From: a virus
DNA: 64,000 bases
Virus record (IMG/VR): IMGVR_UViG_3300036832_000975
Location: 1,050 to 65,049 of that record
Strand: one strand, 5' to 3'
Shown: piece after piece, positions 1 to 64,000 of the stretch
Numbering within the stretch: the first letter of the stretch is position 1
How the letters are laid out: each line of letters opens with the position of its first letter
Made by a program: the position numbers and the translations under genes
The notes under the pieces: generated by a model
The model's database searches: none
Told to the model about the DNA's origin: nothing
What the model saw: the letters and a program-made list of their open reading frames with translations, nothing else

Positions 1-1
1 G

Positions 2-100
2 AACGACGCGGTGACCTCGGTACCAGTCATAGACCCGCAAACGCAGCGTGTTACCGGGTATCGTGAACGGCTTCGGTTTCCCTATCGGCGTATGGATTGA
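2..100 (+). CDS. 3' end of a virion-module protein (partial)
   Basis: Open frame NDAVTSVPVIDPQTQRVTGYRERLRFPYRRMD* from the window edge, just upstream of the adaptor gene. Confidence 0.55.
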   Translation, partial: NDAVTSVPVIDPQTQRVTGYRERLRFPYRRMD

Positions 101-110
101 TAGGTGATCT

Positions 111-890
111 ATGCGTACAGACGAATTACTAAGTGAGTTGCGTCATCACATACTTCGGGATGTTTCCGATCAGGTCTCTGGTGCGTCGGACTATCTGTGG
201 TCTGATAACGGACTGATCAGGTACATCAACGAAGGGCAGACCCGGTTTGCCCGGCAAACCAAGTGCCTCCGTGATTCAGTGACGCCGCAAGTTTGTCAGT
301 TTACGACTGTGGATAATCAGCCATTCTATACGCTCGACCCTCATGTTGTCAGTGTTATATCTATCAAAATGACAGGTGATGTAGCTGATCTGGCTCGTGC
401 TGGACATGCTGATCTCGATACTTATCGTCAGCCGGATACCTACTTTTTTGATCCGGGTCAGCTTTCGAGCATGCCGCCAGGTAAGCCGGTGGCATGGACG
501 ACGGATGAGAGTGTGGTTCAGGAGATGGGCGGGTCTTACAGGGCGATCCAGTTGCGGCTCTATCCGACGCCGATAGTACCCTATGACGGCATTGTCGGTA
601 ACATGCGTGTCGCGCGGTTGCCGCTCGTTCCCTTGAGTATTAGTAAGCCGGATGCTTCTCCTGAGGTTCCGGAAGAGCATCACATGGATATCCTGAACTG
701 GGCAGCGTATCTAGCGCTGCGCGGGGTCGACCTCGACGTCGCCGGGGGTGGCGCCTGGGATCGTGCCAAGGAGTTCCGGGCTGCGTTCGACGACGCGGTC
801 AATGACATGAAAAGGGATGCGCAGTCCAAGATGTTCCGCCCACTGCAGTTTGGATTTGGTAGAAATGGTTTTAGTTGGGAGAGGTACTGA
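111..890 (+). CDS. Head-tail adaptor / tail tubular protein A-like
   Basis: LRHHILRD..YLWSD..LIRYINEGQ N-terminus, QLRLYPTP and PEEHHMDILNWAAYLA motifs typical of podoviral adaptors; position before ejection proteins. Confidence 0.65.
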   Translation: MRTDELLSELRHHILRDVSDQVSGASDYLWSDNGLIRYINEGQTRFARQTKCLRDSVTPQVCQFTTVDNQPFYTLDPHVVSVISIKMTGDVADLARAGHADLDTYRQPDTYFFDPGQLSSMPPGKPVAWTTDESVVQEMGGSYRAIQLRLYPTPIVPYDGIVGNMRVARLPLVPLSISKPDASPEVPEEHHMDILNWAAYLALRGVDLDVAGGGAWDRAKEFRAAFDDAVNDMKRDAQSKMFRPLQFGFGRNGFSWERY

Positions 891-891
891 C

Positions 892-1932
892 ATGGTAGCG
901 CTTCGACGCGGTATAGCACATTATCAGGGCGGTACCGAAGATACGACGGTATCTGCGCAGCCTGCGGTAACGCTGCAGCGTCCGTTGGTGTCTACGTCAG
1001 TAGCGCCAGCAACAACACCGGTAGTGTCAGCAACACCTGCGGTACCTGTGGCACCAGCAGCGCTGGCACAGCGATCGCCGCTCAGTACTATGGGGGATAT
1101 GTTTACTGGTGGGTTTGGTAATGTTCTAGCAGACCCACGAGCGTCAGCGTTTTCTCAGTATATTGCTGGGATAAATCAGGCTGCGCAAAACCAGGAGCGG
1201 GCACAAAATCTTGCTCGTGGGCCTTCTGTTTATGAGAAAGTGACTAAAGGTCTTTTTGGCGACCAGGCTGACTGGGCGGATATTCAGAAACGCGATGTCA
1301 CGGCTAAAACGTTAGGCGATCCGTTGGTGCAGCAGCATCTTACGGTCGATCCTCGTGCGTTAGCAACGGCCGAACAGGACCCGCACGGGTTTGCGGCTCA
1401 AGCTCAAGACCCGAGTTTCAGGGCGGAGATGATGAAAGCGGCGGCGATTCATAAAGCGGCAGCAGCCAATCCAAGGATAACTACTCCGGACGAGTACGAT
1501 GCGACTGTAGATAGAGCGCGTGACGCTAATGCTCATCCGGACGTAGCGCATGTCGCCGTTGCGCCTCAGAAATATACGGTGGATGATTTCGTCAACACCT
1601 TCAAGGGTATTCCGACAGCTACCTTCATGCAGTTGTTTGGTGCACAGCTTCAGCATGTTCAGACCCCGCAAGAGAAAGCAGCGACAAAGGTCTTTGATCA
1701 CATGCATGGTGTGTATGCCGATGCTAACCAGAGGGTCAAGGCTATGGAGGATGAGGACGCAGCACTATGGAAAGAGGGCAAATCTAAAAAGTACGACACA
1801 TACATGTTGCCGTTTACAGGGAAGAATCCTTACAACACAGCAAAAGAAGAGCGGGACAAAGCGATGAAGGCTACCATGGATGCATTGTCCCAGTTCAGTG
1901 GAATATCCAACAAAGGCTACGTGGTACCGTAG
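892..1932 (+). CDS. Putative internal virion (ejection) protein
   Basis: Likely start ATG 892 after GAGG; Ala/Gln-rich helical sequence; lies between adaptor and the giant internal protein. Confidence 0.5.
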   Translation: MVALRRGIAHYQGGTEDTTVSAQPAVTLQRPLVSTSVAPATTPVVSATPAVPVAPAALAQRSPLSTMGDMFTGGFGNVLADPRASAFSQYIAGINQAAQNQERAQNLARGPSVYEKVTKGLFGDQADWADIQKRDVTAKTLGDPLVQQHLTVDPRALATAEQDPHGFAAQAQDPSFRAEMMKAAAIHKAAAANPRITTPDEYDATVDRARDANAHPDVAHVAVAPQKYTVDDFVNTFKGIPTATFMQLFGAQLQHVQTPQEKAATKVFDHMHGVYADANQRVKAMEDEDAALWKEGKSKKYDTYMLPFTGKNPYNTAKEERDKAMKATMDALSQFSGISNKGYVVP

Positions 1933-1941
1933 GCGAGAACG

Positions 1942-4900
1942 ATGGCTGAGCTGTACGATACTCCGTGGTTTAATACCAACTTGCCGCTGTCCGAGCCGGG
2001 TGCGTCGGCGTTACCGACGCGGCAGTTGCCGGCCGAGGTTCCGGCGACTGGCACTGGTGACTGGTTCACCTCTGGTGTCATGGCTGGTTTTCATGGAGCG
2101 CTCTCGGAGGGTGCCCGAGCGCTCCAGGCTGGTGCTCAGATGATGGGCTCGCCTGGTGCGGCCCAATCTCTCGCTGAGTTTGCTCAGGAGCATCATGCCC
2201 GCGAACAGTCGTACGCGCGTCCCGATCTGGAAGCCAACCCGTGGTCGCCCGCCGGGATCGGTTACCAGATCGCGCGTATGGTGCCGATGGGGGCTGCAGC
2301 TATTGGTGGGACCGCAATCGGGGCAGCGACAGCACCTGAAGCTGCAGCTGGGGCTGGTGCTGCGGCTATAGCTGCAGCGGCAAGGACAGCCTTTACTCGT
2401 CGTCTGGCGGGCGCTGCAGGGGCGATGTACCTCCCCGCCGCTGGAGCGAACGTTCAACGGCAGATCACTGAGACTGGCGAGCTTACCACTCCAGGCAAGG
2501 CGCTGGGACTTGGAGTGCCGGAAGCGATTGTGCAAGGAATATTGCCGGGACGACTGGAGAAGTTTTTCGGGGAAGGAATTTTGCGGGGGATCGCTCATTC
2601 TGCAGCGGCGCAAGGTGTTGCTGGTGGCGTGACCGAAGGATTGACCCAGTTGCTGGGTGACCCGAATCGTGGGTTCGCCGATCGAGCGGCTGCTATCGGA
2701 CAATCGACCTTGAGTGGCGCAGCACTTGGTGGGATCGTCGGCGGAGCGTTCGGTGGTCTTCATGCGCTTGTCGGTAAACCAGCGCAGAGCATCAAGACTG
2801 AAGACCTTAGTAAGTCGGTTGATCAGGCGCTCGAACCGCCGGCACAGGGGCAGCTCCCATTAACTGGCGGTGGAGTGCGTCAGGGGCAGCCGCAAGGTGA
2901 GCTGCCATTACAGGCACCTCGCCAACCGCCTGAACGTCAGTTGGGCCTATTCGGTATGCCTGGGACGCAGACCGATCTATTTCGACCTGAAGAACCTGCG
3001 CCGCGGGTGGCAGAGGCGGCACCTGCTGCTGAGCCTCCTGCCGCACCTGCACCCCCCGCTGCTGAACCTCCGCCATACGTAATAGATTTCACCAAGGGCA
3101 GGGTCAAGGAGGTTACGGCGGAGTATGAAAAAGCGACGCCAGAACAACAAGAAGAAATGGTACAGCCGTTGATCGATCAGATTATCGAACGTGGCGGTAA
3201 ACCAACAAAGCCACAGGAGAAATGGATCAAGGCGCTTGGGCTCGATATTTTGGACAAGGATACAGGTTACCTCAAGGACGAATTGATCCCGGAGCGGCCG
3301 CTTGAAGAGCCGCCAGAGCTTACAGCTGAGCCTGCTGCGTCGGTAGATCCAGGAGAACGGATCGAGTTTGCGAGCGCGGGGGCGCGGCGAGCGCCTGAGG
3401 GAACTGTCACGCAAGGAGTTACAAGACGTGCTCCTGTACCAGCTACTGCTGCGGAGCTGGCAGCTATCGAACGTAACAAGCAGCTCACGCAAGAGCTAAT
3501 TAATGCACCACGAGCTGTGTCTACTGACCCCAATGCGGGTAGGGTTGGCTATGCTTCTGCGGGGGCGGAACGTCAGCAGCCTTCTATACCTGAGGTGCCT
3601 CCTGCTGAACTAGCTCCTGCGACAGACTATACCGGCCCGCTTCATAGTCAGATTCATCCTAAGGATGAGGCTGCCCAGGCTGCTTATCAGCTTGGGCACC
3701 AGGACGCGCGCGCCGATATTTATCGAGAGTTTCCCGGTGATCCTAAGTTCGGCTATGCCTACGAACGCGGGCGCAACGACGGCAGAGCCGCCATGAGGGC
3801 TGCTCGTGATGTTCCGATCAAGACTGTGGATGATCGTGCTGATGTTCGTGACGTGGTTCGAAAGGATATCAACACGATCGATGATCCTGTTATACAGGGT
3901 CGTCTCAAGGAAAAGGTAGATAAAATAGATGCAATGTTGCCGGGTGCAGCGGAGCGTCCGAATTCGGATTTTGCTACGTCGCTCAACACACTGTTATCGC
4001 GCTTGCGTACGGAGACCCAGGAGGCCGCACAACCATCCCCAGACCAAATAGCGCCTCCGCCCCTGAGATCGTCGCCGCGCGCCGAGGCGGTGCCGGCACC
4101 GATGGTTGATCTTGGTGCTGCTGTGGAGGGCGCGCAGAGTGAGCTATCGAAATTCAAAAATATGCTGGGGAGAGGTCAAGCGGATGCGCTGGCAGGGGTC
4201 GAACAGCATTCGAAATGGCTAGCGGAGGTCAATAGAGCAGGGCCGGATGAGTTACAGGCTGCTTTGGCAAAAGACCCTGAAGCCTTGGCGGCCGCCGAGA
4301 CACCCGATGTAGCGGATTTGGGTGGTCTTAGACAGCTGAGTACTCCACAAAAGAAACAGCTGGCTGCGTACCTGAACGCTCAGGGTGAGGTGCTCAAGGC
4401 TTTGCGTGGACCCGAATCGCGCGCGCGAGTTGTCGCCTCGCGAGACGGGCTACCGGTAAAGCAGCTCGACGCCGATCTGGCGGACATGCATGTGCGTGGC
4501 GTCAAGTTGACTGACGCTCTCGATCACATCACCGAACACAGCGCCGATCCGGAGGAGGCTGAGCTTGCGGCGTGGATCAAGCAAGGTGTGCCGGAAGATG
4601 TAACGACGTCTTTCAGAGATGGTGTTACCGACAAAGAAGGCGAGTACTTTCCTAAGCAGCGGCTTTCGACACTCTACAATGCAGCAGATGCAACGGTAAC
4701 CACGCTTCATGAAGCAATACATGCGGCGCTGTCTCGGGTGCTCGATGGTAATAGTGCTCCGGCACGAGCCATTCGTGGTATTTATAATCAGCTCAAAGAT
4801 AAGGGGGATCACGCCGGTATAGCCAACGAACACGAGATGGTGGCTGAGGTCGCCAATCCGGTTTACCGGGCCTGGCTAAAGTCGCAGATCGTTCACGGCA

Positions 4901-7900
4901 CCAGCATGTGGGATCGGTTCATCGACGCGGCACGTGGTATCATCGGTCTTCCTCCACGTCTTTTCAATGCGTTCGATCGCATCATGTCGCATGGCGATGA
5001 CTTGATGCAGGAGCAGAAGCTGTACCCGAATAATGAGTGGGTAGGACCCGACAGTTACGCCAGAGTAGCGAATAAAGGAACAGGTACTGCGGCAGCTGCT
5101 GCTGATTATGCTGATAGGTCGTTAAGCGAGAAACTTTCTAACGGTATGCTCAATGTCAGAGAGTTCATACGCAACATTGTAAATGGTTGGAGTCCTGGTC
5201 AGTGGCTTGCTAGAAACCCGGTATTTAATAAGCTTTCTCCTAATATACAGGAATATGTTAATTCGCTGGGGATGGAGGACCCTCGAAAAAAGCAGCTAGG
5301 ACGAGCAGCTATAGTTGCCGACCGACAAGCACGGGCACTTCCTGTGGAGGGGCAAGAGCTTTTGAACCAGGTCATAGCGGCATCGACTTCTTACGGATTC
5401 CATCCGGATCGGTCGCTTGCCGATTATTCGGAGATTCATGACGATCCGACTCGGGTGCAGCAATTCAATGTAGTCAAGGATTTGTGGAACCAGCTCGGAA
5501 AAATTCCTGGCGGTCAAGAAGCGTACAACACGTGGCGTTCAACCCTGTCAGCGTTGGGGCATATGACCGCCGTACATAATCTACAGGTAACAGAGCGCGC
5601 CACGGGATTGGCGGCGGTTGATTCGTTCAGGAAGTTCGATGGTCGCGATGATCTAACCAATCAGCCGAAGCTAAGTGACGTGTATTGGCAGAAGGAATTG
5701 AATGACAAGATTGCAGTCAACAAGGAATTCAATAACCAGCTGTCTGCTCAGAAGGCTACAGTAGATACACAGCTCGCTGCGATAAAGTTCAAGAAAGACT
5801 ATCCGAAGGAGCTTGTGAAACAAAGCGCCGATCTGGGGTCTGCGATTGACAAGCTTGATGCAGCAGTCAAGTTGGCGGAAGCTGAGCAGAAGAGAATGTT
5901 CAAGGAGCCGTATTTCCATCTTGGGCGTAAAGGAGATTATTTCTATACCGGTAAGCTGGTTACGAAGCCAGGCGAGATAGACGAGGAAACCGGGAAGCCT
6001 GATAAACAGATAGTAGATAAAGATGCGCTTTCCGAGTTTGCCGATCATTTGGAAAAGAACGGTATCAACGATGTGGCGATCATGGAAGGCAACCAGCATG
6101 GCACCTTCTACACGCGGGTAGAGACTCCTGCTCAGTTGGGTGCGCTACACAAAGTAATGCAAGAGGCGCAGAAAGCAGGTCTGTTAGCGGACTCGCCACT
6201 GGCAAGCGGTAAGATACTTGACTCGCATATTTTCAATAGAGTTGCCACGCAAGCAACGCAGGATGTTATCGAGCGGCTGCGGGCAAACCGTCCGATAGCT
6301 CCTGAAGGAACGGACCAAGCTGTAATGGACAAGGCGCATTACGCGCAAATACAGGATTTACAACGTACGCTTTTGAATATGACGCCAGAAACATCAATGA
6401 ACCGATTGATGGCGCATCGGCAGAATGTACAGGGCTTCAGCAAGGACATGCTGCGAAGTCAGGGCTATGCAGCAGATGTTTCGGCGTTCGGTCTCGCTCG
6501 TCAGTCACTGATGCATGAAACTAGTGCGTTCGAAGCAGGTATGCTGAAGGATGTCGAGAATGCCAATCGTAACCCTGATGTTGATCTGAACACGAGGTTG
6601 GGTCTTGCGAGTACGGTAGCGGAGCTGATGAGTGGGCAGCGGCTCAGGCAAACTTACGTACCCAAAGATTGGAAAGACGCGGCTCGTCAGTTTACCAACT
6701 TCCTGCATATCGGCATGAGCTCGGCGTATTTCCCGATGCAGATGAGCCAGCTAGCAATAACCGGCGCTCCGGAGCTTGCTAAGCTGCAGGGCTCCGGTCT
6801 TTCCGGTTACGGCCCGGCGTTCATGGCGATGCAGCGGGCAGTGACGCCGACTATGAAGGCTCTTGCTGCAACAGTTAGAAGTCCGGATGGGTTGACGGCT
6901 GGGATTACGCGCGAGGGTCTAGAAAAAAGTACACTCACACCAGCGCAAATCAACACGATCATGGGGATGGAGCTGCGAGGGTCGTTGGGATCGTACACTG
7001 CGTCAGTAAGCGAGCATCCAGCATTGACCGGTACGATGCTGAAAGCGGCGAACACGTTGGGCACGTATGCTGATCTTGCTCCTAGAGTGATCATGGGTCT
7101 CGCTGCTGATGAGCTTTATACGGCAAAAGGCCACCCCACACTGTCGAGAGAACAATTCATCGACCGCGCGATTGGCGATAGCCAGGGCTACTACAGTGCT
7201 GCACTTGGCGCACGGCAGATGGGTAGAGGTGGTTTGCTTGGTTCTTATACGCCGATGACCATGCAGTTTCAGACGTGGAATATCAATTTGACCAACAAGA
7301 TTTATCGTGAGGTGCATGATGCATTCAAAGGCGAGGATGCGCAGACGAAGAAAGATGCTCGTACGTGGCTGCTCGGGCACGCGGCAGCAACGACAATGTT
7401 GGCAGGTACGTTGGGGCTGCCGGCGGTGTCAGTAGCGGCTTCGGTCTATGACAAGTTGATGGACCTGGTCACGAACCGTGACGACCACGACATAACGGCG
7501 TCGTACCGGACTTTCCTGGCGAACACATTCGGCAAGGACATGGGCGAGATCATCGCTCGTGGATTGCCACGCGCAGCAGGGGTGGACTTCGCGAATTGGG
7601 GTGAAGGGGAAATTATACCTGGTACAGCCAGTCTGAAAATCTTCACCGAGAAGCGTAAGTGGGAGGATGTGGAGAAAGATTGGTTTAAGTCCATGGGTGG
7701 TCCGGCGCTTGATACGATGTTCCAGGTCGGTCTGGCGGCGCGAGATATCACGAACGGTGACTACCTCGAAGGATTGGGCCGGCTGGCGCCTGGGTTGGTT
7801 GCTGGTCCTATGAAAGCCTACAGGCTCGGTCAGGATGGATTTGTCGATCAGCATGGGCAGAAGTTGCCGATGTCGAGCCCAGGTGCTCTCGACATTGCGC

Positions 7901-8253
7901 TGACTGCGATGGGGCTCAAGCCACAGAAGCAGGCCGAGTATCAGGAGGTAGCTCGGGAAGAATCCGGGTTGCGGGCCATGCGTGAGGCGAGTTCAGCGAA
8001 CATCAGCGAGCACCTGAGGCAAGCATGGACGCAGCACGACCAGGGGGGGTTCAACGCCTGGATGGCTGAAGCGCAAAGGTGGCAAGTGCAACATCCTGGC
8101 ATGGTGCCGCCGCAGGCCACCTTTGGACGGGCGCTTGAGAACCATCTGAACCAGCTTGCGCAAGCGCGTGCCACGGGTTTACCGATCGGGGTGTTGCCGC
8201 GGGATGTCGGCGGTCGTGGATTACTTCAATACGGCAACATACCGATGCAGTGA
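1942..8253 (+). CDS. 2103-aa internal virion/ejection protein of the large polyvalent protein type with a zincin-like HExxH domain
   Basis: Gly/Ala hydrophobic N-terminus, Pro-rich linker, TTLHEAIHAAL (4708-4722) followed by EHEMVAE, helical C-terminal region. Confidence 0.7.
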   Translation: MAELYDTPWFNTNLPLSEPGASALPTRQLPAEVPATGTGDWFTSGVMAGFHGALSEGARALQAGAQMMGSPGAAQSLAEFAQEHHAREQSYARPDLEANPWSPAGIGYQIARMVPMGAAAIGGTAIGAATAPEAAAGAGAAAIAAAARTAFTRRLAGAAGAMYLPAAGANVQRQITETGELTTPGKALGLGVPEAIVQGILPGRLEKFFGEGILRGIAHSAAAQGVAGGVTEGLTQLLGDPNRGFADRAAAIGQSTLSGAALGGIVGGAFGGLHALVGKPAQSIKTEDLSKSVDQALEPPAQGQLPLTGGGVRQGQPQGELPLQAPRQPPERQLGLFGMPGTQTDLFRPEEPAPRVAEAAPAAEPPAAPAPPAAEPPPYVIDFTKGRVKEVTAEYEKATPEQQEEMVQPLIDQIIERGGKPTKPQEKWIKALGLDILDKDTGYLKDELIPERPLEEPPELTAEPAASVDPGERIEFASAGARRAPEGTVTQGVTRRAPVPATAAELAAIERNKQLTQELINAPRAVSTDPNAGRVGYASAGAERQQPSIPEVPPAELAPATDYTGPLHSQIHPKDEAAQAAYQLGHQDARADIYREFPGDPKFGYAYERGRNDGRAAMRAARDVPIKTVDDRADVRDVVRKDINTIDDPVIQGRLKEKVDKIDAMLPGAAERPNSDFATSLNTLLSRLRTETQEAAQPSPDQIAPPPLRSSPRAEAVPAPMVDLGAAVEGAQSELSKFKNMLGRGQADALAGVEQHSKWLAEVNRAGPDELQAALAKDPEALAAAETPDVADLGGLRQLSTPQKKQLAAYLNAQGEVLKALRGPESRARVVASRDGLPVKQLDADLADMHVRGVKLTDALDHITEHSADPEEAELAAWIKQGVPEDVTTSFRDGVTDKEGEYFPKQRLSTLYNAADATVTTLHEAIHAALSRVLDGNSAPARAIRGIYNQLKDKGDHAGIANEHEMVAEVANPVYRAWLKSQIVHGTSMWDRFIDAARGIIGLPPRLFNAFDRIMSHGDDLMQEQKLYPNNEWVGPDSYARVANKGTGTAAAAADYADRSLSEKLSNGMLNVREFIRNIVNGWSPGQWLARNPVFNKLSPNIQEYVNSLGMEDPRKKQLGRAAIVADRQARALPVEGQELLNQVIAASTSYGFHPDRSLADYSEIHDDPTRVQQFNVVKDLWNQLGKIPGGQEAYNTWRSTLSALGHMTAVHNLQVTERATGLAAVDSFRKFDGRDDLTNQPKLSDVYWQKELNDKIAVNKEFNNQLSAQKATVDTQLAAIKFKKDYPKELVKQSADLGSAIDKLDAAVKLAEAEQKRMFKEPYFHLGRKGDYFYTGKLVTKPGEIDEETGKPDKQIVDKDALSEFADHLEKNGINDVAIMEGNQHGTFYTRVETPAQLGALHKVMQEAQKAGLLADSPLASGKILDSHIFNRVATQATQDVIERLRANRPIAPEGTDQAVMDKAHYAQIQDLQRTLLNMTPETSMNRLMAHRQNVQGFSKDMLRSQGYAADVSAFGLARQSLMHETSAFEAGMLKDVENANRNPDVDLNTRLGLASTVAELMSGQRLRQTYVPKDWKDAARQFTNFLHIGMSSAYFPMQMSQLAITGAPELAKLQGSGLSGYGPAFMAMQRAVTPTMKALAATVRSPDGLTAGITREGLEKSTLTPAQINTIMGMELRGSLGSYTASVSEHPALTGTMLKAANTLGTYADLAPRVIMGLAADELYTAKGHPTLSREQFIDRAIGDSQGYYSAALGARQMGRGGLLGSYTPMTMQFQTWNINLTNKIYREVHDAFKGEDAQTKKDARTWLLGHAAATTMLAGTLGLPAVSVAASVYDKLMDLVTNRDDHDITASYRTFLANTFGKDMGEIIARGLPRAAGVDFANWGEGEIIPGTASLKIFTEKRKWEDVEKDWFKSMGGPALDTMFQVGLAARDITNGDYLEGLGRLAPGLVAGPMKAYRLGQDGFVDQHGQKLPMSSPGALDIALTAMGLKPQKQAEYQEVAREESGLRAMREASSANISEHLRQAWTQHDQGGFNAWMAEAQRWQVQHPGMVPPQATFGRALENHLNQLAQARATGLPIGVLPRDVGGRGLLQYGNIPMQ

Positions 8254-9371
8254 TGGCACAGAACCAATTTCTTCGACAAGCTCAGAACGCTCCACTGCCG
8301 GCGCCTGCCGAGGTCGGCAAGGTCCTGAACAGCTGGGATGGGTTGAAAAACACTCTGCAGCCAGAGCGACTAGGCGACAAGGACCTGGTCCGCGCGCGGA
8401 ACGTCGTCCTGGATGACAGTGGACAACCGTCCCGGCGGCGCGGCTACACGTTGAAGCTCCACGGCAATGTGCACTCGCTGTTCACGTCATACCAGGGGGT
8501 GGTGCTGGGTGTCGTCAACAGTGAGCTGAGTGTCATCAACCCTGATTATTCTTACCAGCCGCTGGCGTTCATCAGCACGGACCCGGCGAGTGGCATGCTG
8601 CCGCTGGCTTATGCCCAGGTGGGCGACCTGGTCTATTACGTGGGCGAGATCGACCGCGGTGTGGTGAACGTCCCTGAGCGTAGTTGGAGTTCGTGGGGCG
8701 ATCCGAACGATCTCTGGCTCTCTCCTGTCGTTAACCCGACCGAGACCTTACCGCCGGTCGCCGGGCGGCTTCTGAAGCAGCCGCCGCACGCGACCTGCAT
8801 GACCTACTTCAATGGCAGACTCTATCTCGGTCAGGGCCCGACGCTGTGGGTGACTGAGCTTTATCTATATAATTTTGTCGACGCGACGGCTGGGTACAAG
8901 TTGTTCGAGGCCGACATCACCATGATCGGGACGGTGACCGATGGCGTCTATGTTGGGACGAAAGAAGGTATCTGGTTTCTGTCTGGGCCGACTTTTGCCG
9001 AGATGAAGCGCACGCGGGTCATGGACTCGGGTGCGATCCCTGGCTCCATGGTGGACATCTCCGGTGAGCTTGTGAACCCGCCTCAGGTGCCGCTCGTGGC
9101 GACAACGCCGATCGAGTCGGCGATCATGTTCATGACGAACAAGGGTGTCTGTGTTGGACTCGACGGTGGCAAGGTGACCAGCATGACGGAGACCAAGTAC
9201 ATCTTCCCGGATTCGGTGAGCGCCGCGGCGCTGTACCGTAAGCAAGATGGCATCAACCAGTACATCGCTACGCTGCAGAATGCCGGCTCACCGACGCAGT
9301 CGGCGGCGATCGGTGACTATCTCGATGTCACGATCATTCGTGGGTCAGGATTTCCAAACGGTAGGTCATGA
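8250..9371 (+). CDS. Tail nozzle/stabilisation-like structural protein
   Basis: GLKNTLQPERL..LVRARNVVLDDSGQPSRRRGY N-terminal motif; beta-rich; tail-module context. Confidence 0.5.
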   Translation: MMAQNQFLRQAQNAPLPAPAEVGKVLNSWDGLKNTLQPERLGDKDLVRARNVVLDDSGQPSRRRGYTLKLHGNVHSLFTSYQGVVLGVVNSELSVINPDYSYQPLAFISTDPASGMLPLAYAQVGDLVYYVGEIDRGVVNVPERSWSSWGDPNDLWLSPVVNPTETLPPVAGRLLKQPPHATCMTYFNGRLYLGQGPTLWVTELYLYNFVDATAGYKLFEADITMIGTVTDGVYVGTKEGIWFLSGPTFAEMKRTRVMDSGAIPGSMVDISGELVNPPQVPLVATTPIESAIMFMTNKGVCVGLDGGKVTSMTETKYIFPDSVSAAALYRKQDGINQYIATLQNAGSPTQSAAIGDYLDVTIIRGSGFPNGRS

Positions 9372-10363
9372 CAATGGATAGACCAACGATCAGTGATGGT
9401 GACTACGGTTCGTTGGTGCGCCTCGTGCAGGAGTGCCTGGTGTGCGAATCGTTGGATGGCTCGTTCGGTCCCGAGACCGAGAACGCCGTAAAGGCGTTCC
9501 AGGACGCCCACAACCTGGACAACGACGGTATTGTCGGGCCGCAAACGTGGGACAAGCTCGCCGAGGTCTTTGACCTGCCACTCTACCCGGCGCCGATGCT
9601 CAGGCCGTTGCCGAAGGATGTGGTCGACGAGATCGAGGAGGTCGCGGCTATGAGTGACGCTGCCGACCTGATCTGGGACGATCGTGGTGTTGCGCCAGCG
9701 GGCTATATCAAGGGCATGGCGCTGGCTTACGCCACGTGCGTTCGCAAGTTCAAGATCGGCGATATGACGGTGCACGAGATCGCCAAGGCCGAGACCGGAG
9801 ATACCGATCATGACGCGCTCGCGCTCTACCGCAAGCAGTTTCAGAAGCTTGGCATGAACAACAACGTTCCAGGGCGGAACGTGCTACGGAATGTGTTCGT
9901 GTTCCTGCTCGGGCTCGGGATGCGCGAAAGCTCAGGCCAGCATTGCTGCGGGCGCGACCAGAGCGCTGGAGAGAGCAGCCAGAGCGCCGACACTTATGAG
10001 GCCGGGCTCTTCCAGACTAGCTGGAACTACCATGTGTGCGCGATCGACGCCGAGACGCTGTTCGACGAGTATTATCACGCCCTAGAGCGCCAGGAGCCTC
10101 AGTGCCAGCTTGGGGCGTTCGAGAAGGGCGTGAGCTGCGACGGCGATGACTGGGAGAACTACGGCTCGGGTACGGGCGCGCAGTTCCAGGAGCTATCCAA
10201 AGTTTGTCCGGCTTTTGCGGTCGAGAGCGCCGCGGTGGGCATCCGCAATGTGCGCAAGCACTGGGGCCCGATCGGTCGTATGGAGGTCGAGATCATGTCC
10301 GCGGCTGAGGACCTGTTTCGGGAGGTCGACGAGATTCTGGCTGCCAGCGAGGCTGTTGCCTAG
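9368..10363 (+). CDS. Modular endolysin: peptidoglycan-binding domain plus lysozyme-like catalytic domain
   Basis: DGSFGPETENAVKAFQDAHNLDNDGIVGPQTW (PG_binding_1); GMRESSG and EAGLFQTSWN (lysozyme-fold catalytic Glu and GLFQ motifs). Confidence 0.8.
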   Translation: MTMDRPTISDGDYGSLVRLVQECLVCESLDGSFGPETENAVKAFQDAHNLDNDGIVGPQTWDKLAEVFDLPLYPAPMLRPLPKDVVDEIEEVAAMSDAADLIWDDRGVAPAGYIKGMALAYATCVRKFKIGDMTVHEIAKAETGDTDHDALALYRKQFQKLGMNNNVPGRNVLRNVFVFLLGLGMRESSGQHCCGRDQSAGESSQSADTYEAGLFQTSWNYHVCAIDAETLFDEYYHALERQEPQCQLGAFEKGVSCDGDDWENYGSGTGAQFQELSKVCPAFAVESAAVGIRNVRKHWGPIGRMEVEIMSAAEDLFREVDEILAASEAVA

Positions 10364-10752
10364 GCTGGGCTCGCTGTAACGCGCATCTGTTCAACCAGGA
10401 CAACGCTAGTCGGGGCCGGGAAATCCACGAATTTGGAGGGGACGACAGTGATCTCGCCGACGTTCTGGACGGTGATGGTGCCGTCTGCAAGAGTGGCTCT
10501 AACCTCGTATTGGTACGTGGTTAGGGCCAGGTTGGTCTGCTGGTCCGGGGCGATCTCGAACTGGTAGCCGCCCGTGGTAGGAGGATCGAGGATTATGCCA
10601 GTCAGGTCGAAGATCATCGAATTGCCCAGTGTGACGCGCAATCGTATGGTGGCGCTGGTGAGGTCGACGATGATGCCGTTGGCGTCTCGAACATAGCCGG
10701 CAATGACCCAGGTTTCGCCGATGTAGAAGGTGCCGCTCTGCCAGATGCTCAT
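10360..10752 (-). CDS. BppU-N-like Ig-fold protein, antisense to the tail module
   Basis: YIGETW..VRDANG..VDLTSATIRL..YQYEVRATLADG..V..G.ITV pattern; convergent 4-nt overlap with the endolysin. Confidence 0.55.
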   Translation of the reverse strand: MSIWQSGTFYIGETWVIAGYVRDANGIIVDLTSATIRLRVTLGNSMIFDLTGIILDPPTTGGYQFEIAPDQQTNLALTTYQYEVRATLADGTITVQNVGEITVVPSKFVDFPAPTSVVLVEQMRVTASPA

Positions 10753-10776
10753 GGTCTAACCTTAGGAGGGTTTCCG

Positions 10777-11331
10777 ATGTTGCCGATTCCTCGCGCGAAG
10801 TCGCTGCTGGTTCCCGATCGGCGATTGCTGGTACCTGAGGCCGGACAGATCATTGGCGGGCGCTTCCTCGGGAAAATCATCCGGGCGAGAGAGGTGATCG
10901 ACGAGTTTGAATGTAAAAACATCGTTGTCAATCAAGGACTTAACTACCTCCTGGGGGCTTCGCTCGGAGCTCAGTCGGTGGTGTCCTCGTGGTTTATCGG
11001 CCTGTTCTCCAATAATTACACCATCTTGGCGAGCGATACAGCAGCCACGATCGCAGCGAATTCCGGTGAGGTGACGCAGTACACGGCTGGAACCAGGCAA
11101 GCCTGGAGTTCGGCGCCTCCGTCAGCTCAGTCGATCACCAACGCGGCGACTCAGGCGTCGTTCACGTTCAATGCGACGCTGACGGTTTACGGCGCATTCC
11201 TGATCTCGTCCTCGGCGATCAACGGCACCAGCGGCACGTTGTTCGCGGGCGCGCAGTTCGGCTCGCCGAAGTCGGTGGTCAGCTCGGACATCCTGCAGCT
11301 GACGTACACCTTCACCGCAGCATCTGCGTAA
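10777..11331 (+). CDS. Phage tail/fibre-associated structural protein
   Basis: NIVVNQGLNYLL, WFIGL, TVYGAFL and DILQLTYTF motifs of a common phage tail family. Confidence 0.65.
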   Translation: MLPIPRAKSLLVPDRRLLVPEAGQIIGGRFLGKIIRAREVIDEFECKNIVVNQGLNYLLGASLGAQSVVSSWFIGLFSNNYTILASDTAATIAANSGEVTQYTAGTRQAWSSAPPSAQSITNAATQASFTFNATLTVYGAFLISSSAINGTSGTLFAGAQFGSPKSVVSSDILQLTYTFTAASA

Positions 11332-11345
11332 GACAGGGGGCCATC

Positions 11346-11780
11346 ATGGCTGGCGGTAAGGGCAGTACGTTCGATAACGATCTCCTTAAACTAATTTTGA
11401 ATGGTGTCGCGATTGCCAATATTGCGGACAACGCAGCGTCGAGCCCGTTGACGAATTTGTATCTTTCGCTTCACACGGCTGATCCCGGCGCAGGTGGGAG
11501 CCAGACCACCAGCGAGGCGACCTATGGCGCCTATACTCGGATGGCGGTACCGCGCACGTCGTCGGGCTTCACGGTGTCCGGCACGTCAGCGACGCTGACG
11601 TCGTCAGTGGTTTTTCCGACTGCGACCGGCGGTAGCGAGACAGAGACCTGGTCTGCACTTGGTACAACGATAACCGGAGCTGGCAAAATCCTCTATCGTG
11701 GACCGATCACACCAAGCCTCTCAGTTTCGACGGGTGTATCGCCGCAGCTCACGACTGGGACAACGATAACAGAAAGCTGA
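11346..11780 (+). CDS. Fibre-associated protein (LHTADPG family), paralog 1
   Basis: NDLLKLILNG..IADNAA..LYLSLHTADPG..SEATY..Y.R.AV.R; aligns by eye with 58853-59290. Confidence 0.7.
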   Translation: MAGGKGSTFDNDLLKLILNGVAIANIADNAASSPLTNLYLSLHTADPGAGGSQTTSEATYGAYTRMAVPRTSSGFTVSGTSATLTSSVVFPTATGGSETETWSALGTTITGAGKILYRGPITPSLSVSTGVSPQLTTGTTITES

Positions 11781-11784
11781 TCCC

Positions 11785-13308
11785 GTGGCAGATTGGTATG
11801 TTTCGTCGGTAGCCTGGGCCGCAATTTCTCAGTTTGCGGCAAGTCACGCCTACAGCATCGGCGATGTTGTCAGACCTTTAACGACGCCTGCGGCTGGTAA
11901 GGAATACGCTTTCCGGTGCACGACGGCGGGGACTTCCAGCACCGAGCCCGCCTGGCCGACCGCCAACAACGGCACGGTCGCCACGGGCGGGGCGACGTTC
12001 ACCAACGTCACGGGCCAGAGCACTTACGGCTGGGGCGCCGCGGCAGGCACGCTGTTCGCCCTGACCTATGCTACGGCGTTTGTGACCCGTCCGGTGGTCG
12101 GCGATCGGGTGTTTCTGTCGAGCGACCACAGCGAGAGCGTCACTGGAGATCGCACATACGCGTTCAACACGAACACCGGCGCATTCGGGGTCATCGAGTT
12201 TCTTTCTGTTAACCGTGCGGGTTCGGTGCCGCCAGTTGCAGCTGATCTCACGGCCGGCGCAGCCATCAGCATTACGTCCACTGCGTCTAATAGTCTGACG
12301 CTGGATGCGTACTGTAGTTACTACTGGCAAGGCGTCAACTTCAGTGTCGTCGGGGCGTCGGCGGGAGCGATGCAATTCAACACCAGCGGCACGAAGGTTA
12401 ATTATCTAAAGAATTGCGCCATAAGTTTTGCCAACGGCTCTATGAGGAGTGGCAACACTGCGAAGGTCGTATTCGACAATACGACTGTTCAATTCGGAGC
12501 AGCTGGCAACTCCATTCAGACCTCCACCGCCACGTTCGACCTCGTCTGGCTGAACACATCCTCGGCGGTTGTCGGCCCGACCTACCCGACGAACTTGTTC
12601 ACCTTGGGCTCCGGGCAGTTCTCGATCGCATGTCGCGGCGTGGACCTCAGCGCCATCACCGGCACCTTGGTGGCGCCTGGTTCCGGAGGCGGCGTCAAGG
12701 CGCTTTTTGATAGCTGCAAGATTGCATCTAGCGTTGTCCGCTACCCTTCGTCCAGCGGCACTCTTGCTGTTGAAGAGGTCGAGCTGGTGAACTGCTGGGA
12801 CGGCACCAACGTGCTCAACGAGCGATACACTCCTGCTGGTGGGATCACCACAGACCACAGCACCTACCTCAGCGGTGGGGCGCAGGACGACGTCGGCAAT
12901 TACAGCCTCAAGCTGGTGTCGAATACACGTTCGGACTTCTGCGCACTGCCACTCGATTGTTTCATATTCGACGTGGAGAATACACCGACAGGATCATCCA
13001 AGACGGCCACGGTGGAGATCATCTCCTCGGGCACGCTCAACAACAACGACATCAGGCTATTGCTGGAATACATGGGCGCGTCAGGCAATCCAGTCGCCAG
13101 CTTCGTCGACAGTCTGGCGACCGTACTGACCGCCGCATCGGCGTTGTCGTCGTCTTCGAGCACCTGGAACAGCCCGCCGTCGACGCCGCAGAAACAGTTG
13201 CTGCAGGCGACCTTCACGCCGCAACGGGCGGGACGGGTGCGTGGCCTGGTGAGGTTGGGCAAGGTCTCCAGCACAGTCTGGATCAACCCGCAGATTGCGA
13301 TAACGTGA
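11785..13308 (+). CDS. Tail fibre / receptor-binding protein
   Basis: GTG start; AY.IGD.VRP..YAFRCTTAGTS..EP.WP carbohydrate-binding-like motif, then beta-helix-like body. Confidence 0.65.
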   Translation: MADWYVSSVAWAAISQFAASHAYSIGDVVRPLTTPAAGKEYAFRCTTAGTSSTEPAWPTANNGTVATGGATFTNVTGQSTYGWGAAAGTLFALTYATAFVTRPVVGDRVFLSSDHSESVTGDRTYAFNTNTGAFGVIEFLSVNRAGSVPPVAADLTAGAAISITSTASNSLTLDAYCSYYWQGVNFSVVGASAGAMQFNTSGTKVNYLKNCAISFANGSMRSGNTAKVVFDNTTVQFGAAGNSIQTSTATFDLVWLNTSSAVVGPTYPTNLFTLGSGQFSIACRGVDLSAITGTLVAPGSGGGVKALFDSCKIASSVVRYPSSSGTLAVEEVELVNCWDGTNVLNERYTPAGGITTDHSTYLSGGAQDDVGNYSLKLVSNTRSDFCALPLDCFIFDVENTPTGSSKTATVEIISSGTLNNNDIRLLLEYMGASGNPVASFVDSLATVLTAASALSSSSSTWNSPPSTPQKQLLQATFTPQRAGRVRGLVRLGKVSSTVWINPQIAIT

Positions 13309-13312
13309 AGCC

Positions 13313-15136
13313 GTGGCTAGCACCTATGTCATTAGCTCGCCGCGGGCCGGCATAGGTTCAACGGTCGTCCAAGAGACGGCACGCGGTACTTACGTTGCCA
13401 ACGATTTCATCATTTACGAGACCTCCATCATTCCTGCGCCAGGTGCGGCGCAGATGGACGGCGTGGCGAGCGTCTCCTTTGCTGGTCACACTGTAGTCGC
13501 ACGCGCTGCGCAGATGGATGGCCACGCCGATGTGTTTGCCACTGGCGCCTTTTTGGCGCCTGGCGCAGCTAATATGAACGGCGTTGCGTCCGTCACCGTC
13601 AACAGCCTCACACTGTTGGGCGGTTACGCTCGTATGGACGGCCGAGCTCAGGTACAGGCCGCCAGCACTACTTTTGCTTCGGGCGCAGCCAACATGGACG
13701 GCCGCGCTTCGGAGGTGGTTGCGCAAAGCGTCCTTGGTGCGGGCCTCGCCGAATTCGGTGGCGCTGCCTCGATGATCGCGGTCGCGCCGCATAGATTCAA
13801 TGTCGCCATGCTGGAGAATATCATCGGCAGCGGAACTACATTACTTCGCACTGGTTATAGGGCTACTATGCTGCAAGGTATTGTCGGCGGCGAACTTCTG
13901 AAGCCTTTGGCTCATTATAGATGGACGTTTCACGATACCATTAATTCGGCTGGTTCTATAAGCTATCACATGAAGTTTATACGGACACTCCGGGATGTCG
14001 TTATTACCCTGACTCCGAGTTTGAAGCCGCATTCGCAATTTCACTATGTCTTTACTTCTCCGATCAGTGTGCGACCGACATTGGCTTCGGAATGGTTTGC
14101 GGTTCTTAGCTTGGTGCAGAATTTGCTCGTAGGTCAAACTATGAGCCCAAAGTTCATCTGGGGCCGGGTGCTGACGCAGGCGATCAAAATCTCTGTTGCC
14201 TTGGGTTCCAGAGGGCAGCATGAAGTAATTTTGGCACAGCTGCTCGAGCTTGCCGAGGTCGAAGGTTTCAAGCTCAGGCACCCTGTCACTCTGAGCCAGA
14301 ACATCGATCTATCCTCGTTGCCAGTCGGCGGGATCAGCTTAAAATTGTTGCAGAAACTCCTAGTAGCAGCAACGGTAGCACCGGCGTTCAGCTATCACTT
14401 CACGCTCGCTGGTCGGATAATCGCCGACGATATTCTCGAACATCTCGTCGGCGAGATATTGGCGGAGCTGTTCACTGTACATGATACCCTGGGTCGGCAA
14501 TTCGTTTCGAACAGTTTGCTGGCGCAGTTGCTTACTGTGCAGCCGGCTCTTACCAACACGCTGGTTTTGAAGATCGTCGGGGATATCCAGCTGAGTCCGG
14601 AACAGCTGGTGAGCATGCTGTATCGGGGCGACGAGCTACTGGACGGCGTGACGATTACCGCACTGTACATCAGTCCTTCTGGAACAACCACGACCTGGGC
14701 GGTGAATACCAGGACTAATGCGGTTACCGAGTATATGAATTACGATTTTAGGTCGTTTACGAAGATGGGTGATCGATACATTGCGGCTGGTTCCGATGGG
14801 CTGTATGAGCTGGACGGCGACACCGACGACGGCAAGCTGATCATCTCCGAGTTGATGAGCGGGTATCTCCAGCTCAACGAGAAGAAGCTGTTCGGCATCA
14901 AGGGAGCTTACGTGGCGATCCGCGGCGGTGGAAGATTTTACCTGAAGCTGATCGCTGGCGACGGACGCACGTATGTTTATGAACTCAAATCTCAACCCAA
15001 CTTGATGACGACGAAGGTCAAAGTCGGTAAGGGCATCAGCACGACCTACATGGCTTTCGATCTCGTGACCGAGGGCCAGGACTTCGATCTGGATAGTCTC
15101 GAGTTCATTCCGATGACGCGCGGAAGGAGAGTATGA
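13313..15136 (+). CDS. Tail structural protein with Gly/Ala repeats
   Basis: Repeated GAA(Q/N)M(D/N)G.ASV units; conserved-looking C-terminus WAVNTRTNAVTEY.NYDF..GLYELDGDTDDG. Confidence 0.6.
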   Translation: MASTYVISSPRAGIGSTVVQETARGTYVANDFIIYETSIIPAPGAAQMDGVASVSFAGHTVVARAAQMDGHADVFATGAFLAPGAANMNGVASVTVNSLTLLGGYARMDGRAQVQAASTTFASGAANMDGRASEVVAQSVLGAGLAEFGGAASMIAVAPHRFNVAMLENIIGSGTTLLRTGYRATMLQGIVGGELLKPLAHYRWTFHDTINSAGSISYHMKFIRTLRDVVITLTPSLKPHSQFHYVFTSPISVRPTLASEWFAVLSLVQNLLVGQTMSPKFIWGRVLTQAIKISVALGSRGQHEVILAQLLELAEVEGFKLRHPVTLSQNIDLSSLPVGGISLKLLQKLLVAATVAPAFSYHFTLAGRIIADDILEHLVGEILAELFTVHDTLGRQFVSNSLLAQLLTVQPALTNTLVLKIVGDIQLSPEQLVSMLYRGDELLDGVTITALYISPSGTTTTWAVNTRTNAVTEYMNYDFRSFTKMGDRYIAAGSDGLYELDGDTDDGKLIISELMSGYLQLNEKKLFGIKGAYVAIRGGGRFYLKLIAGDGRTYVYELKSQPNLMTTKVKVGKGISTTYMAFDLVTEGQDFDLDSLEFIPMTRGRRV

Positions 15137-15306
15137 TGCAGAATATTGGGTTAGTGCTCATGGTGTTCGGCTTCGTATGCGCGGTGCTGGCTGCGGTGTG
15201 GCAACCACAACCAGCTCCATGGTGGCATCTCGGGTGGGCTGCGATTGCGTTCTGGCTGGCGGCCGAGATTTTCGGCGGCGTCGGACGCCTGTTCGGCACG
15301 CATTGA
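15133..15306 (+). CDS. 57-aa two-TM membrane protein, holin candidate (not in ORF track)
   Basis: MMQNIGLVLMVFGFVCAVLAAVWQPQPAPWWHLGWAAIAFWLAAEIFGGVGRLFGTH*; SD AGGAG; ATGA overlap with upstream stop. Confidence 0.55.
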   Translation: MMQNIGLVLMVFGFVCAVLAAVWQPQPAPWWHLGWAAIAFWLAAEIFGGVGRLFGTH

Positions 15307-15312
15307 TCCGTC

Positions 15313-15983
<671 letters not shown>

Positions 15984-15984
<1 letters not shown>

Positions 15985-17294
15985 TGAGCTATCTAATTAT
16001 TAATCCCGAGACTGACATGGATATGAGTAAGGCCGTCATATCAGTCTGGTTCAGGATACCAAAAGAATCAGCCGATGCCGTTCGTGCAGAAGTTCCGCCA
16101 TATTATCCCTGGACGGTAATGTGGGGAGTGATTCCAATTATCACGTGGGGACCGCAGCCAATGGCGGGGACCGGCACGGATACACCAGTCTATCAAAAAG
16201 CTCTTCAATTTCCGAGTAACCCGATCGTCGTACATAAGATTACATTCGAGGGTCCGCCTCGGCCAGTAAGTCCTTCTTTTATTGGTGTGTTTGTTGGTGG
16301 TAAAGATAACAATCCTGACGCTCAACTACTGATGGTTAACATCCAGACTGCAACTTTTGCTACCGGTAAGGGCCTATATACACCAGTCACAGGCTGGAGT
16401 GGAACTGATACTGGGTTTGTTTTACAGGTGCCTATTGATAGTCCGTATCTGGGCGATCCTATTTATATAAACGTGGAATATACAACGACAGATATGAGCA
16501 ACGAATATCTGGCATTGAAGCCAGATTCTTTTGGCACGACAACTTCTAACCATGTTACTGTGGCTTTCGATAAGTGGCATCATTTATTAATCTCATGGGA
16601 CCTTAATGACCGTAAAATGTGGTGCGCTCTTGATGACGTGAATTTAACTGGACGTGATTTGCCCGCGTGGAACGATCCATCTGCAGGAGATAACCCAAAT
16701 CAGAATTGGTCTAGTAACGAATTTGGCAACCAGCCGACTGAAAGTCGGCCTGATGTAGAAGTAACACTTACTAAAATAAATGTACCAGTTACACCTATTA
16801 ATATTCCGGCTGCAGAAGTTAAGTCAAATGAGGGTGATACGTTTGTCATTACTACTAAAAACCTGGTTAAGCATGTTGAGCTAGCAGAACTTTTGATGTT
16901 CACCGATATCACGCTGGATACTAGTATAGAAAATAACCGTCGTTTGTTCATCACCAAACCCAATAAAAAGGGGGAACAATTCCCGACCAACCCGTCACCG
17001 ATCTATATACCTATGCGCAAATTCGCTTTCGGCGATCCCGCGAACTGGGAGCCTGGTGCTGACAATCCCGCCTTTGTTCCTCCACTGTTCGACCCCAGCG
17101 CCACACCCACCTCGATCAAGGCTCTTTCGCGTGCGGAGAGCCGAGGCGGCACGGCGGACATCGACTTCACGAAATGTTGCATCAACTGGCAGATGGGGCG
17201 GAACCTGGGGATCGCCAAGTGTAAGGTTGAAAAAGTCGGGAAGATCAAGGCATATTTATCAGACCCCAAGATAAAAACCGACACCGGAGGCTAG
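15984..17294 (+). CDS. Hypothetical protein with LamG/ConA-like lectin motifs
   Basis: AVISVWFRIP and DKWHHLLISWD motifs; visibly more AT-rich than neighbours. Confidence 0.5.
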
Positions 17295-17297
17295 GTC

Positions 17298-19550
17298 ATG
17301 CCGTACGAATCACCGCGAGTCTGGGGCGACCCATCGGTCATGTTCGCCGAGTCCCAGCAACTGGTGGCTCTTGCCGAGGCGTTCATCCAGCAGCTCGAAG
17401 CACAGGCCGGTCAGCTTGCAGCGCCCACGATCAATGTGAACTTTCCGGTTGTCACTACACCCCCAGTGCCGGGGAGCGTGCCGGGTCCGCCTTTGCAGCA
17501 GGTGACCTGGACCGTTCCGACTCAGCCTCCGCCGTTCAACGGGTCGGTGGATTTATCTGGTATAACCATACCGCCCTTTACTGGTGTTGCGCCGAGTCTG
17601 TCGTTCGGCGTCGCGCCGGCGCCGTTCACAGGTACCGTGCCCGATGCGCCGGTCACCAACCTGGATTTCACCTACCCAACCGTCGCCGTCACGTTGCCAA
17701 CTCCGCCACCGTTGATGACTCTCGACACGGTGAATTTCCCGACCATCACGGTCCCCCCTTTCAATGCGAACGTGCCAGCGCTCATCGCCGTGGCGCCCGG
17801 ACCGTTCAACTACACACCTGGTGCACTCTATACCTCGCAACTTCTGACTGATCTCGAAGAAGACCTCGACCTGGCGATTACCACCGGGGAGTACACCTAC
17901 CTCAACAAGCAGGCCCAGCAGGCACTGTGGGATGCCGGCCGCGAGCGTGAATACAGGCAACAAGCCGCGGCGCTGGCTGAGCTGAACAGGATGGAGGTCC
18001 TGGGTTACGCGTTTCCTCCAGGGGTGTTCGTCGACGCCAGGATCAAGATACAGACTGAGACAAATTATACGTTGGCTGGCTTGTCTCGCGACATCATGAC
18101 GAAGCAGGCCGAGCTGCAGCTCACCAACATCGTCAAGGCCAGGGAGAACGCGACTGCCCTAGAAGGACAGCTGATCCAGTACGCCAACCAGAACGCGCAG
18201 CGTGCGTTCGAGGCGGCCAAGTATGCGACCGAGGCCGCCATCGCGCTCTACAATGCGCAGGTGCAGGCGTACACGGCGTCGCTGGAGGCGTACAAGACTC
18301 AGGCGTTGGTTTACGACACCCAGATCAAGGGGCTCCTGGCGCAGATTCAGATAACTCAGGCGCAGATCGAGTACGAGAAGACCAAGGCCAGCATCAACAC
18401 TTCGCTGGTCCAGCAATACGCGACCGAGGTCCAGGCTGCCGAGGCTGTTCTGCAGATTTACAAGACTCAGGTCGAGATCATCCAGACTCAGGCCAGCGTC
18501 GAGAAGATCAAGGTCGACATCTACGGCGCCGAAATCCAGGCGTTCGTCGGTAAGATCAACGCCTACACGGCCGAGGTCGAAGGCTACAAGGCGAGCATCG
18601 AGGCGCAGGCGACGATCGAGCAGGCGTATAAAACTTCAGTGGATGCATATACTGCCGAGGTCAACGCGGGCGTGGCGCAGATCAATGCGCGGGTCGCCGT
18701 ATTTCATAGTCAAGTGGAAGCTTTCCAGGCGCAGCTCTCGGGGTATGACTCTGCCATCAAAGGAATGATCGGTCAGGCTCAGGCCGCGTCCTTGTTCAAC
18801 ACCGCGACGGCCGAAGTGTTCAAGGCTCAGGTCGCTGCGATGCAGAGCTACAACCAGGTGCTGACTTCCCAGTGGGAAGCAATAATGAACGAGCAGGCGC
18901 AGATCACCCAAATTGCAGTATCTGCTGCCAAGGCCAACGGAGACCTTTACATCTCCGCACGTGGTCTGAGTCTCGATGCTTCCAAGGTGGGGGCCCAGGT
19001 TTGCGCCCAGCTGGGCGCCGCAGCTCTTGGCGCGATCAGCTGGCACAACTCATCGCAGTGGTCGTCGAACATGCAGTCGAGTGATAGCGATAACAAGAAC
19101 GATAATGTCAGCGTCAATACCAACACCAGCACCAGCCAAAGCACTAGCGCTAGCACGAGCAATAACGTCAACCAAAGTAATAATACTAGTTTTAGTAGTA
19201 GCGTTAGTACTGCTAACAGCAATACAAATAGCAATAGCAACGTAAACAGTAACTCTAATACGAATAGCAATAGCAATAGCAATAGCAATGTTAACAGTAA
19301 CACGAATGCCAACAGCAACATAAATAGTAACACGAACGCCAACACCAATAGCAGCAGCAACATTAATAGCAACACGAATGCCAACACTAATAGCAATACG
19401 AACGCCAACACCAATAGTAACAGTAACATTAATAGTAACACGAACAGTAACAGTAATATCAACAGCAACACGAACGCCAACAGCAACGTCAATAGTGAGA
19501 TTAACTCAACGTCTAATAACGAAAACCACAACTTCAATACGGCTGAGTAG
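17298..19550 (+). CDS. Virion protein: Pro/Thr-rich N-terminus, coiled coil, Asn/Ser-repeat tail
   Basis: Ala/Gln/Tyr heptad-like centre; about 155-aa (N-x)n C-terminus. Confidence 0.7.
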   Translation: MPYESPRVWGDPSVMFAESQQLVALAEAFIQQLEAQAGQLAAPTINVNFPVVTTPPVPGSVPGPPLQQVTWTVPTQPPPFNGSVDLSGITIPPFTGVAPSLSFGVAPAPFTGTVPDAPVTNLDFTYPTVAVTLPTPPPLMTLDTVNFPTITVPPFNANVPALIAVAPGPFNYTPGALYTSQLLTDLEEDLDLAITTGEYTYLNKQAQQALWDAGREREYRQQAAALAELNRMEVLGYAFPPGVFVDARIKIQTETNYTLAGLSRDIMTKQAELQLTNIVKARENATALEGQLIQYANQNAQRAFEAAKYATEAAIALYNAQVQAYTASLEAYKTQALVYDTQIKGLLAQIQITQAQIEYEKTKASINTSLVQQYATEVQAAEAVLQIYKTQVEIIQTQASVEKIKVDIYGAEIQAFVGKINAYTAEVEGYKASIEAQATIEQAYKTSVDAYTAEVNAGVAQINARVAVFHSQVEAFQAQLSGYDSAIKGMIGQAQAASLFNTATAEVFKAQVAAMQSYNQVLTSQWEAIMNEQAQITQIAVSAAKANGDLYISARGLSLDASKVGAQVCAQLGAAALGAISWHNSSQWSSNMQSSDSDNKNDNVSVNTNTSTSQSTSASTSNNVNQSNNTSFSSSVSTANSNTNSNSNVNSNSNTNSNSNSNSNVNSNTNANSNINSNTNANTNSSSNINSNTNANTNSNTNANTNSNSNINSNTNSNSNINSNTNANSNVNSEINSTSNNENHNFNTAE

Positions 19551-19562
19551 GAGCAATCTACT

Positions 19563-21920
19563 ATGCCCAACCTTCCTCCTAGTTTTAATCCTGGTTTTTA
19601 CGCCGAGCACTCCCGGCGGATGGATCGAAAGTACGACATCCTCGCCGAGCACTCCGCAGCTGACATGTTGCGGGCTCAGACTGATGCTTCGTCACTGCCG
19701 CAATATCGGGAAGCTTTGGGTTTCCATGCGCGCGGGGCGGGCCAGCTTAATCTTGAGCAGGCGGCTACCGAGTCTGCACGTCGGTACATGGACCCCGATT
19801 GGCTGCGCGGGGCGGCTATCAACATGATTGAAAAAGGGCAGTTACCGGGCTACTCCCGCACACCGGGCGCGGGAGCGCCTGAGTCCATGCCCTCCACAGT
19901 AGGATCGCCTGCGGGGCCACCTGCGCCGGTACAGTTTCAAACGCTGCCGGAGCAACCGGGTTATCCATTACAACGATCATCAGCAGTGTCGCCAGCGGGG
20001 GCTGCAGGGCCTACAGGACCTACAGGACCTACAGGGCAGCAACTGTCAGACCTTACGGACAGTCTGCTGTCGGGGACGCCGATGGAGCAAATGACGCCGG
20101 AGCAGCTGGGACCGCAGGGAGCGCAGCCTGCAACACAGGCTGAAACGCAGATGGGGCCAACGGCACAGCGAAGGTTGCAGCAGGCGCAAGCGCGACAGGG
20201 GCAGCAACCGGCATTACCGTCACTGTTGAGACCGACATCGGTCAGTACGGTACGTACGTCAGCAGTGAGACCTCTTTATGCTACAGGTAATTTTGGCTTC
20301 CGAAGGGGTATCGCCAACGTTCCTGGCTATGCAGAGGGGGATGCGGATGTTCTCTTGCGCCATCCACTCTTTGGTGCTCAGCTCGCGCGCGGTGGCGTAG
20401 GTGGCGCGCCCGGTGGGCTGCCTTCGGCCCTGCCGCCCGCACCCACGCCCGGGATAGCGACTGCGCCCGCACCCACGCCCGGGATAGCGACTGCACCCAT
20501 GCAGCCTGGCTCCTTCCCTGCACCAGACCCCTACTCGCCTGGTGCGCCGAGGGGCTCCAACTATGATCCAAACGCGACGACCGGCATACCAAATCTTGCG
20601 GGAATCTTTGATGCGGCCAGCCGGATGGTCAACCCAGAGAAGTTTAATGAGGCGCTTCAAAGTTTTCGCCCCTCTGAAAATATCGAGGATCGCCGCGGTG
20701 TAGCATCCGGACCTACAAGCCTGGGTCAATACTATACCAATCAAATGGTTGAAGGTGGCCGTGCACTCATTAACGACATCGGGACAGCGTTATTGGGCAA
20801 CATGGCCGCTCCCGGCAGTCTAGGAGCAGCGGCTGGCGTTAACAGCCTGCCAGGCGGTACTCCTGGTATTCTGGGTGGTATTTTTGGTGGTTCTACACCA
20901 GCACCCGCAGCACCCGCAGCACCCGCAGCACCCGCAGCACCCGCAGCACCCGTAGCACCCGCAAATGCTCCATCTCCACAATCGAATTATCGAAAAGGCA
21001 CTGCCAACGTTAAAGGTAAAAACGGCAAAGCAGGCAAGGCTGGTGGTCCGCCCAAGGGACTCGAAGCAATGCTACCCATGCTCCTGGCTGCGATGCAAAG
21101 GGGTGGCGGTGGTCCACCAGCAGGGGCGCCACCCGCGCCTCCTGGCGCAGGTCCAGGTCTCAAGAAGGGCTCCGCCAACGTCAAAGGGGGCAAATCGAAA
21201 TCAAGCAAGAGCAACCAGCCTGAGGGGCTCGAAGCGCTTCTGTCGGCGCTCGGGGCCGGGGCCAGAGGCGCGGATGGCGCCGCCGGCCCGCAGGCAGCGG
21301 ATGCTCTTCCTATGCCCATGGCACCGGGCGTCGCCGCGCCCTTCGCCCGCGGCACACCCCAGGTACGAGGGTACGCGGTAGGTGGCGAGATAATACCTGA
21401 ACGCCCTGATACGGGTCCCGGTTCTTTGCCGGTTCTACCAGCTAATCCAATCCCTACAGCACCTGGCAACTCATTCTTTCTGGGGCAAGGAGGAAGTGGG
21501 GTCGCACCAGTACCACGGAATTTAGATCCTGGTTTATCGCAACCACTGGGAACGTCACCTTTCAGCGGCAATCCGAACGCAGAACCTCGTAAGCTTGCCA
21601 GGGGCACATCCGGTGTACGAGGGTACGCGGGAGGTATGCCGGATGTGCCGCTGACCCGACCATTGCCGCCGCTGATGTCAATGGCTGCTTTTGCCAGGGG
21701 TACGCCCAGTGTGCAGCCAAGATCCAATTACCCGTTCGGCGCCGGTTATCTGTTCGGTCAGACCGCGGTACCGGGACAAGGCTCCGGGACGACCGACACG
21801 GTGCCGGCGATGCTGGCACCACATGAGGCAGTGCTCAACCGGGCCGCTGCCGATATGCTGGGCAGGGGCCTGATCTCGGCGCTGAATGCTCGGGGGGTCA
21901 AGCAAATGGGGATGCGCTAG
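19563..21920 (+). CDS. Pro/Gly/Ala-rich ejection / tape-measure-like protein
   Basis: C-terminal GSGTTDTVPAMLAPHEAVLNRAAADMLGRGLISALN motif typical of tape-measure/ejection proteins; repeated [FYL]x[RK]G[TIS]xxV. Confidence 0.6.
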   Translation: MPNLPPSFNPGFYAEHSRRMDRKYDILAEHSAADMLRAQTDASSLPQYREALGFHARGAGQLNLEQAATESARRYMDPDWLRGAAINMIEKGQLPGYSRTPGAGAPESMPSTVGSPAGPPAPVQFQTLPEQPGYPLQRSSAVSPAGAAGPTGPTGPTGQQLSDLTDSLLSGTPMEQMTPEQLGPQGAQPATQAETQMGPTAQRRLQQAQARQGQQPALPSLLRPTSVSTVRTSAVRPLYATGNFGFRRGIANVPGYAEGDADVLLRHPLFGAQLARGGVGGAPGGLPSALPPAPTPGIATAPAPTPGIATAPMQPGSFPAPDPYSPGAPRGSNYDPNATTGIPNLAGIFDAASRMVNPEKFNEALQSFRPSENIEDRRGVASGPTSLGQYYTNQMVEGGRALINDIGTALLGNMAAPGSLGAAAGVNSLPGGTPGILGGIFGGSTPAPAAPAAPAAPAAPAAPVAPANAPSPQSNYRKGTANVKGKNGKAGKAGGPPKGLEAMLPMLLAAMQRGGGGPPAGAPPAPPGAGPGLKKGSANVKGGKSKSSKSNQPEGLEALLSALGAGARGADGAAGPQAADALPMPMAPGVAAPFARGTPQVRGYAVGGEIIPERPDTGPGSLPVLPANPIPTAPGNSFFLGQGGSGVAPVPRNLDPGLSQPLGTSPFSGNPNAEPRKLARGTSGVRGYAGGMPDVPLTRPLPPLMSMAAFARGTPSVQPRSNYPFGAGYLFGQTAVPGQGSGTTDTVPAMLAPHEAVLNRAAADMLGRGLISALNARGVKQMGMR

Positions 21921-24826
21921 CGCTTCGTGAACTCAACGATCTTGTTGTCGGGATCAGGTGCATTCGGCACGGCGACCGGTGACACCGCCTTTACCGCAAT
22001 TACGAAGCAGGGAATCGGGCTGCTATAGGTTCCTTTCTCTGCTCGCATGCGCTTCTTTACTGACGTGATCGTAACAAGCCCGGTCATCACAAGATGGTTT
22101 AATATGCCACCATAATCATGACGATGCTCGTTGCAGTAACTTCTGAACGGCCCAGTGCGTACGTATATCTCTGCTCTGGGTATTTCGTACCGTGCCTTGA
22201 ATTCGATATGCGCTGGTGCGTATAATATTTCGGGCTCGTTCCTGGTGTTCTTGTCAATACGGCACATGTTCGGATTGATCGCTTCCAGGTACTCACTGAG
22301 AATGGTCTCTGGCGTCACGTGCTCACGTTCGAGTTTAGCTGCACTTCGCATGGCGGGCACCTGCACGTTGACCAACCAATCCCACATGGCCTTGTAGCTG
22401 AACGGAAAATATCCCAGCTTGTTGCCTAGCTTGATCCCCAATAAGGCGGTGGCACAGGCGGCAGTCATGAAGCGCTCTTCTTGACCGGCGTTGATAGCGG
22501 CTTCGAACTGCCGCTGGATTTCGAGGAACTTTTCGCTGATCGCTTTGGTATGCGGCAAGCAACGACGTAGAAAATCTTCGCCGATCCAGCCGTAGTTCTT
22601 GAGAAGAAGACGCATGGCGGCGTCTGCTTCTATCTTTGTGCGAGTCGTGTTTCTATCCACATTGATTTCGAAGACGCGCATGATGCCGGCCTGACCGCCA
22701 GCACTATCGGCGTTGACCATCTGCACCAGCGACCTGTTGCTGGTGCAGATGGTCAGGTTCGACTTGTACCCGCCACGAGGATCACGGAAATCGCGGTTGC
22801 TTTTCAGGCTCCTGTATGATCCGGGCTGGCTGGCTGAGAGAGCGATCTCGTGCGCCACATCTGGTTCGAACCGGGTGATCTCGTCGCACATGAACGGCAC
22901 GTTGCGAAGGATCGCGCCGTGCTCCTGACGGGCCTTATCCGTGCTGTTGGATCGCAGGCCACTAATACAGTAAAGTTCAGGATGGCCCCATAAGCTAGCA
23001 GCGAAATATAAACCCGAGGTTTTTGACGAGCCGGTGTCTCCGGTCAGACAAATCAACATACCGTGTAGATTCGAGTACTTGAAAAAAGGAGTTGCCAGCG
23101 ATGCGCCAAGAATGAATTGTTGGGCCATATATTCTGGAGCGTCGTAGAAATTCATGAGCGCGATCTGTTGATGCAGATCACCCATGCGGTTCATGCCATC
23201 AGGTTGTGTATTCTTCGTCATTATGCATGGCACTACCGAGCCATCCACAATCGAGATTTTTCGACCGTGTAGAATGAACCACTCCTGGGTTCCAAGCTGC
23301 AATGGTTTTTCGATACCCTTTGCTTCTTGAAGAGTAGCTTCCCACCCGAGGTAATCGTATTGAGTGAGCGAGTCTTGGTACCTGTGCAGTTCTTTGAGAT
23401 AAGCTTGCATAAATACTTGCATTTGCTTGAGCTGTTTTGGAAGGACAATGATGTCCTTATTACGTAATGACGCTGCAATAGTCTTGATCTCCAGCTCAGC
23501 ATTCAGGATTTCGAATGTTTTCCATCCTTCGCGTGGAGTCTTATGGCACCAACGTGAGAGACAGTTTTCGTTGGAGGTTGCCTTGATCCAATGTACGGGG
23601 AATATCGGGTATTCGTAAACCAGACCTTTTTTCTTTTCTACGACTCCGTAGGTCATGTCCAGTGTGTAAGGTTTCGGCGGAGGGCATGGCGGCGTTGGTA
23701 CCTCGTTTTGATATACCGGTGAAAGCACGGGCGCCTCCGGCGCGTGCGTCTTCTCATAGACCACGTTGGCTATGAGAACCGGGTTCTTCGCCAGGTCTCG
23801 GTACGGGCAGCGTTCGCAGATCGCCGGATCGCCGCTGTTGTGATCGATCTTCTCGCACCCTGGTGGTGGCAGGGTCCAGGCGTCGAGCTTCTCTTGAGTC
23901 TCCTCTATGGTATAGTCCGGGTAGCCGCTGGACCACTCCTGAACTTTGGCTGGGCCCTCGTCACAGTATTTTATCGTGCCGATGCCGACGTGCCATTGCG
24001 GCTCGGTGATGTTCCCCTGGCTGTCACGGAACGTGCGCATGTGCTCGCAGACGTCAGCGACCTCGTCAGCCGGCGGGCGGCGGCCGTCCCAGGCGACGGA
24101 GAGTTCGGGGCTCGCATCCCCATTGGTGCGGGTTGCGTTCTTGCCGGGGCGGCTCGGGGTGTAGTCCTTGGTCAGCCAATCGAGCTGAGCCAGGAAGTCA
24201 CCCATGGGGGTCACTGCACCCTCGGCGATGAGTCCAACCTGACGTGGGTGATCCCGGTCCTTAAGGTTGAGCGTGCCGGGAACGCGCAGTACGCTGCTCT
24301 GATCGGTCGTTCGCATCGGGTCGACGTATAATTCGTGATGCCGGGCCAACCAAAAGAGTCGCGCCGCAGGCTCTTTCCAAGCCACGGACTCGATCGATGT
24401 GTCGATGATCCAGTGGACATGGATACCGTATCCTGAGTTCACCACGAACGGCGCCGGCAGGCAGGTCTCGAATAAAAATTTTTCTAGTGCATCAAGAACG
24501 TCACTCTGGGTAGCGTAGTGGTCCTTCGGGCCACCCGAGTCGATATCAAAAAAGAAGTCGCGAGCTTCACGCATGTTTTCGTGTGTTCGGAAAGTCTGGT
24601 GCTTCCCAGTCTTCGGATTCAGCTCGCGCACGCGCTTTAGCGCGTGTGGTGCAAAATATAAATCCTTGGATTGCTTCTTAGTTAAGATATAAGCTATGGC
24701 ATCATCGATGGTTTCGCATCCTCGATGTGCCATGACCTCGTCGCCGTTGGGCTTCACCCACGGAGTGGCAATGCAGTAGGGACCGCGCTCCGGCCATACC
24801 ATACTCAAGAATTTGCGCGTGTTCAT
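21917..24826 (-). CDS. AEP-type primase fused to DUF927/helicase-like domain
   Basis: FFFDIDSG, VNSGYGIHVHW, VLRVPGT (AEP motifs); PriCT-like W..W.S..Y and CERCPY; P-loop GDTGSSKT; MCDE. Confidence 0.85.
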   Translation of the reverse strand: MNTRKFLSMVWPERGPYCIATPWVKPNGDEVMAHRGCETIDDAIAYILTKKQSKDLYFAPHALKRVRELNPKTGKHQTFRTHENMREARDFFFDIDSGGPKDHYATQSDVLDALEKFLFETCLPAPFVVNSGYGIHVHWIIDTSIESVAWKEPAARLFWLARHHELYVDPMRTTDQSSVLRVPGTLNLKDRDHPRQVGLIAEGAVTPMGDFLAQLDWLTKDYTPSRPGKNATRTNGDASPELSVAWDGRRPPADEVADVCEHMRTFRDSQGNITEPQWHVGIGTIKYCDEGPAKVQEWSSGYPDYTIEETQEKLDAWTLPPPGCEKIDHNSGDPAICERCPYRDLAKNPVLIANVVYEKTHAPEAPVLSPVYQNEVPTPPCPPPKPYTLDMTYGVVEKKKGLVYEYPIFPVHWIKATSNENCLSRWCHKTPREGWKTFEILNAELEIKTIAASLRNKDIIVLPKQLKQMQVFMQAYLKELHRYQDSLTQYDYLGWEATLQEAKGIEKPLQLGTQEWFILHGRKISIVDGSVVPCIMTKNTQPDGMNRMGDLHQQIALMNFYDAPEYMAQQFILGASLATPFFKYSNLHGMLICLTGDTGSSKTSGLYFAASLWGHPELYCISGLRSNSTDKARQEHGAILRNVPFMCDEITRFEPDVAHEIALSASQPGSYRSLKSNRDFRDPRGGYKSNLTICTSNRSLVQMVNADSAGGQAGIMRVFEINVDRNTTRTKIEADAAMRLLLKNYGWIGEDFLRRCLPHTKAISEKFLEIQRQFEAAINAGQEERFMTAACATALLGIKLGNKLGYFPFSYKAMWDWLVNVQVPAMRSAAKLEREHVTPETILSEYLEAINPNMCRIDKNTRNEPEILYAPAHIEFKARYEIPRAEIYVRTGPFRSYCNEHRHDYGGILNHLVMTGLVTITSVKKRMRAEKGTYSSPIPCFVIAVKAVSPVAVPNAPDPDNKIVEFTKR

Positions 24827-25146
24827 GAGTCACGCTCCTGCAGTATAGCTTTGAAAAGCATAAGATATACGATGAGGTCGTCGGCCCGACCTGCGAGACT
24901 TTCCATGCGCGTGCGAGTCTTACCGGCGAGGACATCGGCGCAATATTGCGTGATGGCGTCATAGTGCTTGCTAGCATAGACCGCCCAGATGACCTCCATT
25001 GGCAGGCCCAGACGCTCGCCGTTGCGTTTGAAGTTCTCCAGGCGATCATGATCGCCAGCGTATTCTCCGCCCTTTTTCTTGCCAAGCTCGGTGATGGTTT
25101 CCCAGGTCTGGGTGACGAGCTTGTCATAAGTACTCTGGTCAATCAT
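24823..25146 (-). CDS. All-alpha NTP pyrophosphohydrolase-like protein (Nmad1/DUF1599-like)
   Basis: KKGGEYA..DRLENF..KH..I..ESLAGRADDLIVYL.L pattern. Confidence 0.55.
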   Translation of the reverse strand: MIDQSTYDKLVTQTWETITELGKKKGGEYAGDHDRLENFKRNGERLGLPMEVIWAVYASKHYDAITQYCADVLAGKTRTRMESLAGRADDLIVYLMLFKAILQERDS

Positions 25147-25190
25147 GATGAAATCACCCTTATCTTCTAGAGGGATGCTGAAGACTACAA

Positions 25191-25221
25191 CACCCCCCGC
25201 TCGTATGAAGAGCGGAGGGTG
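25191..25221 (-). terminator. GC-rich hairpin downstream of the SSB-like gene (weak terminator or stabiliser)
   Basis: CACCCCCCGCTC-GTATGAA-GAGCGGAGGGTG; only a poor U tract. Confidence 0.35.
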
Positions 25222-25259
25222 CGGAAATCCGAAGAGACCGAAGGCTAACGCGTCAAGAG

Positions 25260-26378
25260 TCAGTCGTCATCCCAGTCCTTGAGAATATTGTCGACTGGTA
25301 GTGGGGCAGGAGCAGGAGCCCGGCCTGCCGCAATCGCAACAGCGGGCTCTTCTTCATCATCGTCTTCCAGCACGGCAGCCCTGCGCGCTGAGGCGGCGGC
25401 AGTAGCAGCGTCGATCTTCTTCTGAGCTGCTGTCTTGGCCTTCCCCCCCGCTGGAGGAGACGGCGTGGCAGCAGGTGCTGGCGTAGGCGCTGGTGCCGGC
25501 GTAGCTGGCTTCGCTGTGGGCTGCTGCAGGATCACCTCCTCGTCATCGTCAGCCTCGTCTTCCTCGGTGATACCCGGCGGGCGCGCGCCGGCATTACCGA
25601 AGCCGGTGAAGTCGGTCTTGAGCAGATCGTCGAGGTTGCCCGACGCGGCGATTTCCGCGCACGTTGCTGCCTCCTCTTCGCTCAACCACCGGCCGGGGGA
25701 GAACCACAGCTTCGGGTAGCTTTTGGTGTTGTCGAACCGGAGCTTCGTGGTCAGGCTGTAGGTGAACGGCACCGATTTCGACTTGAGAAAATTGAGGTAG
25801 TTCGTGAACGCGAACATGCCTTTGGCTTGAGCTTCTTTGTTCAGGCCGTCGAAGTCGGAGGTCTGTGGAATCTTCAGGCGAAGAAGCGGCGCCGCGCCCA
25901 GATCGCGGCTCTTCGGGACGATCGCCAGGTTACGGTGCACGGCGCACGCCGCGGCCGCCTTTCCCTGGTCGGTCTGTCGCGAGCCTTTGACGGCTTGCGG
26001 ACAGACGTTGCACTTTTCGGACTGGCGTGCCGTCGAGCTCGGGCTCGATGTGATCCCGTCGTTGGACCAGCAGTCCGGCGCGCTCTCCTGATTCGGATCG
26101 TAAGCACGTCCGCCGTAGTAGGCGCGCCCGCGATTCTCATTGTAGGCGATGATCACGATGTCCAAGGTCTGGATCAGCTCCTCCTCACCATCGGCATTGG
26201 TTCGCATCAGCGGTCGCTTGGAGCCGTCGATGTTGATCGTCCAGACCTTGCCAGGGAACGTCAAGGTATTGACCTGACCACGAGTCACGATGTTGCTGGT
26301 GCCGGCCGCTTGGGCTTCTTTGACGTGTGCCGGCGTCTGGGCCGGATCGAAGATTGCCATAGGGTTGTTATTGACCAT
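25260..26378 (-). CDS. Putative ssDNA-binding protein with Cys cluster and acidic tail
   Basis: Likely start ATG 26378 (AAGGA SD); CWSNDG..C..CPQ...GS..AC Cys motif; Ala/Pro linker; ends DNILKDWDDD. Confidence 0.65.
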   Translation of the reverse strand: MVNNNPMAIFDPAQTPAHVKEAQAAGTSNIVTRGQVNTLTFPGKVWTINIDGSKRPLMRTNADGEEELIQTLDIVIIAYNENRGRAYYGGRAYDPNQESAPDCWSNDGITSSPSSTARQSEKCNVCPQAVKGSRQTDQGKAAAACAVHRNLAIVPKSRDLGAAPLLRLKIPQTSDFDGLNKEAQAKGMFAFTNYLNFLKSKSVPFTYSLTTKLRFDNTKSYPKLWFSPGRWLSEEEAATCAEIAASGNLDDLLKTDFTGFGNAGARPPGITEEDEADDDEEVILQQPTAKPATPAPAPTPAPAATPSPPAGGKAKTAAQKKIDAATAAASARRAAVLEDDDEEEPAVAIAAGRAPAPAPLPVDNILKDWDDD

Positions 26379-26481
26379 GTTGAGCGTGTCCTTTATTGTT
26401 TGTGGTGCTTGTTCCAAAGTTGGATCGGGGTCCTGGTCGGAACAGGTCCAGGACCCAGGTGTTACATTTTGTAACACTTTT

Positions 26482-26919
26482 TTACTTGCGCCGAATCGTA
26501 ACCTCCCACTCCCTCAGTACAGTTATTCCAGTGGGCAGCTCGTCGGCGTTATCCGCCATGTAATCTACAATGAACGATTTCTTGACGCGCTTTTCGAGTG
26601 CATCGAACGCATCGTTCTCGGCAATCCAGGCGTAGAACGCAGTCCAGTCTTCGCAGCTGGGTTTGAGAGCAAGCGACTTGTATACCGTGCCATACTTAGT
26701 ACGGGCGCTCTCGACACCTAAAGCCTGCAGTGTCTCCAAGCAGAAACTCTCAAGAGTTTCGAGCTGAGCTTTCAGCTTGAGGTCTGCATCCTCGTACTCT
26801 TTCTTCAGCTCGCTTCGCTTGTCTCTGATCTTGACATAGGTCGCTGCGACCTTGTCGAGCTTCACCTGCATCTCTGGCGCAGGTTTTCCCTTCAGGCTCA
26901 GTTTCGTTTGGTCGGACAT
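26482..26919 (-). CDS. Conserved phage replication-module protein (Gp157/Gam-like coiled coil)
   Basis: Start ATG 26919 with GGAG SD; YVKIRD..GVESARTKYGTVY..DW.AFY.WI..LEKRV. Confidence 0.6.
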   Translation of the reverse strand: MSDQTKLSLKGKPAPEMQVKLDKVAATYVKIRDKRSELKKEYEDADLKLKAQLETLESFCLETLQALGVESARTKYGTVYKSLALKPSCEDWTAFYAWIAENDAFDALEKRVKKSFIVDYMADNADELPTGITVLREWEVTIRRK

Positions 26920-26921
26920 TT

Positions 26922-27040
26922 GTATCTCCGTTGTTAGTAAACCTAGGTCTTGGTTAGTCCCAGTCCAAAGACCGGTTAGTTCAAATACTGCTATATCATA
27001 AGCATAACCCGCCTCCTCTCTCGTGTCAAAGCTCCACCTC
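26922..27040 (-). pseudogene. Remnant of an AP2 DNA-binding domain
   Basis: SFDTREEAGYAYDIAVFELTG..TNQDLGLL matches the AP2 C-terminal half F.T.EEAA.AYD.AA..L.G...N. Confidence 0.6.
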
Positions 27041-27061
27041 TTTTTCTGACTGGTAGTAGCT

Positions 27062-29380
27062 TCATGACGCGATGACTCGTTCATACAAACGAAGGATGCT
27101 ATCTTGATTTAACGCACGATTATCTAATAGGTTGTAAATTTCTCGCTCAAAGTCATTCGCAAATAAGCGGACCACCGTCATTTTCCTCGTCTGTCCCGCG
27201 CGATTGAATCGTTCGATTACTTGCGCGTATTGGTCGTGACTGTAGATAGGTGCGAAGAAGATCGTGGTGTCGGCCTCCGTCAGGTTTAGTCCATGGGCCA
27301 TGACCCTGGGGTGGCACAGCAATACCCGCGGGTCAGGGCCCGATTTGAAGTTACGAATGATCCGATTGCGGTCCCTGATACTGACATCGCCGTTGAGAAC
27401 TGCAAGGCTAAATTTATGCGCCGCCAATTCGGTTTCCAACAACCGGGTGATTCCCTTGAACGGAACGACTACGATCACCTTGGCTGTGGCTTGATTGATC
27501 GTAGCGATCAGCTCATTGAGCCTGGTTGAATGGTCGATGGTTTCGTACGTGTCATCCTCTTTATTTTTTACTGACCCGCAATTATGTACAATCATCAGTT
27601 CGCCATACTGGCCACGAACAACGAAGCGAGATCGTGGGCCACAATTCAGGATGTCCATAACTCGTGCGGACGTTTGTTCGCTGCCTGCTCTTTTGCGGTC
27701 GCCCAGCAACAGTTCGCTTTGCAATATGGACCATTGTTGTTGATCCGTTCGATTGACAATCCCGGAGCATACCCACTCGACATGTCCTCCCAGAAGTTCT
27801 CGAATGACCACATCCATCTGATGCAGACCTCGATCCCACGCGCGCCGTAGTTTTTGTAATCCTTGAAGGTAGGATCGGTGCATCGACGACGTAAGTGTAT
27901 CCAAATGCGGTAAGGTCGTGAGCGACTCATTGCATGGGTTGTTATCCATTCGCCATGCCGGCACCCACAGTGCTTGGCATTCGGTCGTTTGGTTGTTCGT
28001 AAGCTCTGGCTTTCGCGTGTGACCTTGCGGCCACAATCGCAGCGGCACAACCATATCGCTTTCTGCGATGATCCTATCGTCGTACCAGCACGCTTCAGAA
28101 CGGTGAGGTAGCCGAACCGGAGCCCGGTTAAATCGATCGCCGGATATGACACAAAGCACCTCGTGCTCACTTGTTAAGTAAACCCCATTAGAGAGTGTTA
28201 CATTCTGTAACCCTTTATCAAGTACTCCTTCATGAGCTACCCACTCCACGCCGTCCCAAAGCTGATCAGTCAGTGCGACGTGTTGGATGGGAATCCAACC
28301 ACGCTGCGTGAGGACTGGTGTATCGATTGCAATGCAGCAAATCTGTCTGAGCTTGTTGAGCGCATCGGCGGCATTAACAGCAGTAATCTTTACCGTCTTG
28401 TGCTGCAGGATCATGTACTCGCGCATGAGCCTGAATGCTTTTTGTTGATCTGTCGTGAGTTGAGTCTGGCGGTTGCTGACGGTTAATGGTGGTAAGCTTA
28501 TGCAGTCCTTCTTGCAAATGCGAAACGCAGGCTGTAACGCATTGAACACGATCTGTTCGTGCCCGTTTACGGGGTTCCATTTATGCTGGCTCACCTGTCG
28601 CATCGTCATGCGGCGGAACGCACCGAAGAACTTCGGCACCCGATCCGGGCAGACCAGTCGCGCGAGCGCCCAGGCATCGGTTGGCCAGTTGGGACATGGA
28701 GTCCCCGTCAATAACCATACCCGTTTCTTGTTCTCGATGGCCCATGCGAAGAACCTGTAGGAGATGTTCCGACTGTTGCGAAAGAAGCTTGCCTCATCAA
28801 GGATAATAAGATCGATATCTTTTCGCCGGCGTACCGCCGTCGCGACTTCTTTATGAGCGATCATGTCGTGGTTGGCGATGTAGAAATCTACGTCCATGTT
28901 GAACGCATTGAGTCGGTACTCACGCGTGCCGTGGGTGACCACAGATGAACGATGCATCAGAATATCGAAAATATCTTGCTGCCAGATGGTTTCGAGAATG
29001 GACAGCGGCGCGAGGATCAACACCTTATGCACTTCGCCGATCGACTTGAGATAGTCGGCCGCCCACAGCGCTGAGAAGCTCTTGCCGACGCCCATCTCGG
29101 AAAGGTTGAGCCCCTTGGGATTGCGAGTATGAAAATCCGCCATCGGTCTTTGATGTGTGAAGGGCGTGTATTTGCCCGGCCAGTCGTATTGATAGAGGAT
29201 CGGCGATGGTACGTTGATCCCCAGCTCGTTGAGCCTGAGCGTGGTCTCGAACGTGTGCTTGATCTGGACGTTGCCTTCGTTGGCGTCGATCATCCGACTG
29301 AGACGGGGAAAGAACGTAAGGATACGCGATGGATTGCGTAGCTTTAGCAGGATGCTTTTGGTTGGTTCGTGGATCATCAT
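27062..29380 (-). CDS. SNF2-family SF2 helicase interrupted by an intein
   Basis: EMGVGKS (I), IILDEAS (II), LTGTP (III), AHGLNLT (V), QVIERFNRAGQ (VI); removing the intein gives KLRQICCGSV. Confidence 0.92.
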   Translation of the reverse strand: MMIHEPTKSILLKLRNPSRILTFFPRLSRMIDANEGNVQIKHTFETTLRLNELGINVPSPILYQYDWPGKYTPFTHQRPMADFHTRNPKGLNLSEMGVGKSFSALWAADYLKSIGEVHKVLILAPLSILETIWQQDIFDILMHRSSVVTHGTREYRLNAFNMDVDFYIANHDMIAHKEVATAVRRRKDIDLIILDEASFFRNSRNISYRFFAWAIENKKRVWLLTGTPCPNWPTDAWALARLVCPDRVPKFFGAFRRMTMRQVSQHKWNPVNGHEQIVFNALQPAFRICKKDCISLPPLTVSNRQTQLTTDQQKAFRLMREYMILQHKTVKITAVNAADALNKLRQICCIAIDTPVLTQRGWIPIQHVALTDQLWDGVEWVAHEGVLDKGLQNVTLSNGVYLTSEHEVLCVISGDRFNRAPVRLPHRSEACWYDDRIIAESDMVVPLRLWPQGHTRKPELTNNQTTECQALWVPAWRMDNNPCNESLTTLPHLDTLTSSMHRSYLQGLQKLRRAWDRGLHQMDVVIRELLGGHVEWVCSGIVNRTDQQQWSILQSELLLGDRKRAGSEQTSARVMDILNCGPRSRFVVRGQYGELMIVHNCGSVKNKEDDTYETIDHSTRLNELIATINQATAKVIVVVPFKGITRLLETELAAHKFSLAVLNGDVSIRDRNRIIRNFKSGPDPRVLLCHPRVMAHGLNLTEADTTIFFAPIYSHDQYAQVIERFNRAGQTRKMTVVRLFANDFEREIYNLLDNRALNQDSILRLYERVIAS
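27581..28336 (-). mobile_element. 252-aa intein in the helicase
   Basis: Block A CIAIDTPVLTQRGWIPIQHV..D.LWDG; block B LTSEH; block F VMDILNCGPRSRFVV; block G IVHN followed by +1 Cys. Confidence 0.92.
27646..28152 (-). CDS. HNH homing endonuclease overprinted (+1 frame) inside the intein
   Basis: IDLTGLRFGYLTV, WLCRCDCG, CGC, YRIW...RRC...Y.NYGARGIEVC.RW, SIERINNNGPY...NC.WAT.KEQ..NKR; GTG 28152 with GAGGT SD (track start 28170). Confidence 0.9.
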   Translation of the reverse strand: MSYPAIDLTGLRFGYLTVLKRAGTTIGSSQKAIWLCRCDCGRKVTRESQSLRTTKRPNAKHCGCRHGEWITTHAMSRSRPYRIWIHLRRRCTDPTFKDYKNYGARGIEVCIRWMWSFENFWEDMSSGYAPGLSIERINNNGPYCKANCCWATAKEQAANKRPHELWTS

Positions 29381-29408
29381 ACTCAGTTACTTTCTATTTG
29401 TTAGTATA

Positions 29409-29807
29409 CTAGTTTATACCTCGGGGGGTTTGCCACTTTATGAGCTCACTAAACCCATAAAGCTTGCGAATATTACGCCCGGTGTGATTTGGTGGCCATG
29501 CCTGTTGGCATGTCAGTACTTCGCGTAATCTATCGATATTGGTTTCATCCACCAGAAAGGCGTAGTGCCCTGCTTCGTGAATCATTGTAAGAAACACGAG
29601 TTGCAGTGCAGTTGGCGCATCGTCGTATTTGGTCTCTATTGCCATAAACTGCTTGGGCCACTTCACAGCAAGGAAATCGCTCACACCGCTCCGGCCAAAT
29701 GCACCTGCGCTCGGCATCCAGAATTTCCACCCGGTATCGGTGAGAATTCCACGCACCTGTTGCTTGATGTAATGCTCAGTCTGGTTGCTGGGTTTTGGCT
29801 TTCTCAT
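29409..29807 (-). CDS. VRR-NUC-like nuclease
   Basis: E..IKQQV, GRSGVSDF, MAIETK, PTALQ..F, AG motifs. Confidence 0.8.
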   Translation of the reverse strand: MRKPKPSNQTEHYIKQQVRGILTDTGWKFWMPSAGAFGRSGVSDFLAVKWPKQFMAIETKYDDAPTALQLVFLTMIHEAGHYAFLVDETNIDRLREVLTCQQAWPPNHTGRNIRKLYGFSELIKWQTPRGIN

Positions 29808-30064
29808 GTTTCAGTCTCACTGTGATGGCGCACCTCGATAGGATCGAGGTGCGCCTGATGGAGTTAAACGACAACCGAGAATCCGACGACGCGTGCACGC
29901 ATGCCGGGGTATTATTCTTGCGCTCGACCGTATATGGTGCGAGGTTGTGCGCCTGAAGTACAAGGTGTAGGCGCGGATACGGATATCGCCGTACCGCTTC
30001 TTGTCGAAGATGCGGCGTAACTTGCATAGCGAAGCTCGTTGTTCCTGATGTAGGAGCGAGATGT

Positions 30065-30547
30065 CTAGATTTCATTTGGGTATCTCCTTTTTAAGTAGGC
30101 AAAAAACTTTTGCCTGGTTTCATTATTCATATGCTTTACGTAGCCTGTCATCTGGTCGTAAAGCTCTTGCTGCCATTCTTCATCTACCTCCTCTTGAGTT
30201 GGAATGTCCTCCTCCTTTGGTTCGGGCCTAGGTTTAGACTTTGCCGAGTAGCTCTTGCCATCACGGCCGGTGATCTTGTCAGGTGCAAACTGGTTTGCAC
30301 CTGAGTACTGGTGTTCACCTGATTTACGCGCCTTTTGAACACCTGATTGGCTGATACCTAGATCAGCCGCCGCCTGGCGTGTGGACTTGCCTGGATTGGC
30401 CTTGTCGTACGCGGTGACACGTCGTACCGCCGGTACGTAGGGCGCTCCACATCTACAAGTGCCTTCGCCATCAGCACCACAAGTAGAGCAGACGAGCTTC
30501 GTATGGATTGGAAGTGGGACTACTTTCGCCATGTGCTTCTCCTTCAT
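30065..30547 (-). CDS. Zn-ribbon plus helix-turn-helix DNA-binding protein
   Basis: CSTCG..CRCG; STRQAAADLGISQSGVQKAR; GRDGKSY. Confidence 0.7.
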   Translation of the reverse strand: MKEKHMAKVVPLPIHTKLVCSTCGADGEGTCRCGAPYVPAVRRVTAYDKANPGKSTRQAAADLGISQSGVQKARKSGEHQYSGANQFAPDKITGRDGKSYSAKSKPRPEPKEEDIPTQEEVDEEWQQELYDQMTGYVKHMNNETRQKFFAYLKRRYPNEI

Positions 30548-31266
30548 CGCTTCGGTTTCCAGTATTTACAGCTGATGACAGGACACCAGCCATTGCATAG
30601 ACCGCTCTGGCGCAACTGCCAGGTGTCAGTCCTGAACGCTTCCTTGTACTGAGTCAGATCGCCGACCAGCTCACCCCACAGTTTAGGTACTTCGTCCCTG
30701 GACCAAGTCTTACGGGACGCAGTCCCATCCTTGGTCCAGTAAAACAGGACCTCGATCGTGTCGACGTAACGAAATTCCTGAAACACCCACAGTGCATAGA
30801 TGACCAGCTGGTTGAATTTCCTGTGTGGCCTTCCTGTTTTATAATCCACGATCCATGCACGACGGGAAGCTGCATCGACGCGCAGGTAGTCGATGATCAT
30901 GCGACACCACACGTTCTCGTCGTCCCACTCGCAAGTTTCCAGGTTCTTCGCCAGTGCGACCTTATGCTCGATATACGGCCACCCTGGCTGGCCGCTCAGG
31001 ATGAGCATGAACGGTTCATGACTCGCCAGACCGGGTGGCAGTTTCGTGCGCTTCGGTCCCTGGCGGTTGGCGAACGCCTCGTGTACCTGCTCCCCGTAAA
31101 TTTGCTCCCTGGACCTTTCCTCGGGCGGCAGGTCCTTGAGCACATAGCGATGGTGGTACTGCTCGGGACAGTTCTTGAACGTGTCCAGCGCGCTCGGTGA
31201 CCAGGGAAGTGGTTTCATAATTCCCAACTTTCGTTTTGCCGGCAGGGCTGCAGCTCGGCGCTTCAT
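30544..31266 (-). CDS. Cas4/RecB-like PD-(D/E)xK exonuclease
   Basis: SPSALDTFKNCP, G..VH, IDY, IVDYKTG, QL.IYA, C-terminal LCNGWCPVISC. Confidence 0.85.
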   Translation of the reverse strand: MKRRAAALPAKRKLGIMKPLPWSPSALDTFKNCPEQYHHRYVLKDLPPEERSREQIYGEQVHEAFANRQGPKRTKLPPGLASHEPFMLILSGQPGWPYIEHKVALAKNLETCEWDDENVWCRMIIDYLRVDAASRRAWIVDYKTGRPHRKFNQLVIYALWVFQEFRYVDTIEVLFYWTKDGTASRKTWSRDEVPKLWGELVGDLTQYKEAFRTDTWQLRQSGLCNGWCPVISCKYWKPKR

Positions 31267-31841
31267 GTCAGCTTGAGCCCCAACTTGCGCACGATCTGGT
31301 TGGCGCGGATCGCTTGGTTTTCGGCATCGGCTAAAGCTGTATGTGCAGGTCCTAGATAGTGCTTATCTTCTGGAGTCATACTGCGAAGAGTCCTGAAGCA
31401 CCGGTCGTGCCGGAAGCTCCAGGGCGCATCGCGCTTCGTGACTTCGTAAGCCTGCCGCAAAAGGATGTTGTCGAAGCCAGCGCCGTTGCCCCAGACACGT
31501 ACATCACGGCAACCACCATCGCCAGTATCGGCAGAGTGCGACTGCAGCCAGTCAGTAAAGCCGTCCAGCGCTTCGAGCAGCGACACCTTGGAACTGCCCA
31601 ACCAGATTGCCCGTGCGCCGGTACGTTCGGTGGCCATCCACCACATCACGGTACTGGCCTCGATACGCAGCGAGCCCTGTGAAAGGGCCGGGTCAATTGC
31701 GACCTCGAAGCGATCCAAGATGATATTGCTGACTGGCAACTCGGCATACGGGTCGAACACGCACGCCCCGATCATGATGATAACCGAATAAGGGCCTACT
31801 CCCCAGGTCTCCAAATCCAGCATGACGTGCTTCAGTGACAT
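31263..31841 (-). CDS. DEDDh 3'-5' exonuclease (Rv2179c/DUF5051-like)
   Basis: HVMLDLETW, WGNGAGFD, RDRC-like RHDRCFRTL, HTALADA. Confidence 0.85.
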   Translation of the reverse strand: MSLKHVMLDLETWGVGPYSVIIMIGACVFDPYAELPVSNIILDRFEVAIDPALSQGSLRIEASTVMWWMATERTGARAIWLGSSKVSLLEALDGFTDWLQSHSADTGDGGCRDVRVWGNGAGFDNILLRQAYEVTKRDAPWSFRHDRCFRTLRSMTPEDKHYLGPAHTALADAENQAIRANQIVRKLGLKLT

Positions 31842-31842
31842 T

Positions 31843-32774
31843 TCATTTCCCCTTGCTGTTGATAACGTGAAGATAGAACCCGACACGAACGGCCGATGTC
31901 ACGTCGTAGATCAGACGTTCGAGATTTTCAGGGTTCATGCCCTTCCTTCCCAGCAAGATACCGACCGCAGCGACGACCGTACCTACGGTCGGGTTCTGTG
32001 TACGGATAGCCCGATCTAGAAAATCCACCATCTTGACGATCTTCGGATCGAGCCCCGGGTCCTGTCCGTTGGACTTGGGCGACTCGGCTATCTCTTTCAG
32101 GTAGTCTGGGTTAGGAAGCCTGACCATCGTACTACTCGTCTTTTTGTACATAGGCATAACCAAGTTCCTTGAGCTTGGTCTTGTCGTAGGGTTCGTCGAA
32201 TACCCCGCCAGTTTCCCCCTTGAGGGTCAACAGGTTCTTGTCGCGATCGATCTTGACGATCTCGAATTTGCGGTTGGTTCTTGTGTTAACCAAGTAGCTA
32301 GTCATCATCCCAGTCCTCCAGTATTCGATCCAATGCACCGGCTTTAATTTCAGATCGAGCCGATGCAGCGGCCTTCATTTTAGATTGAACAAACGCATTA
32401 GCTCGGCGAACCTCTTCAAGAGGCCGCAGTTCAATAGTCACGGTGCCGTGGCCGTACCATCCGCGGCCAGTTATAGCGACATCCAGATTAAATTTTTTGG
32501 CTGCCGCCATCAGCGTTTCAGGATCGTCGAGAAAGTATGGTTGGCATAAGAGAAGATGTTCCAGCCCACTTTCAGCTTGACGAACGTATCCTGAGGTATG
32601 GTCCATCCACGAATGTGAATCCTTATTATTATAGCAGCGACAACGACGCCCTGTGCTGATCCAGTGCAGGCAGTAAGCAGTTGGGATGTATTTCCAACCC
32701 CACGCAGCAATGAATCTATCGTATCGTCCATCAGAGTTCATTGCCCCGTAAGGTTTGATACGTTGCTTAGTCAT
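31843..32774 (-). CDS. Three small hypothetical genes (32298-32774, about 32132-32305, about 31843-32130)
   Basis: Tightly coupled ORFs with SD motifs; no family recognised. Confidence 0.5.
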
Positions 32775-32798
32775 TGGTCCCTCACTCGTTGGCGCAAG

Positions 32799-34721
32799 TC
32801 ATCGGTTGAACCCCCGGTTCAAACTCCCATGCGCAAACTCGAACGGTTTTAGATCGCCCCAGCTCGGACCGACCTTGCAGTCCCACGGCATCGGGATGGG
32901 TGGCTTGAACTTCCAGACGGCCTCGTACGGGAGATTGTCCAGAAGGTCCTTGATGTAATACGCGGCTTCCTCCACCTTCGGTATGGGCACGTAGAAATAG
33001 AGCCCGTCATGCAGGTCCCATGCGAAGCGCGCGCCGATCTCGACGAGATATTCTCGCACGCATCTCAGTGCGAGATACTTCTGCTCGGCTCCCGTCCCCT
33101 GGATGCGGTAGTTGATCGCCGTGCCCTCCATCTGCCAACCCAGATCACCTCCCCACTGACCGGTAATACGAACACGTCGTCCTGGAATGGTCTCTACGTA
33201 TCCCTTGGTTTGCGCCGAGTGTATCTGGTTGTTCCAGTAATTTCGAATCCTCGGGTAAGTCGCCAAGTAAACTCGCTGGATACGCTGCGCCTCTTCGAGC
33301 GAGAGCGAGATGCCGTAGTCGACCTCGGCGATTTGCTGAAGTTTTTTATAACCAACGCGGTACTGCGAGCTGAGGTTCACCACCTTGCCGCACTGACGTG
33401 CGTTGGCCTCTCGTGAGCCACTGACCTTGGCGTTCTCCCTAATTTGCTTGTAGGTGAGTGTCCGGTCGATCCGCGAGCCCATGTAGGCATGTGGGTCCTG
33501 GCCCGGCTCACACAGCTTGAGCATGGTCGTGTCACCTGACGCGATCGCCATCCAGCGATACTCCTGACCGGCGGCATCGAATTCCATCAGCGTGAACCCT
33601 GGTGGGGGCACGATGATCCTACGGAAGAGCGGATCACGTTTTTCCTGATGTAAGGCGAATCCAATCTGGCGCTCGCCCTTGTTCTTGCCTTGCTTGGAAC
33701 TATAGGTCATGCGTCCGGTATACGTGCCGAACACCTTCATCTGTGGATGCGAACGGCGATCGCCGTTGTAGGCACAGGACTTGAGAGGGGCCTGTGCGAA
33801 CTTGGTATCGTTGTTGAGTGCCTCCCTGTACGTCTTGATTCGTTTTATGCGCGGGTCTCGATCTCGTAACGCCAGCTTGTGTAACACTGCCTTGCTAGTC
33901 GAGCGTGCGCCGGCAGGAGTAAACTCCAGAACAGGAAGTCCCCACTGGTCATAGAGAACCTTGCCCAATTGTTTTGGCGACCGCACTATTTTTTCGGTGA
34001 TTCCGTGCGGCGCCAAGCTGGCGAGCATGGCGTTGGCCGCCAGCTTGAGACCCGCTGAAAGATTGCCAGCTTCCAGCGTGTCCACGATCAACCCCTCCAG
34101 GTTGGCGCGCGCGATCATCTTGAACGAAGCTGCCTCGGTCATTGCTACGGTCTGTTGAGAATGAGTCAATTTTTCCCAGAATTTCCCGGCCAGCCGCAGG
34201 GTGAAGAAGCAGTCCTTGATATTGTACTCATGGAGTCGCTTGAGCTGCTCGGAGTCCGTCCCATGATAATCAACATCGGCTTCATACCTAGCGTACTTCG
34301 GGAAGAACAGCGGCACTGCGGCCTTGAGACTGTAGCTGCGCTGCTGCTTGTGGTCGTACTCCGGCTCGATATCTAAATGGCGCCACAGCAGCATCGCATC
34401 CAGGAATCTCACCTGTTCTATGAGCTTGAGAACCTCGTCATCCTTTTCGCCATAGGCATAGAGCCACGCGATGTCGAACACGACGTTCCACCCCACCAGG
34501 ATGCAGCTCTCGTCGACAGCCCACTGCAGCATCCGGCGGATCATCGTAGTCCTCTCCGAGGAAGAGGATAATAACCCGCCCTCGTGCATGGTCTCGCCAT
34601 CCTGACGCCAAACCCAGGCGAGCGACGTGAGCCAAGCTTTATCCTGGCGAACTCGCCAGGGCTGGAGCGCCATCTCAATAGGATCGCCGCTAGTTTCCAC
34701 GTCAAACGCCGCGATCTTCAT
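32799..34721 (-). CDS. polA: Family A DNA polymerase with 3'-5' exonuclease
   Basis: Start ATG 34721 with GAGG SD; FDVET, WNVVFD, YNIKD (Exo I-III); DAAGQEYR, RQCGKVVNLSSQY, LHDG (Pol A-C). Confidence 0.93.
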   Translation of the reverse strand: MKIAAFDVETSGDPIEMALQPWRVRQDKAWLTSLAWVWRQDGETMHEGGLLSSSSERTTMIRRMLQWAVDESCILVGWNVVFDIAWLYAYGEKDDEVLKLIEQVRFLDAMLLWRHLDIEPEYDHKQQRSYSLKAAVPLFFPKYARYEADVDYHGTDSEQLKRLHEYNIKDCFFTLRLAGKFWEKLTHSQQTVAMTEAASFKMIARANLEGLIVDTLEAGNLSAGLKLAANAMLASLAPHGITEKIVRSPKQLGKVLYDQWGLPVLEFTPAGARSTSKAVLHKLALRDRDPRIKRIKTYREALNNDTKFAQAPLKSCAYNGDRRSHPQMKVFGTYTGRMTYSSKQGKNKGERQIGFALHQEKRDPLFRRIIVPPPGFTLMEFDAAGQEYRWMAIASGDTTMLKLCEPGQDPHAYMGSRIDRTLTYKQIRENAKVSGSREANARQCGKVVNLSSQYRVGYKKLQQIAEVDYGISLSLEEAQRIQRVYLATYPRIRNYWNNQIHSAQTKGYVETIPGRRVRITGQWGGDLGWQMEGTAINYRIQGTGAEQKYLALRCVREYLVEIGARFAWDLHDGLYFYVPIPKVEEAAYYIKDLLDNLPYEAVWKFKPPIPMPWDCKVGPSWGDLKPFEFAHGSLNRGFNR

Positions 34722-34731
34722 CTTGCTTTCC

Positions 34732-35445
34732 TCAACCCAAGAACGGCACGGACTTGCGCTCGATACACTCGCACTCCTGGTAAATCGCCTGCCGTATCTC
34801 TTGCAGTACCTTATCGAGGGAGTGCCAAGCATTCGGTCGCTTGTTGACCAGCTCACGCCACTTGCGCTCACGCAGCAGACTGACGACCATGGCGTTGTCC
34901 ATATACTCATACACAAACGGCGCCGGAGCCATCTGCACATAGACTTTGAACCAATCTCGAAACTCGTTGTAACCGGTTTCGAGGCGCGCTTGCTTGGCGC
35001 GCTCGCGGTTGACGACACGGACGGACCACGACCTGATCTGATCGGGCTTCCAGGTATCATCACGCTTACGAAACGTGATCGTGTCACTTACTTTGTAGGT
35101 ACGCCCATCAACCGTGAGAGCGAAATTGCTGCCGCACATTTGCACGTGCATACCTAAGGGCGTGCAGTGATTGGCGAACACGACCGTCGATCGCGATTTG
35201 TACGGACACAAGGTAAACGAATTGTCCTCGTGCCAGGTGATTACAGAAAAACCATACAGCCGAAGAATGATGTCTCTCGTTGCTTCTGACCTCTCGACTG
35301 TCATGTGCTTCTTGCGTTTGTCCACCAGCCCGCGCGGCATCAGTGGAGAGCCGAGCTCATGAAAGATCACACCTTTTTCCCAGGCTTCGACAGCCTGAGC
35401 ATAGGACTGGATACGGTCGAAGTTGCAGCGAATCTGGAAAGCCAT
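34732..35445 (-). CDS. Hypothetical protein
   Basis: 237-aa ORF with AAGGAG SD, coupled to polA. Confidence 0.65.
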   Translation of the reverse strand: MAFQIRCNFDRIQSYAQAVEAWEKGVIFHELGSPLMPRGLVDKRKKHMTVERSEATRDIILRLYGFSVITWHEDNSFTLCPYKSRSTVVFANHCTPLGMHVQMCGSNFALTVDGRTYKVSDTITFRKRDDTWKPDQIRSWSVRVVNRERAKQARLETGYNEFRDWFKVYVQMAPAPFVYEYMDNAMVVSLLRERKWRELVNKRPNAWHSLDKVLQEIRQAIYQECECIERKSVPFLG

Positions 35446-35805
35446 GGTAAGTTACTCCTTTGTTTAGTTAGTAAATTCCGGTGTTACATTTTGTAACACC
35501 GGCCGCACTTAGACCAGAATGTCGCATATGATCGTAAAGCCATCATCTTCCTTGAGCAGAATCTCTACTCGATTGGACCAACCTTCGGGGATACAGTCCA
35601 GGATGGCATCGATGGTGGTCATGGGAGAAGGTATCATCACCTTACCATCTGCCCACCACGGGCGCTGTATACCTGTCTGGATGCCCTCGGTCTCCAGGAA
35701 TCTAGTCAGTCTCGTCTCGATGCGGCGACACCGCTGGAGAACCTCCAGTAAGTTTCCCCGGTCGCTAGTAGCAAAGCCGCTGGCGTCCTTTACTAACATG
35801 GTCAG

Positions 35806-36663
35806 TTAACTCCTTTGTGTGAGTTGTTCATTGATGCTTTCCCTGATCTCCCTGGCCTCCTTTGCAGCAGCGGCGCGTAGATCACTTTGCTTGCGCAGAT
35901 CGTTGGCTTCATAACTACCAATGGTCTCCATGATTCGCTGACGGATTTTCTTGAGCTTCGGGTCACCCATGACGTTGAGACCCGGCAAGATATTCATCAG
36001 GTCCACGAGATTGTTCACGGTGGAGTCTCTGAAGATCGCTTCACCGTCGTCCATCTTCTCGATGTAGTGTTCGAGCAGCTCGGCGATGCGCAACCAGACA
36101 TCCTGCATGGCCGAGCCAAGCCTGCGGTTGATGCTCTCTTCCATGGTGGCTTTGAGCTGGTTCAACTCCTTCTCGGGCAGGGCGATGCGAAAATCGTCCG
36201 GCTCTGTTATCCCATCTATGTCCAGGTCGACCCTGAACTTCTTACGAAGCTCTTCAGGTGGCGGGTAGTCCTTGGTATTGAACAGATCGCCCAGGCGGAA
36301 CGATGCCTGATCCCGCACCGGAGGGTACTTGACCGTGATGAACTCGTTTACTGCCTCGTTGAATCGCCGTTCCAGCTCACCATACCCCGACATGAACAAC
36401 TCGAAGATGTTCCGGGTCATGATCCGCGGTCCCTTGTCGGACCACGGGAGAGTGTGGTGATCCCTGTGCGCTTTTAATGCGTTGTACGCGGTAGTAATAT
36501 CTGCGAGCGCCTCCTTGGGTACGACGCGCTTAGAGACTACCGCCGAGCCGGCCTGGGCGTTGGCTTCCCTGGTTAGTTTATTACTAGCTTCCTGGTCAGT
36601 CTTGTATCCGTTCCACTTGGATACACGGACATCGACGATCATGCACTTTTGAGAGAGACTCAT
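35806..36663 (-). CDS. DUF3150-like protein
   Basis: V..SKW.G.K.D, VSKR, TLPWSD.G.R, DYP..EELR.KF pattern; next to VWA and AAA genes. Confidence 0.65.
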   Translation of the reverse strand: MSLSQKCMIVDVRVSKWNGYKTDQEASNKLTREANAQAGSAVVSKRVVPKEALADITTAYNALKAHRDHHTLPWSDKGPRIMTRNIFELFMSGYGELERRFNEAVNEFITVKYPPVRDQASFRLGDLFNTKDYPPPEELRKKFRVDLDIDGITEPDDFRIALPEKELNQLKATMEESINRRLGSAMQDVWLRIAELLEHYIEKMDDGEAIFRDSTVNNLVDLMNILPGLNVMGDPKLKKIRQRIMETIGSYEANDLRKQSDLRAAAAKEAREIRESINEQLTQRS

Positions 36664-36882
36664 TTTACTTTCCTTTCGTGTGTTCAGTTACGGATTGAGT
36701 TAGATGTCTAGTGAGCTAAACGAGTCGGTTGGTACACCATCTCGTTTCTTTTTCCACCAGTTCCATAGAAAGAACGGTGCAGCGATTGGACACAGCATAG
36801 AGAGCCCTACCCTGTGGAAGCGGCAGCTAAGCAGGATAATCGCAACTGCGACCCATAAAAAGATCATAGTCAGTCACTCCTC

Positions 36883-38037
36883 TCATTGCACTTCGATTCG
36901 TACGACACCAGCCCAGTCCGGACAAGGCGCATCGGTCGTGCACCCCACGATGAGTGGGAATGGTGTCTCGACTTCGGGCCACGGCGTGTAGCCGTCCGTC
37001 AGAAGAAGCACCACCTCCGGGTCATACTGCTCGGCGTAGACCAAGGGTTTGCGCATGTCGGTGCCACCACCTCCTTTCGGATGGAGAACGACTTCGTCGT
37101 TGTTCTCGAACATGTCGATGTTCTGGCAGTCCTCGTCGTCGGCCCAGATGACCCTGACCACCATGGGCTTGATGACCGTCACTACGTGACGCACGGCGAC
37201 TGCTATCCTTTCGAATATTTCTTTATTGAACATCGACCCGGATGAATCCGCGACGATGGTCAGCTCGTCCATGCCGTCGCCCTTGCAAGAGGGCAAGATG
37301 ACCTTGCTGTACCGACGGTTACGCCGGGACCAGTTTTCGTCTTGCGCCACGCACGCCGATAAATAATCGGCGAGCACCTGTTCCCAAGGAATAGGGTCTT
37401 CATAACCAGCGCTGACAATGGCGGCAAGGTCGCCGGGCATGACGCCGTGCTCGCGTGCGATGGCGCTCGCCCGGGCGAGAGTCTTGTTGATGTGATGCTC
37501 GATCGCCGCCGCCTGCTCGGGAGTCGCCACCGGGGCGGGCCTCAGGTCGCCACCCAGGCCGCCCTGACCGCTCGCGACAGCAAAGCCTTGCTCCTGGTCC
37601 GGGTTCTTGCCTCCCTGTCTTTTTTTTTCCTTTTCCCGCAGGGCATAGATTTGCTCTGCGGTCATGCCGCGATACGCAGGGTTGATCAGCGCCCATTTCC
37701 AGATGCTGAAGCCAAGGTCCTTGAGCATGATGTTGATGGCGAAATCGCTAGCATGATTCCACCTGGCGGGATCACGGGAACCACGCCGCAATCCGTGCTT
37801 GAGCAGGATGTGCAAAAGCTCATGGATGATCACGAACTTGGCAGTGGGTATATCCAGACTCTCGATGAACTCGGGGTTGTACCCTATGACCACCATGTCG
37901 GTCCAAGCCGTAGGACAGGTCGGGTCCTCGACGAACTTTGTCTGGAGCAGGGCTGACGCGAAGAACATGAGGGCTTTTACCTTGACGAGACTCGCGCGCG
38001 CCGTCTCGAAGACAGTAAGTGAGTTGGTACGTCTCAT
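36883..38037 (-). CDS. DUF2201-type metallopeptidase plus VWA domain
   Basis: TAWTD, HELLHILLKH (HExxH), WN.A.D..IN; DSSGSM, GGGGTD, LTDG (MIDAS). Confidence 0.88.
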   Translation of the reverse strand: MRRTNSLTVFETARASLVKVKALMFFASALLQTKFVEDPTCPTAWTDMVVIGYNPEFIESLDIPTAKFVIIHELLHILLKHGLRRGSRDPARWNHASDFAINIMLKDLGFSIWKWALINPAYRGMTAEQIYALREKEKKRQGGKNPDQEQGFAVASGQGGLGGDLRPAPVATPEQAAAIEHHINKTLARASAIAREHGVMPGDLAAIVSAGYEDPIPWEQVLADYLSACVAQDENWSRRNRRYSKVILPSCKGDGMDELTIVADSSGSMFNKEIFERIAVAVRHVVTVIKPMVVRVIWADDEDCQNIDMFENNDEVVLHPKGGGGTDMRKPLVYAEQYDPEVVLLLTDGYTPWPEVETPFPLIVGCTTDAPCPDWAGVVRIEVQ

Positions 38038-38572
38038 GGTAAGTCACTCCATCTCTCTGCATCTTCTGCATCCTTGGCGTGCACTGCCAACAAAAACCTT
38101 TGCAGCTGCTCTTTGTTGCCACACCAGCCCGTACCAACATTGAGAGCGTCACGCAACTTAGCAATACGCAACTCCAGGGCTTCGGTTTGGGTAGCAGGTG
38201 TGAATGTGTAGATGTTATCTGGTATAGTCATGGTAAGTCACTCCTTTCCTTCTTTTATCTTCAAAGCCGCGTTATGCGCCTCGATGAACGCGGCACGAAC
38301 CTTCGGGTCTCTCTCGGCGTCGGCATTCCGACGCAGCCACCAGATAATGGCGTTCAGCTTTTCGTCGATCTCGCGACGGATGGATTCACTCGGATCATGT
38401 GCCATGGTTAGTAGCTCTCCAGTTTTTCCAGCAAATCAGTAATTGCTTTTTTCTTGGTGAGGCCCCAGCCGATGGGGTCGCCGGGCTCATAGTTGTTGGT
38501 GACTGCGCTCCAGTCGAACTCTCGCATCGGGATGGGCTTGGGGTCGTAGGTCGTGACGATGATGATTTTCAT
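38034..38572 (-). CDS. Three small hypothetical genes (38034-38231, about 38240-38404, about 38410-38572)
   Basis: Each preceded by a GGAG SD; e.g. MKIIIVTTYDPKPIPMREFDWSAV, MAHDPSESIRREIDEK. Confidence 0.55.
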
Positions 38573-38594
38573 GTTCAGTTACTCCTTTCAGTTT

Positions 38595-39677
38595 CTAGTT
38601 TGACATGTAAACCTCACGATAGCGCTTCACGAAGTCCATGTACGCGTCTGAGTCGAACAGAGTCGCGTCCCTGGCAGTCGCCAGCTGCCATGCCATGACG
38701 ACGAACTCCGCCGTGAACCTTTTCAGGTAGATGTATAGCTTATCCACGTTGCCGAGAGTCATGTGCTCAGACACATGCATGGCCGTCGCATACTTGAGCG
38801 AAAGCTCCTCGGGCACGTCGATCGTATCCGGATTCTTGATGATCTTGTCAATTGACAGTACGCGCCCATGCACATCCACGTAGGCCAGAAACTCCATCGT
38901 CGGACCTTCGCCGATAGAGCCGATCATGGCAGCTTCCTTGATCACAGGGTCTAGTCTTTTATCTTGCCAAAGCTCAACGGTAGTAAGCCACGTACGCGGT
39001 GTCGCTACGATAGGGTTGGTCTTCTTGGGATCGTAGGTATTGACCAGTTCCTGGCGGAACTGCCAGAACCCGGTAAACATCGATGGCACGCCTTGTGATT
39101 GGGCGTAGATACAGAACTCCTCGACCGGGTTGATAGCCTCGACGTGGATCAGCCTGTTGTTCAGGGGCATCGGGAACTTCTTGGCAAGCCCCTGGTCGAC
39201 ATCGCGGTTGCCAGCGAGCAACATCCTGACATTAGGTTTCAAGACATGCTCGCCGCAGCAACGATTCAAGAGTATCTGTTGCATGACTGTGAACACATCC
39301 GGCTTGGCGTCTGGAGCTTCGTCGAAGAAGACTACAATTAACTTATCGTCAGGAAAGCTATCGTTCCCGATAAAAGGAAAGGTCGATGGTGGATACCAGA
39401 TCGCTGTTCCTGATTTCTTGTCGGCCTGAGGGAAACCTCTCAAATCCACCGAATCGTACTGGGAGAGTCTTATTTCACAGAGCACAGTTCCAGTATAGGG
39501 ACAATCTTTACCTAACAGAGCTTGTAACGCTTTAGGATCATCGAGTTCGTCGACAGCCTGCTCGACGCCCTGGCTTTTACCAATGCCGAAACCGCCCTTG
39601 ATGACGAGTGGCTTGTCGAGCCTGACCACGAGTTCCTTGATGGCGGTCTTGATCTGGGAGATAGAAAGCTTTTTCAT
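38595..39677 (-). CDS. MoxR-like AAA+ ATPase
   Basis: GGFGIGKS, VFFDE, AGNR, LNNR, TPRTW. Confidence 0.88.
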   Translation of the reverse strand: MKKLSISQIKTAIKELVVRLDKPLVIKGGFGIGKSQGVEQAVDELDDPKALQALLGKDCPYTGTVLCEIRLSQYDSVDLRGFPQADKKSGTAIWYPPSTFPFIGNDSFPDDKLIVVFFDEAPDAKPDVFTVMQQILLNRCCGEHVLKPNVRMLLAGNRDVDQGLAKKFPMPLNNRLIHVEAINPVEEFCIYAQSQGVPSMFTGFWQFRQELVNTYDPKKTNPIVATPRTWLTTVELWQDKRLDPVIKEAAMIGSIGEGPTMEFLAYVDVHGRVLSIDKIIKNPDTIDVPEELSLKYATAMHVSEHMTLGNVDKLYIYLKRFTAEFVVMAWQLATARDATLFDSDAYMDFVKRYREVYMSN

Positions 39678-39957
39678 CGTACTAACCTTTCAGTAAGTCG
39701 TTGAGTTGGGTATTACATTTTGTCGTTGGGGCGCCATGAGTGACGACACACGACGAACTCGCCGGTGTCGAACTGAATGAACCTGTTGTACTCGTAAACA
39801 ACGTAAAACGCTTGCCAGGCGTCCCATTCCATTTTGGAGTGGTCGAAGGGAGGTAGTTTCATGTTAGTAACTCCTTTGTGGTCAGTAAGTTGGTGTTACA
39901 TTTTGTAACACCTTTCTCGTGCCAGTGGGTATCTTTTTCTAATCCACCGTAATAAGT

Positions 39958-39986
39958 ATTATAACACAGTATAGGAATAAAGTCAA
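39958..39986 (-). promoter_or_regulatory. Near-consensus sigma70 promoter for the AAA/VWA-replication operon
   Basis: TTGACT-17 nt-TATAAT with TG extended -10 on the - strand. Confidence 0.85.
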
Positions 39987-40023
39987 TAGGTTTTCTGTAG
40001 TTTCTCAATATTTCGTCCAACGA

Positions 40024-42482
40024 TCACCTCTCCTCTTCCTTTGGTGTGGGTGGCGCGGGTTTATTCCTGGCGAAGAACTCCTCCGCAGCAGCTCTTCGCT
40101 GGAAATCCTCTGCGTTCATGGGCTCGACGTACGCATCGTAGTTTCGCCAAGCCTTCGCGACGTGTTGCGCGGACTCCTCGCTCAGGTTGTCGCTGATGCC
40201 CCACCACTTGCGCAGGGACTTGTTTCCATCGGCATTGCAGCGCGAGCAGTTGCCCCACGCGCAGCAGGCGATCATGACCTTGAAGTTACCGCGTTCGTGA
40301 ACTGGTTGCGCTGGAGTGTTCATGTCTCCTCCTGGGCCGTTACGCCAGCCGGGGCACAAGGCGTAGAGGCAGAGCGTGCCTTTTGAGCCACACAGGTTGC
40401 ATCGACTCATGTGGGCTCGGAATGAGCGTCCAACTGATCCTCGCTGAAAATATGCAGCATCCCGATGAATGCCGGGTGGTCGGCTTCCACCACGTAGCGA
40501 ACCATTCCCGCACGGGTGGTGAATACTGAAACTACAACTCCAGGGTACGCGTATCCATGGGGTTTGTGGACTCGGTCGCCGACGCCGAACCGGGTGGGCT
40601 GCATGGGGGGTAGCTACCCCAACTCGGATTCAGATTTTTCCTGAGCCAGTGATGCTCCGGACGCGGTTTTAATCGTATTCCAGCGAGCGTCTCGCCGTAC
40701 ATTAATAAATTCATGCCGCTGCGCCCATGCCAGCGCCGCATCTTTTGCCCTGGTCAGGTTGACCATGTCAGAAACACGGCCATCTGGAGTGCGGATACGC
40801 CACATGTGTGGCCATTGCGTATCAGGCTCAACCGTGATGCCAGCCGGCTTGCTGCCAATCCACAGCTCATGCATCGTCGTTCTTCCGATCCTTCGACTCG
40901 GTGACCAGCAACTTCTGACGCGCCTTCTTGCGCCGTATGGCTTGCTGCTGGTTGTTGGCGGCCCGACGGCGGACCTTGTTGGCCGCATGCCACGCGCGCT
41001 TGTTCTCGGGGAGCTTGTACGGCATGGACCCTTGCCAGGCTCAAAAGAGGCGGACTCGCCAGTTCCGGAAAAAGTGGCCCGCCAAATGAGACGGGCCAAG
41101 GCTGGGGAGGAAAGCCAAGAGGGCGGTCCGGCGACTCATTGCTCATGATTTCGTGCCCCGCTGGCACGGCCGGACCGCCTTCCTCCCATGTTACCATATT
41201 AGCTCGATGGGGCCGTCTCGGTCGGCTTCGGCACTACCACCTTACCGACACCGGGATAGTCGATGATGATGGCGTCCGGCGGTACGATCGGGTGGGTCGG
41301 GGTCGAGCCGGGGAGAATGAGCGGTGGTGACCCCGGCGGCGGGACGTTGGGTGTGCCCGGTGGTACCGGGATGATCGGCCCGCCACCCACCGTGGGCGGG
41401 TAGCCGGGCTTGTCAGGGAACCCGGCGCCAGGGCCGCCCCAGATCGGGAACGCCGGATGCGGGGGGCCACCCGGACCCCAGCCCGGTGGTTGATCTGGAC
41501 CAGGCCCGCCCGGCATGGGACCTCCTCCTATGCTGAGCCCAGTCAGCGTCGCCTCGCCAATGAGCACGACGTTCTGCGTGGTGCGGTTAAGCTTGTCGTA
41601 GAGCATGCCCGAGATCGTGATTTCGATGGCCGCCATGGGGTGTGATCTCCTTTGGTGGGATAAACTCGCGGGACGTGCTTAGCACGGTTGGGTGACGTCT
41701 GGAACACGTAGCAAGTGCTGGTACCACGGCTTGAACTCGAGTTTCATCTCCCTCTTCGAAAGCCGTTACGGACCCATACCCAGTACACGAATTGCGTCAA
41801 GCTCAGCAACGCAGCAACTCGACCCACGAGCACATGTTTCATGTTGTAGCACTTTCTACCGGTCATGTGTTCGTATTCGTATTCGTATTCGTATTCGTGT
41901 TTATATTTACGTTACCGCGGACTCTCGTGCTCGTGCTCATGCTCTCCGAGATGCTCTCCGAGATGCTCTCCGAGATGCTCGCCCCCATACTACGTGGTGT
42001 TCCGTCCGGGTTGCGAGTCACGCAGACGTCGGCCCATAGAGCCACTTCGCGCAACTTTCTCAGGACGTAGCCGGCGTCAGCTCCTGCTGGCAAGTGCGCC
42101 TCCAGGGTGGCGGCGTAGGTTTTGGCTGCGTCCCGTAGAGCGGACATGGTCCGCCTCTGGTCCTGCGTGGGTTCTAGGTGGTCGAACGTGGTCGGATGGA
42201 GGTGTGGGTGGGGCATCGTGCTTTCTTTTCCCTTGCTCGTCGGGTTGCTTCCAGTTTTCCGTCCAGCACACGTGGAAAGACATGGCGCAGCGCAGTTTCC
42301 AGAGCGGGCATCAACTCTCTGAGTTCATCTACGGCATCCGGCAAGGTGTCGTTTCTCATGGATATGGCGACCAATACCACATAGGACGCAGCACCGAGTA
42401 CTTCATACGGCTGGTTCCTCACGGCTATGTCCATGAACTCATTCTTGACGAGGTCTTGCGTGCTCGGTCGACTCTTCTTCAT
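40024..42482 (-). CDS. Cluster of small hypothetical genes, including a Pro/Gly-rich protein (41199-41636)
   Basis: Consecutive short ORFs with ATGA overlaps (40024-40410, 40407-40604, 40614-40872, 41199-41636, 41863-42216 and others). Confidence 0.5.
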
Positions 42483-43306
42483 GCCCCCACCTCCTGCACG
42501 TAGGACGCGGCACACCAGCCGTAGATCGCAATGTCGGGTCCTTCGTCCCGACCGACTCTGAAGCGTAGCCACTTGGTCGAGCCGTTCATGGCCTCGCTCA
42601 CGATGGTCAGCATGTCGCCGTTTTCCATCTCGCCAATAATAGGAGAGGACGAAGAGGACGCAGCGCGGATGTTAAGCTTCTCGTTCGGAGTCAACCCACG
42701 GACCACGCCCCTTCGTGGAATCTGTAGTTGGATGGGACCGTCCTCGCCGCCCTCTCCCATGGTTTGTCGCACGCAGTCCACGTACGTGGATTTCTGCATG
42801 TTGTCGCCGGGGCAGGCGTGATCGGTGTTGGGGTCCTCCTCATGAAACTTGAGATTGCCAGGGTCCCAACCGAAGAACTCGCAGCATATCGCACTTAGTT
42901 CGTGCCCCATGCGCTGGACTTCCGCCCCCATGCCTTCCGTTGCGCTTTCCACGTCGTAATCACCTACGTGTTCAAATCCCAGCATGGTGCCGTTCCAACT
43001 CGGGGAGTGAACCCCCTTGATGTTGGGTGGCGTCATGCACCACCAGCTTTCCCCATCGATGAAAAAGTGCGGGCCCGCGCTCCAGCCCATGTCGTTCTCG
43101 TAGTAGCTTTGCAGGTTCACCATGCGTTGTTTCGGTGACGTGCCGGAGTGCCACCATTGTTCCAGTGTCGGTGATGCCGTGTTGTGCACGACGAAGTTGG
43201 ATGGTCGCCAATTGGTATAATTCAAACCACGGATGTACGAGCGTAGTTCTTCGAGTTGGGTAGATTTGAATTCGATTGCCGGGTCATTGCCCTTCCAACT
43301 ACTCAT
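42479..43306 (-). CDS. N-acetylmuramoyl-L-alanine amidase (Amidase_2) with C-terminal SH3b-like domain
   Basis: FVVHNT, PHFFID, GVHSP.WN, GFE, H.ACPG; LNIRA..SSS..IIGEM.NGD..W. Confidence 0.85.
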   Translation of the reverse strand: MSSWKGNDPAIEFKSTQLEELRSYIRGLNYTNWRPSNFVVHNTASPTLEQWWHSGTSPKQRMVNLQSYYENDMGWSAGPHFFIDGESWWCMTPPNIKGVHSPSWNGTMLGFEHVGDYDVESATEGMGAEVQRMGHELSAICCEFFGWDPGNLKFHEEDPNTDHACPGDNMQKSTYVDCVRQTMGEGGEDGPIQLQIPRRGVVRGLTPNEKLNIRAASSSSSPIIGEMENGDMLTIVSEAMNGSTKWLRFRVGRDEGPDIAIYGWCAASYVQEVGA

Positions 43307-43646
43307 CGTGCTCTCCCAATTTGTCTCTTGGTTCGTCGCTTTGCTCCAGAACCTCTGGTTCGAATCTAGCGCGTATGGCATCGGCAAGATCGATCCCATT
43401 GAGAATAGCCATCCTGTCGATCTGGATCACTGCGTCGGCGAGAATCTCCGCGATGCGGTCCATATCCTGGGCCGCTCGACGAGCCTGCAGTAAATTAGCT
43501 AGTCTCAGTTCGCCGAACGTCAGTGATTCTTTCGCACGTTCTCGTGCCCTGGCGAGCGCTTCGGTACGCTGAATCTGCGCGCGTGATCGGGGTGGCTCGG
43601 TCTTGGTCATTGCTGCTGTTCCAAGTTCTCTATGCGTCGTGTTCAC
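43299..43646 (-). CDS. Hypothetical protein, MazG-like C-terminus
   Basis: EILADAVIQIDRMAILNGIDLADAIRARF resembles the MazG E.AD..I...A...GIDL..A...KF motif. Confidence 0.45.
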   Translation of the reverse strand: MNTTHRELGTAAMTKTEPPRSRAQIQRTEALARARERAKESLTFGELRLANLLQARRAAQDMDRIAEILADAVIQIDRMAILNGIDLADAIRARFEPEVLEQSDEPRDKLGEHDE

Positions 43647-44642
43647 TCACTTGGTAGGTGTTACATTTTGTAACACCTTATCTCGCGCATATTTCTTTCG
43701 TCTTTGCTCGTTGTATTTTTGACGTATGATTTCTCTCTGCCAGGCGTCCTGTTCTTTGGACAAGGGCCTGGTCGGGTCGGCCAGCTTGGCCAGGTCAGCT
43801 GGGGTGGCCCAGCCCTTTCCGTACACGCGGTGTTCTATTCCGTTGACCATCACGATCTCGGCAATGCCACGCGTCCTGTGCGTCGTGTATGGGCGGCCGC
43901 GCTTTTTCTTGGGCGGGTCACCCACGAGCTTATGTGCTCGAGCGTAGGCTAGAAGCCAGGCTTCCAATTCCTTGTGAACTCTCGGTACATCCGGGTCGCC
44001 ATCGATCCGGCCGAGCATGAGCGGAGATGGCGCATTCTGGACATCGTCGAGCACGTCGAGCGTCATTCGTTTTAGATTTTTCTGCCAATATATTTCAGGT
44101 TGCCATTCGTAAATGGCCCGACGCATGGTTTCGTAATAGGGACGTATGTCCCGGTCGCGCCGGGCGTATTGTGCACAGCGGATTATTGCTCTGGCGAAGG
44201 TTCGGGTCGAGCAACCATGGGGCGTAGCGATAAAATCTGCGAAGGAAATTTCCAACGCTCTCTCTGGGCGTGGCTTTACCGGGTCGAGCGCAATATCGGC
44301 GTAGGGCCGGATGCGTCGCCGGTAGTAAACCCACAAACGCAATACTTCCGTTCCGTCCACGTGCACGTCGGCGTATATGCCTTTATCGGTAATCTGCGTA
44401 TCGGCTGGGAAGGTGGCGTTGTGCGTTGCTATGGCGGTGCGTGCTCTTTCGATCGCGGTCTCGGGCAATGGAATACCAGCCACGCGCGCGTCGTAATACA
44501 TCCGGGCTTCCAGCCAGACGCGCCCACGTTCCGAGATGGGTCGCGTGAGAACGAAGAAATATTCGAGAGGGAATGAGTCTTCTGCGTATAGCACGAGCCT
44601 TGACAGCTCGGATCGGTTCCTGGGATTAAGCATCTCAGCCAT
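43647..44642 (-). CDS. Hypothetical DNA-binding protein with AT-hook
   Basis: KKKRGRPY at 43887-43910; basic C-terminus. Confidence 0.55.
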   Translation of the reverse strand: MAEMLNPRNRSELSRLVLYAEDSFPLEYFFVLTRPISERGRVWLEARMYYDARVAGIPLPETAIERARTAIATHNATFPADTQITDKGIYADVHVDGTEVLRLWVYYRRRIRPYADIALDPVKPRPERALEISFADFIATPHGCSTRTFARAIIRCAQYARRDRDIRPYYETMRRAIYEWQPEIYWQKNLKRMTLDVLDDVQNAPSPLMLGRIDGDPDVPRVHKELEAWLLAYARAHKLVGDPPKKKRGRPYTTHRTRGIAEIVMVNGIEHRVYGKGWATPADLAKLADPTRPLSKEQDAWQREIIRQKYNEQRRKKYARDKVLQNVTPTK

Positions 44643-44732
44643 GGTCTGTAGTTCCCTTACATGATCGTGGTCAGCAGAGTCGCGTGGCCTGATACCGCGC
44701 GGCTCTGCGCATTTAATCAGGGAATTACAAAC

Positions 44733-44890
44733 ATGTCAAACCAAGAACCAATCGAGTGTCCGTGCTGCTATGGCAGGAAATACCTCACTGTGAAGACGGC
44801 CACACCATCGTCACGAAGCCTATGTGCTGCCACTGCCAGGGTAGCGGCACGGTAGAAGTGTTACAAAATGTAACACCTTCAAACACTTAG
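44733..44890 (+). pseudogene. Frameshifted DnaJ-type zinc-finger mini-gene
   Basis: CPCCYGRK in one frame and CCHCQGSG in the -1 frame; shift near 44790. Confidence 0.5.
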
Positions 44891-44947
44891 AACGTTTTGT
44901 TTAACATGATTGAACGTACATGCGTCTAAGCTGTTGATATCTCGCTT

Positions 44948-45274
44948 GTAGCCAAAGTTGCCTGTTGTTGTGCAGGTCAAAGCCTTGTATTTACTAGATT
45001 TAATCGTGAGTTCACTTGTGCCACTAAAAATAACAACCCCATATACACTCATGGAGTCAAAAAACCACATCATAGATTATAACATGATATCACTAACATC
45101 CTATATATATATATATATATAAAATCAAGAGAAGAAGTACATATGGGATTTTATATCTATTTGGTTTTTGAGGAAATATATAGGGTTGTTATTTTTAGTG
45201 GCACAAGTGAACTCACAATTAAATCTAGTAAATACAAGGCATTGACCTGCACAATGGCAGGCAACTTTGGCTAC
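44948..45274. repeat. 98-bp inverted repeat (44948-45045 / 45177-45274) around a 131-bp AT-rich spacer
   Basis: Arms differ at 6 of 98 positions; spacer holds a (TA)n run at about 45103-45121. Confidence 0.92.
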
Positions 45275-45345
45275 GACGATGACCCCACTGGTCCCTGGAT
45301 ACCACAAAAGTGCTACATCCTGTAACACATCCTAACATTAAACAC

Positions 45346-45373
45346 AAAAAAGGGCGCGGCTCGCGCCGCGCCC
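45346..45373 (-). terminator. Rho-independent terminator of the early operon
   Basis: GGGCGCGGC-GCGA-GCCGCGCCC followed by TTTTTT on the - strand. Confidence 0.9.
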
Positions 45374-45400
45374 CTTGGAAAGACTAGTTAGGTTTATAGC

Positions 45401-45880
45401 TTAGCGTGAATCTAGCCACATTGCTGCCCCAATCTTGGTTAACGCATATACCAACGCAGGAATAGACAGACCAAGCATTGTACCAGCTATCTGCATGACC
45501 AGATTGTCCGCTCCGCTGGCAAATGCGAGCGCATTGAGTATAGCGGACCATAGGATGGTCCCTAGAATGGCTGGCCGGAACACACGGGTTAGCTTAGTTC
45601 TAAGCTTATCGCTAATCGTGAGTTGCGCTAATTCTAGACTTACAAAGGCGCAGTCGACCCCGACTGCCATCGCCCAGGCTTGGTAAGTCTCACAGTGCGA
45701 TATGGTCCCGATACCTGAGGCTAAATGGTTTAGGGATAACCCGGTTAGGGTCACAGCCACTAACCCAACCGCGCTTGCTGCGAATAATTGGTGCGGGATG
45801 GTTTTACGTTTGGCGCGGGATATTGGTTTTGATTTTGCGCTGGGGATAACTGAGAGTTTGGTAACGTTGGTAGTGGTCAT
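45401..45880 (-). CDS. Multi-TM membrane protein (DUF2637-like), early gene 4
   Basis: Four hydrophobic segments; LS..HL..AWAMAVGVD pattern. Confidence 0.65.
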   Translation of the reverse strand: MTTTNVTKLSVIPSAKSKPISRAKRKTIPHQLFAASAVGLVAVTLTGLSLNHLASGIGTISHCETYQAWAMAVGVDCAFVSLELAQLTISDKLRTKLTRVFRPAILGTILWSAILNALAFASGADNLVMQIAGTMLGLSIPALVYALTKIGAAMWLDSR

Positions 45881-45945
45881 GGTTTGAGTATCTCCGTTGT
45901 AAGTAAGTTGTAGGGCGAGCCTTGCGGCTCGCCCCGTTGGTTTGG

Positions 45946-46110
45946 TTATTGGTTGTCATACCGCCCTAGGCACATGGCAACGTCGGGCGTGTCCCACATG
46001 CGCATGCGCCAATCGTGATTGAGTTCGAGCATGAGTTCGAGTTCGCGAATACGGTTTTCGAGGCGGTAAATCATGATCTTGGTGTTGCGGTCGATTGCTT
46101 GGTTGGTCAT
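45946..46110 (-). CDS. 54-aa early gene 3 (not in ORF track)
   Basis: MTNQAIDRNTKIMIYRLENRIRELELMLELNHDWRMRMWDTPDVAMCLGRYDNQ*. Confidence 0.6.
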   Translation of the reverse strand: MTNQAIDRNTKIMIYRLENRIRELELMLELNHDWRMRMWDTPDVAMCLGRYDNQ

Positions 46111-46135
46111 GGTTGAGTACTTCCGGAGAACTACT

Positions 46136-46197
46136 GGTCTCGTCAGGCACGGCCTTACCGTGCGACGGCGCCGCGCTAGCGCGGCGCCGTTTCGACC
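46136..46197 (-). ncRNA. Type II hammerhead ribozyme B
   Basis: GGUC-GAAAC-[GGCGCCGCG CUAG CGCGGCGCC]-GUC-[GCACGG UAAGG CCGUGC]-CUGACGA-GACC; complete core and three stems. Confidence 0.93.
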
Positions 46198-46207
46198 TGT
46201 TGATTAA

Positions 46208-46882
46208 TTACCGGGGAGCGTTGGCGAGCCAATCACGCCACTCGGAACCACGATCGTCTACGAGCTTTCCAGCGTACTTTTTCTGGAGGCTCTTCATGGT
46301 GAGTACTAACCTGTTGAGCGCGTCGAACACGTCGACGTCGTCCTTTGGGTTCACGATTTCATCGGCCTTGACGAGTCGTGCTTCGTGTGCGGCCTTTTCG
46401 GCTTCGCGTTCGGCGCGCTTGACCTCGGTGTCTTGGTTCTCGGGCTTGGTGATGCCGGCCATACGCTTGGCACGGGAGATCAATACCCTGACTGCGACCA
46501 TGACGCGTTCTTGATCCGCTGTGCGGTTTTCGTCGGTGTTCTTGCTGGGATTAAGCTGGTTGTACTTTTTCAGGCCAATGACCCGCTTGGACTCTTCCCG
46601 GTCATAGCCGAGCTTGCGAACCATGTAGCCTTCGGTGAGAGCCTGGATCATATCTCCTAAGACTTGCTCGTTGGTCTTGAACGTGGTGAAAGCCTGAGTG
46701 AGGCTACCGTCCAGCCCAGCCATGCTGGAACCGAACTCGAAGGCAATGTCGCAAGCCTGAGCTGGAGTCATCATCACCACGCTGTTGGGGAGCTTGGTGC
46801 CCGTCATGGCCTTACCCTTGGCCTTGCCGTTGGCCTTGGTCACGGGAGTCGTAGCGGTAACAACAGATTGTACGTTAGTCAT
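46208..46882 (-). CDS. 224-aa hypothetical early protein (gene 2) between the two ribozymes
   Basis: ATG 46882 with AAAGG SD; basic, helical; no family recognised. Confidence 0.75.
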   Translation of the reverse strand: MTNVQSVVTATTPVTKANGKAKGKAMTGTKLPNSVVMMTPAQACDIAFEFGSSMAGLDGSLTQAFTTFKTNEQVLGDMIQALTEGYMVRKLGYDREESKRVIGLKKYNQLNPSKNTDENRTADQERVMVAVRVLISRAKRMAGITKPENQDTEVKRAEREAEKAAHEARLVKADEIVNPKDDVDVFDALNRLVLTMKSLQKKYAGKLVDDRGSEWRDWLANAPR

Positions 46883-46897
46883 GTTGTAAGTGCCTTT

Positions 46898-46976
46898 GTT
46901 CGTGGCTATCTGGCCATCATCAGGCACGGCTTTACCGTGCGACGCGGGATAACCCCGCGTTTCGGCCTTAACGAAC
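46898..46976 (-). ncRNA. Type II hammerhead ribozyme A (extra U after A9)
   Basis: GUUCGU-UAA-GGCC-GAAAC-[GCGGGG UUA UCCCGC]-GUC-[GCACGG UAAAG CCGUGC]-CUGAUGA-U-GGCC-AGAUAGCC-ACGAAC. Confidence 0.88.
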
Positions 46977-47216
46977 GCGCTGTATTGCGGCTTTCACATC
47001 ATCAACACTCACATCAAGAACGTTTGCCATGTGCTGGTAGACAAGCTCACCCATGGCTAACGGATCATTACGATGCATTTCCATCTCTTCATACGTGGCG
47101 TACCTATCGCCACGGTTGTAATGCTGTAGTTCGTGCGCTTCGCGTGCCAGTGCGGCGAACTGTGCGTATGTCATGCGCCGATGTCCGATTTTGGTTCGCT
47201 TGCTGTACGTTTTCAT
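46968..47216 (-). CDS. 82-aa early gene 1
   Basis: ATG 47216 after AGAGGA; first ORF after the early promoter. Confidence 0.65.
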   Translation of the reverse strand: MKTYSKRTKIGHRRMTYAQFAALAREAHELQHYNRGDRYATYEEMEMHRNDPLAMGELVYQHMANVLDVSVDDVKAAIQRVR

Positions 47217-47257
47217 CTTATATCCTCTGTTATCAGTTAATCCCATCACCCAATCAA

Positions 47258-47287
47258 ACAATAGCACAGTACATTGGATGTTGTCAA
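47258..47287 (-). promoter_or_regulatory. Sigma70-like early promoter
   Basis: TTGACA-18 nt-TATTGT with TG extended -10. Confidence 0.7.
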
Positions 47288-47645
47288 CTAGCAGGTGTTA
47301 TATGATGTTACACCTTACCCCCGCTCTACCCCTAGCCCGTAAGAATTACTTGTCGGCAGAGCGACCGGCCCAAGGGGATCGCTCGCAAGTGCTTGCGGCT
47401 GCTTGCCCATCCAACAAATAAAATTTGGAATTTTTTGCCATAAATCAACTTATACACTAAAACTATATATGTAAAATTTGAGATTTTTTACCAAAATCAA
47501 ATAATGTACTAGAAAAAATTTAGAACCAGATTTTTTGAGAATATCTAACCAGCCGCCAGTACCAGCGAGACCTACGCGCAAACCCGGCCGGCCGGCGAAC
47601 CACCCCGAGAAGACGTTCATGTCGTAGTGTCACGTAAAACATGTT

Positions 47646-48113
47646 ATGACTCCAGGTATGAGTAGCAACACGCCCCTTCAGTTGATGGACCTGACCGCGG
47701 ACCCCGCGGCACTTGGTTGGCCGCCGAGCCTGCCCCTGGAGCTGGCGCTGCGGAGTCAACCCGTCAGGGAAATCTGCGCCGCCTACGGCATAGACAGGTT
47801 CGAGTACGATCGCCTGCGCGCCGACCCGGCGTTCAGGCGCGCCGTGGTAGAAGCCACCGAGACCCTCAAGGAGGAAGGCGCCACGTTCAGGCTCAAGGCC
47901 CGGGCTCAGAGTGAAGAATTACTCAAGACCTCCTGGGCCCTGATCCACAAGCCCCTGGATCAGGTGAGCGCCTCGGTGAAGGCCCAGCTGATCCAGATGA
48001 CGATTCGTTGTGCCGGCCTGGATGCCTCGATTGAACAAAAGGCCAAGGCCAGCGCGACCGCGCAGGCCAACGCTTTGACTACGTTAACTATTAACTTGCA
48101 TCTTGGGGACTAG
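47646..48113 (+). CDS. Putative terminase small subunit
   Basis: HTH-like N-terminus (REICAAYGI), helical oligomerisation region; first gene of the packaging module. Confidence 0.55.
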   Translation: MTPGMSSNTPLQLMDLTADPAALGWPPSLPLELALRSQPVREICAAYGIDRFEYDRLRADPAFRRAVVEATETLKEEGATFRLKARAQSEELLKTSWALIHKPLDQVSASVKAQLIQMTIRCAGLDASIEQKAKASATAQANALTTLTINLHLGD

Positions 48114-48119
48114 ACCCCG

Positions 48120-48422
48120 ATGAGCCCTGGCATCCTCGACAGCGCGGGACAGGTCGCCACCAGCGCCATAGAAGCCATGAAGGCTGCGCCGGTGCTCATA
48201 GCCCTGGTACTCCTTCAAGGGCTCACCCTCGGCGTCGTTGGCTACAACGTCAACATGCGACAGCGCGACATGGCGGAGGAGCGCAGGCTCTTCGCGGACG
48301 AGCGAAAGATGTTCCTTGAATTGTGTGTTGTCCAGCGAACAGGGTCGGGTCCGACGAATTTCCGCCTGGAGAGTGAGTCGAGTAAACCAGTGCCATTGCC
48401 GCCTGAGCGGCCGAAGGAGTGA
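48120..48422 (+). CDS. Single-TM plus coiled-coil protein (holin/spanin-like candidate)
   Basis: [20 protein letters not shown] followed by charged helix. Confidence 0.45.
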
Positions 48423-48426
48423 TGCA

Positions 48427-50400
48427 ATGCTGACCGAGGCAGGCCAGCCTGAGCCCGACGAACCCAAGCCCGAAAGCAAAGCAGTGGGCAGTCCCATCCA
48501 GTACAAGGTGGTCGACCACCCATGGAATCCCGGCAATCCCACCATTGCCGAGGCGATGCTGGGCACCGTGGGGCAGGATGGCTGGCAGCTGGTCTCCGTC
48601 TATCCGGACCCGATGCGCGAGAGAACCCGCTGGATTTTTTCGAACGTCACCGCCAGTGGCGTCGGCGGTGGCGGTATCCCCGAAGCGCCAGTAGACGGAA
48701 ACCTCTATGGACGACAGGACTCGAATTGGTCCCCTGTCCCTGCCGGGACAGGAGGAACACCAGGACCCACCGGCCCTGCGGGCCCTGCCGGACCCACCGG
48801 CCCTCCCGGCCCACCCGGAGTGGGTGGAAATAGTGGTCCCGTGGGGCCAGAAGGCCCCCAAGGTAGTCCAGGGCAAGATGGACCTCCGGGGCCCACGGGA
48901 CCCGCAGGACCCGCAGGCACACCCGGTGTGCCCGGTCTACCTGGTGAAGTGGGCGCGACCGGCCCAGCCGGCCCACAAGGACCCGCCGGACTCACCGGCC
49001 CACAAGGACTTACGGGAGCAGATGGACCACCCGGTCCAGTCGGGCCACAAGGAACACCCGGTGCGCAGGGAGCTACCGGCCCTGCCGGCCCTACCGGCCC
49101 CACGGGTGAATCAGGACCAGCAGGCGCGGATGGCGCGGCTGGCGCGCAGGGCCCACAAGGTCCGATAGGCGTCGACGGTGCGCAAGGTCTGGTGGGCCCG
49201 CAGGGCTCGTCGGGCCCGCAGGGCTCGCCGGGCACTTCGACCAGCCTGTGGCCGTGGGGGTACAGTGAGTCCGCAACGCCGCCACCGGCCAACGGGTTCA
49301 TCAATACCGATGGCGCCGACGCGCCGAGCACCACCGTGATCTGGGTCGCGGCGCTCGATCAGAACGGCAACGACGAGAGGTTGCTACTACTACTGGCGAA
49401 CCCGGGCGACGAGTTGTTCGTCCAGGTGGCCAACGATTCGACCTGCTATGCGATCTTCAATCTGACCGGGCCACCGGTAGACGACACGACCTACGTCACC
49501 TTCCCGGTGGCATTCGTACAGCAAGGACCCACGCTGCTCACCGGCAACAAGCCGAACGTGCTGTTCGGTGTTCGCGTCGTCGGGCAACAGGGCATGCAAG
49601 GACCTTCCGGTCCGCAGGGACCGCAAGGTCTCCCCGGAGCCCAGGGCGCGCAGGGTATACAGGGCCCCGCCGGCGTCGACGGTGCACAGGGAACCCAGGG
49701 AATCCCGGGAACCCAGGGACCAGTCGGTGATCAGGGCCCACCGGGTCCAGCCGGTCCAGCCGGCGCACAAGGTCCAGCTGGACCTCAAGGTCCACAGGGG
49801 CCGCAAGGTATTCTAGGGAGCCCTGGAGCCCAGGGCGCGACCGGTCCACAAGGAGCACAAGGAGCACAAGGAGCACAAGGTCAGCAAGGTATTCCGGGCC
49901 CGGTCGCCGTTTCGGCGAATGCCGGCAACCTCGCCAGGTTGGGCACCGATAACCTGCTACTGGTGCCCGACACCTCGAAGCTCAAGGGCATCACTGACGG
50001 CTCGAACGCCGCGGCGGGCGTCATAGGCGAAGTGCTGAGCGCGTCGATCACCACGGCCGTCAACCTCACGCTCAACACGCCGGTCAATATCGGCCAGATC
50101 ACCCTCACCCCTGGCGACTGGGCGGTAGCGGGAAACGTGAACTTCGTGAGCCCTGGCACCGCCGGAACCCGCTATGCGATCGCGATCTCCAACACCAGCG
50201 CGACGCTGCCTACGGCAGCGCAGCTCGCAGTAGGTACCGGAACTCTCACCGACATGTCGTTGACTTTCGGCAAGGCAGCGCAGAACTTCAACACTTCTCT
50301 CTGTCGGTTCAATGTCAGCGCGAGCACGACGGTGTACCTGGTTGCCCTTGGACCAGCCACGACTGCCACTGGTTACCTGAGCGCGAGGCGCATGCGATGA
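48427..50400 (+). CDS. Collagen-like fibre protein with foldon-like motif
   Basis: [18 protein letters not shown]; two long (Gly-X-Y)n tracts; [13 protein letters not shown]; beta-rich C-terminal domain. Confidence 0.85.
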
Positions 50401-51297
50401 AGAAATGTATTCGCTGTGGGGCTGTGGTTAGACGTAAACTCGTTCGCGCCAAGTACTGTTCGGGCGAGTGCAGGCAAAAAAATGCGATGGAGGCATATTT
50501 GAAGAGGCAGCTTTTCAAGAAGAGGAAGCTGTGATGACGTTCTACCAGGACCCGCGTGACCCCGACCCCCGTGAATGGTCCAAACGCGAAAAGATCGGAA
50601 TGGGTCTGCTCGTCGCCGTCGTGGTGTTTTTACTCGTGCTGGTCCTGATCGGCTGGGTGACCGGACGCTGGGAGTACCAGTGATGCTCTTTGCAGCCTCG
50701 GGATCGGACAGGTGGGAAGTGGTCGAGCGCCATGGTGCACAGCACATCCGGCCACTCGCCGACTTCATGGTGCACACAGGATGCGAGTGCTGGTGCCACC
50801 CCACAGAAATAGGCGAGCCCGGCAAGCGAATTTGGTTGCACCACTCAGCTGATGGGCGAGAAGATGAAGAGTGATCGCGTCCTCGGGCTGCCCCAGCGAC
50901 AGCTGGGGGCGAGAAGATGAAGAGGAGCAAGTGATCCATGCCCAGCGTGAGTAAAGTGCAACGTGGGGCCATGTTCGCTGCCAAGGCGGGCAAGAGCACA
51001 CTCGGTATTCCGCAGAGCGTTGGTAAAGACTTCATCGCAGCGGACAAGAGCAAAGATTTGAGTAAACTTCCACTGCGCAAAGGCGCACCCAAGACAAAGA
51101 AATAGGAGAAAACCAACATGGCAGTAAAACAACCCTGGCAGGACAATTACCAACCTCAATTGGGCCAGTACGGAGACGGATATTCCGGCGATCTCAACAA
51201 GGGGAACGAGCAAGAATATCTAGAGCAAGACGCTAAAGTCGACGCTACTCGCGCCGAGTTTCATAAGACACCTGCATCTAAAGGCGTACAAGAATAA
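50397..51297 (+). CDS. Five small genes before terL (Zn-finger, TM peptide, His/Cys-rich, 50938-51105, 51118-51297)
   Basis: [17 protein letters not shown]; [32 protein letters not shown] resembles a small terminase-linked phage family. Confidence 0.55.
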
Positions 51298-51308
51298 TAG
51301 ATGCAACT

Positions 51309-52862
51309 GTGCCTAGTATAATTGACTACAAGCCTGCGCCGACCATCAAGGCATTCATCAAGGACCACCGGCGGCAAGCTCTATTCTATACGTGGATCGT
51401 CGGACCCGTGGGGTCCGCGAAGACGACGGCGCTGTTCTTCAAGCTCATCTACATGGCGATGAAGCAGAGTCCTAGCCCTGATGGGATAAGACGAACCAAA
51501 GCAGTCATCGTCCGTAACACACTCCCTATGCTCAAAGATACTACCCTGGCGAGCTGGGAATACTGGTTCAAGGACGGTGTCGCCGGTCAGTGGAACGCCA
51601 CCGACAAGATATTCGTGCTGCGCTACGGTGACGTCGAGTGCACCGTGCTCTTCCGCCCACTGGATACACCCGACGACGTCAGACGTGTCTTGAGTCTGGA
51701 AATCAACTTCGCGATCATCGACGAGTTCGTCGAACTTCCCAAGGCAATCGTGGACGCGCTCTCTGCCCGGCTTGGGCGGTACCGCCAGCCCGACGGGACT
51801 CCCGTGACGATCTGGGGAATGTGGGGCAGTTCCAACCCTGGCACCGAGGACGTGTGGTGGCACGACTACCTGCATGGACCTGCTGTTCGCAGGTATAAAC
51901 GCCTATCGGGCTCTCTTATCCCTACGCTGGTCCCCGATAGCATCGGCGACGTGGCGGCGTGGGCGCCGCGCGCTCCCGGGGCTCCCATGGAGCCGATCGC
52001 CACCTACTACCATCAGCCCGGAGGACTTTCCCCTGACGCCGAGAATCTGGATAACCTGCCTGGCGGCAAGCAGTATTATCTCGATGCCATCGCCGGTAAG
52101 TCCGAGGTCTGGGTCCGGCAGTTCGTCGATGCCGAGTGGGGGTTCAGCATAGCTGGAAAAGCCGTGGTGTCCGGCTTCCGGGCTGACCTGCACGTCGCCC
52201 TTCCCAACACCCTCCAGCCCAATCCCTATTTCCCTCTCGTGGTGGGGCTGGACCCTGGGATCACCGGCTCGGCCATGATCATCGGGCAACAGGATTACGA
52301 CGGCCGCGTGCGAGTCTTTGCGGAGCTGGTGCAAGAAGGTATGGGGGCCGAGCGCCTGGTCCAGGAGCGGCTCCAGCCGCTTTTACGGAACCGGTTCCCA
52401 CAGGTCTCACGCGTCATCATTGCGGCCGATCCCGCCGCTGCGAGCCGGACTCAGACCGACGAGCGCACAGTGGTCAAAGTGTTCCGGCAGCACTACGAGG
52501 TGGATGTCGAGTCCAACAACCGGTTACCTTTGCGCCTGGATGCTATAGATTATTACACCAACAAGCTCACCGAGGGACGAGCCTCTCTCCAGATCGACCC
52601 CTCTTGCCAGATTCTGATCCGCGCGTTGAAAGGAGGTTGGCGTTACAGCGCCGATCTCAAGCGCGAGACGCTGAAGGGGCACGACCCCGAGAAGAACGCC
52701 TATTCCCATCCTGGGGATGCTTTTGGATATCTTTGCAGGTTCTTCCATCGTGATAAACAGCGTGAGACGCGCTACCGTCTTCCTGCGGGCAGCCTGGCAG
52801 CGCGGCGCCAGGGCGTGCCGTGGCAGCGTCAGCCGGAACGTAGTTCGTACCATGTACGATGA
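51309..52862 (+). CDS. terL: Terminase large subunit
   Basis: GPVGSAKT, IIDEF, VGLDPG, DPAA, HPGDAFGY. Confidence 0.95.
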   Translation: MPSIIDYKPAPTIKAFIKDHRRQALFYTWIVGPVGSAKTTALFFKLIYMAMKQSPSPDGIRRTKAVIVRNTLPMLKDTTLASWEYWFKDGVAGQWNATDKIFVLRYGDVECTVLFRPLDTPDDVRRVLSLEINFAIIDEFVELPKAIVDALSARLGRYRQPDGTPVTIWGMWGSSNPGTEDVWWHDYLHGPAVRRYKRLSGSLIPTLVPDSIGDVAAWAPRAPGAPMEPIATYYHQPGGLSPDAENLDNLPGGKQYYLDAIAGKSEVWVRQFVDAEWGFSIAGKAVVSGFRADLHVALPNTLQPNPYFPLVVGLDPGITGSAMIIGQQDYDGRVRVFAELVQEGMGAERLVQERLQPLLRNRFPQVSRVIIAADPAAASRTQTDERTVVKVFRQHYEVDVESNNRLPLRLDAIDYYTNKLTEGRASLQIDPSCQILIRALKGGWRYSADLKRETLKGHDPEKNAYSHPGDAFGYLCRFFHRDKQRETRYRLPAGSLAARRQGVPWQRQPERSSYHVR

Positions 52863-52872
52863 GTGAGATAGG

Positions 52873-55404
52873 ATGGCATTCCCAACCTCGGAACCGCCGC
52901 TGAACACGGCCAAAGCCTATCCGGACCCGGACCTGCGGCCACCGGCACTCCCGGTACCGACTCTCATGCCTACCAAGGACGTGCCTGATCCTGCGTCTGA
53001 ACCTCCAGTCAAGAAGATTTCGTCCGAGTCTCTGCGGACTCTGGGCCAGCGTTTCAATCAGATGTTCATGCAATACGTCTCTGATCGCCGGATCGTGGAG
53101 CTACGCTGGCTGGCCAACCAAAGACAATATCTCGGGCTCTATGACCCCGAGGTCGAGAAGGCCATGAGCCCCAACCGGTCCAAGGCTTACCCCAAGATCA
53201 CGAGAACCAAGTGTATAAGCGTGCTGGCTCGAATCATGAATCTCATGTTCCAGGGTAACGAGCGCAACTGGGAGATTCATGCCGCGCCGTGGCCGGACAT
53301 CACCACACAGGAAGTCCGTGAGGCGATCAACCTGGCGCAGGAGAAAGATCAGACGGCTGGGGTACCTACACCAGACCCGACGGATTCGTTCGCGTTCAAT
53401 AATTACGTGATGGAAGCTTTGGACCGCTACGCCGATCTGCGCGCCAACAAGCTCGCTATGCTCATCGACGATCAGCTTCAAGAATTAGGCGGTCACCAGG
53501 CGCTGGACTACGTTGCGCTCAACCGCGCGGTGATCCGCTCGGGCATCATGTACGGGCTCGGCGTCTTGCGCGGTCCGTTCGTGCGTAAGTCCGAGACCGT
53601 GACGTGGAAGGTGCAGAAGCCACCCCCATCTCCAGGATTATCCACAGGGTTATCCCCGCAATTATCCCCAGTTCAGCCTGGAGCCTCACCACCACCCCCT
53701 CCAACCGGATTACCCTCATCCGGGACGCCTGGCTTGGGGTTACCCCCAGCGGGCCCACCGAACTTACCCACAGCCGGGCCGCCCATGCCGCCTCCACCGA
53801 TGGTCAAGCCAGTCAAGCAAACGGTCTTCAAACCTTACTTCGAGTTTCTTCCGGTCTGGGATTTCTATCCTGATCTGAGTGCTAAAACTCTACAGGGCAT
53901 GGATGGGTATTTCGTGCGTCTCGTCATGAGCCGTACCCAGGTAAAGGAGCTTGGTGGCCGACCTGATTTCTTCGCCAATGTTATTGATAACTATCTGACT
54001 CGTTACCCGATTGGTAACTACCGTACCCAACCCTTTGAAATGGAGTTACGGGCAATGGGCGTCAAAGTCAACGTCAACGAAATGAAATCGGAGACGATGA
54101 AATACGAAATCATGGTTTGGCATGGCTCGGTAGATGGTCGGATGCTTCAGGAAGTCGGTGTCGAGGTTCCTCCGGATAAACTTTCTGATTTTATCGATGC
54201 GGAAATCTGGATGCTTGATGCCAACGTTATTGGAGCAAGGCTCAATCCGTGGGAAGAACTCACCAATGAAATGCCTTCTATACCTGTACCTAAAATGATT
54301 CATACGTTTTTGTTCGATGAGGATGATACTAGCCCGGTTGGTTTTGGATTACCTCAGGCCATCAGAGACAGTCAGATGATGGTCGCCGCCGCGGTACGCA
54401 TGTTGCTGGACAACGCGAGCGTCGTGTGCGGACCAAACCTCGAACTCAACACTGATCTCTTGCGCCTCGATCAGGATTTGAGCGCCATCAGCGCGTACAA
54501 GGTCTGGTACCGCGAAGGCTCCGGGCCCGAGGCGCAATGGCCAGCGGTGCGCAATGTTCAGGTCGACGCCCATCTGGATAGCCTCCTCAAGATCGTGGAG
54601 CTCGGTTTGCGTTTTGCGGACTCGGAAACGTTCGTAGGTCCGGCGACGGGTGGCGATATGGAGCATCAGCCTTCCGAGCCACTGCGCACGGCGGCGGGCG
54701 CCTCTATGCTGAGGGGTGACGCAGCTTTACCCTTCAAGGATATCATTCGGAGCTTCGATACGTTTACCCAGAGCGTCATCAACTCCATGGTGCTGTTCAA
54801 TCGGGTCTTCAATCCGACTCAGGCGCCCGATGGCGATTACGACGTGATCGCGCGCGGTGCTACTTCCTTGATGGCCAAGGAGCTTCGCGGCATGCAGGCG
54901 GACTCCCTGGTCCAGACGCTCAAGCCCGAGCAGATGATCCACGTTGACGAGCGCAAGCTCACCGAGGCCCAGATCAAGGCCAGGGACATGGACGACATCC
55001 TGGTGACCGAGGACGAGGCGTCGAGGCGTCAGCAAGCTCAGACACAATCCCAGCAGGCGCAGCAGGATCAGCAGAACAAGCTCATGGAAGCCAATCTGCG
55101 CAAGATTCTATCTGATGCCTTCAAGAACATCGCTCAGGGTCAGAAGAACACTGCCAACGCAGATGCCCAGTTGGTGGACACGGCGCTGGGTATTCTGGAG
55201 AAAGGAATGCAGGATGAGCTTACAGGAGCCTCTGCCGCTGGACCTTCCCCCGTTCCAGCCCCCAAAGGCGCGTCTTCAGGAGGCGGACTTGCTGCGGCGC
55301 TTGGTATTGGCGCGATCGGCGCCAGAGTTAACGGTGGTGCGCCAGCTCCTGTCGGTCCGCCTGGGGTTATGCCAGACCAAGCTGGTCAAGGCATCCCTCA
55401 ATGA
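52873..55404 (+). CDS. Portal protein with Pro-rich insertion
   Basis: Follows terL; WL.N.RQY.G.YD, SKAYP.ITR.K, G.G.P..IRDSQ, ETF-type portal motifs. Confidence 0.88.
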   Translation: MAFPTSEPPLNTAKAYPDPDLRPPALPVPTLMPTKDVPDPASEPPVKKISSESLRTLGQRFNQMFMQYVSDRRIVELRWLANQRQYLGLYDPEVEKAMSPNRSKAYPKITRTKCISVLARIMNLMFQGNERNWEIHAAPWPDITTQEVREAINLAQEKDQTAGVPTPDPTDSFAFNNYVMEALDRYADLRANKLAMLIDDQLQELGGHQALDYVALNRAVIRSGIMYGLGVLRGPFVRKSETVTWKVQKPPPSPGLSTGLSPQLSPVQPGASPPPPPTGLPSSGTPGLGLPPAGPPNLPTAGPPMPPPPMVKPVKQTVFKPYFEFLPVWDFYPDLSAKTLQGMDGYFVRLVMSRTQVKELGGRPDFFANVIDNYLTRYPIGNYRTQPFEMELRAMGVKVNVNEMKSETMKYEIMVWHGSVDGRMLQEVGVEVPPDKLSDFIDAEIWMLDANVIGARLNPWEELTNEMPSIPVPKMIHTFLFDEDDTSPVGFGLPQAIRDSQMMVAAAVRMLLDNASVVCGPNLELNTDLLRLDQDLSAISAYKVWYREGSGPEAQWPAVRNVQVDAHLDSLLKIVELGLRFADSETFVGPATGGDMEHQPSEPLRTAAGASMLRGDAALPFKDIIRSFDTFTQSVINSMVLFNRVFNPTQAPDGDYDVIARGATSLMAKELRGMQADSLVQTLKPEQMIHVDERKLTEAQIKARDMDDILVTEDEASRRQQAQTQSQQAQQDQQNKLMEANLRKILSDAFKNIAQGQKNTANADAQLVDTALGILEKGMQDELTGASAAGPSPVPAPKGASSGGGLAAALGIGAIGARVNGGAPAPVGPPGVMPDQAGQGIPQ

Positions 55405-55486
55405 TGTACCGTTGCTGCAGGGTGAGGCGCGTACACTTGAGAAGCTGTTGCTTGATCTATCCGGTGAGCGCACCGTAATCGAGTAA
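55214..55486 (+). CDS. 90-aa helical protein overlapping the portal 3' end
   Basis: ATG 55214 with AGGA SD; LLQGEARTLEKLL motif of small post-portal genes. Confidence 0.6.
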   Translation: MSLQEPLPLDLPPFQPPKARLQEADLLRRLVLARSAPELTVVRQLLSVRLGLCQTKLVKASLNDVPLLQGEARTLEKLLLDLSGERTVIE

Positions 55487-55506
55487 AAGTAGGTAGGAGA
55501 CGACCT

Positions 55507-56493
55507 ATGGCAAAAGCCGCGCGTGTCGCTGCAGCTCCCACTGCCGAGCCACCGGCGCCAGCTCCCGCCCCTGCGCCTCCGCCTGAACCTTCGGTGCCAG
55601 ACCAGTTCGATGCGGCATTTGCTGAGGCCGTGACTGCTGATATTGCAACGGAATCACCGCCGTCTGCGCCGGTCGCGGCCGCTTCTCCTCCACCCAAGAA
55701 GCCAACCCCAGTGCCAGAGGCGCCCAAGCCGGATGAGCTTCCGACAGGGAAGCCGGCAGCGATTCCGGAATCGCCGACGCCTGCTGAGCCACAGGAGCAG
55801 CCACATCCGGGACCTCGGGAGCAGCCGCAGCCGCAACCGCAAAATCTGCCGCCACAACCCCCGCCGGAGCCGCAGCCTCCGCCGCAGCCACAACCCCCGC
55901 CGCAACCGCAGGCCCAAGAGCCTCCACTGTTCAACGCCGAGGAAGTGAGTCAGCTGCAGGCATTTTATACTGATTGGCCTGATGTCGCCCGAGCTACCGA
56001 GACGATGATCCGGGGGATCATGACTCAGACTGCGCGACGTATGTACCAGGATATGGCGACGTCATTGGCGCCCTACCTGCAGACCATCGACACCCTGGCG
56101 GACCGGTCGCAGCTGTCCGAGCTGCAGAACCAGGTTACTGACTACGATACTGTCGCAACTCAGCTGAACTCCTGGGCGTCTCGTCAACCTACGTATTTGC
56201 GCTCAGCTTATGAGCATGTTATCAAATCTGGAACGGCGGCCGAGGTTGTTGACTTGATCAATCGGTACAAAGCAGACACTCAGATACAGTCTACGCAACC
56301 CGCCGCGTCTGCGGCGGCTCCGGCGCCAGTGGTTACTCTGGCCCCCGCTCCGTCATCGGCGCCGGCACCCGTAAATCCCGCCTTGGCGCAGGCTGCGGCG
56401 CGGCTCGCGCCCGTGAGCACCAAGCGGACCAATGTCGTAGCTCCGCCTACCGATTTTGATTCGGCGTTCGCCGAGTTCGCTCGTGCGAGCTAG
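55507..56493 (+). CDS. Capsid scaffolding protein
   Basis: Between portal and capsid; FDAAFAEA..., Pro-rich linker, C-terminal DFDSAFAEFA. Confidence 0.75.
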   Translation: MAKAARVAAAPTAEPPAPAPAPAPPPEPSVPDQFDAAFAEAVTADIATESPPSAPVAAASPPPKKPTPVPEAPKPDELPTGKPAAIPESPTPAEPQEQPHPGPREQPQPQPQNLPPQPPPEPQPPPQPQPPPQPQAQEPPLFNAEEVSQLQAFYTDWPDVARATETMIRGIMTQTARRMYQDMATSLAPYLQTIDTLADRSQLSELQNQVTDYDTVATQLNSWASRQPTYLRSAYEHVIKSGTAAEVVDLINRYKADTQIQSTQPAASAAAPAPVVTLAPAPSSAPAPVNPALAQAAARLAPVSTKRTNVVAPPTDFDSAFAEFARAS

Positions 56494-56643
56494 ATAAAAT
56501 CGGGCCGAGCGGCGTTGCCCACGCCGGATCGGCCCTGACCACAACCGAGAATCGGGACCTCGATTATGGCTTTGGACAGGGTAACGCTTGACCAAAGGAC
56601 GTTGCAAGAGTGGCTGCTGCGCAACCTAAAGGGGAGTTAAGTT

Positions 56644-57711
56644 ATGGTTGCAATTACGAGTTATGGCGATATATCTCCGGCCGTTGCAGCCTATTCTGTG
56701 GTCCGCATGTTGAAAAGGGCCATGCCATATTTGCATATCGAGAAATTTGGACAAACGTATCCTTTACCTACGAATTCAACTCAAACTGCAAAATTTCGTA
56801 GGTATTTTTTACAAGGCACGACTGGTGCGGCCGGTCCGAACGCTGGAGGCACCAACGGCGCTGGGCAACCGTTCTACATCCCGCTAGCGCTGACACCCCT
56901 GGTGGAGGGTGTGACACCCTCGGGGTCCATGCTGGCGAATCAGGATTACACGGTTCAATTATACCAATACGGCGATTACATCACCATCACTGACGTCATC
57001 GAGGACACCCACACCGACCCGGTGCTGCAGCAGTCCACGGATATCCTGGGTGAGCAGGCGGCCGTAACGGTAGAAACTCTACGGTTTAATGTACTTAAAG
57101 CGGGCACCAACGTCTGGTACCAGAACCTGGTTGCGGGGCGCGCGAACGTTGCCGGTGTCCTTAGCCTGACCGACCAACGTCGGGTAACGACCGGGCTCAA
57201 CCGGCAGAACTCTAAAAAGATTTCTCAGGTCGTGGCGTCCAACCCTGACTTCCAGACCAAGTCGGTAGAAGCCGCGTACTTTGCTCTCGTTCATCCCGAT
57301 CTAGAGACCGACATTCGCAACATGACCGGTTTTGTGCCGGTGGCGAGCTACGGGCCACATACTTCGCCGTTTGAAGGTGAAATTGGCGCAGTCGAGCAGT
57401 GCCGGTACCTGAGTTCGACGGTGATCGCGCCGTTCCCAAACGCGGGTGCTGCGACCAGCGGCGCGACGACGTACCGGTCGACCGGTGGCGTCAACTGGGA
57501 TGTGTACCCTGTTCTGTATTTCGGCCGTGATGCTTTTGGCCTGGTGCCGCTCAAGGGCAAGTCTTCCATGACTCCGATGGTGGTCAATCCCAAGCCGGCG
57601 CCGGGCGATCCGCTGGGTCAGCGCGGGACCTGTGGCTGGAAACTCTATACCGGTACTGTGATTCTGCAAGATGCGTTCATGGCTCGTCTGGAGGTCACCG
57701 CTACGGCGTAA
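56644..57711 (+). CDS. Major capsid protein, N4-gp56 family
   Basis: YGDISP, EKFGQ..P.N.T..KFRRY, L.EGVTP, QYGD, GEIG.VE..R, DPLGQRG..GWK. Confidence 0.93.
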   Translation: MVAITSYGDISPAVAAYSVVRMLKRAMPYLHIEKFGQTYPLPTNSTQTAKFRRYFLQGTTGAAGPNAGGTNGAGQPFYIPLALTPLVEGVTPSGSMLANQDYTVQLYQYGDYITITDVIEDTHTDPVLQQSTDILGEQAAVTVETLRFNVLKAGTNVWYQNLVAGRANVAGVLSLTDQRRVTTGLNRQNSKKISQVVASNPDFQTKSVEAAYFALVHPDLETDIRNMTGFVPVASYGPHTSPFEGEIGAVEQCRYLSSTVIAPFPNAGAATSGATTYRSTGGVNWDVYPVLYFGRDAFGLVPLKGKSSMTPMVVNPKPAPGDPLGQRGTCGWKLYTGTVILQDAFMARLEVTATA

Positions 57712-57742
57712 TTCTCGTTCGATTGAATAGAGGAGGCTTCAA

Positions 57743-58849
57743 GTGGCCAATCAGCATCCTGCACAACCCGCGCACCCGGGACAGCCTGCACAACCTGCAC
57801 ATCCCAAGTCCGAGCAACAGAGGGCTGATCCTGCAAACGCGCAGTATATGATCAGCATTACACCTGAGCAGTACGAGAGTCAGCTCAAGCAAGCACAAGT
57901 GTCCAAAGACGTGGCCCCTCGTCAGCAAATGGAGTTGGGTGGAGAAGGGACTGTCAAAGCGCAATTCAAGGATGCGTTCGGCGGCGATGTGAAACCAACA
58001 ACTGCCGAGTGGTCTGCGACTGGTCCCGTGACGGTGACGGCGGACGAGAAAGACCCGACTAACGCCAAGATATTTGCGTACGGGACTGGGCTCGCATCTA
58101 TCAAGGTAGACGCGCATAGTGACGCTGGTTCGACGCAGACGTCTATTGAGGTGATGGTGATCGCGAAGGGTGCGCCAGCCGAGGGCAAGATCGAGCTTTC
58201 GGTTCGGCCTGCGACAGACGAAGGTAAACGTAGGGCGGCCCCATCTGGACAGATTTTACCTGTGCCTGCGCCGGCTCCACCGCTTCCGCATGCGCAGACC
58301 GTTCCACCGGCACAGACCTTGTCTCAGCCTTCGCCGCAGCCGCAGCCACGGGACGAGGACAAGGCGAAATCGGCACAGCACTCGTAATAGGCTATCCGCG
58401 ATGGGAAGAGAGTTTATACTCTCGTTAACCCATAAGGAGAGAATCAGATGCCGACACAAGTAGTTGACACTTCACTGCATCTTGCTGCGTTTCCATCGGG
58501 CTACACTGGGCCTGGTAATCTGATTGGCAACTGTGTGAACTCTGGTGGTGAGGCGTGCGACGTTTATGGGTTTTTTACTTCGTCTACTGGTAACGCGGTG
58601 CAGATCAACGTCGGTTTCCAGGCGCTGCAGGTCGATATCATGGACGTTACTGGTGCACTGATGTGGCATTGGCAATGGGGTATGCCGGCTAGCAATAGCG
58701 TCAAGGTGACATTGGGGACGATTGCTGGTGTGCTCGATACCACAAGCGCCATTACGGTGGTCACTGACCTGGCCGGTAATTCTATAGTGACTTTGTCAAC
58801 CGGGTTGTGCGGTAACGCCAAGAATATCTGCTACCACATTATGGGGTGA
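57743..58849 (+). CDS. Two capsid-associated proteins (57743-58387 Ig-like; 58448-58849 decoration-like)
   Basis: WS.TG..TV..G.G.ASI.V Ig-like pattern; GF.T..I.VGF..W..GM pattern. Confidence 0.55.
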
Positions 58850-58852
58850 TTT

Positions 58853-59290
58853 ATGGCTATTGCTGGCACGACCGAGACTGCAATTTTACAGCTGATCTAC
58901 AATGCCATCGCATGGGCGAACTATGCGGACAATGCTGCGGGTACGCCGCAGACGAACATTTCGATCGCGCTGCACACGGCCGATCCGGGAACGGGTGGCA
59001 CGCAGTCAACTAGCGAAGTTGCTTATACGAGCTACGCACGCGCGAGTGTGGCGCGCACGACCGGTGGGTGGACGGTAACGGGTGTTGGCCCAGCCAGTTG
59101 CTCACCGACTTCCAATATTACATTCCCGGCCGGTACTGGTGGCGCGGGGACATGTACTAACTTCAGCACAGGTAAGACAGGCGGCGGTGCGGCACCGATT
59201 CTATGGTCTGGGACGGTTACGCCGAACATTGTTTCGGGGGCGGGTGTGACTCCTGTTTTGACCACGGCGACCACTATCACACTGAGCTAA
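58853..59290 (+). CDS. Fibre-associated protein (LHTADPG family), paralog 2
   Basis: AILQLIYNA...YADNAA..IALHTADPG..SEVAY.SYAR. Confidence 0.7.
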   Translation: MAIAGTTETAILQLIYNAIAWANYADNAAGTPQTNISIALHTADPGTGGTQSTSEVAYTSYARASVARTTGGWTVTGVGPASCSPTSNITFPAGTGGAGTCTNFSTGKTGGGAAPILWSGTVTPNIVSGAGVTPVLTTATTITLS

Positions 59291-59308
59291 CCATGACCTG
59301 TTGTACAC

Positions 59309-59746
59309 ATGAACCATGCGGATGCATTTCGGCGATGTCTGATTGATCTCGACGTCGTTGGGGTATGCGATCTATGGTTTCATGCTGCACCGTATTTGCC
59401 ACAACCGAAGAATAATGACGAAGCGCTGGTGACGCTGCACTATGCGCGTACACAGGCTGGTTCAATCCCCGTAAGGCTGCGTTGCTACTCACATGCTTGG
59501 CTGTGCGAGCGTGGGCTTCCATCTGGGTTGCCTGATTGGTTGAAGCCGAAAGCAGCGCGGCTCTATCCGCACGAAGTCAAGGCGGTAGGTATTGCGGTCA
59601 AACCGCTTTCAGCAGCAAGTAAACCTCTGGCGCGTGCGATCGAGAAGGTGATGTCGAACGCAGTGCTCGAATGTTACGCTGATGGGGTTACTGATCCCGA
59701 TATAATCAAGGTTCGGATGAACGCGGCGCGACATACTATCAAATGA
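59309..59746 (+). CDS. Hypothetical protein
   Basis: 145-aa ORF in the structural operon. Confidence 0.6.
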   Translation: MNHADAFRRCLIDLDVVGVCDLWFHAAPYLPQPKNNDEALVTLHYARTQAGSIPVRLRCYSHAWLCERGLPSGLPDWLKPKAARLYPHEVKAVGIAVKPLSAASKPLARAIEKVMSNAVLECYADGVTDPDIIKVRMNAARHTIK

Positions 59747-59770
59747 GTAGAACGAAGGGCGGAGATACGG

Positions 59771-62700
59771 ATGACTGCGTCGATCAAACACACATTCGCC
59801 AGCTCTCATGGTGAAGACCCGGACCCAACATTGGTTGCCGCTAATGCATGGAATACCGACCATACGATCACCCTGAGCGCACCGGGATTGCTCGGCCGCA
59901 CGCCGGAGGGCACCACGACGGATGTGATTGTGGTCGGGACTGGTTTGTCGCTGGCTGGAAACGTGCTTACGAATACCGTGGCTGTCGGCCCTACCGGGCC
60001 CGCAGGTCCTGCGGGCCCAGCTAGTACGGTTCCTGGTCCGACTGGTCCTATAGGTCCCACGGGCCCGACTGGCCCTACGGGCCCGACTGGTCCGGCCAGT
60101 ACGGTTCCTGGTCCTACGGGTCCCGCAGGCAGCGTCATACAAAGTGGTTCAGTCACGGCTGGACATATTGCAACCTGGGTTGGAACAAACGTCATTCAGG
60201 ATGGTGGTCCGGTTCCCAGTGGTGGCGGTACTGGATTGTCGAATGTGTTCGCCACCATCGCATCATTGCATGGCGCCACGGTTTCGACTGGCGTTCCAGC
60301 TGTGTTTACGCAAGGTCGTATCAGCCCTGGCGACGGCGGTGATGCGACGTACCTATTGGCCCCGGTTCAATCTGCGGCGCCCAACCGGGAGCAATCGGCG
60401 GACGGGCAGTACTGGGAGTACAAGCCGGGCCCTGCCGGCATATGCCCGAATGCCTTCGGTGCAGTTGGGGACGGTGTTGCGCTGAACGATACGCCATGGA
60501 ATAATTTTCTCGCATCATTGAAGCTGTACGGCCGCACTCAGCCACTGGCGACGGTTACAATAGCGCCGTTGAGTGGCGCCGGAACGGCTGCCGTGATCTC
60601 ATGGCCGGCACACGGACGACGCCTCAACGACGCCATATTCTTCTCCACGACGGGGACACTCCCGACTGGGCTTACTCCAGGCGTTGCATATTACGTCATT
60701 ACGCCGGGCTTTCTGGCTGATAGTTTTCGCGTGGCGACTTCGAATAACTATGACCAGGCGCATGGTGAGGGGGCGGCTGTAACCATAACCGGAACCGGAA
60801 CCGGAACTCATTCGGCGGCGGTCGGCGGAGAACGGCCGATGCAAATATACATTTCTCCCGGTCATTATCTGTTCTCCAACAGTAATCCGAGCCTATCTGG
60901 GGGCAATCAGAAGAGTTGCATCGTATCGGCCTATGGCGCATCCATGATTCATGTAAGCGCTGGGCAAGGCTTGATAGGACAAGATCAGACTTTCAATTTT
61001 AATTCATGGTCATATATTCAATCTGCATTCCAAGGGCAGAGTTTCGTAGTCGTGGATGTTGTTGCGCATGCGTCGAGGTTTTTTGTTGGACAATGGATTT
61101 TTGTTGGCGGGCTTGATCTGCAAAACGCATTTGGAAGTCAGAACTGGCCACCAAACTGTCAATATAACCAACATCTAAAAATAACCGCCATAAATACATC
61201 TACTGGCCGCATCGACCTGAACGGTCAATTGTGGAGTGATTTGTTCTCTACTTGGCCTAAAATGAATGATGGCACTGCTGTAGGAGTTCCTATCGGCTCC
61301 GGCGCTGCTTTCATCATCGGGATGGGAACGACTTGGGACAATGAGACGGAGGTGCGTGGGCTCACCATCACGGGCCCAGGTCCAGATATCGGTCTAGCCA
61401 GGGAGCTAAGACTGACGGATGTGCATCATAATGGCGCGCAATCCTTCAATTGTGGATCATCAAAACGGTGGATCAATACACGATGTCGGTTTGGTAATCG
61501 CAATCCCGCAGCTCTGCAGGGGATGGAAATCGATAAATTAATGGAGTATGTCGAATTTAATGAATGCACAGCCGATGCTATAAATTTTGTCGCCCCTGGC
61601 GGATACATGGCTGTGATAGATCGATGTGATATCCTTACTTTATCTAGCACGGCCAGGAATATGAAAGTGTCAAATTCGATTATTCAGGAGTTTGATTATG
61701 GGCAATTTTTTGGCGCCAATGAAAGTCTAATTCTTGAAAACAACAAGATAAGTAAGTTCGTGCGCACTACCCGTCTTGACGATCCGCTGGCGAGTAGCGC
61801 TGTAGCAAACATGGTTGAAAATTGGACGTTCTCCGGCGGCACGCTCAAGCAACCGATTGCCACGACGAATGCAAATTGGTGGGCTGTCCCTGGTCGGAAA
61901 ATGTTCGTCAATGATATGGCAGGCATCTATGACAATATGGGCTCGCCATTCACGGTCAGAAATGTCTTCGTGGATGGATCGGGCAATTTCAGTATCGAGA
62001 CCGATCTGGCGGCATTGCCTGTTGGCAATAGCACAAAGAATACTGCTGTGTCATTCACGGGAAGCAATGTCAACTGGACGGCACATGGCCTGCCGGCCAA
62101 TACGCCGGTTGCCTTCTTGCCGGGAACTGGGACGTTGCCGTCCCCGCTATCGCCAGGGCAGGTTGTCTTTGTCCTTGCTGCGCCCCCGACCAATACATTT
62201 CAGGTCGCAACGACAGTTGGCGGCGTAGCGCTTACGTTCTCTGGGGGCACGGGCCCGAATACGGGCGTCTCCAATCCATTGCATTTCCAGCCCCATCCTT
62301 GCGTCAAGCTGACGGCTAGGGCGAACAGGGGCGATCCTCACTTGATGGACCTGAACGGCGCGGACAACGAGCCTATTTTTGGTCGTTCTCATCGTTCATT
62401 CGGCGGTTACACGACGGACAGCGTCAGTTTTTATACTGACCCTGTCATGTGGGGGCTGGTCAATCAAATCATCATCAATATTACACGACCAAGCAGCTTT
62501 GCTGGCGACAAGGTAGCGATATCCGGTACAGGTTTTAATAATCTGACGCCAACGGCTTATTCAGAAACAATTGATCTCACCGTTGGTCCTCGTGTAATCA
62601 CAATCACGCCGTCGGGGTTTACTATCGTCCCATCAAGCTCAACAGGCCCCAACGACATTCTGGCCGCTCTTAATCTATGGTTAGGGGGCCAAACCAACAT

Positions 62701-62869
62701 TCGTCCAGCCACGGCCAATGGTGGAGCTATAAATCAGAACGCTGTCTTTACGGTTACAATGACGACTGATCAAGGTATCACTCGCAATGACTTGACTTCG
62801 TGGCACGGACCGAATGACTCGCATATCGGTTTGTGGGCAGATACGACGGTAATTGGGAACCTGAACTGA
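59771..62869 (+). CDS. Tail fibre/tailspike with short collagen tract and beta-helix body
   Basis: (GPT)n linker; FGAVGDGVA.ND pectate-lyase-like start; two AHG..TGTLP..L..F.VAT domains; lower GC distal part. Confidence 0.8.
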   Translation: MTASIKHTFASSHGEDPDPTLVAANAWNTDHTITLSAPGLLGRTPEGTTTDVIVVGTGLSLAGNVLTNTVAVGPTGPAGPAGPASTVPGPTGPIGPTGPTGPTGPTGPASTVPGPTGPAGSVIQSGSVTAGHIATWVGTNVIQDGGPVPSGGGTGLSNVFATIASLHGATVSTGVPAVFTQGRISPGDGGDATYLLAPVQSAAPNREQSADGQYWEYKPGPAGICPNAFGAVGDGVALNDTPWNNFLASLKLYGRTQPLATVTIAPLSGAGTAAVISWPAHGRRLNDAIFFSTTGTLPTGLTPGVAYYVITPGFLADSFRVATSNNYDQAHGEGAAVTITGTGTGTHSAAVGGERPMQIYISPGHYLFSNSNPSLSGGNQKSCIVSAYGASMIHVSAGQGLIGQDQTFNFNSWSYIQSAFQGQSFVVVDVVAHASRFFVGQWIFVGGLDLQNAFGSQNWPPNCQYNQHLKITAINTSTGRIDLNGQLWSDLFSTWPKMNDGTAVGVPIGSGAAFIIGMGTTWDNETEVRGLTITGPGPDIGLARELRLTDVHHNGAQSFNCGSSKRWINTRCRFGNRNPAALQGMEIDKLMEYVEFNECTADAINFVAPGGYMAVIDRCDILTLSSTARNMKVSNSIIQEFDYGQFFGANESLILENNKISKFVRTTRLDDPLASSAVANMVENWTFSGGTLKQPIATTNANWWAVPGRKMFVNDMAGIYDNMGSPFTVRNVFVDGSGNFSIETDLAALPVGNSTKNTAVSFTGSNVNWTAHGLPANTPVAFLPGTGTLPSPLSPGQVVFVLAAPPTNTFQVATTVGGVALTFSGGTGPNTGVSNPLHFQPHPCVKLTARANRGDPHLMDLNGADNEPIFGRSHRSFGGYTTDSVSFYTDPVMWGLVNQIIINITRPSSFAGDKVAISGTGFNNLTPTAYSETIDLTVGPRVITITPSGFTIVPSSSTGPNDILAALNLWLGGQTNIRPATANGGAINQNAVFTVTMTTDQGITRNDLTSWHGPNDSHIGLWADTTVIGNLN

Positions 62870-62929
62870 TGGTATAGATTCGAGAAGACAGATACGAAAT
62901 TCATGACTGCAGAAGGTGGCGTGACGTAA

Positions 62930-64000
62930 ATGACCGGGCCCGTATTCTCGTCGAGGGTGTTTTCCGGTCTTGTGTTTTCGACGGATGTAACGTCGTATAT
63001 CCCGCCTAATACCCAGATATTAACAGCGAGCCGGGCCGGTCTTGGATCGGTGATCGTTACTGATGCTGGCAACAACAAAGCTCAAGTAATCTCGAATGTT
63101 GGAATCGTTCAAGCTTCGTTGCTGGTCTCGGTTGGTGCTGCTGCTGGCGTAGGTGCTGCTTCTGCGTTTTCCGCGGGAGCTTCGGTTGGCGCCGCGGCTG
63201 GTGTAGGCGCTGCTTTTGCACTCTCCGGTTCAACAGCAAGGGCGGCCGGTGTAGGCGCCGCTTCGGCGTTGATGGCGACGCAATCGACTGGCGCTGGCAT
63301 AGCTGCCGGTATCGGGGTCGGCGTAGCTGCCTCCATGGTGACGGGGTCGATATCGGCCAGCGGGCGTGCGGTTGGTGCAGGTGTCGCTTCTGCTTTTAGC
63401 ACTACCCCTAGTGGTAAGCCGAAGAAGGTTAAAGGCAGTGCCAGCGGTGTTGGGGCAGCCAATGCGTCCAGCGTTCGAGGGTCTGCTGGTTTTGCCACGG
63501 CGGTCGGCCAAGGTGGGGGTGACGCATCTTCTGCTGTTCTTGTGACGGGTGATGGTGCGGCGTTTGGTGTGGGCACGAGCCATGCGTCGACGTTATTGAT
63601 GTCCGGCGTAGTAGGGTACGCTGCCGGTTTTGGTAGCGCGGTTGGAATATCCCAGGCTGGCGTTGCAGGCTTTGCCAATGGGTTTGGGGGAGCCCTGGGT
63701 GTCTCGGGTATCGGCGGCGTCGGGTTTGCCAATGGCTACGGGAACGCATTTGCCAAGTACGCCTTCGAGGCTGATTCGGCTGGTTTGGCGCTTGGTTCGG
63801 GCGATGCAGTTGCGAAGATGCCTGCGATTGCTGCAGGAGCAGCGAGCGGTGTTGGTAATGCTATTGGTCAAGGTTCGTCCGCGGTTGCCGCGGTGGGGGC
63901 AGCTCAGGCGCGCGGCGATGCCATCGGTGCGGCTCTTGGGGCGGTCGTTGCCCGCGCCGGAGGCGCGGGTGCGGCAGCTAGTGTTAGTAGTGTTATTTCC
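62930..64000 (+). CDS. Gly/Ala-repeat structural protein (partial, runs off the window; absent from track)
   Basis: ATG 62930; GAAAGVGAA(S/F)A repeats; no stop seen before the window end. Confidence 0.65.
   Translation, partial: MTGPVFSSRVFSGLVFSTDVTSYIPPNTQILTASRAGLGSVIVTDAGNNKAQVISNVGIVQASLLVSVGAAAGVGAASAFSAGASVGAAAGVGAAFALSGSTARAAGVGAASALMATQSTGAGIAAGIGVGVAASMVTGSISASGRAVGAGVASAFSTTPSGKPKKVKGSASGVGAANASSVRGSAGFATAVGQGGGDASSAVLVTGDGAAFGVGTSHASTLLMSGVVGYAAGFGSAVGISQAGVAGFANGFGGALGVSGIGGVGFANGYGNAFAKYAFEADSAGLALGSGDAVAKMPAIAAGAASGVGNAIGQGSSAVAAVGAAQARGDAIGAALGAVVARAGGAGAAASVSSVIS

Follow-up and report, generated by a model that had tools for sequence, protein, structure and literature searches.

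A probable mobile intein read in two frames: an HNH-like nuclease gene nested within the intein of a viral SNF2 helicase gene

An SNF2 helicase gene in the window, a stretch of 64,000 nucleotides of viral DNA (positions 1,050 to 65,049 of IMG/VR record IMGVR_UViG_3300036832_000975), is interrupted by a class-1 intein that is read in the helicase frame and whose middle part carries an intact gene for an HNH-like endonuclease in the +1 frame (Table 1). We consider it very probable that the insertion is a mobile two-frame intein, which gives rise to a spliced helicase and to a separately started nuclease for homing.

Table 1. Features of the helicase gene, its intein and the nested nuclease gene, in positions of the window.
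Feature	Position	Strand	Description
SNF2 helicase ORF	27062-29380	-	772 aa; SNF2-rel_dom and Helicase_C
N-extein of helicase	28337-29380	-	residues 1-348, ending ..KLRQIC; Pfam SNF2-rel_dom 87-349
Class-1 intein	27581-28336	-	252 codons, helicase residues 349-600, CIAID...MIVHN, followed by Cys601
C-extein of helicase	27062-27580	-	begins CGSVK..; Pfam Helicase_C 621-729
N-terminal splicing part	28103-28336	-	intein residues 1-78, blocks A and B; AF2 pLDDT 70-97
Intein-frame read-through linker	27692-28102	-	residues ~79-215; open, motif-free, predicted disordered, pLDDT <50
C-terminal splicing part	27581-27691	-	residues ~216-252, blocks F and G, ..NCGPRSRFVV..IVHN; pLDDT 87-94
HNH-like endonuclease gene, +1 frame	27646-28152	-	168 aa and TGA; spans 507 of the intein's 756 nt
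Shine-Dalgarno sequence GAGGT	28158-28162	-	5 nt before GTG 28152; inside the codons of block B (..HEV..)
Near-perfect copy (2 mismatches) of the phage's 19-bp palindrome GTGTTACAWWWTGTAACAC	28195-28213	.	also encodes intein residues GLQNVTL

Five intein-less alleles of the helicase gene (L004 and L086-L089) share 82-84% extein identity with the window, align with it on both extein flanks and read KLRQIC|CG[AS]VK at the insertion site, so that both junctions are fixed exactly. The insertion is thus polymorphic for presence and absence, and its position and the assignment of blocks A, B, F and G to the helicase frame, as proposed by an earlier sequence-only reading, hold. The intein interrupts the conserved helicase motif KLRQIC-CG, which is restored by its removal. 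A metagenome scan returned intein-less relatives of P0007, the closest relative. A nucleotide search of a phage collection with the helicase gene gave no match, and a search of sequencing runs found the sequence only in one soil-metagenome run (as contigs; the probable source) and in no RNA run.

Both class-1 nucleophiles, Cys349 at intein position 1 (CIAID) and Cys601 at position +1 (CGSV), are present in the window and invariant in 30 aligned relatives. Likewise, Cys1 of block A, T55 and H58 of block B, D228 of block F and H251-N252 of block G all fall in family-invariant columns. Sequence searches of the PDB with the intein frame and with the HNH protein found nothing. In a Foldseek search of the PDB with the intein model, however, about 30 intein or Hint structures came out on top, with probabilities up to 0.99 and E-values of only ~0.05; the named top matches are gp41-1, MchDnaB and NpuDnaE (probability 0.9-0.99). 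The ordered parts of the intein are therefore predicted to fold as a Hint domain, with a disordered linker between them. Some 165 codons in the middle of the intein frame (residues ~63-225) are free of stops, have no family match in Pfam, PHROG or NCBIfam and are modeled by AF2 with pLDDT <50, as expected from the motif-free stretch described in the first reading. A canonical bifunctional intein would have an in-frame endonuclease domain between blocks B and F; here, the intein frame has none at this place.

One could ask whether the insert does not splice at all and is tolerated by the helicase as a permanent loop. Phage methylases do contain insertions that hide an HNH gene in another frame and have no splicing domain, and no Pfam intein domain is called in our insert. 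The example is the ShiLan domain, a hidden out-of-frame insertion in a mycobacteriophage DNA methylase (Arsenault et al., Genes 2025, PMC11855218), which shares with the window the alternative-frame HNH and the stop-free host frame. Its HNH gene starts with a GTG a few codons into the insertion and stops at the end of the insertion; it has neither a splicing domain nor a detectable ribosome binding site, and its authors propose leaderless initiation and a tolerated loop (PMC11855218). In contrast, the window carries a full class-1 intein around the HNH gene and a Shine-Dalgarno sequence before its start. Invariant class-1 catalytic residues, the predicted Hint fold, the disruption of a conserved helicase motif and strong purifying selection on the splicing blocks all speak against a loop that is merely tolerated, which makes this explanation extremely improbable.

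The +1-frame ORF extends from stop to stop over positions 27646-28170, and GTG 28152 is its likely start codon. This start, its Shine-Dalgarno sequence and a stop inside block F had been picked out from the letters alone, and all three are as claimed: the TGA at 27646-27648 falls inside the block F codons (..DILN..). The encoded protein matches phrog_374 'HNH endonuclease' with an E-value of 9.5e-55, and further 'HNH endonuclease' matches were found to PHROG 3377 and 2081, while searches of Pfam, NCBIfam and PDB sequences with the protein gave no match. Its AF2 model has a confident fold (pLDDT 88.5). An exhaustive VIA-align comparison with 48,161 PDB chains returned the HNH enzyme PacI as the best match, which is moderate (Z 6.0, rmsd 3.3, 80 residues) and covers model residues 69-163. 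Foldseek found nothing below E 0.2 for the model in the PDB and no convincing match among Swiss-Prot models; in BFVD, a library of viral structures, the model matches phage HNH or homing endonucleases with E-values down to 7e-18.

Conservation analysis showed that the HNH family shares the motif [DE]-R...Y...N-C-x-W...N, with invariant R136, Y143, N147 and N159. The canonical catalytic histidine, the general base, is absent, and an invariant arginine is found instead across the whole family. PacI also lacks this histidine and uses a tyrosine instead (PMC4081073), which leaves nuclease activity of the family plausible. The description of the gene as an intact HNH endonuclease is correct for its core and needs qualifying in two respects, namely the invariant arginine in place of the histidine and the missing C-terminal helix-turn-helix tail (~50 aa, HTH_psq/HTH_8-like), which most relatives have. 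A few other members (L015, L017, L023, L050 and L085) are equally tail-less.

An open helicase frame across this gene is not expected by chance. When the HNH protein was kept fixed and synonymous codons were drawn from the codon usage of the window, the helicase frame was open in 1 of 20,000 trials, with a mean of 7.9 stops, which argues that the open frame is not accidental. Permutation of the gene's own synonymous codons gave P = 0.0024, so that the probability of an open frame ranges from 5e-5 to 2.4e-3 over the two tests; the naive estimate of 4e-4 made at the outset was of the right order. The third frame of the overlap contains 5 stops in the window, and in 60 unique inteins we counted 0 stops in the intein frame, compared to 12.4 on average in the third. 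As a natural control, we looked at the equivalent frame of free-standing homologues, which contains 15, 2, 16 and 24 stops.

The way in which stops are avoided is simple. In a +1 overlap, a synonymous T-to-C change removes every potential host-frame stop (NNT|AA, NNT|AG and NNT|GA), and an open helicase frame is therefore of no cost to the nuclease. The +1 family follows this silent rule without exception: NNY codons before codons starting with AA, AG or GA end with T in 0 cases and with C in 1007 cases, whereas NNY codons elsewhere in the family end with T in 2050 and with C in 2408 cases. The window thus shows a complete nuclease ORF with its own start, embedded in an intein frame that is open beyond chance, as is characteristic of a separate-frame endonuclease.

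Purifying selection changes frame at the overlap, acting on the HNH frame within it and on the intein frame in the splicing blocks. Within the overlap, pN/pS is 0.08-0.4 in the HNH frame compared to 1.0-2.3 in the intein frame. Outside of it, pN/pS of the intein frame is 0.06-0.32 in codons 1-58 and, in most pairs, 0.04-0.29 in the C-terminal splicing part. The stop avoidance and frame-specific selection that the sequence-only reading had named as checks across homologs are thus both observed.

These data also bear on the question whether the window carries a decaying homing endonuclease, i.e., one that has lost its DNA-binding tail and is no longer effective in homing. In effect, the element would then be a long-linker mini-intein that approaches the mini-intein stage of the homing cycle. 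The missing tail, in the window as in the five other members, would fit such a course. Moreover, mini-intein relatives at the same helicase site retain remnants of the overlap (..RAEVRLP..), showing that loss of the HNH gene by deletion does occur, and the window and P0007, which are sisters in the tree (98/96), appear to be vertically related; the distribution of the intein within their clade fits vertical descent. However, the HNH ORF of the window is unbroken, every family-invariant residue is kept, and so are the start codon and the Shine-Dalgarno sequence. An unselected +1 frame should also have collected stops, as the third frame has. In the nearest nucleotide comparison, with the tail-less L085 (33% divergent in the overlap), pN/pS is 0.35 in the HNH frame and 1.25 in the intein frame. 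We therefore regard decay as unlikely. The window and P0007 also lack ~13 residues after block B, a loss that could have weakened splicing or nuclease activity in the window copy.

The two-frame layout is not restricted to the window. The family comprises at least 441 IMG/VR stretches in addition to the APSE-1 P45/P46 pair and Caulobacter phages, and we delineated 74 inteins, 60 of them unique, for detailed analysis. Both frames are open with the same +1 offset in 74/74 delineated inteins, and each of the 60 unique ones has an in-frame HNH start. In 46 of the 60 an ATG or GTG is located at the start position of the window, with an SD-like motif 4-16 nt upstream in 44 of these 46, and the remaining 14 have an upstream in-frame ATG. 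The conserved start and SD, the open frames and the switch in selection agree with the original proposal that the nuclease is a separate protein made from another frame. The offset is no absolute rule, as the other PolA intein of L050 has an HNH gene of this family in frame +2. Among PolA and SNF2 genes, no fewer than six insertion points are occupied by the intein and HNH gene as a unit.

Such conservation leaves little room for an assembly artefact, in which indels mask an in-frame HNH domain, or for a programmed frameshift that fuses the HNH part to the N-extein and the N-terminal intein part. An indel that puts the HNH in frame, which would have undermined the initial proposal, is excluded by the need for two compensating errors and by the +1 offset shared among independent assemblies, with both frames open in all 74 relatives. 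Fusion is further contradicted by the conserved start codon and SD of the HNH gene itself, and no slippery site was noted by eye. Taken together, artefact or fusion is barely credible as an explanation.

Based on these features, we propose the following model for the mobile two-frame intein. Ribosomes would read the helicase mRNA straight across the intein, and the N-terminal (~78 residues) and C-terminal (~37 residues) parts would assemble the Hint splicing domain, while the ~140 residues joining them would have no function of their own and would only have to be free of stop codons. Excision of the intein would then join ..RQIC to CGSV.. and yield a 520-aa SNF2 helicase. Independent initiation on this mRNA, at the internal SD and GTG 28152, would produce a free 168-aa nuclease, predicted to consist of an N-terminal beta-barrel/Zn-ribbon and a PacI-like beta-beta-alpha-metal domain of the HNH superfamily. 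During mixed infection, helicase alleles that lack the intein would be cut or nicked by this nuclease at their empty site (..CAGATTTGC|TGCGG..), and repair off the occupied allele would copy the intein together with the nuclease, i.e., lead to homing.

The palindrome copy within the intein ends 42 nt upstream of the HNH start. The window contains 8 copies of this palindrome compared to 0.01 expected, and the seven other copies are located 30-80 nt upstream of minus-strand gene starts, whereas relatives' inteins lack it. It is a doubtful, though possible, reading that the nuclease of this family member is also wired into the regulatory circuit of the phage via this site; if so, a single stretch of DNA would specify intein residues, hold a regulatory site and provide the start signals of the nuclease, three codes in all. 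One step further, the nuclease might be domesticated and, under the phage's own regulation, serve the phage beyond the spread of the intein alone, e.g., by excluding competing phages or in DNA processing. The position of the copy, of the same class as the seven other pre-gene sites, and its absence from the inteins of relatives would suit such a role. Yet the copy has two mismatches and its role is putative, a scan for sigma-70-like promoters within the intein found none, the RNA around the HNH start folds no better than shuffled sequences do (z -0.2), and the nuclease family acts as a mobile unit across many hosts. Domestication is thus very unlikely.

The novelty suggested for the element was rated too high, since out-of-frame intein endonucleases and HNH genes hidden in phage genes have already been published. 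In published actinophage inteins, as in the window, the homing endonuclease has an ORF of its own that overlaps an intein whose splicing domain is read in the extein frame, and a free-standing endonuclease gene that invaded an intein has been proposed as their origin. Unlike in the window, these ORFs are in 'frame 3' or antisense and belong to other endonuclease families, the only HNH type listed being in-frame; their hosts are TerL, minor capsid, thymidylate synthase and DNA polymerase genes. A cyanobacterial dnaX intein carries an out-of-frame LAGLIDADG endonuclease (Phillips, DeSimone, Gogarten, bioRxiv 10.64898/2026.09.14.751524), which, according to that preprint, was first proposed by Gorbalenya 1998. 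It resembles the window in its overlapping ORF, in dN/dS values that are low for the endonuclease frame and, across the overlap, inflated for the extein frame, and in the coexistence of full, mini and empty alleles; it differs in its LAGLIDADG rather than HNH type, its bacterial chromosomal host gene and its +2 ORF. In 'fractured genes' (Dassa et al., NAR 2009, PMC2677866), the homing endonuclease is likewise translated apart from the flanking intein halves, but there the host gene is split into two ORFs and spliced in trans, while the host ORF in the window is contiguous via read-through. The principle of an out-of-frame intein endonuclease is thus already published (Gorbalenya 1998; Gogarten-lab papers 2025-26), and the value of the window lies mainly in being a well-documented example. 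The element illustrates how a free-standing nuclease gene can reside in an intein with the host gene unbroken, and it could plausibly represent a state intermediate between mini-inteins, the split inteins of 'fractured genes' and canonical inteins with an in-frame endonuclease. For annotation, it means that standard gene callers predict a single long helicase or polymerase and overlook the nested nuclease gene as well as the intein, which has no Pfam match.

The closest known systems are the DNA polymerase P45 of the Hamiltonella phage APSE-1, the intein of which contains the nested P46 'HNH endonuclease' and is already two-frame in the RefSeq annotation, and the Caulobacter phages GB2A, RW, RLK and KcrB. 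They share with the window the intein family (CxA..T.VLT..GW.PI...WDG.EWV ... NCGPR.RFV..IVHN|C), the HNH family (42-43% identity to the HNH of the window) and the +1 offset, and differ in their host, a family-A DNA polymerase (site ..YGGKL|CEN..) in place of an SNF2 helicase. Our literature search found no paper describing the APSE-1 two-frame layout as such, and as far as these searches show, the +1-frame HNH intein family is without a formal description. The APSE-1 and Caulobacter inteins are ~306 aa long and, unlike that of the window, keep the segment after block B and the region encoding the HNH tail. With a 252-codon intein that is 67% dual-coding, the element of the window is the most compact member found.

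The helicase-intein element comes from a 65-kb IMG/VR virus record rated complete, and a soil metagenome was the only sequencing run that contained the window sequence. Five intein-less alleles (L004 from IMG/VR and L086-L089 from JGI metagenomes; 76-84% extein identity to the window) read ..KLRQIC/CG[AS]VK.. (slash, insertion point) with nothing in between, which fixes both intein junctions to the residue. The public gene call of the helicase (P0006, 743 aa) begins at Met30, the region concerned being 29293-29380; homologues align from the first Met (MMIHEPTKS..) of the longer, 772-aa ORF, so this version is probably correct.

Features of the helicase-intein region and copies of the embedded palindrome
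Feature	Position	Strand	Remarks
SNF2 helicase ORF	27062-29380	-	single ORF, 772 codons
SNF2-related domain	helicase residues 87-349	-	Pfam
Helicase_C domain	helicase residues 621-729	-	Pfam
Intein	27581-28336	-	252 codons between helicase halves; CIAID.. to ..MIVHN, then Cys (CGSV)
HNH-like ORF	27646-28170	-	+1 relative to helicase; PHROG HNH endonuclease families
Palindrome copies	28195-28213, 26459, 35481, 39893, 43658, 44858, 45310, 47295		first copy within the intein

Although not recognised by Pfam, the intein retains the splicing residues that are invariant in an alignment of 30 relatives: C1, T55 and H58 (block B), D228 (block F) and H251-N252 (block G). An AlphaFold model from this alignment showed pLDDT 70-97 at intein residues 1-78 and 216-252 and below 50 at residues 79-215. 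Its top Foldseek matches in the PDB were almost only intein/Hint structures (gp41-1, MchDnaB-1, NpuDnaE, SspDnaB and others; probability up to 0.99, E about 0.05). As modelled, the helicase-frame insert amounts to a mini-intein, its halves bridged by ~140 residues of unstructured read-through, a middle part with no match in Pfam, PHROGs or NCBIfam.

The +1 frame across this middle matched several PHROG families annotated as HNH endonuclease, including phrog_374 (E 9.5e-55) and phrog_3377 (2.6e-35), and tblastn detected relatives in 1037 phage records. Together with the exact junctions and the invariant splicing residues, these matches confirm the sequence-only observation of an intein with an HNH-like gene in a different frame. 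The model of the putative nuclease is confident (pLDDT 88.5) and has two parts, a predicted SH3/Tudor-like barrel with CxCxCG...CGC cysteines at the N-terminus and a C-terminal domain. Of 48,161 PDB chains, the restriction enzyme PacI, an HNH protein, resembled this domain best (Z 6.0, rmsd 3.3, 80 residues). In a viral structure library, the model matched phage proteins annotated as homing or HNH endonucleases, as PVL ORF-50-like or as AP2-domain proteins (E down to 7e-18). In this nuclease family, Y143, N147 and N159 are invariant and the canonical first His of HNH is replaced by an invariant Arg. Nuclease activity is nevertheless plausible, since in PacI, which also has no such His, a Tyr acts as the general base (PMC4081073).

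When the 168-aa protein was kept constant and its synonymous codons were redrawn according to codon usage in the window, only 1 of 20,000 trials left the helicase frame open (mean, 7.9 stops); when the gene's existing synonymous codons were permuted instead, P was 0.0024. Over 60 unique inteins, the mean probability of an open intein frame under such permutation was 0.0023, and the third frame averages 12.4 stops (five in the window overlap). In four free-standing homologues, from Ralstonia phages RP12 and Cimandef, Pseudomonas phage phiAH14a and Serratia phage Totoro, the equivalent frame is interrupted by 15, 2, 16 and 24 stops. The openness beyond chance estimated earlier is borne out, with no stop in the intein frame of the 60 unique inteins. 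Host-frame stops in a +1 overlap can arise only as NNT-AA, NNT-AG or NNT-GA, and NNT and NNC are always synonymous, so that the nuclease pays nothing for keeping the host frame open. Before codons starting with AA, AG or GA, the 60 inteins contain 0 T-ending versus 1007 C-ending NNY codons, compared to 2050 T and 2408 C elsewhere, which explains the mechanics of the open frame.

Differences in the overlap are concentrated at HNH third positions. Across the family, pN/pS in the overlap is 0.08-0.4 in the HNH frame versus 1.0-2.3 in the intein frame, and the window and its nearest DNA relative (L085) give 0.35 and 1.25, respectively. Intein codons 1-58 show 0.06-0.32 in the intein frame and ~1-4 in the +1 frame; the last 22 intein codons show mostly 0.04-0.29 in the intein frame. 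Selection therefore switches frame, acting on the HNH frame in the overlap and on the intein frame in the splicing parts.

The conserved DLTG codons are preceded at an identical distance of 27 nt by a start codon (31 ATG, 15 GTG) in 46 of the 60 unique relatives, and 44 of these have a Shine-Dalgarno (SD)-like purine run 4-16 nt upstream of it; the remaining 14 instead have an ATG in the HNH frame at a position farther upstream (-42 in most). This comparison backs the proposed start at GTG 28152 and the GAGGT that precedes it by five bases. The SD lies within the intein's conserved ..E-G-W.. codons in most relatives, and within the ..H-E-V.. codons of block B in the window copy. The placement of SD and start points to independent initiation of the HNH gene rather than frameshifting, and supports a separate protein, with splicing, translation and activity predicted.

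With 252 codons, the window intein is the shortest full member seen. About 13 residues that follow block B in other members (the ..GW..A.. segment) are missing from both this intein and that of the relative P0007, which brings the HNH start up against block B. Aligned with relatives' nucleases, the window nuclease (region 27646-27700) also lacks the ~50-residue C-terminal tail of most relatives; this tail gave HTH_psq or HTH_8 hits for 11 of 45 members and is also absent from L015, L017, L023, L050 and L085. As a consequence, the HNH gene ends within block F, and the dual-coding part makes up 507 of 756 intein nucleotides. The description as an intact HNH holds for the core, which is under purifying selection, but not for the missing tail or the His-to-Arg replacement; target binding could be reduced.

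The intein also contains a copy of a 19-bp palindrome, GTGTTACAWWWTGTAACAC, of which the window has eight copies versus 0.01 expected, most of them 30-80 nt upstream of minus-strand gene starts. The intein copy (two mismatches) ends 42 nt upstream of the HNH GTG, within this spacing, and doubles as codons for intein residues GLQNVTL. The palindrome is absent from 90 loci of other genomes, including the relatives' inteins.

A protein search limited to the intein region retrieved 119 proteins, SNF2 helicases and family-A DNA polymerases (PolA), most aligned over all 252 residues, and an IMG/VR scan yielded at least 441 stretches, 80 of which were analyzed. All 74 delimitable inteins have a stop-free intein frame and a stop-free HNH homologue in the +1 frame, among them Caulobacter phage GB2A and Hamiltonella phage APSE-1, where RefSeq annotates the 'HNH endonuclease' P46 nested in polymerase P45. 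The intein-HNH unit is inserted at several adjacent positions, namely at KLxQIx/CG and, four residues earlier, NK/CLQ in helicases, and at YGGK/CVEN, YGGKL/CEN, ..EN/C[TVIC]Q and ..ENL/CQA in PolA; some polymerases carry two copies. Mini-inteins of 127-164 aa occupy the same sites in SNF2 helicases (P0070, P0081, P0086, P0095) and PolA (P0089, P0091, P0105, P0109), and in those of the helicases the initial codons of the overlap (..RAEVRLP..) are retained, with a deletion after them, as expected of a decay stage. This suggests that the nuclease gene has been lost repeatedly by internal deletion. In the extein tree, the intein-bearing window and P0007 are sisters (98/96) and the next relatives, L086 and L004, are empty, which fits one intein gain, or losses; recent homing of the window copy does not follow from it.

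According to later papers citing it, Gorbalenya (1998) proposed an endonuclease in another frame or strand of an intein, and the Gogarten laboratory has since described three related cases, among them a cyanobacterial dnaX intein (bioRxiv 10.64898/2026.09.14.751524). Another is a methylase insertion that has no splicing domains but hides an HNH in a different frame (PMC11855218), as the sequence-only reading had suspected for phage insertions. HNH inteins in these Gogarten-laboratory papers are in-frame only, in contrast to the +1 frame of the window's. The layout is of the same kind as published out-of-frame endonuclease inteins; a literature search found no paper describing the APSE-1/PolA/SNF2 +1-frame HNH intein family, and the window intein adds an example in an SNF2 helicase.

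Other arrangements were observed among the relatives. The PolA ORF of L050 (14-3520) harbors two inteins of this family, the second with the usual +1 HNH and the first (976-2004, +; ..QVGKV/CLGGGT...LLVHN/CELML..) with a member of that HNH family in the +2 frame, which shows that the +1 offset is no absolute rule. Upstream of the main intein, L070, L075 and L079 (about 750-1700) contain a second intein-like element whose three pieces match in different frames (N part, 2; HNH fragment, 0; C part, 1); the arrangement could be frameshifted, decaying or split. The helicase of L090, a close relative (ORF 3001-5436; exteins 77% identical), lacks an intein at the site used in the window and carries a different 276-aa intein in the P-loop (..LSEMG/C...HHN/TGK..). 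Antisense to this intein, a 174-aa ORF (L090:3494-4018, -) that contains a canonical HNH motif (..VHHKKG..N..NL..H..) as well as an HTH appears to encode an antisense homing endonuclease.

Follow-up and report, generated by a model that had tools for sequence, protein, structure and literature searches.

[quoted passage not shown] In that work, three arrays cleaved in vitro and one in E. coli, and circular or spliced products were considered and not detected (PMC3088659). A 2017 review presented the same gene-flanking layout and regarded the role of hammerheads in bacteria and phages as an open question (PMC6155905). An earlier sequence-only reading of the phage locus studied here knew of no characterisation of a gene-bracketing layout, which both publications contain; because the layout has been published in phages since 2011, we regard this locus as a clean new example and not as a new kind. 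What is new here is a natural comparison, in which the same gene is encountered with and without ribozyme boundaries.

The locus is similar to the arrays of Perreault et al. in that its hammerheads are of type II, lie on the same strand a few hundred nucleotides apart, bracket a single gene, and suggest the same role. It differs from them in belonging to a subfamily that does not possess the loop I pseudoknot and in which a third of the members carry an extra U after A9, and in having syntenic relatives that reveal what the ribozymes appear to have replaced, namely a promoter-proximal 5' end and terminators. The Rfam family RF02276 (Hammerhead_II) shares with it the core, the three-helix junction, the closed stems I and III and the open stem II, whereas the 3' tail of the model, which pairs with loop I, is missing here and the scores are sub-threshold. 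A further comparison is provided by synthetic ribozyme insulators such as RiboJ, with which the mRNA retains a terminal hairpin and both mRNA and protein become more abundant (Clifton et al. 2018, PMC6206723). Like RiboJ, a hammerhead placed before a ribosome-binding site would strip the upstream RNA context and leave a hairpin on the downstream mRNA. However, RiboJ is a type III sTRSV ribozyme that has been engineered and supplied with an extra hairpin, and one copy is used per gene, while with the natural type II copies at this locus a cap would form at the 3' end upstream of the cut as well as at the 5' end downstream of it.

Two more distant systems were raised by the sequence-only reading. 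Retrozymes and viroid-like circular RNAs also have two hammerheads flanking a unit of several hundred nucleotides, with ends that can be joined by a tRNA-ligase or RtcB-type enzyme. Their units, however, are non-coding, repeated or replicating, and built from type III or type I hammerheads in which an open helix holds the ends, whereas the unit described here is a conserved protein gene that occurs once, in fixed synteny, is linear in its relatives and has ends held by only 4 bp. The retrozyme analogy does not hold for topology, for coding content or for copy number, and the same gene is ribozyme-free in all 11 relatives that we compared. A reading of the two-hammerhead unit as a circular replicon was likewise rejected, since it consists of a single-copy conserved gene in fixed synteny. 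In the processing of T7 early mRNA by RNase III, intergenic cuts in a phage message also leave hairpins on the fragment ends, but that processing is protein-catalysed and host-dependent and produces 5'-phosphate and 3'-OH ends. The claim that the ribozymes replace T7-style processing can be kept as an analogy only; the phage is not T7-like, as no cultured phage has a DNA polymerase more than 30% identical to its own, and those of Acinetobacter and Xanthomonas phages match best. The DNA analysed here (the window) is a stretch of 64,000 nt that comprises nearly all of IMG/VR virus record IMGVR_UViG_3300036832_000975 (65,064 bp). Among public sequencing runs, the only one with a match to the window was the source soil metagenome, none of the RNA runs contained the sequence, and a nucleotide search of the window against cultured phages returned no match.

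Both hammerheads are located on the minus strand of the window and were identified through a descriptor, a covariance model (R1, described below) and folding. Hammerhead A (HH-A) occupies positions 46912-46967, with a predicted cut at C46941/G46940, and hammerhead B (HH-B) occupies positions 46136-46197, with a predicted cut at C46164/G46163. HH-A reads in order as GGCC-GAAA, a stem III hairpin of 7 bp, UC, stem I, CUGAUGA, an extra U and GGCC, and HH-B as GGUC-GAAA, a stem III hairpin of 10 bp, UC, stem I, CUGACGA and GACC. Stem I (GCACGG/CCGUGC) is identical in both, with the loop UAAAG in HH-A and UAAGG in HH-B. Overall, stem I has 7 bp, stem II 4 bp and stem III 7 or 10 bp, with no mispairs in either motif; stem II is open and stems I and III are loop-closed, which is the type II topology. 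The core positions C3, U4, G5, A6, N7, G8, A9, G12, A13 and A14, the A15.1-U16.1 pair and H17 are present in both motifs, as are all three helices including G10.1-C11.1 and the core-adjacent pairs. The core of HH-B is the full consensus, and that of HH-A is the consensus plus one U between A9 and G10.1. Direct reading and the descriptor thus confirm what the sequence-only reading had called, two complete type II hammerheads on the minus strand with compensated stems.

Cleavage by a hammerhead leaves a 5'-OH on one product and a 2',3'-cyclic phosphate on the other. Counted by the rule of cleavage after H17, the two cuts would release an RNA of 777 nt (46164-46940, minus strand), with the stem I hairpin as its exact 5' end and the stem III hairpin as its exact 3' end. 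By direct counting, the sole gene on this predicted RNA is the ORF at 46882-46208 (224 aa). The cut positions, the product length and the ORF had all been given correctly from the letters alone, and the expectation that the cuts would free a single-gene RNA with these chemical ends, from motifs inside one transcription unit, agrees with our analysis. It was also claimed that each hammerhead starts at an upstream stop codon; this holds for HH-A, which directly follows a TAA, but HH-B begins 10 nt past its stop. The two same-strand copies, 770 nt apart around one ORF and within one promoter-to-terminator unit, fit the pattern of the clustered phage hammerheads, in which at least two copies on one strand lie within about 2 kb of each other in a transcript and flank a gene or short gene block.

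We assessed whether such motifs could arise by chance. Our own descriptor, which covers the core and all three helices, found two sites in the 64 kb, HH-A and HH-B, while 300 dinucleotide shuffles of the window gave no strict matches and 0.05 loose matches per shuffle, compared to the two observed. A chance origin of the two motifs is excluded. At gathering thresholds, Rfam returned no match across the whole window. The type II search proposed as a check by the sequence-only reading did match HH-B to RF02276 (clan CL00010), but at 25.9 bits, below the gathering score of 37, and HH-A was unreported even at E 10. Because Rfam was of little help, we built R1 as an independent covariance model from 41 unrelated metagenomic hammerheads, leaving out the window's own sequences; these 41 are the members without the extra U, which was misplaced in a MAFFT alignment of all 70. 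HH-B scored 68.9 bits (E 5e-26) and HH-A 61.7 bits (E 6e-23) with R1, and no further ribozyme copy was found in the R1 scan of the window, where the next-best site reached 12.8 bits. In isolation, each motif has the hammerhead as its minimum-energy fold (z -3.6 and -4.8), and it was noted that with wider flanks the predicted minimum-energy fold of both motifs swaps stem II for other pairings. We consider it confirmed at the level of sequence that both motifs are genuine type II hammerheads, predicted to be self-cleaving.

We sought to further characterize the subfamily to which these motifs belong. A search pattern in which only GUC, stem I and CUGANGA were fixed, leaving GAAA, stem II and stem III free, matched 85 metagenome loci and 11 viral loci. 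A strict complete hammerhead was present in 54 of the 75 usable matches, and on inspection most of the other 21 had GAAA, a matching stem II and a stem III with an internal loop. Among 41 foreign members, double changes occurred in 14 of 17 pairs and 99.6% of cells were paired, in a set of sequences that had been selected for pairing. A non-circular check is given by the pattern itself, which leaves stems II and III free and still yields complete hammerheads, among which 85 distinct stem III sequences occur. From these matches, the subfamily appears to be widespread among environmental phages. Its open stem II is always 4 bp long, and its stem I has 6-7 bp, a tiny loop and often the sequence GCACGG/CCGUGC. 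Of 89 unique members, 30 have an insertion where HH-A has its extra U, and the inserted base is a U in every one. An extra residue is found at the same site in the CChMVd viroid hammerhead, where a change to U made cleavage 3-4 fold faster (De la Pena and Flores 2001, cited in PMC3705267), and Penelope-element hammerheads likewise retain a nucleotide at this position (PMC4209133). Because the extra U is recurrent and raises the rate in CChMVd, HH-A is an ordinary variant rather than a degraded one.

A pseudoknot between loop I and the 3' tail marks most published type II hammerheads and enables them to cleave fast at low Mg2+ (PMC3088659). In 90 subfamily members, the complementarity between loop I and the tail equalled that of the shuffled control (3.07 vs 3.07), and in HH-A and HH-B it amounts to 2-3 bp, so that the pseudoknot feature of RF02276 is absent. 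This absence from the subfamily accounts for the low Rfam scores, and it makes the rate of cleavage at cellular Mg2+ uncertain, such that cleavage could be slow in vivo. Across the subfamily, neither contacts of loop III nor a general lengthening of stem II into the flanking sequence exceeded control; a GUCGU-type outer helix around HH-A is thus a local feature and not one of the family. An A occupies the position immediately 5' of stem II in 60 of 63 members and the position immediately 3' of it in 38 of 63. Relative to genes, family members have a median distance of 0 nt from the upstream stop codon to stem II (mode -1, where the G of TAG is the first base of stem II) and the next start codon at a median of 25 nt past the ribozyme. 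A single contig may hold as many as six copies, and the median spacing between copies is 488 nt.

The transcription unit that contains the two motifs spans approximately 1.9 kb on the minus strand and carries four ORFs, in the order P0002, P0001, P0003 and a 159-aa ORF. A consensus scan found a sigma-70-like promoter at 47258-47287 (TTGACA, 18 nt, TATTGT, with a TG), and its -35 element is abutted by an operator-like palindrome of 19 bp at 47295-47313 that was found by pattern search. This palindrome occurs in nine copies in the window compared to 0.15 expected, all of them in the leftward half of the genome. The first gene, P0002 (46968-47216, 82 aa), has a GAGGA 7 nt before its ATG and is an orphan, with no homologues in Pfam, PHROGs, viral contigs or a set of 5.8 billion proteins. 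The bracketed gene, P0001 (46208-46882, 224 aa), has an ATG start backed by the alignment of its homologues, of which there are 68 besides its own record. Searches of Pfam and PHROGs gave no match for it, and the Atlas gave only unnamed viral clusters. Its AF2 model is all-alpha (pLDDT 80), and a fold search of the PDB and AFDB clusters returned no match. P0003 (45946-46110, 54 aa) is the first gene of the predicted third fragment. The 159-aa ORF (45401-45880) is the last in the unit, with only weak family matches and no relatives found in viral contigs. The unit is closed by an intrinsic terminator with a 12-bp stem and a T run at 45339-45376, identified by a terminator scan, and the next operator palindrome lies just past it at 45310-45328. 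Between the promoter and this terminator, no further promoter-like sites were found.

We then examined how P0001 is organised in related phages, using 12 loci on 11 contigs (L004, L005, L006, L008, L009/L010, L011, L012, L108, L109, L110/L111). All 11 relatives possess the same palindrome and promoter directly 5' of the P0001 homologue, and in all 11 it is followed on the 3' side by one hairpin or two of the terminator type, most of which have a T run. The short 5' UTR of the relatives opens with a small hairpin in most cases. No hammerheads were found beside the P0001 homologues at the 12 related loci, where the best R1 score was 15.3 bits, and P0002 is absent from all of them. The promoter region of the window can be aligned with that of five relatives up to and including the -10 and the start region, beyond which the similarity is lost and P0002 follows. 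The gene that comes next after the P0001 homologue in L012 is a homologue of P0003, and between the two, at the slot of HH-B, lie two hairpins in place of a ribozyme. Here, by alignment with these loci, the orphan gene sits between the promoter and P0001, further genes trail behind it, and the ribozymes appear to replace the old 5' end and the terminators. The base of this comparison is one phage with hammerheads and relatives that are at most ~74% identical to it in P0001 (BLASTP), and because only one such phage was compared, the swap of terminators for ribozymes counts as a single evolutionary event. The locus nevertheless acts as a natural control, since the boundaries of the same gene are a promoter and terminators in 11 relatives and two ribozymes here.

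We propose that the self-cleaving hammerheads split one transcription unit into three capped mRNAs and thereby act as insulators that are free of promoters and terminators, a reading to which we assign a probability of about 70%. Each ribozyme would fold during transcription and cut after its GUC, producing fragments that carry P0002 (~310 nt), P0001 (777 nt), and P0003 with the 159-aa ORF (~815 nt). Each new 3' end would be formed by a stem III hairpin that carries a 2',3'-cyclic phosphate, and each new 5' end would start right at a stem I hairpin, with a 5'-OH and without any unpaired leader; both new ends would carry a hairpin because the type II topology sets the cut between two closed hairpins. 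RNase E-type decay is slowed by 5'-terminal hairpins and by ends other than monophosphates, 3' exonucleases are slowed by 3' hairpins, and poly(A) polymerase requires a 3'-OH. The ends of every fragment would thus resemble those of a primary transcript that opens with a stem-loop and closes with a terminator hairpin, and they would match those of the single-gene mRNA of the relatives. The accessory genes would share the unit of P0001, and P0001 would keep its own defined single-gene mRNA. The identity and placement of the motifs, the covariation in the family and the comparative swap are read from the sequences themselves, and it is from these that we infer cleavage in vivo, protection of the new ends and a benefit to the phage. 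The proposal of host-independent mRNA processing, which was made from the sequence alone, fits the comparative evidence from the 11 relatives.

Alternatively, the ribozymes may mainly tune or lower expression instead of protecting the messages, by uncoupling the accessory genes from P0001 and letting the fragments decay differently, and cleavage might be gated by ribosomes that terminate at the stop codon next to stem II. In most family members there is no gap between the stop codon and stem II, or the two share bases, so a terminating ribosome would cover part of the ribozyme. A pseudoknot-less and possibly slow ribozyme would also leave room for kinetic control, and regulated cleavage was raised for phage variants by Perreault et al. 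(PMC3088659). However, perfect terminal hairpins at both new ends are the opposite of a decay signal, and the P0001 mRNA of the relatives also has a hairpin near its 5' end and terminator hairpins, which indicates that the hammerheads reproduce an existing design. We consider tuning unlikely as the main function.

The subfamily borders small non-conserved ORFs in many unrelated contigs, P0002 is an orphan, and stem I is identical in HH-A, HH-B and many foreign copies, all of which would be expected if the hammerheads were passengers or relics of mobile small-gene cassettes (P0002 on one side, P0003 and the 159-aa ORF on the other) with no benefit of their own. This origin appears quite improbable for the present pair. 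HH-B did not simply arrive with P0003, because L012 has a P0003 homologue in the same slot without a ribozyme; moreover, the intact cores and perfectly paired helices argue for ongoing selection, and no repeats or mobility signatures were noted around the motifs on reading the sequence.

The sequence-only reading had further suggested that the 777-nt RNA closes into a translatable circle, either by the reverse reaction on a chimeric hammerhead or through an RtcB-type ligase. The 5'-OH and cyclic-phosphate ends are chemically suitable by established chemistry, GGUC of HH-B can pair with GGCC of HH-A with one G.U, and the retention of stem II within a genome, with stem III saturated with change, means that excised ends can usually rebuild a hammerhead. 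The pairing that would form the chimeric hammerhead does exist, but it is not evidence for a circle; it is the default outcome of one GC-to-AU covariation, which leaves one direction G.U-compatible and the other C.A-broken and makes the observed pairing a coin flip. In 36 pairs of adjacent copies from other contigs, full compatibility was seen in the circle direction for 22 and in the splice direction for 19, compared to 18% of between-contig pairs. The two directions are thus equally compatible, and the neighbouring pairs show no asymmetry between circle and splice, only general similarity. A hammerhead that lacks tertiary contacts is far more inclined to cleave than to ligate. The pseudoknot-less hammerheads of this subfamily would be expected to behave in this way, the ends of the 777-nt RNA would be held by a 4-bp helix that includes one wobble, and the P0001 homologues of the relatives sit in ordinary linear single-gene units. 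A search by Perreault et al. for circles and spliced RNAs from such arrays was negative (PMC3088659). A circular mRNA therefore finds no support at this locus, and we consider it extremely doubtful.

That the motifs are inactive look-alikes, whose GC-rich hairpins merely stabilise the RNA or act as pause sites, has next to no chance of being correct, since the sub-threshold Rfam scores, the missing tertiary pseudoknot and the insertion in the core of HH-A are outweighed by the presence of all 13 conserved core positions in both motifs, by a pattern without GAAA, stem II or stem III that still yields mostly complete hammerheads, and by the status of the U insertion as a recurrent natural variant that is rate-enhancing in a viroid hammerhead (PMC3705267).

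It was noted that stem II is kept within a genome while the other stems have fully diverged, which bears on whether the ends of the fragments interact. Stem II differences per variable base pair were 0.178 within contigs compared to 0.479 between contigs (0 of 2000 permutations were as low), and the corresponding values per base pair of stem III were 0.480 and 0.482. One explanation for the shared stem II would be that, among paralogues, compensatory changes accumulate more slowly in a short helix; another would be selection for cross-compatible halves. That the shared stem II exists so that mRNA ends rebuild a hammerhead, through end pairing or covalent closure of coding messages, is a very long shot; if true, it would represent a natural circular or closed-loop bacterial mRNA. 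This conservation is the sole observation here that keeps a model of end pairing or ligation alive. It is seen in one contig (L059), in which GGAC/GUCC is common to six copies and every other helix differs.

The diversity of stems II and III was compared within and between contigs, taking in L059, L106, L098, L078 and 47 other contigs carrying subfamily hammerheads, together with the window interval 46136-46967 that holds HH-A and HH-B. From this comparison, the 4-bp stem II was found to be nearly identical among the hammerhead copies of one contig, with 0.178 differences per bp within contigs compared to 0.479 between contigs (none of 2000 permutations equally low). The stem III helices of copies in the same contig had diverged as much as those of copies from unrelated contigs.

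Clusters of type II hammerheads spanning 1.5-2.1 kb were also encountered on unrelated GC-rich viral and metagenome contigs, with three copies in L007 (3968-5475), six in L059 (411-2533) and five in L065 (27-1708). In L007 and L059, every hammerhead comes after a stop codon and before a GAAAGGA-type ribosome-binding site, while the ribosome-binding site of L065 differs, being of the AGGAGA type.

We further assessed the bases adjoining stem II across 63 subfamily members. The base immediately 5' of this stem is A in 60 members, and the base immediately 3' of it is A in 38. The 5' base corresponds to window positions 46968 in HH-A and 46198 in HH-B. Because the A of HH-B lies outside the stop codon, this base may represent a structural contact beyond mere coding overlap.

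When the flanks of HH-A were widened (window 46880-47000, minus strand), it was noted that GUUCGU at the end of P0002, the orphan gene preceding this hammerhead, is able to pair with ACGAAC located 3' of HH-A, a pairing that could either compete with stem II or lengthen it. Flank pairing of this kind is not a family-wide feature of the hammerhead subfamily. A small minus-strand hairpin lies between HH-B and the start of the downstream gene P0003 (window 46112-46131), and recalls the engineered extra hairpin of the synthetic insulator RiboJ. Between P0003 and the 159-aa ORF is a 9-bp GC-rich hairpin with no clear T run (45913-45934), which may act as an additional RNA end-protecting or processing element within the predicted third fragment.

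A 19-bp palindrome (GTGTTACA, 3 nt, TGTAACAC) was found in nine copies in the window (26459, 28195, 35481, 39893, 41834, 43658, 44858, 45310 and 47295), compared to 0.15 expected. Since one copy adjoins the promoter that serves the unit with the hammerheads, and since relatives keep the palindrome at the same position, it is likely an operator for a phage regulator.

Among relatives, L109 has its P0001 unit preceded by a slot in which a gene of 77 aa (951-1184) encodes an Acb2/Tad1 hairpin domain; Acb2/Tad1 is an anti-defence sponge family. This suggests that accessory genes vary in a slot at this location, comparable to the slot that P0002 fills in the window. Several relatives also possess arrays in which short GC-rich repeats stand in tandem, frequently at the contig end, immediately 3' of the double terminators that follow their P0001 homologue (L004:3680-3829, L006:3680-3798, L008:3760-3860 and L011:3750-3860).

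Follow-up and report, generated by a model that had tools for sequence, protein, structure and literature searches.

The window, that is, the whole 64,000-nucleotide stretch of DNA analysed here, comes from a 65-kb IMG/VR virus record, and the region described below is read on its minus strand. In the direction of transcription, the window holds a promoter, gene 1, a first hammerhead (hammerhead A), gene 2, a second hammerhead (hammerhead B), two small ORFs and a terminator, with the following features:

47295–47313, minus strand: operator-like palindrome GUGUAACAUCAUAUAACAC upstream of the promoter, one of seven related sites in the window
47258–47287, minus strand: sigma-70-like promoter (TTGACA, 18-nt spacer, TG-TATTGT); its homologue in the relatives is the promoter of gene 2
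46968–47219, minus strand: gene 1, an orphan ORF of 83 aa whose ribosome-binding site is GAGGA (from the ORF listing and its translation)
46208–46897, minus strand: gene 2 with its ribosome-binding site AAAGG (46897–46893) and AUG at 46882, encoding a conserved phage protein of 224 aa
46130–46200, minus strand: hammerhead B, without an extra U, stem II GGUC/GACC, same family as hammerhead A (family model R1, see below)
45946–46110 and 45401–45880, minus strand: two small ORFs of 54 and 159 aa between hammerhead B and the terminator
45349–45376, minus strand: intrinsic terminator closing the four-gene unit (terminator prediction)

For neither gene 1 nor gene 2 did Pfam, PHROGs or the ESM Atlas return a match pointing to a function. 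Gene 2 has homologs in 69 clusters, all of them hypothetical proteins, whereas searches of viral contigs and of 5.8 billion proteins detected no relative of gene 1. A blastn search of phage GenBank entries with the 2.1-kb region gave no match.

Hammerhead A and its phage family

Hammerhead A lies between gene 1 and gene 2 and is built, from 5' to 3', of the elements listed below. The sequence and coordinates given in a preliminary description of this DNA (window positions 46976–46898, minus strand), including CUGAUGA-U-GGCC, the UAA of gene 1 at 46970–46968 and the complementary hexamers GUUCGU/ACGAAC, were verified throughout.

46971–46976, minus strand: GUUCGU, the two sense codons that end gene 1, also the 5' strand of a proposed distal helix (sequence, folding)
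46968–46970, minus strand: UAA stop codon of gene 1, whose last A (46968) is directly 5' of stem II (translation, family alignment)
46964–46967, minus strand: stem II 5' strand GGCC, positions 11.4–11.1 (family model and alignment)
46961–46963, minus strand: core G12 A13 A14, GAA (sequence, family model)
46942–46960, minus strand: stem III hairpin with the A15.1–U16.1 closing pair (folding, alignment)
46941, minus strand: C17; cleavage is predicted 3' of C17, between 46941 and 46940 (hammerhead consensus position)
46924–46940, minus strand: stem I hairpin GCACGGU-AAA-GCCGUGC, with a G1.1–C2.1 pair (alignment)
46917–46923, minus strand: core C3 U4 G5 A6 U7 G8 A9, CUGAUGA (sequence, family model)
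46916, minus strand: extra U between A9 and G10.1, present also in 50 of 179 family members among the matches listed
46912–46915, minus strand: stem II 3' strand GGCC, positions 10.1–10.4 (family model and alignment)
46903–46911, minus strand: tail AGAUAGCCA (folding)
46904–46911, minus strand: AGAUAGCC, between stem II and ACGAAC (sequence)
46898–46903, minus strand: ACGAAC, 3' strand of the proposed distal helix (sequence, folding)

The core elements expected of a type II hammerhead are in place (CUGAUGA at 46923–46917 and GAA at 46963–46961), A46960 pairs with U46942, and the H17 position that follows is C17 at 46941. Since stem II is open while stems I and III are capped, hammerhead A is of type II. 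Its core agrees with the family model at every position apart from the insertion, U46916 separating A9 from the G10.1–C11.1 pair that would otherwise follow directly. Stem I carries the G-C and U-G pairs that the family conserves beneath the loop, and its exact pattern is absent from the viral contigs searched. A reading of the region as a type I or type III hammerhead with a closed stem II (UGGC-CAGAUA-GCCA) was rejected; the bases that come next are GAAC, not GAAA.

Family membership was assessed with R1, a covariance model constructed from 52 phage hammerheads in other contigs and using no window sequence. In a cmsearch of the 64-kb window, R1 matched hammerhead A end to end (46970–46906, 74.3 bits, E 4e-20) and hammerhead B (46200–46130, 59.1 bits, E 1.5e-15), and nothing else. 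RNAalifold, applied to the 52 relatives, recovered stems I, II and III with compensatory changes in 12 of the 16 pairs; the stem II pair 6–72, for example, is C-G in 41 and U-A in six sequences of this alignment. Both the significant R1 score and the presence of A46968 at the position of an invariant A place hammerhead A in a phage subfamily of type II hammerheads with a GGCC stem. Rfam did not report hammerhead A, whether at the gathering threshold or at E ≤ 10: it does not attain the RF02276 gathering score of 37 bits, and at E ≤ 10 this model listed only hammerhead B (46197–46133, 25.9 bits versus the cut-off of 37). With its R1 score, which is far beyond what chance would give, hammerhead A belongs fully to a large family of phage hammerheads, and the standard Rfam model misses this GGCC-stem subfamily.

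Hammerhead A resembles the type II hammerheads described from bacteria and (pro)phages (Perreault et al. 2011, PMC3088659; RF02276) in having capped stems I and III, an open stem II and a consensus core, in lying between phage genes, and in belonging to a pair that flanks a single small gene (PMC3088659). The RF02276 consensus of Rfam likewise has an A before stem II. However, hammerhead A differs from the described type II members (PMC3088659) in the U that follows A9, in a stem II of 4 bp (GGCC/GGCC) rather than 1–2 bp, in falling below Rfam detection, and in having no pseudoknot between loop I and the 3' tail, a contact formed in most of them (PMC3088659). The best complement between loop I and the tail of hammerhead A is 2 bp. 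The pseudoknot was likewise rejected for the family of hammerhead A as a whole, in which cognate loop–tail pairs are no better than mismatched ones. Judged by its sequence, the element between these two phage genes is a genuine type II hammerhead ribozyme, for which self-cleavage is predicted. What purpose hammerheads serve in phages and bacteria is still an open question (PMC6765202, PMC6155905).

Hammerhead B, a member of the same family, shares with hammerhead A a near-identical stem I, the G1.1–C2.1 pair and a position just after a stop codon. It differs in the absence of the extra U, in its stem II pairing, in a C at N7, and in a tail that forms a small hairpin of its own; furthermore, it begins 10 nt past the stop codon of gene 2, whereas the stop codon of gene 1 abuts hammerhead A.

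The inserted U

The preliminary description had pointed out that one base is inserted between A9 and G10.1, and that an insertion at this place is tolerated in a viroid hammerhead. Both statements hold, the first for U46916 and the second for the CChMVd (+) hammerhead. In the summary that PMC3705267 gives of De la Pena & Flores 2001, the viroid ribozyme has a natural extra A10; changing A10 to U raised the trans-cleavage rate 3–4 fold, while C or G was harmful. The two hammerheads are thus alike in carrying one nucleotide between A9 and G10.1, where a U is tolerated in the viroid and even raises the rate. In other respects they differ, since CChMVd (+), as portrayed there, is a type III hammerhead that serves rolling-circle RNA replication and whose inserted A plays an additional part in the fold of the viroid, whereas hammerhead A is a type II hammerhead in the mRNA of a DNA phage and carries a U.

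To define an extra-U class, we used a search pattern with fixed GGCC-GAAAC, GUC and CUGAUGA-U-GGCC, which was present in 45 viral contigs, compared with an estimated <1 by chance. The same pattern without the U was present in at least 120 viral contigs; the U-class and U-less samples are the product of two fixed search patterns. A simple descriptor applied to the 45 extra-U loci yielded additional co-resident hammerheads, and the pooled loci comprise, among the matches listed, 179 non-identical hammerheads, 129 without and 50 with the insertion. The inserted base is U in all 50 (among the matches listed). About nine extra-U copies lie outside the exact pattern, most of them differing in stem II (GGUC/U-GACC, GGUC/U-GGCC or GGCC/U-GGCU), so that stem II covaries while the U stays.

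The U-class is also distinguished by the first pair of stem I, which adjoins the cleavage site. Among the matches listed, G1.1–C2.1 is found in 39 of 50 U-class hammerheads versus 17 of 129 U-less ones; after similar stems had been collapsed, which corrects partly for ancestry, the numbers among the matches listed were 19 of 28 versus 9 of 59 (p 3e-6). U-less members favour U-A or C-G at 1.1–2.1 (179 hammerheads, among the matches listed), and positions 1.2–1.5 are free to vary in both classes alike. The association between the extra U and G1.1–C2.1 may, perhaps, reflect a compensatory relation between the two positions. As these comparisons suggest, the extra U appears to be a recurrent, selected variant of the hammerhead family, neither a defect nor peculiar to hammerhead A. 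In the literature searched, we found no insertion that is always U, no link between such a U and G1.1–C2.1, and no cleavage assay for the RNA of hammerhead A or of any extra-U member.

Stop codon, 3' tail and competing folds

The UAA of gene 1 had been described as occupying an internal loop of an extended stem II. Its position is correct, but no special internal loop holds it; the last A of this stop codon forms the ribozyme's conserved 5' edge. In 179 of 179 hammerheads among the matches listed, an A stands directly before stem II. Of the matches listed, 171 lie downstream of an ORF of 50 codons or more; in 40 of these the stop codon shares one base with stem II (UAG-GCC), and in 30 it abuts stem II, as in hammerhead A (UAA or UGA, then GGCC), the invariant A being used by the stop in 70; in roughly 64% the stop is no more than 2 nt from stem II, and in none does it intrude into the ribozyme by more than one base. 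The distribution of stop positions is the same with and without the extra U. The UAA thus adjoins stem II because stop codons commonly make use of the invariant A at the ribozyme's 5' edge, and a stop codon beside stem II is, in these alignments, a family-wide trait that is not specific to hammerhead A. By its footprint, a terminating ribosome would, in most members, sit on the stem II 5' strand, the GAAA and the first part of stem III. Throughout the family, a terminating ribosome and a folded ribozyme would generically exclude each other, with or without a distal stem.

Downstream of stem II, the tail of hammerhead A can enter alternative pairings. GCCA (46906–46903) can pair with UGGC (46916–46913), forming a hairpin that competes with stem II, and the tail GCC can also pair with the GGC of the 5' strand. 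When GCC was counted within 14 nt of the 3' tail, the base after it was A in nine of ten U-class hammerheads, and G in the tenth, versus A in 5 of 20 U-less ones (p 0.0014, ancestry partly corrected; all among the matches listed). This association fits a hairpin U-GGC/GCC-A, which, if formed, may favour product release. About one-quarter of the family members among the matches listed have the sequence NUCAG in the 3' tail, complementary to core C3–N7 (for example at loci L042:1695, L056 and L139). Its N covaries with N7, being A in 37 and G in three members with U7, and G in three with C7, and UCAG occurs in the near tail of 44 of 177 hammerheads versus 9 of 177 further downstream (both among the matches listed). 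The covariation of N with N7 supports a putative helix that would hide the catalytic core.

It is possible, although we consider it somewhat unlikely, that these pairings add a conformational gate to cleavage throughout the family, the 3' tail competing with the active fold through GCCA/U-GGC in hammerhead A and through NUCAG/core CUGAN elsewhere. The competing fold would delay cleavage until the tail is occupied, or it would free the 5' product and make cleavage irreversible, and ribosomes stopping at the invariant A may reset it. Such a gate would account for the covariation of N with N7, for the enrichment of UCAG in the near tail and for the specificity of GCC-A for the extra-U class (all among the matches listed), and when hammerhead A is folded in a 106-nt context its tail hairpin reaches a pair probability of 0.62–0.68. 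However, each tail type occurs in only about 20–25% of the members, many of which run straight into the ribosome-binding site, and the GCCA of hammerhead A may itself be a remnant of an ancestral leader hairpin. We give little credence to the narrower proposal that the extra-U hammerheads are a functionally distinct subclass, in which the U, G1.1–C2.1 and a tail pairing with U-GGC would together form a ribosome-reset gate; were it true, intercistronic cleavage would depend on upstream translation across many phages. Neither tails that compete with the active fold nor an invariant A at the edge of stem II doubling as the last base of a stop codon were found in the literature searched.

The preliminary description had extended stem II through GUUCGU/ACGAAC and suggested that cleavage might be coupled to translation. 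In this model, a ribosome that terminates on gene 1 would melt the extension, and the cleavage rate or product release would be tuned to the translation of gene 1 in this particular copy. A ribosome positioned at the UAA would have 46967 to about 46958 under its footprint and would melt the GUU and CGU codons. The six Watson-Crick pairs do exist (about −3.8 kcal/mol); in a 79-nt context their pair probability is 0.84–0.97, and the helix appears in the MFE and centroid folds, with the active stem II at 0.50 tying with the inactive pairing between the 5' GGC and the tail GCC at 0.45. In the 106-nt context, however, the tail hairpin dominates, the distal helix has a probability of only 0.17 and the active stem II one of 0.11. 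Three mutually exclusive helices are near-isoenergetic, the dominant one varying with the length of RNA folded, and in nearest-neighbour folding the active stem II of hammerhead A has no clear advantage.

Since the searches detected no relative of gene 1, the distal stem was tested on the flanks of the family rather than on orthologues of hammerhead A, and a comparison of 54 related hammerheads showed no conservation of it. For the longest helix that a 20-nt 5' flank can form with a 20-nt tail, cognate and mismatched pairs gave the same length distribution, and helices of at least six Watson-Crick pairs occur in 2 of 54 real cases compared with about 4% of mismatched ones; the conserved helix that would mark a translation-gated ribozyme, enclosing the stop codon and running from the end of the ORF to the 3' tail, was not seen. 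Furthermore, the part of the tail that runs from about AGAUAGCC up to the AUG can be aligned with the leader of gene 2 in ribozyme-free relatives, and the 3' strand of the distal helix, which lies within this sequence, is thus probably older than the insertion. The adjacency of the stop codon, in turn, is generic and independent of any distal helix. Family comparison and folding together indicate that GUUCGU/ACGAAC is probably fortuitous, and we regard copy-specific coupling to translation as quite improbable.

Alternatively, hammerhead A might be decayed and inactive, leaving hammerhead B alone at work; the extra U, adjoining the metal-binding site at A9/G10.1, would break this junction, and Rfam gave no match for hammerhead A. 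This is very improbable, as among the matches listed the U is kept in 50 diverged members with compensatory stem changes and is never replaced by another base, the remaining core positions are all consensus, and a U at this place raised the rate of the viroid hammerhead (PMC3705267).

Gene 2 between two hammerheads

Gene 2 was compared with ten related loci; closer relatives of it are known only as proteins (P0004–P0020). All ten have an operator palindrome and a promoter homologous to window positions 47313–47258, followed by a short leader, gene 2, and one or two terminators. Gene 1 is absent from all ten, and a search with the family model found no hammerhead in any of them. Hammerheads A and B bracket gene 2 exactly at the positions where the transcript of the relatives starts and ends. 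The locus therefore offers a natural comparison between ten relatives whose gene 2 has its own promoter and terminators and a ribozyme-bracketed gene 2 within a four-gene unit. The 54- and 159-aa ORFs stand where the relatives have only terminators and, like gene 1, look like inserted cargo that arrived with a ribozyme. A membrane protein may be encoded by the 159-aa ORF, for which there is a weak CrgA-like match.

Clustered hammerheads around single prophage genes have been found to cleave in vitro and in vivo (PMC3088659), and it has been proposed that they cut long transcripts into single-gene messages (PMC3088659; PMC6765202). The bracketing of gene 2 by hammerheads A and B fits this proposal, and most likely the two ribozymes excise a single-gene gene 2 message.

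From this context, together with family membership and covariation, we infer cleavage and its effects on the mRNAs. Hammerhead A would fold during leftward early transcription and cut after C17. The upstream product would be a gene 1 message with the stem III hairpin and a 2',3'-cyclic phosphate at its 3' end, and the downstream product a gene 2 message starting with a 5'-OH and the stem I hairpin. With hammerhead B cutting just after gene 2, the pair would release a single-gene gene 2 mRNA and reproduce the promoter–gene–terminator unit of the relatives. We consider it likely that hammerhead A self-cleaves co-transcriptionally at 46941/46940 and, with hammerhead B, frees a hairpin-capped gene 2 message, the extra U being selected and the distal stem incidental. 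On this reading, the gene 2 locus speaks for the idea that single-gene messages, once interrupted by the insertion of small genes, are restored by hammerheads.

The 19-nt palindrome GTGTWACA-N3-TGTWACAC occurs at seven sites in the window (47295–47313, 45310–45328, 44858–44876, 43658–43676, 39893–39911, 35481–35499 and 26459–26477), giving 12 strand-matches versus 0.01 expected. One site is just upstream of the promoter of gene 1 and gene 2, a location at which the palindrome is conserved in all relatives, and a phage regulator probably has this palindrome as its operator.

Directly after the gene 2 terminators, several relatives have short tandem repeats with units of about 8–22 nt, for example CAGGACGC and GCTGCAGGCTCGCAC (L004, 2190–2329; L006, 2180–2298; L173; L174). 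A 67-kb phage contig, IMGVR_UViG_3300038412_000035 (L053), has nine type II hammerheads within about 3 kb (approximately 1100–4100), almost one hammerhead per small gene.
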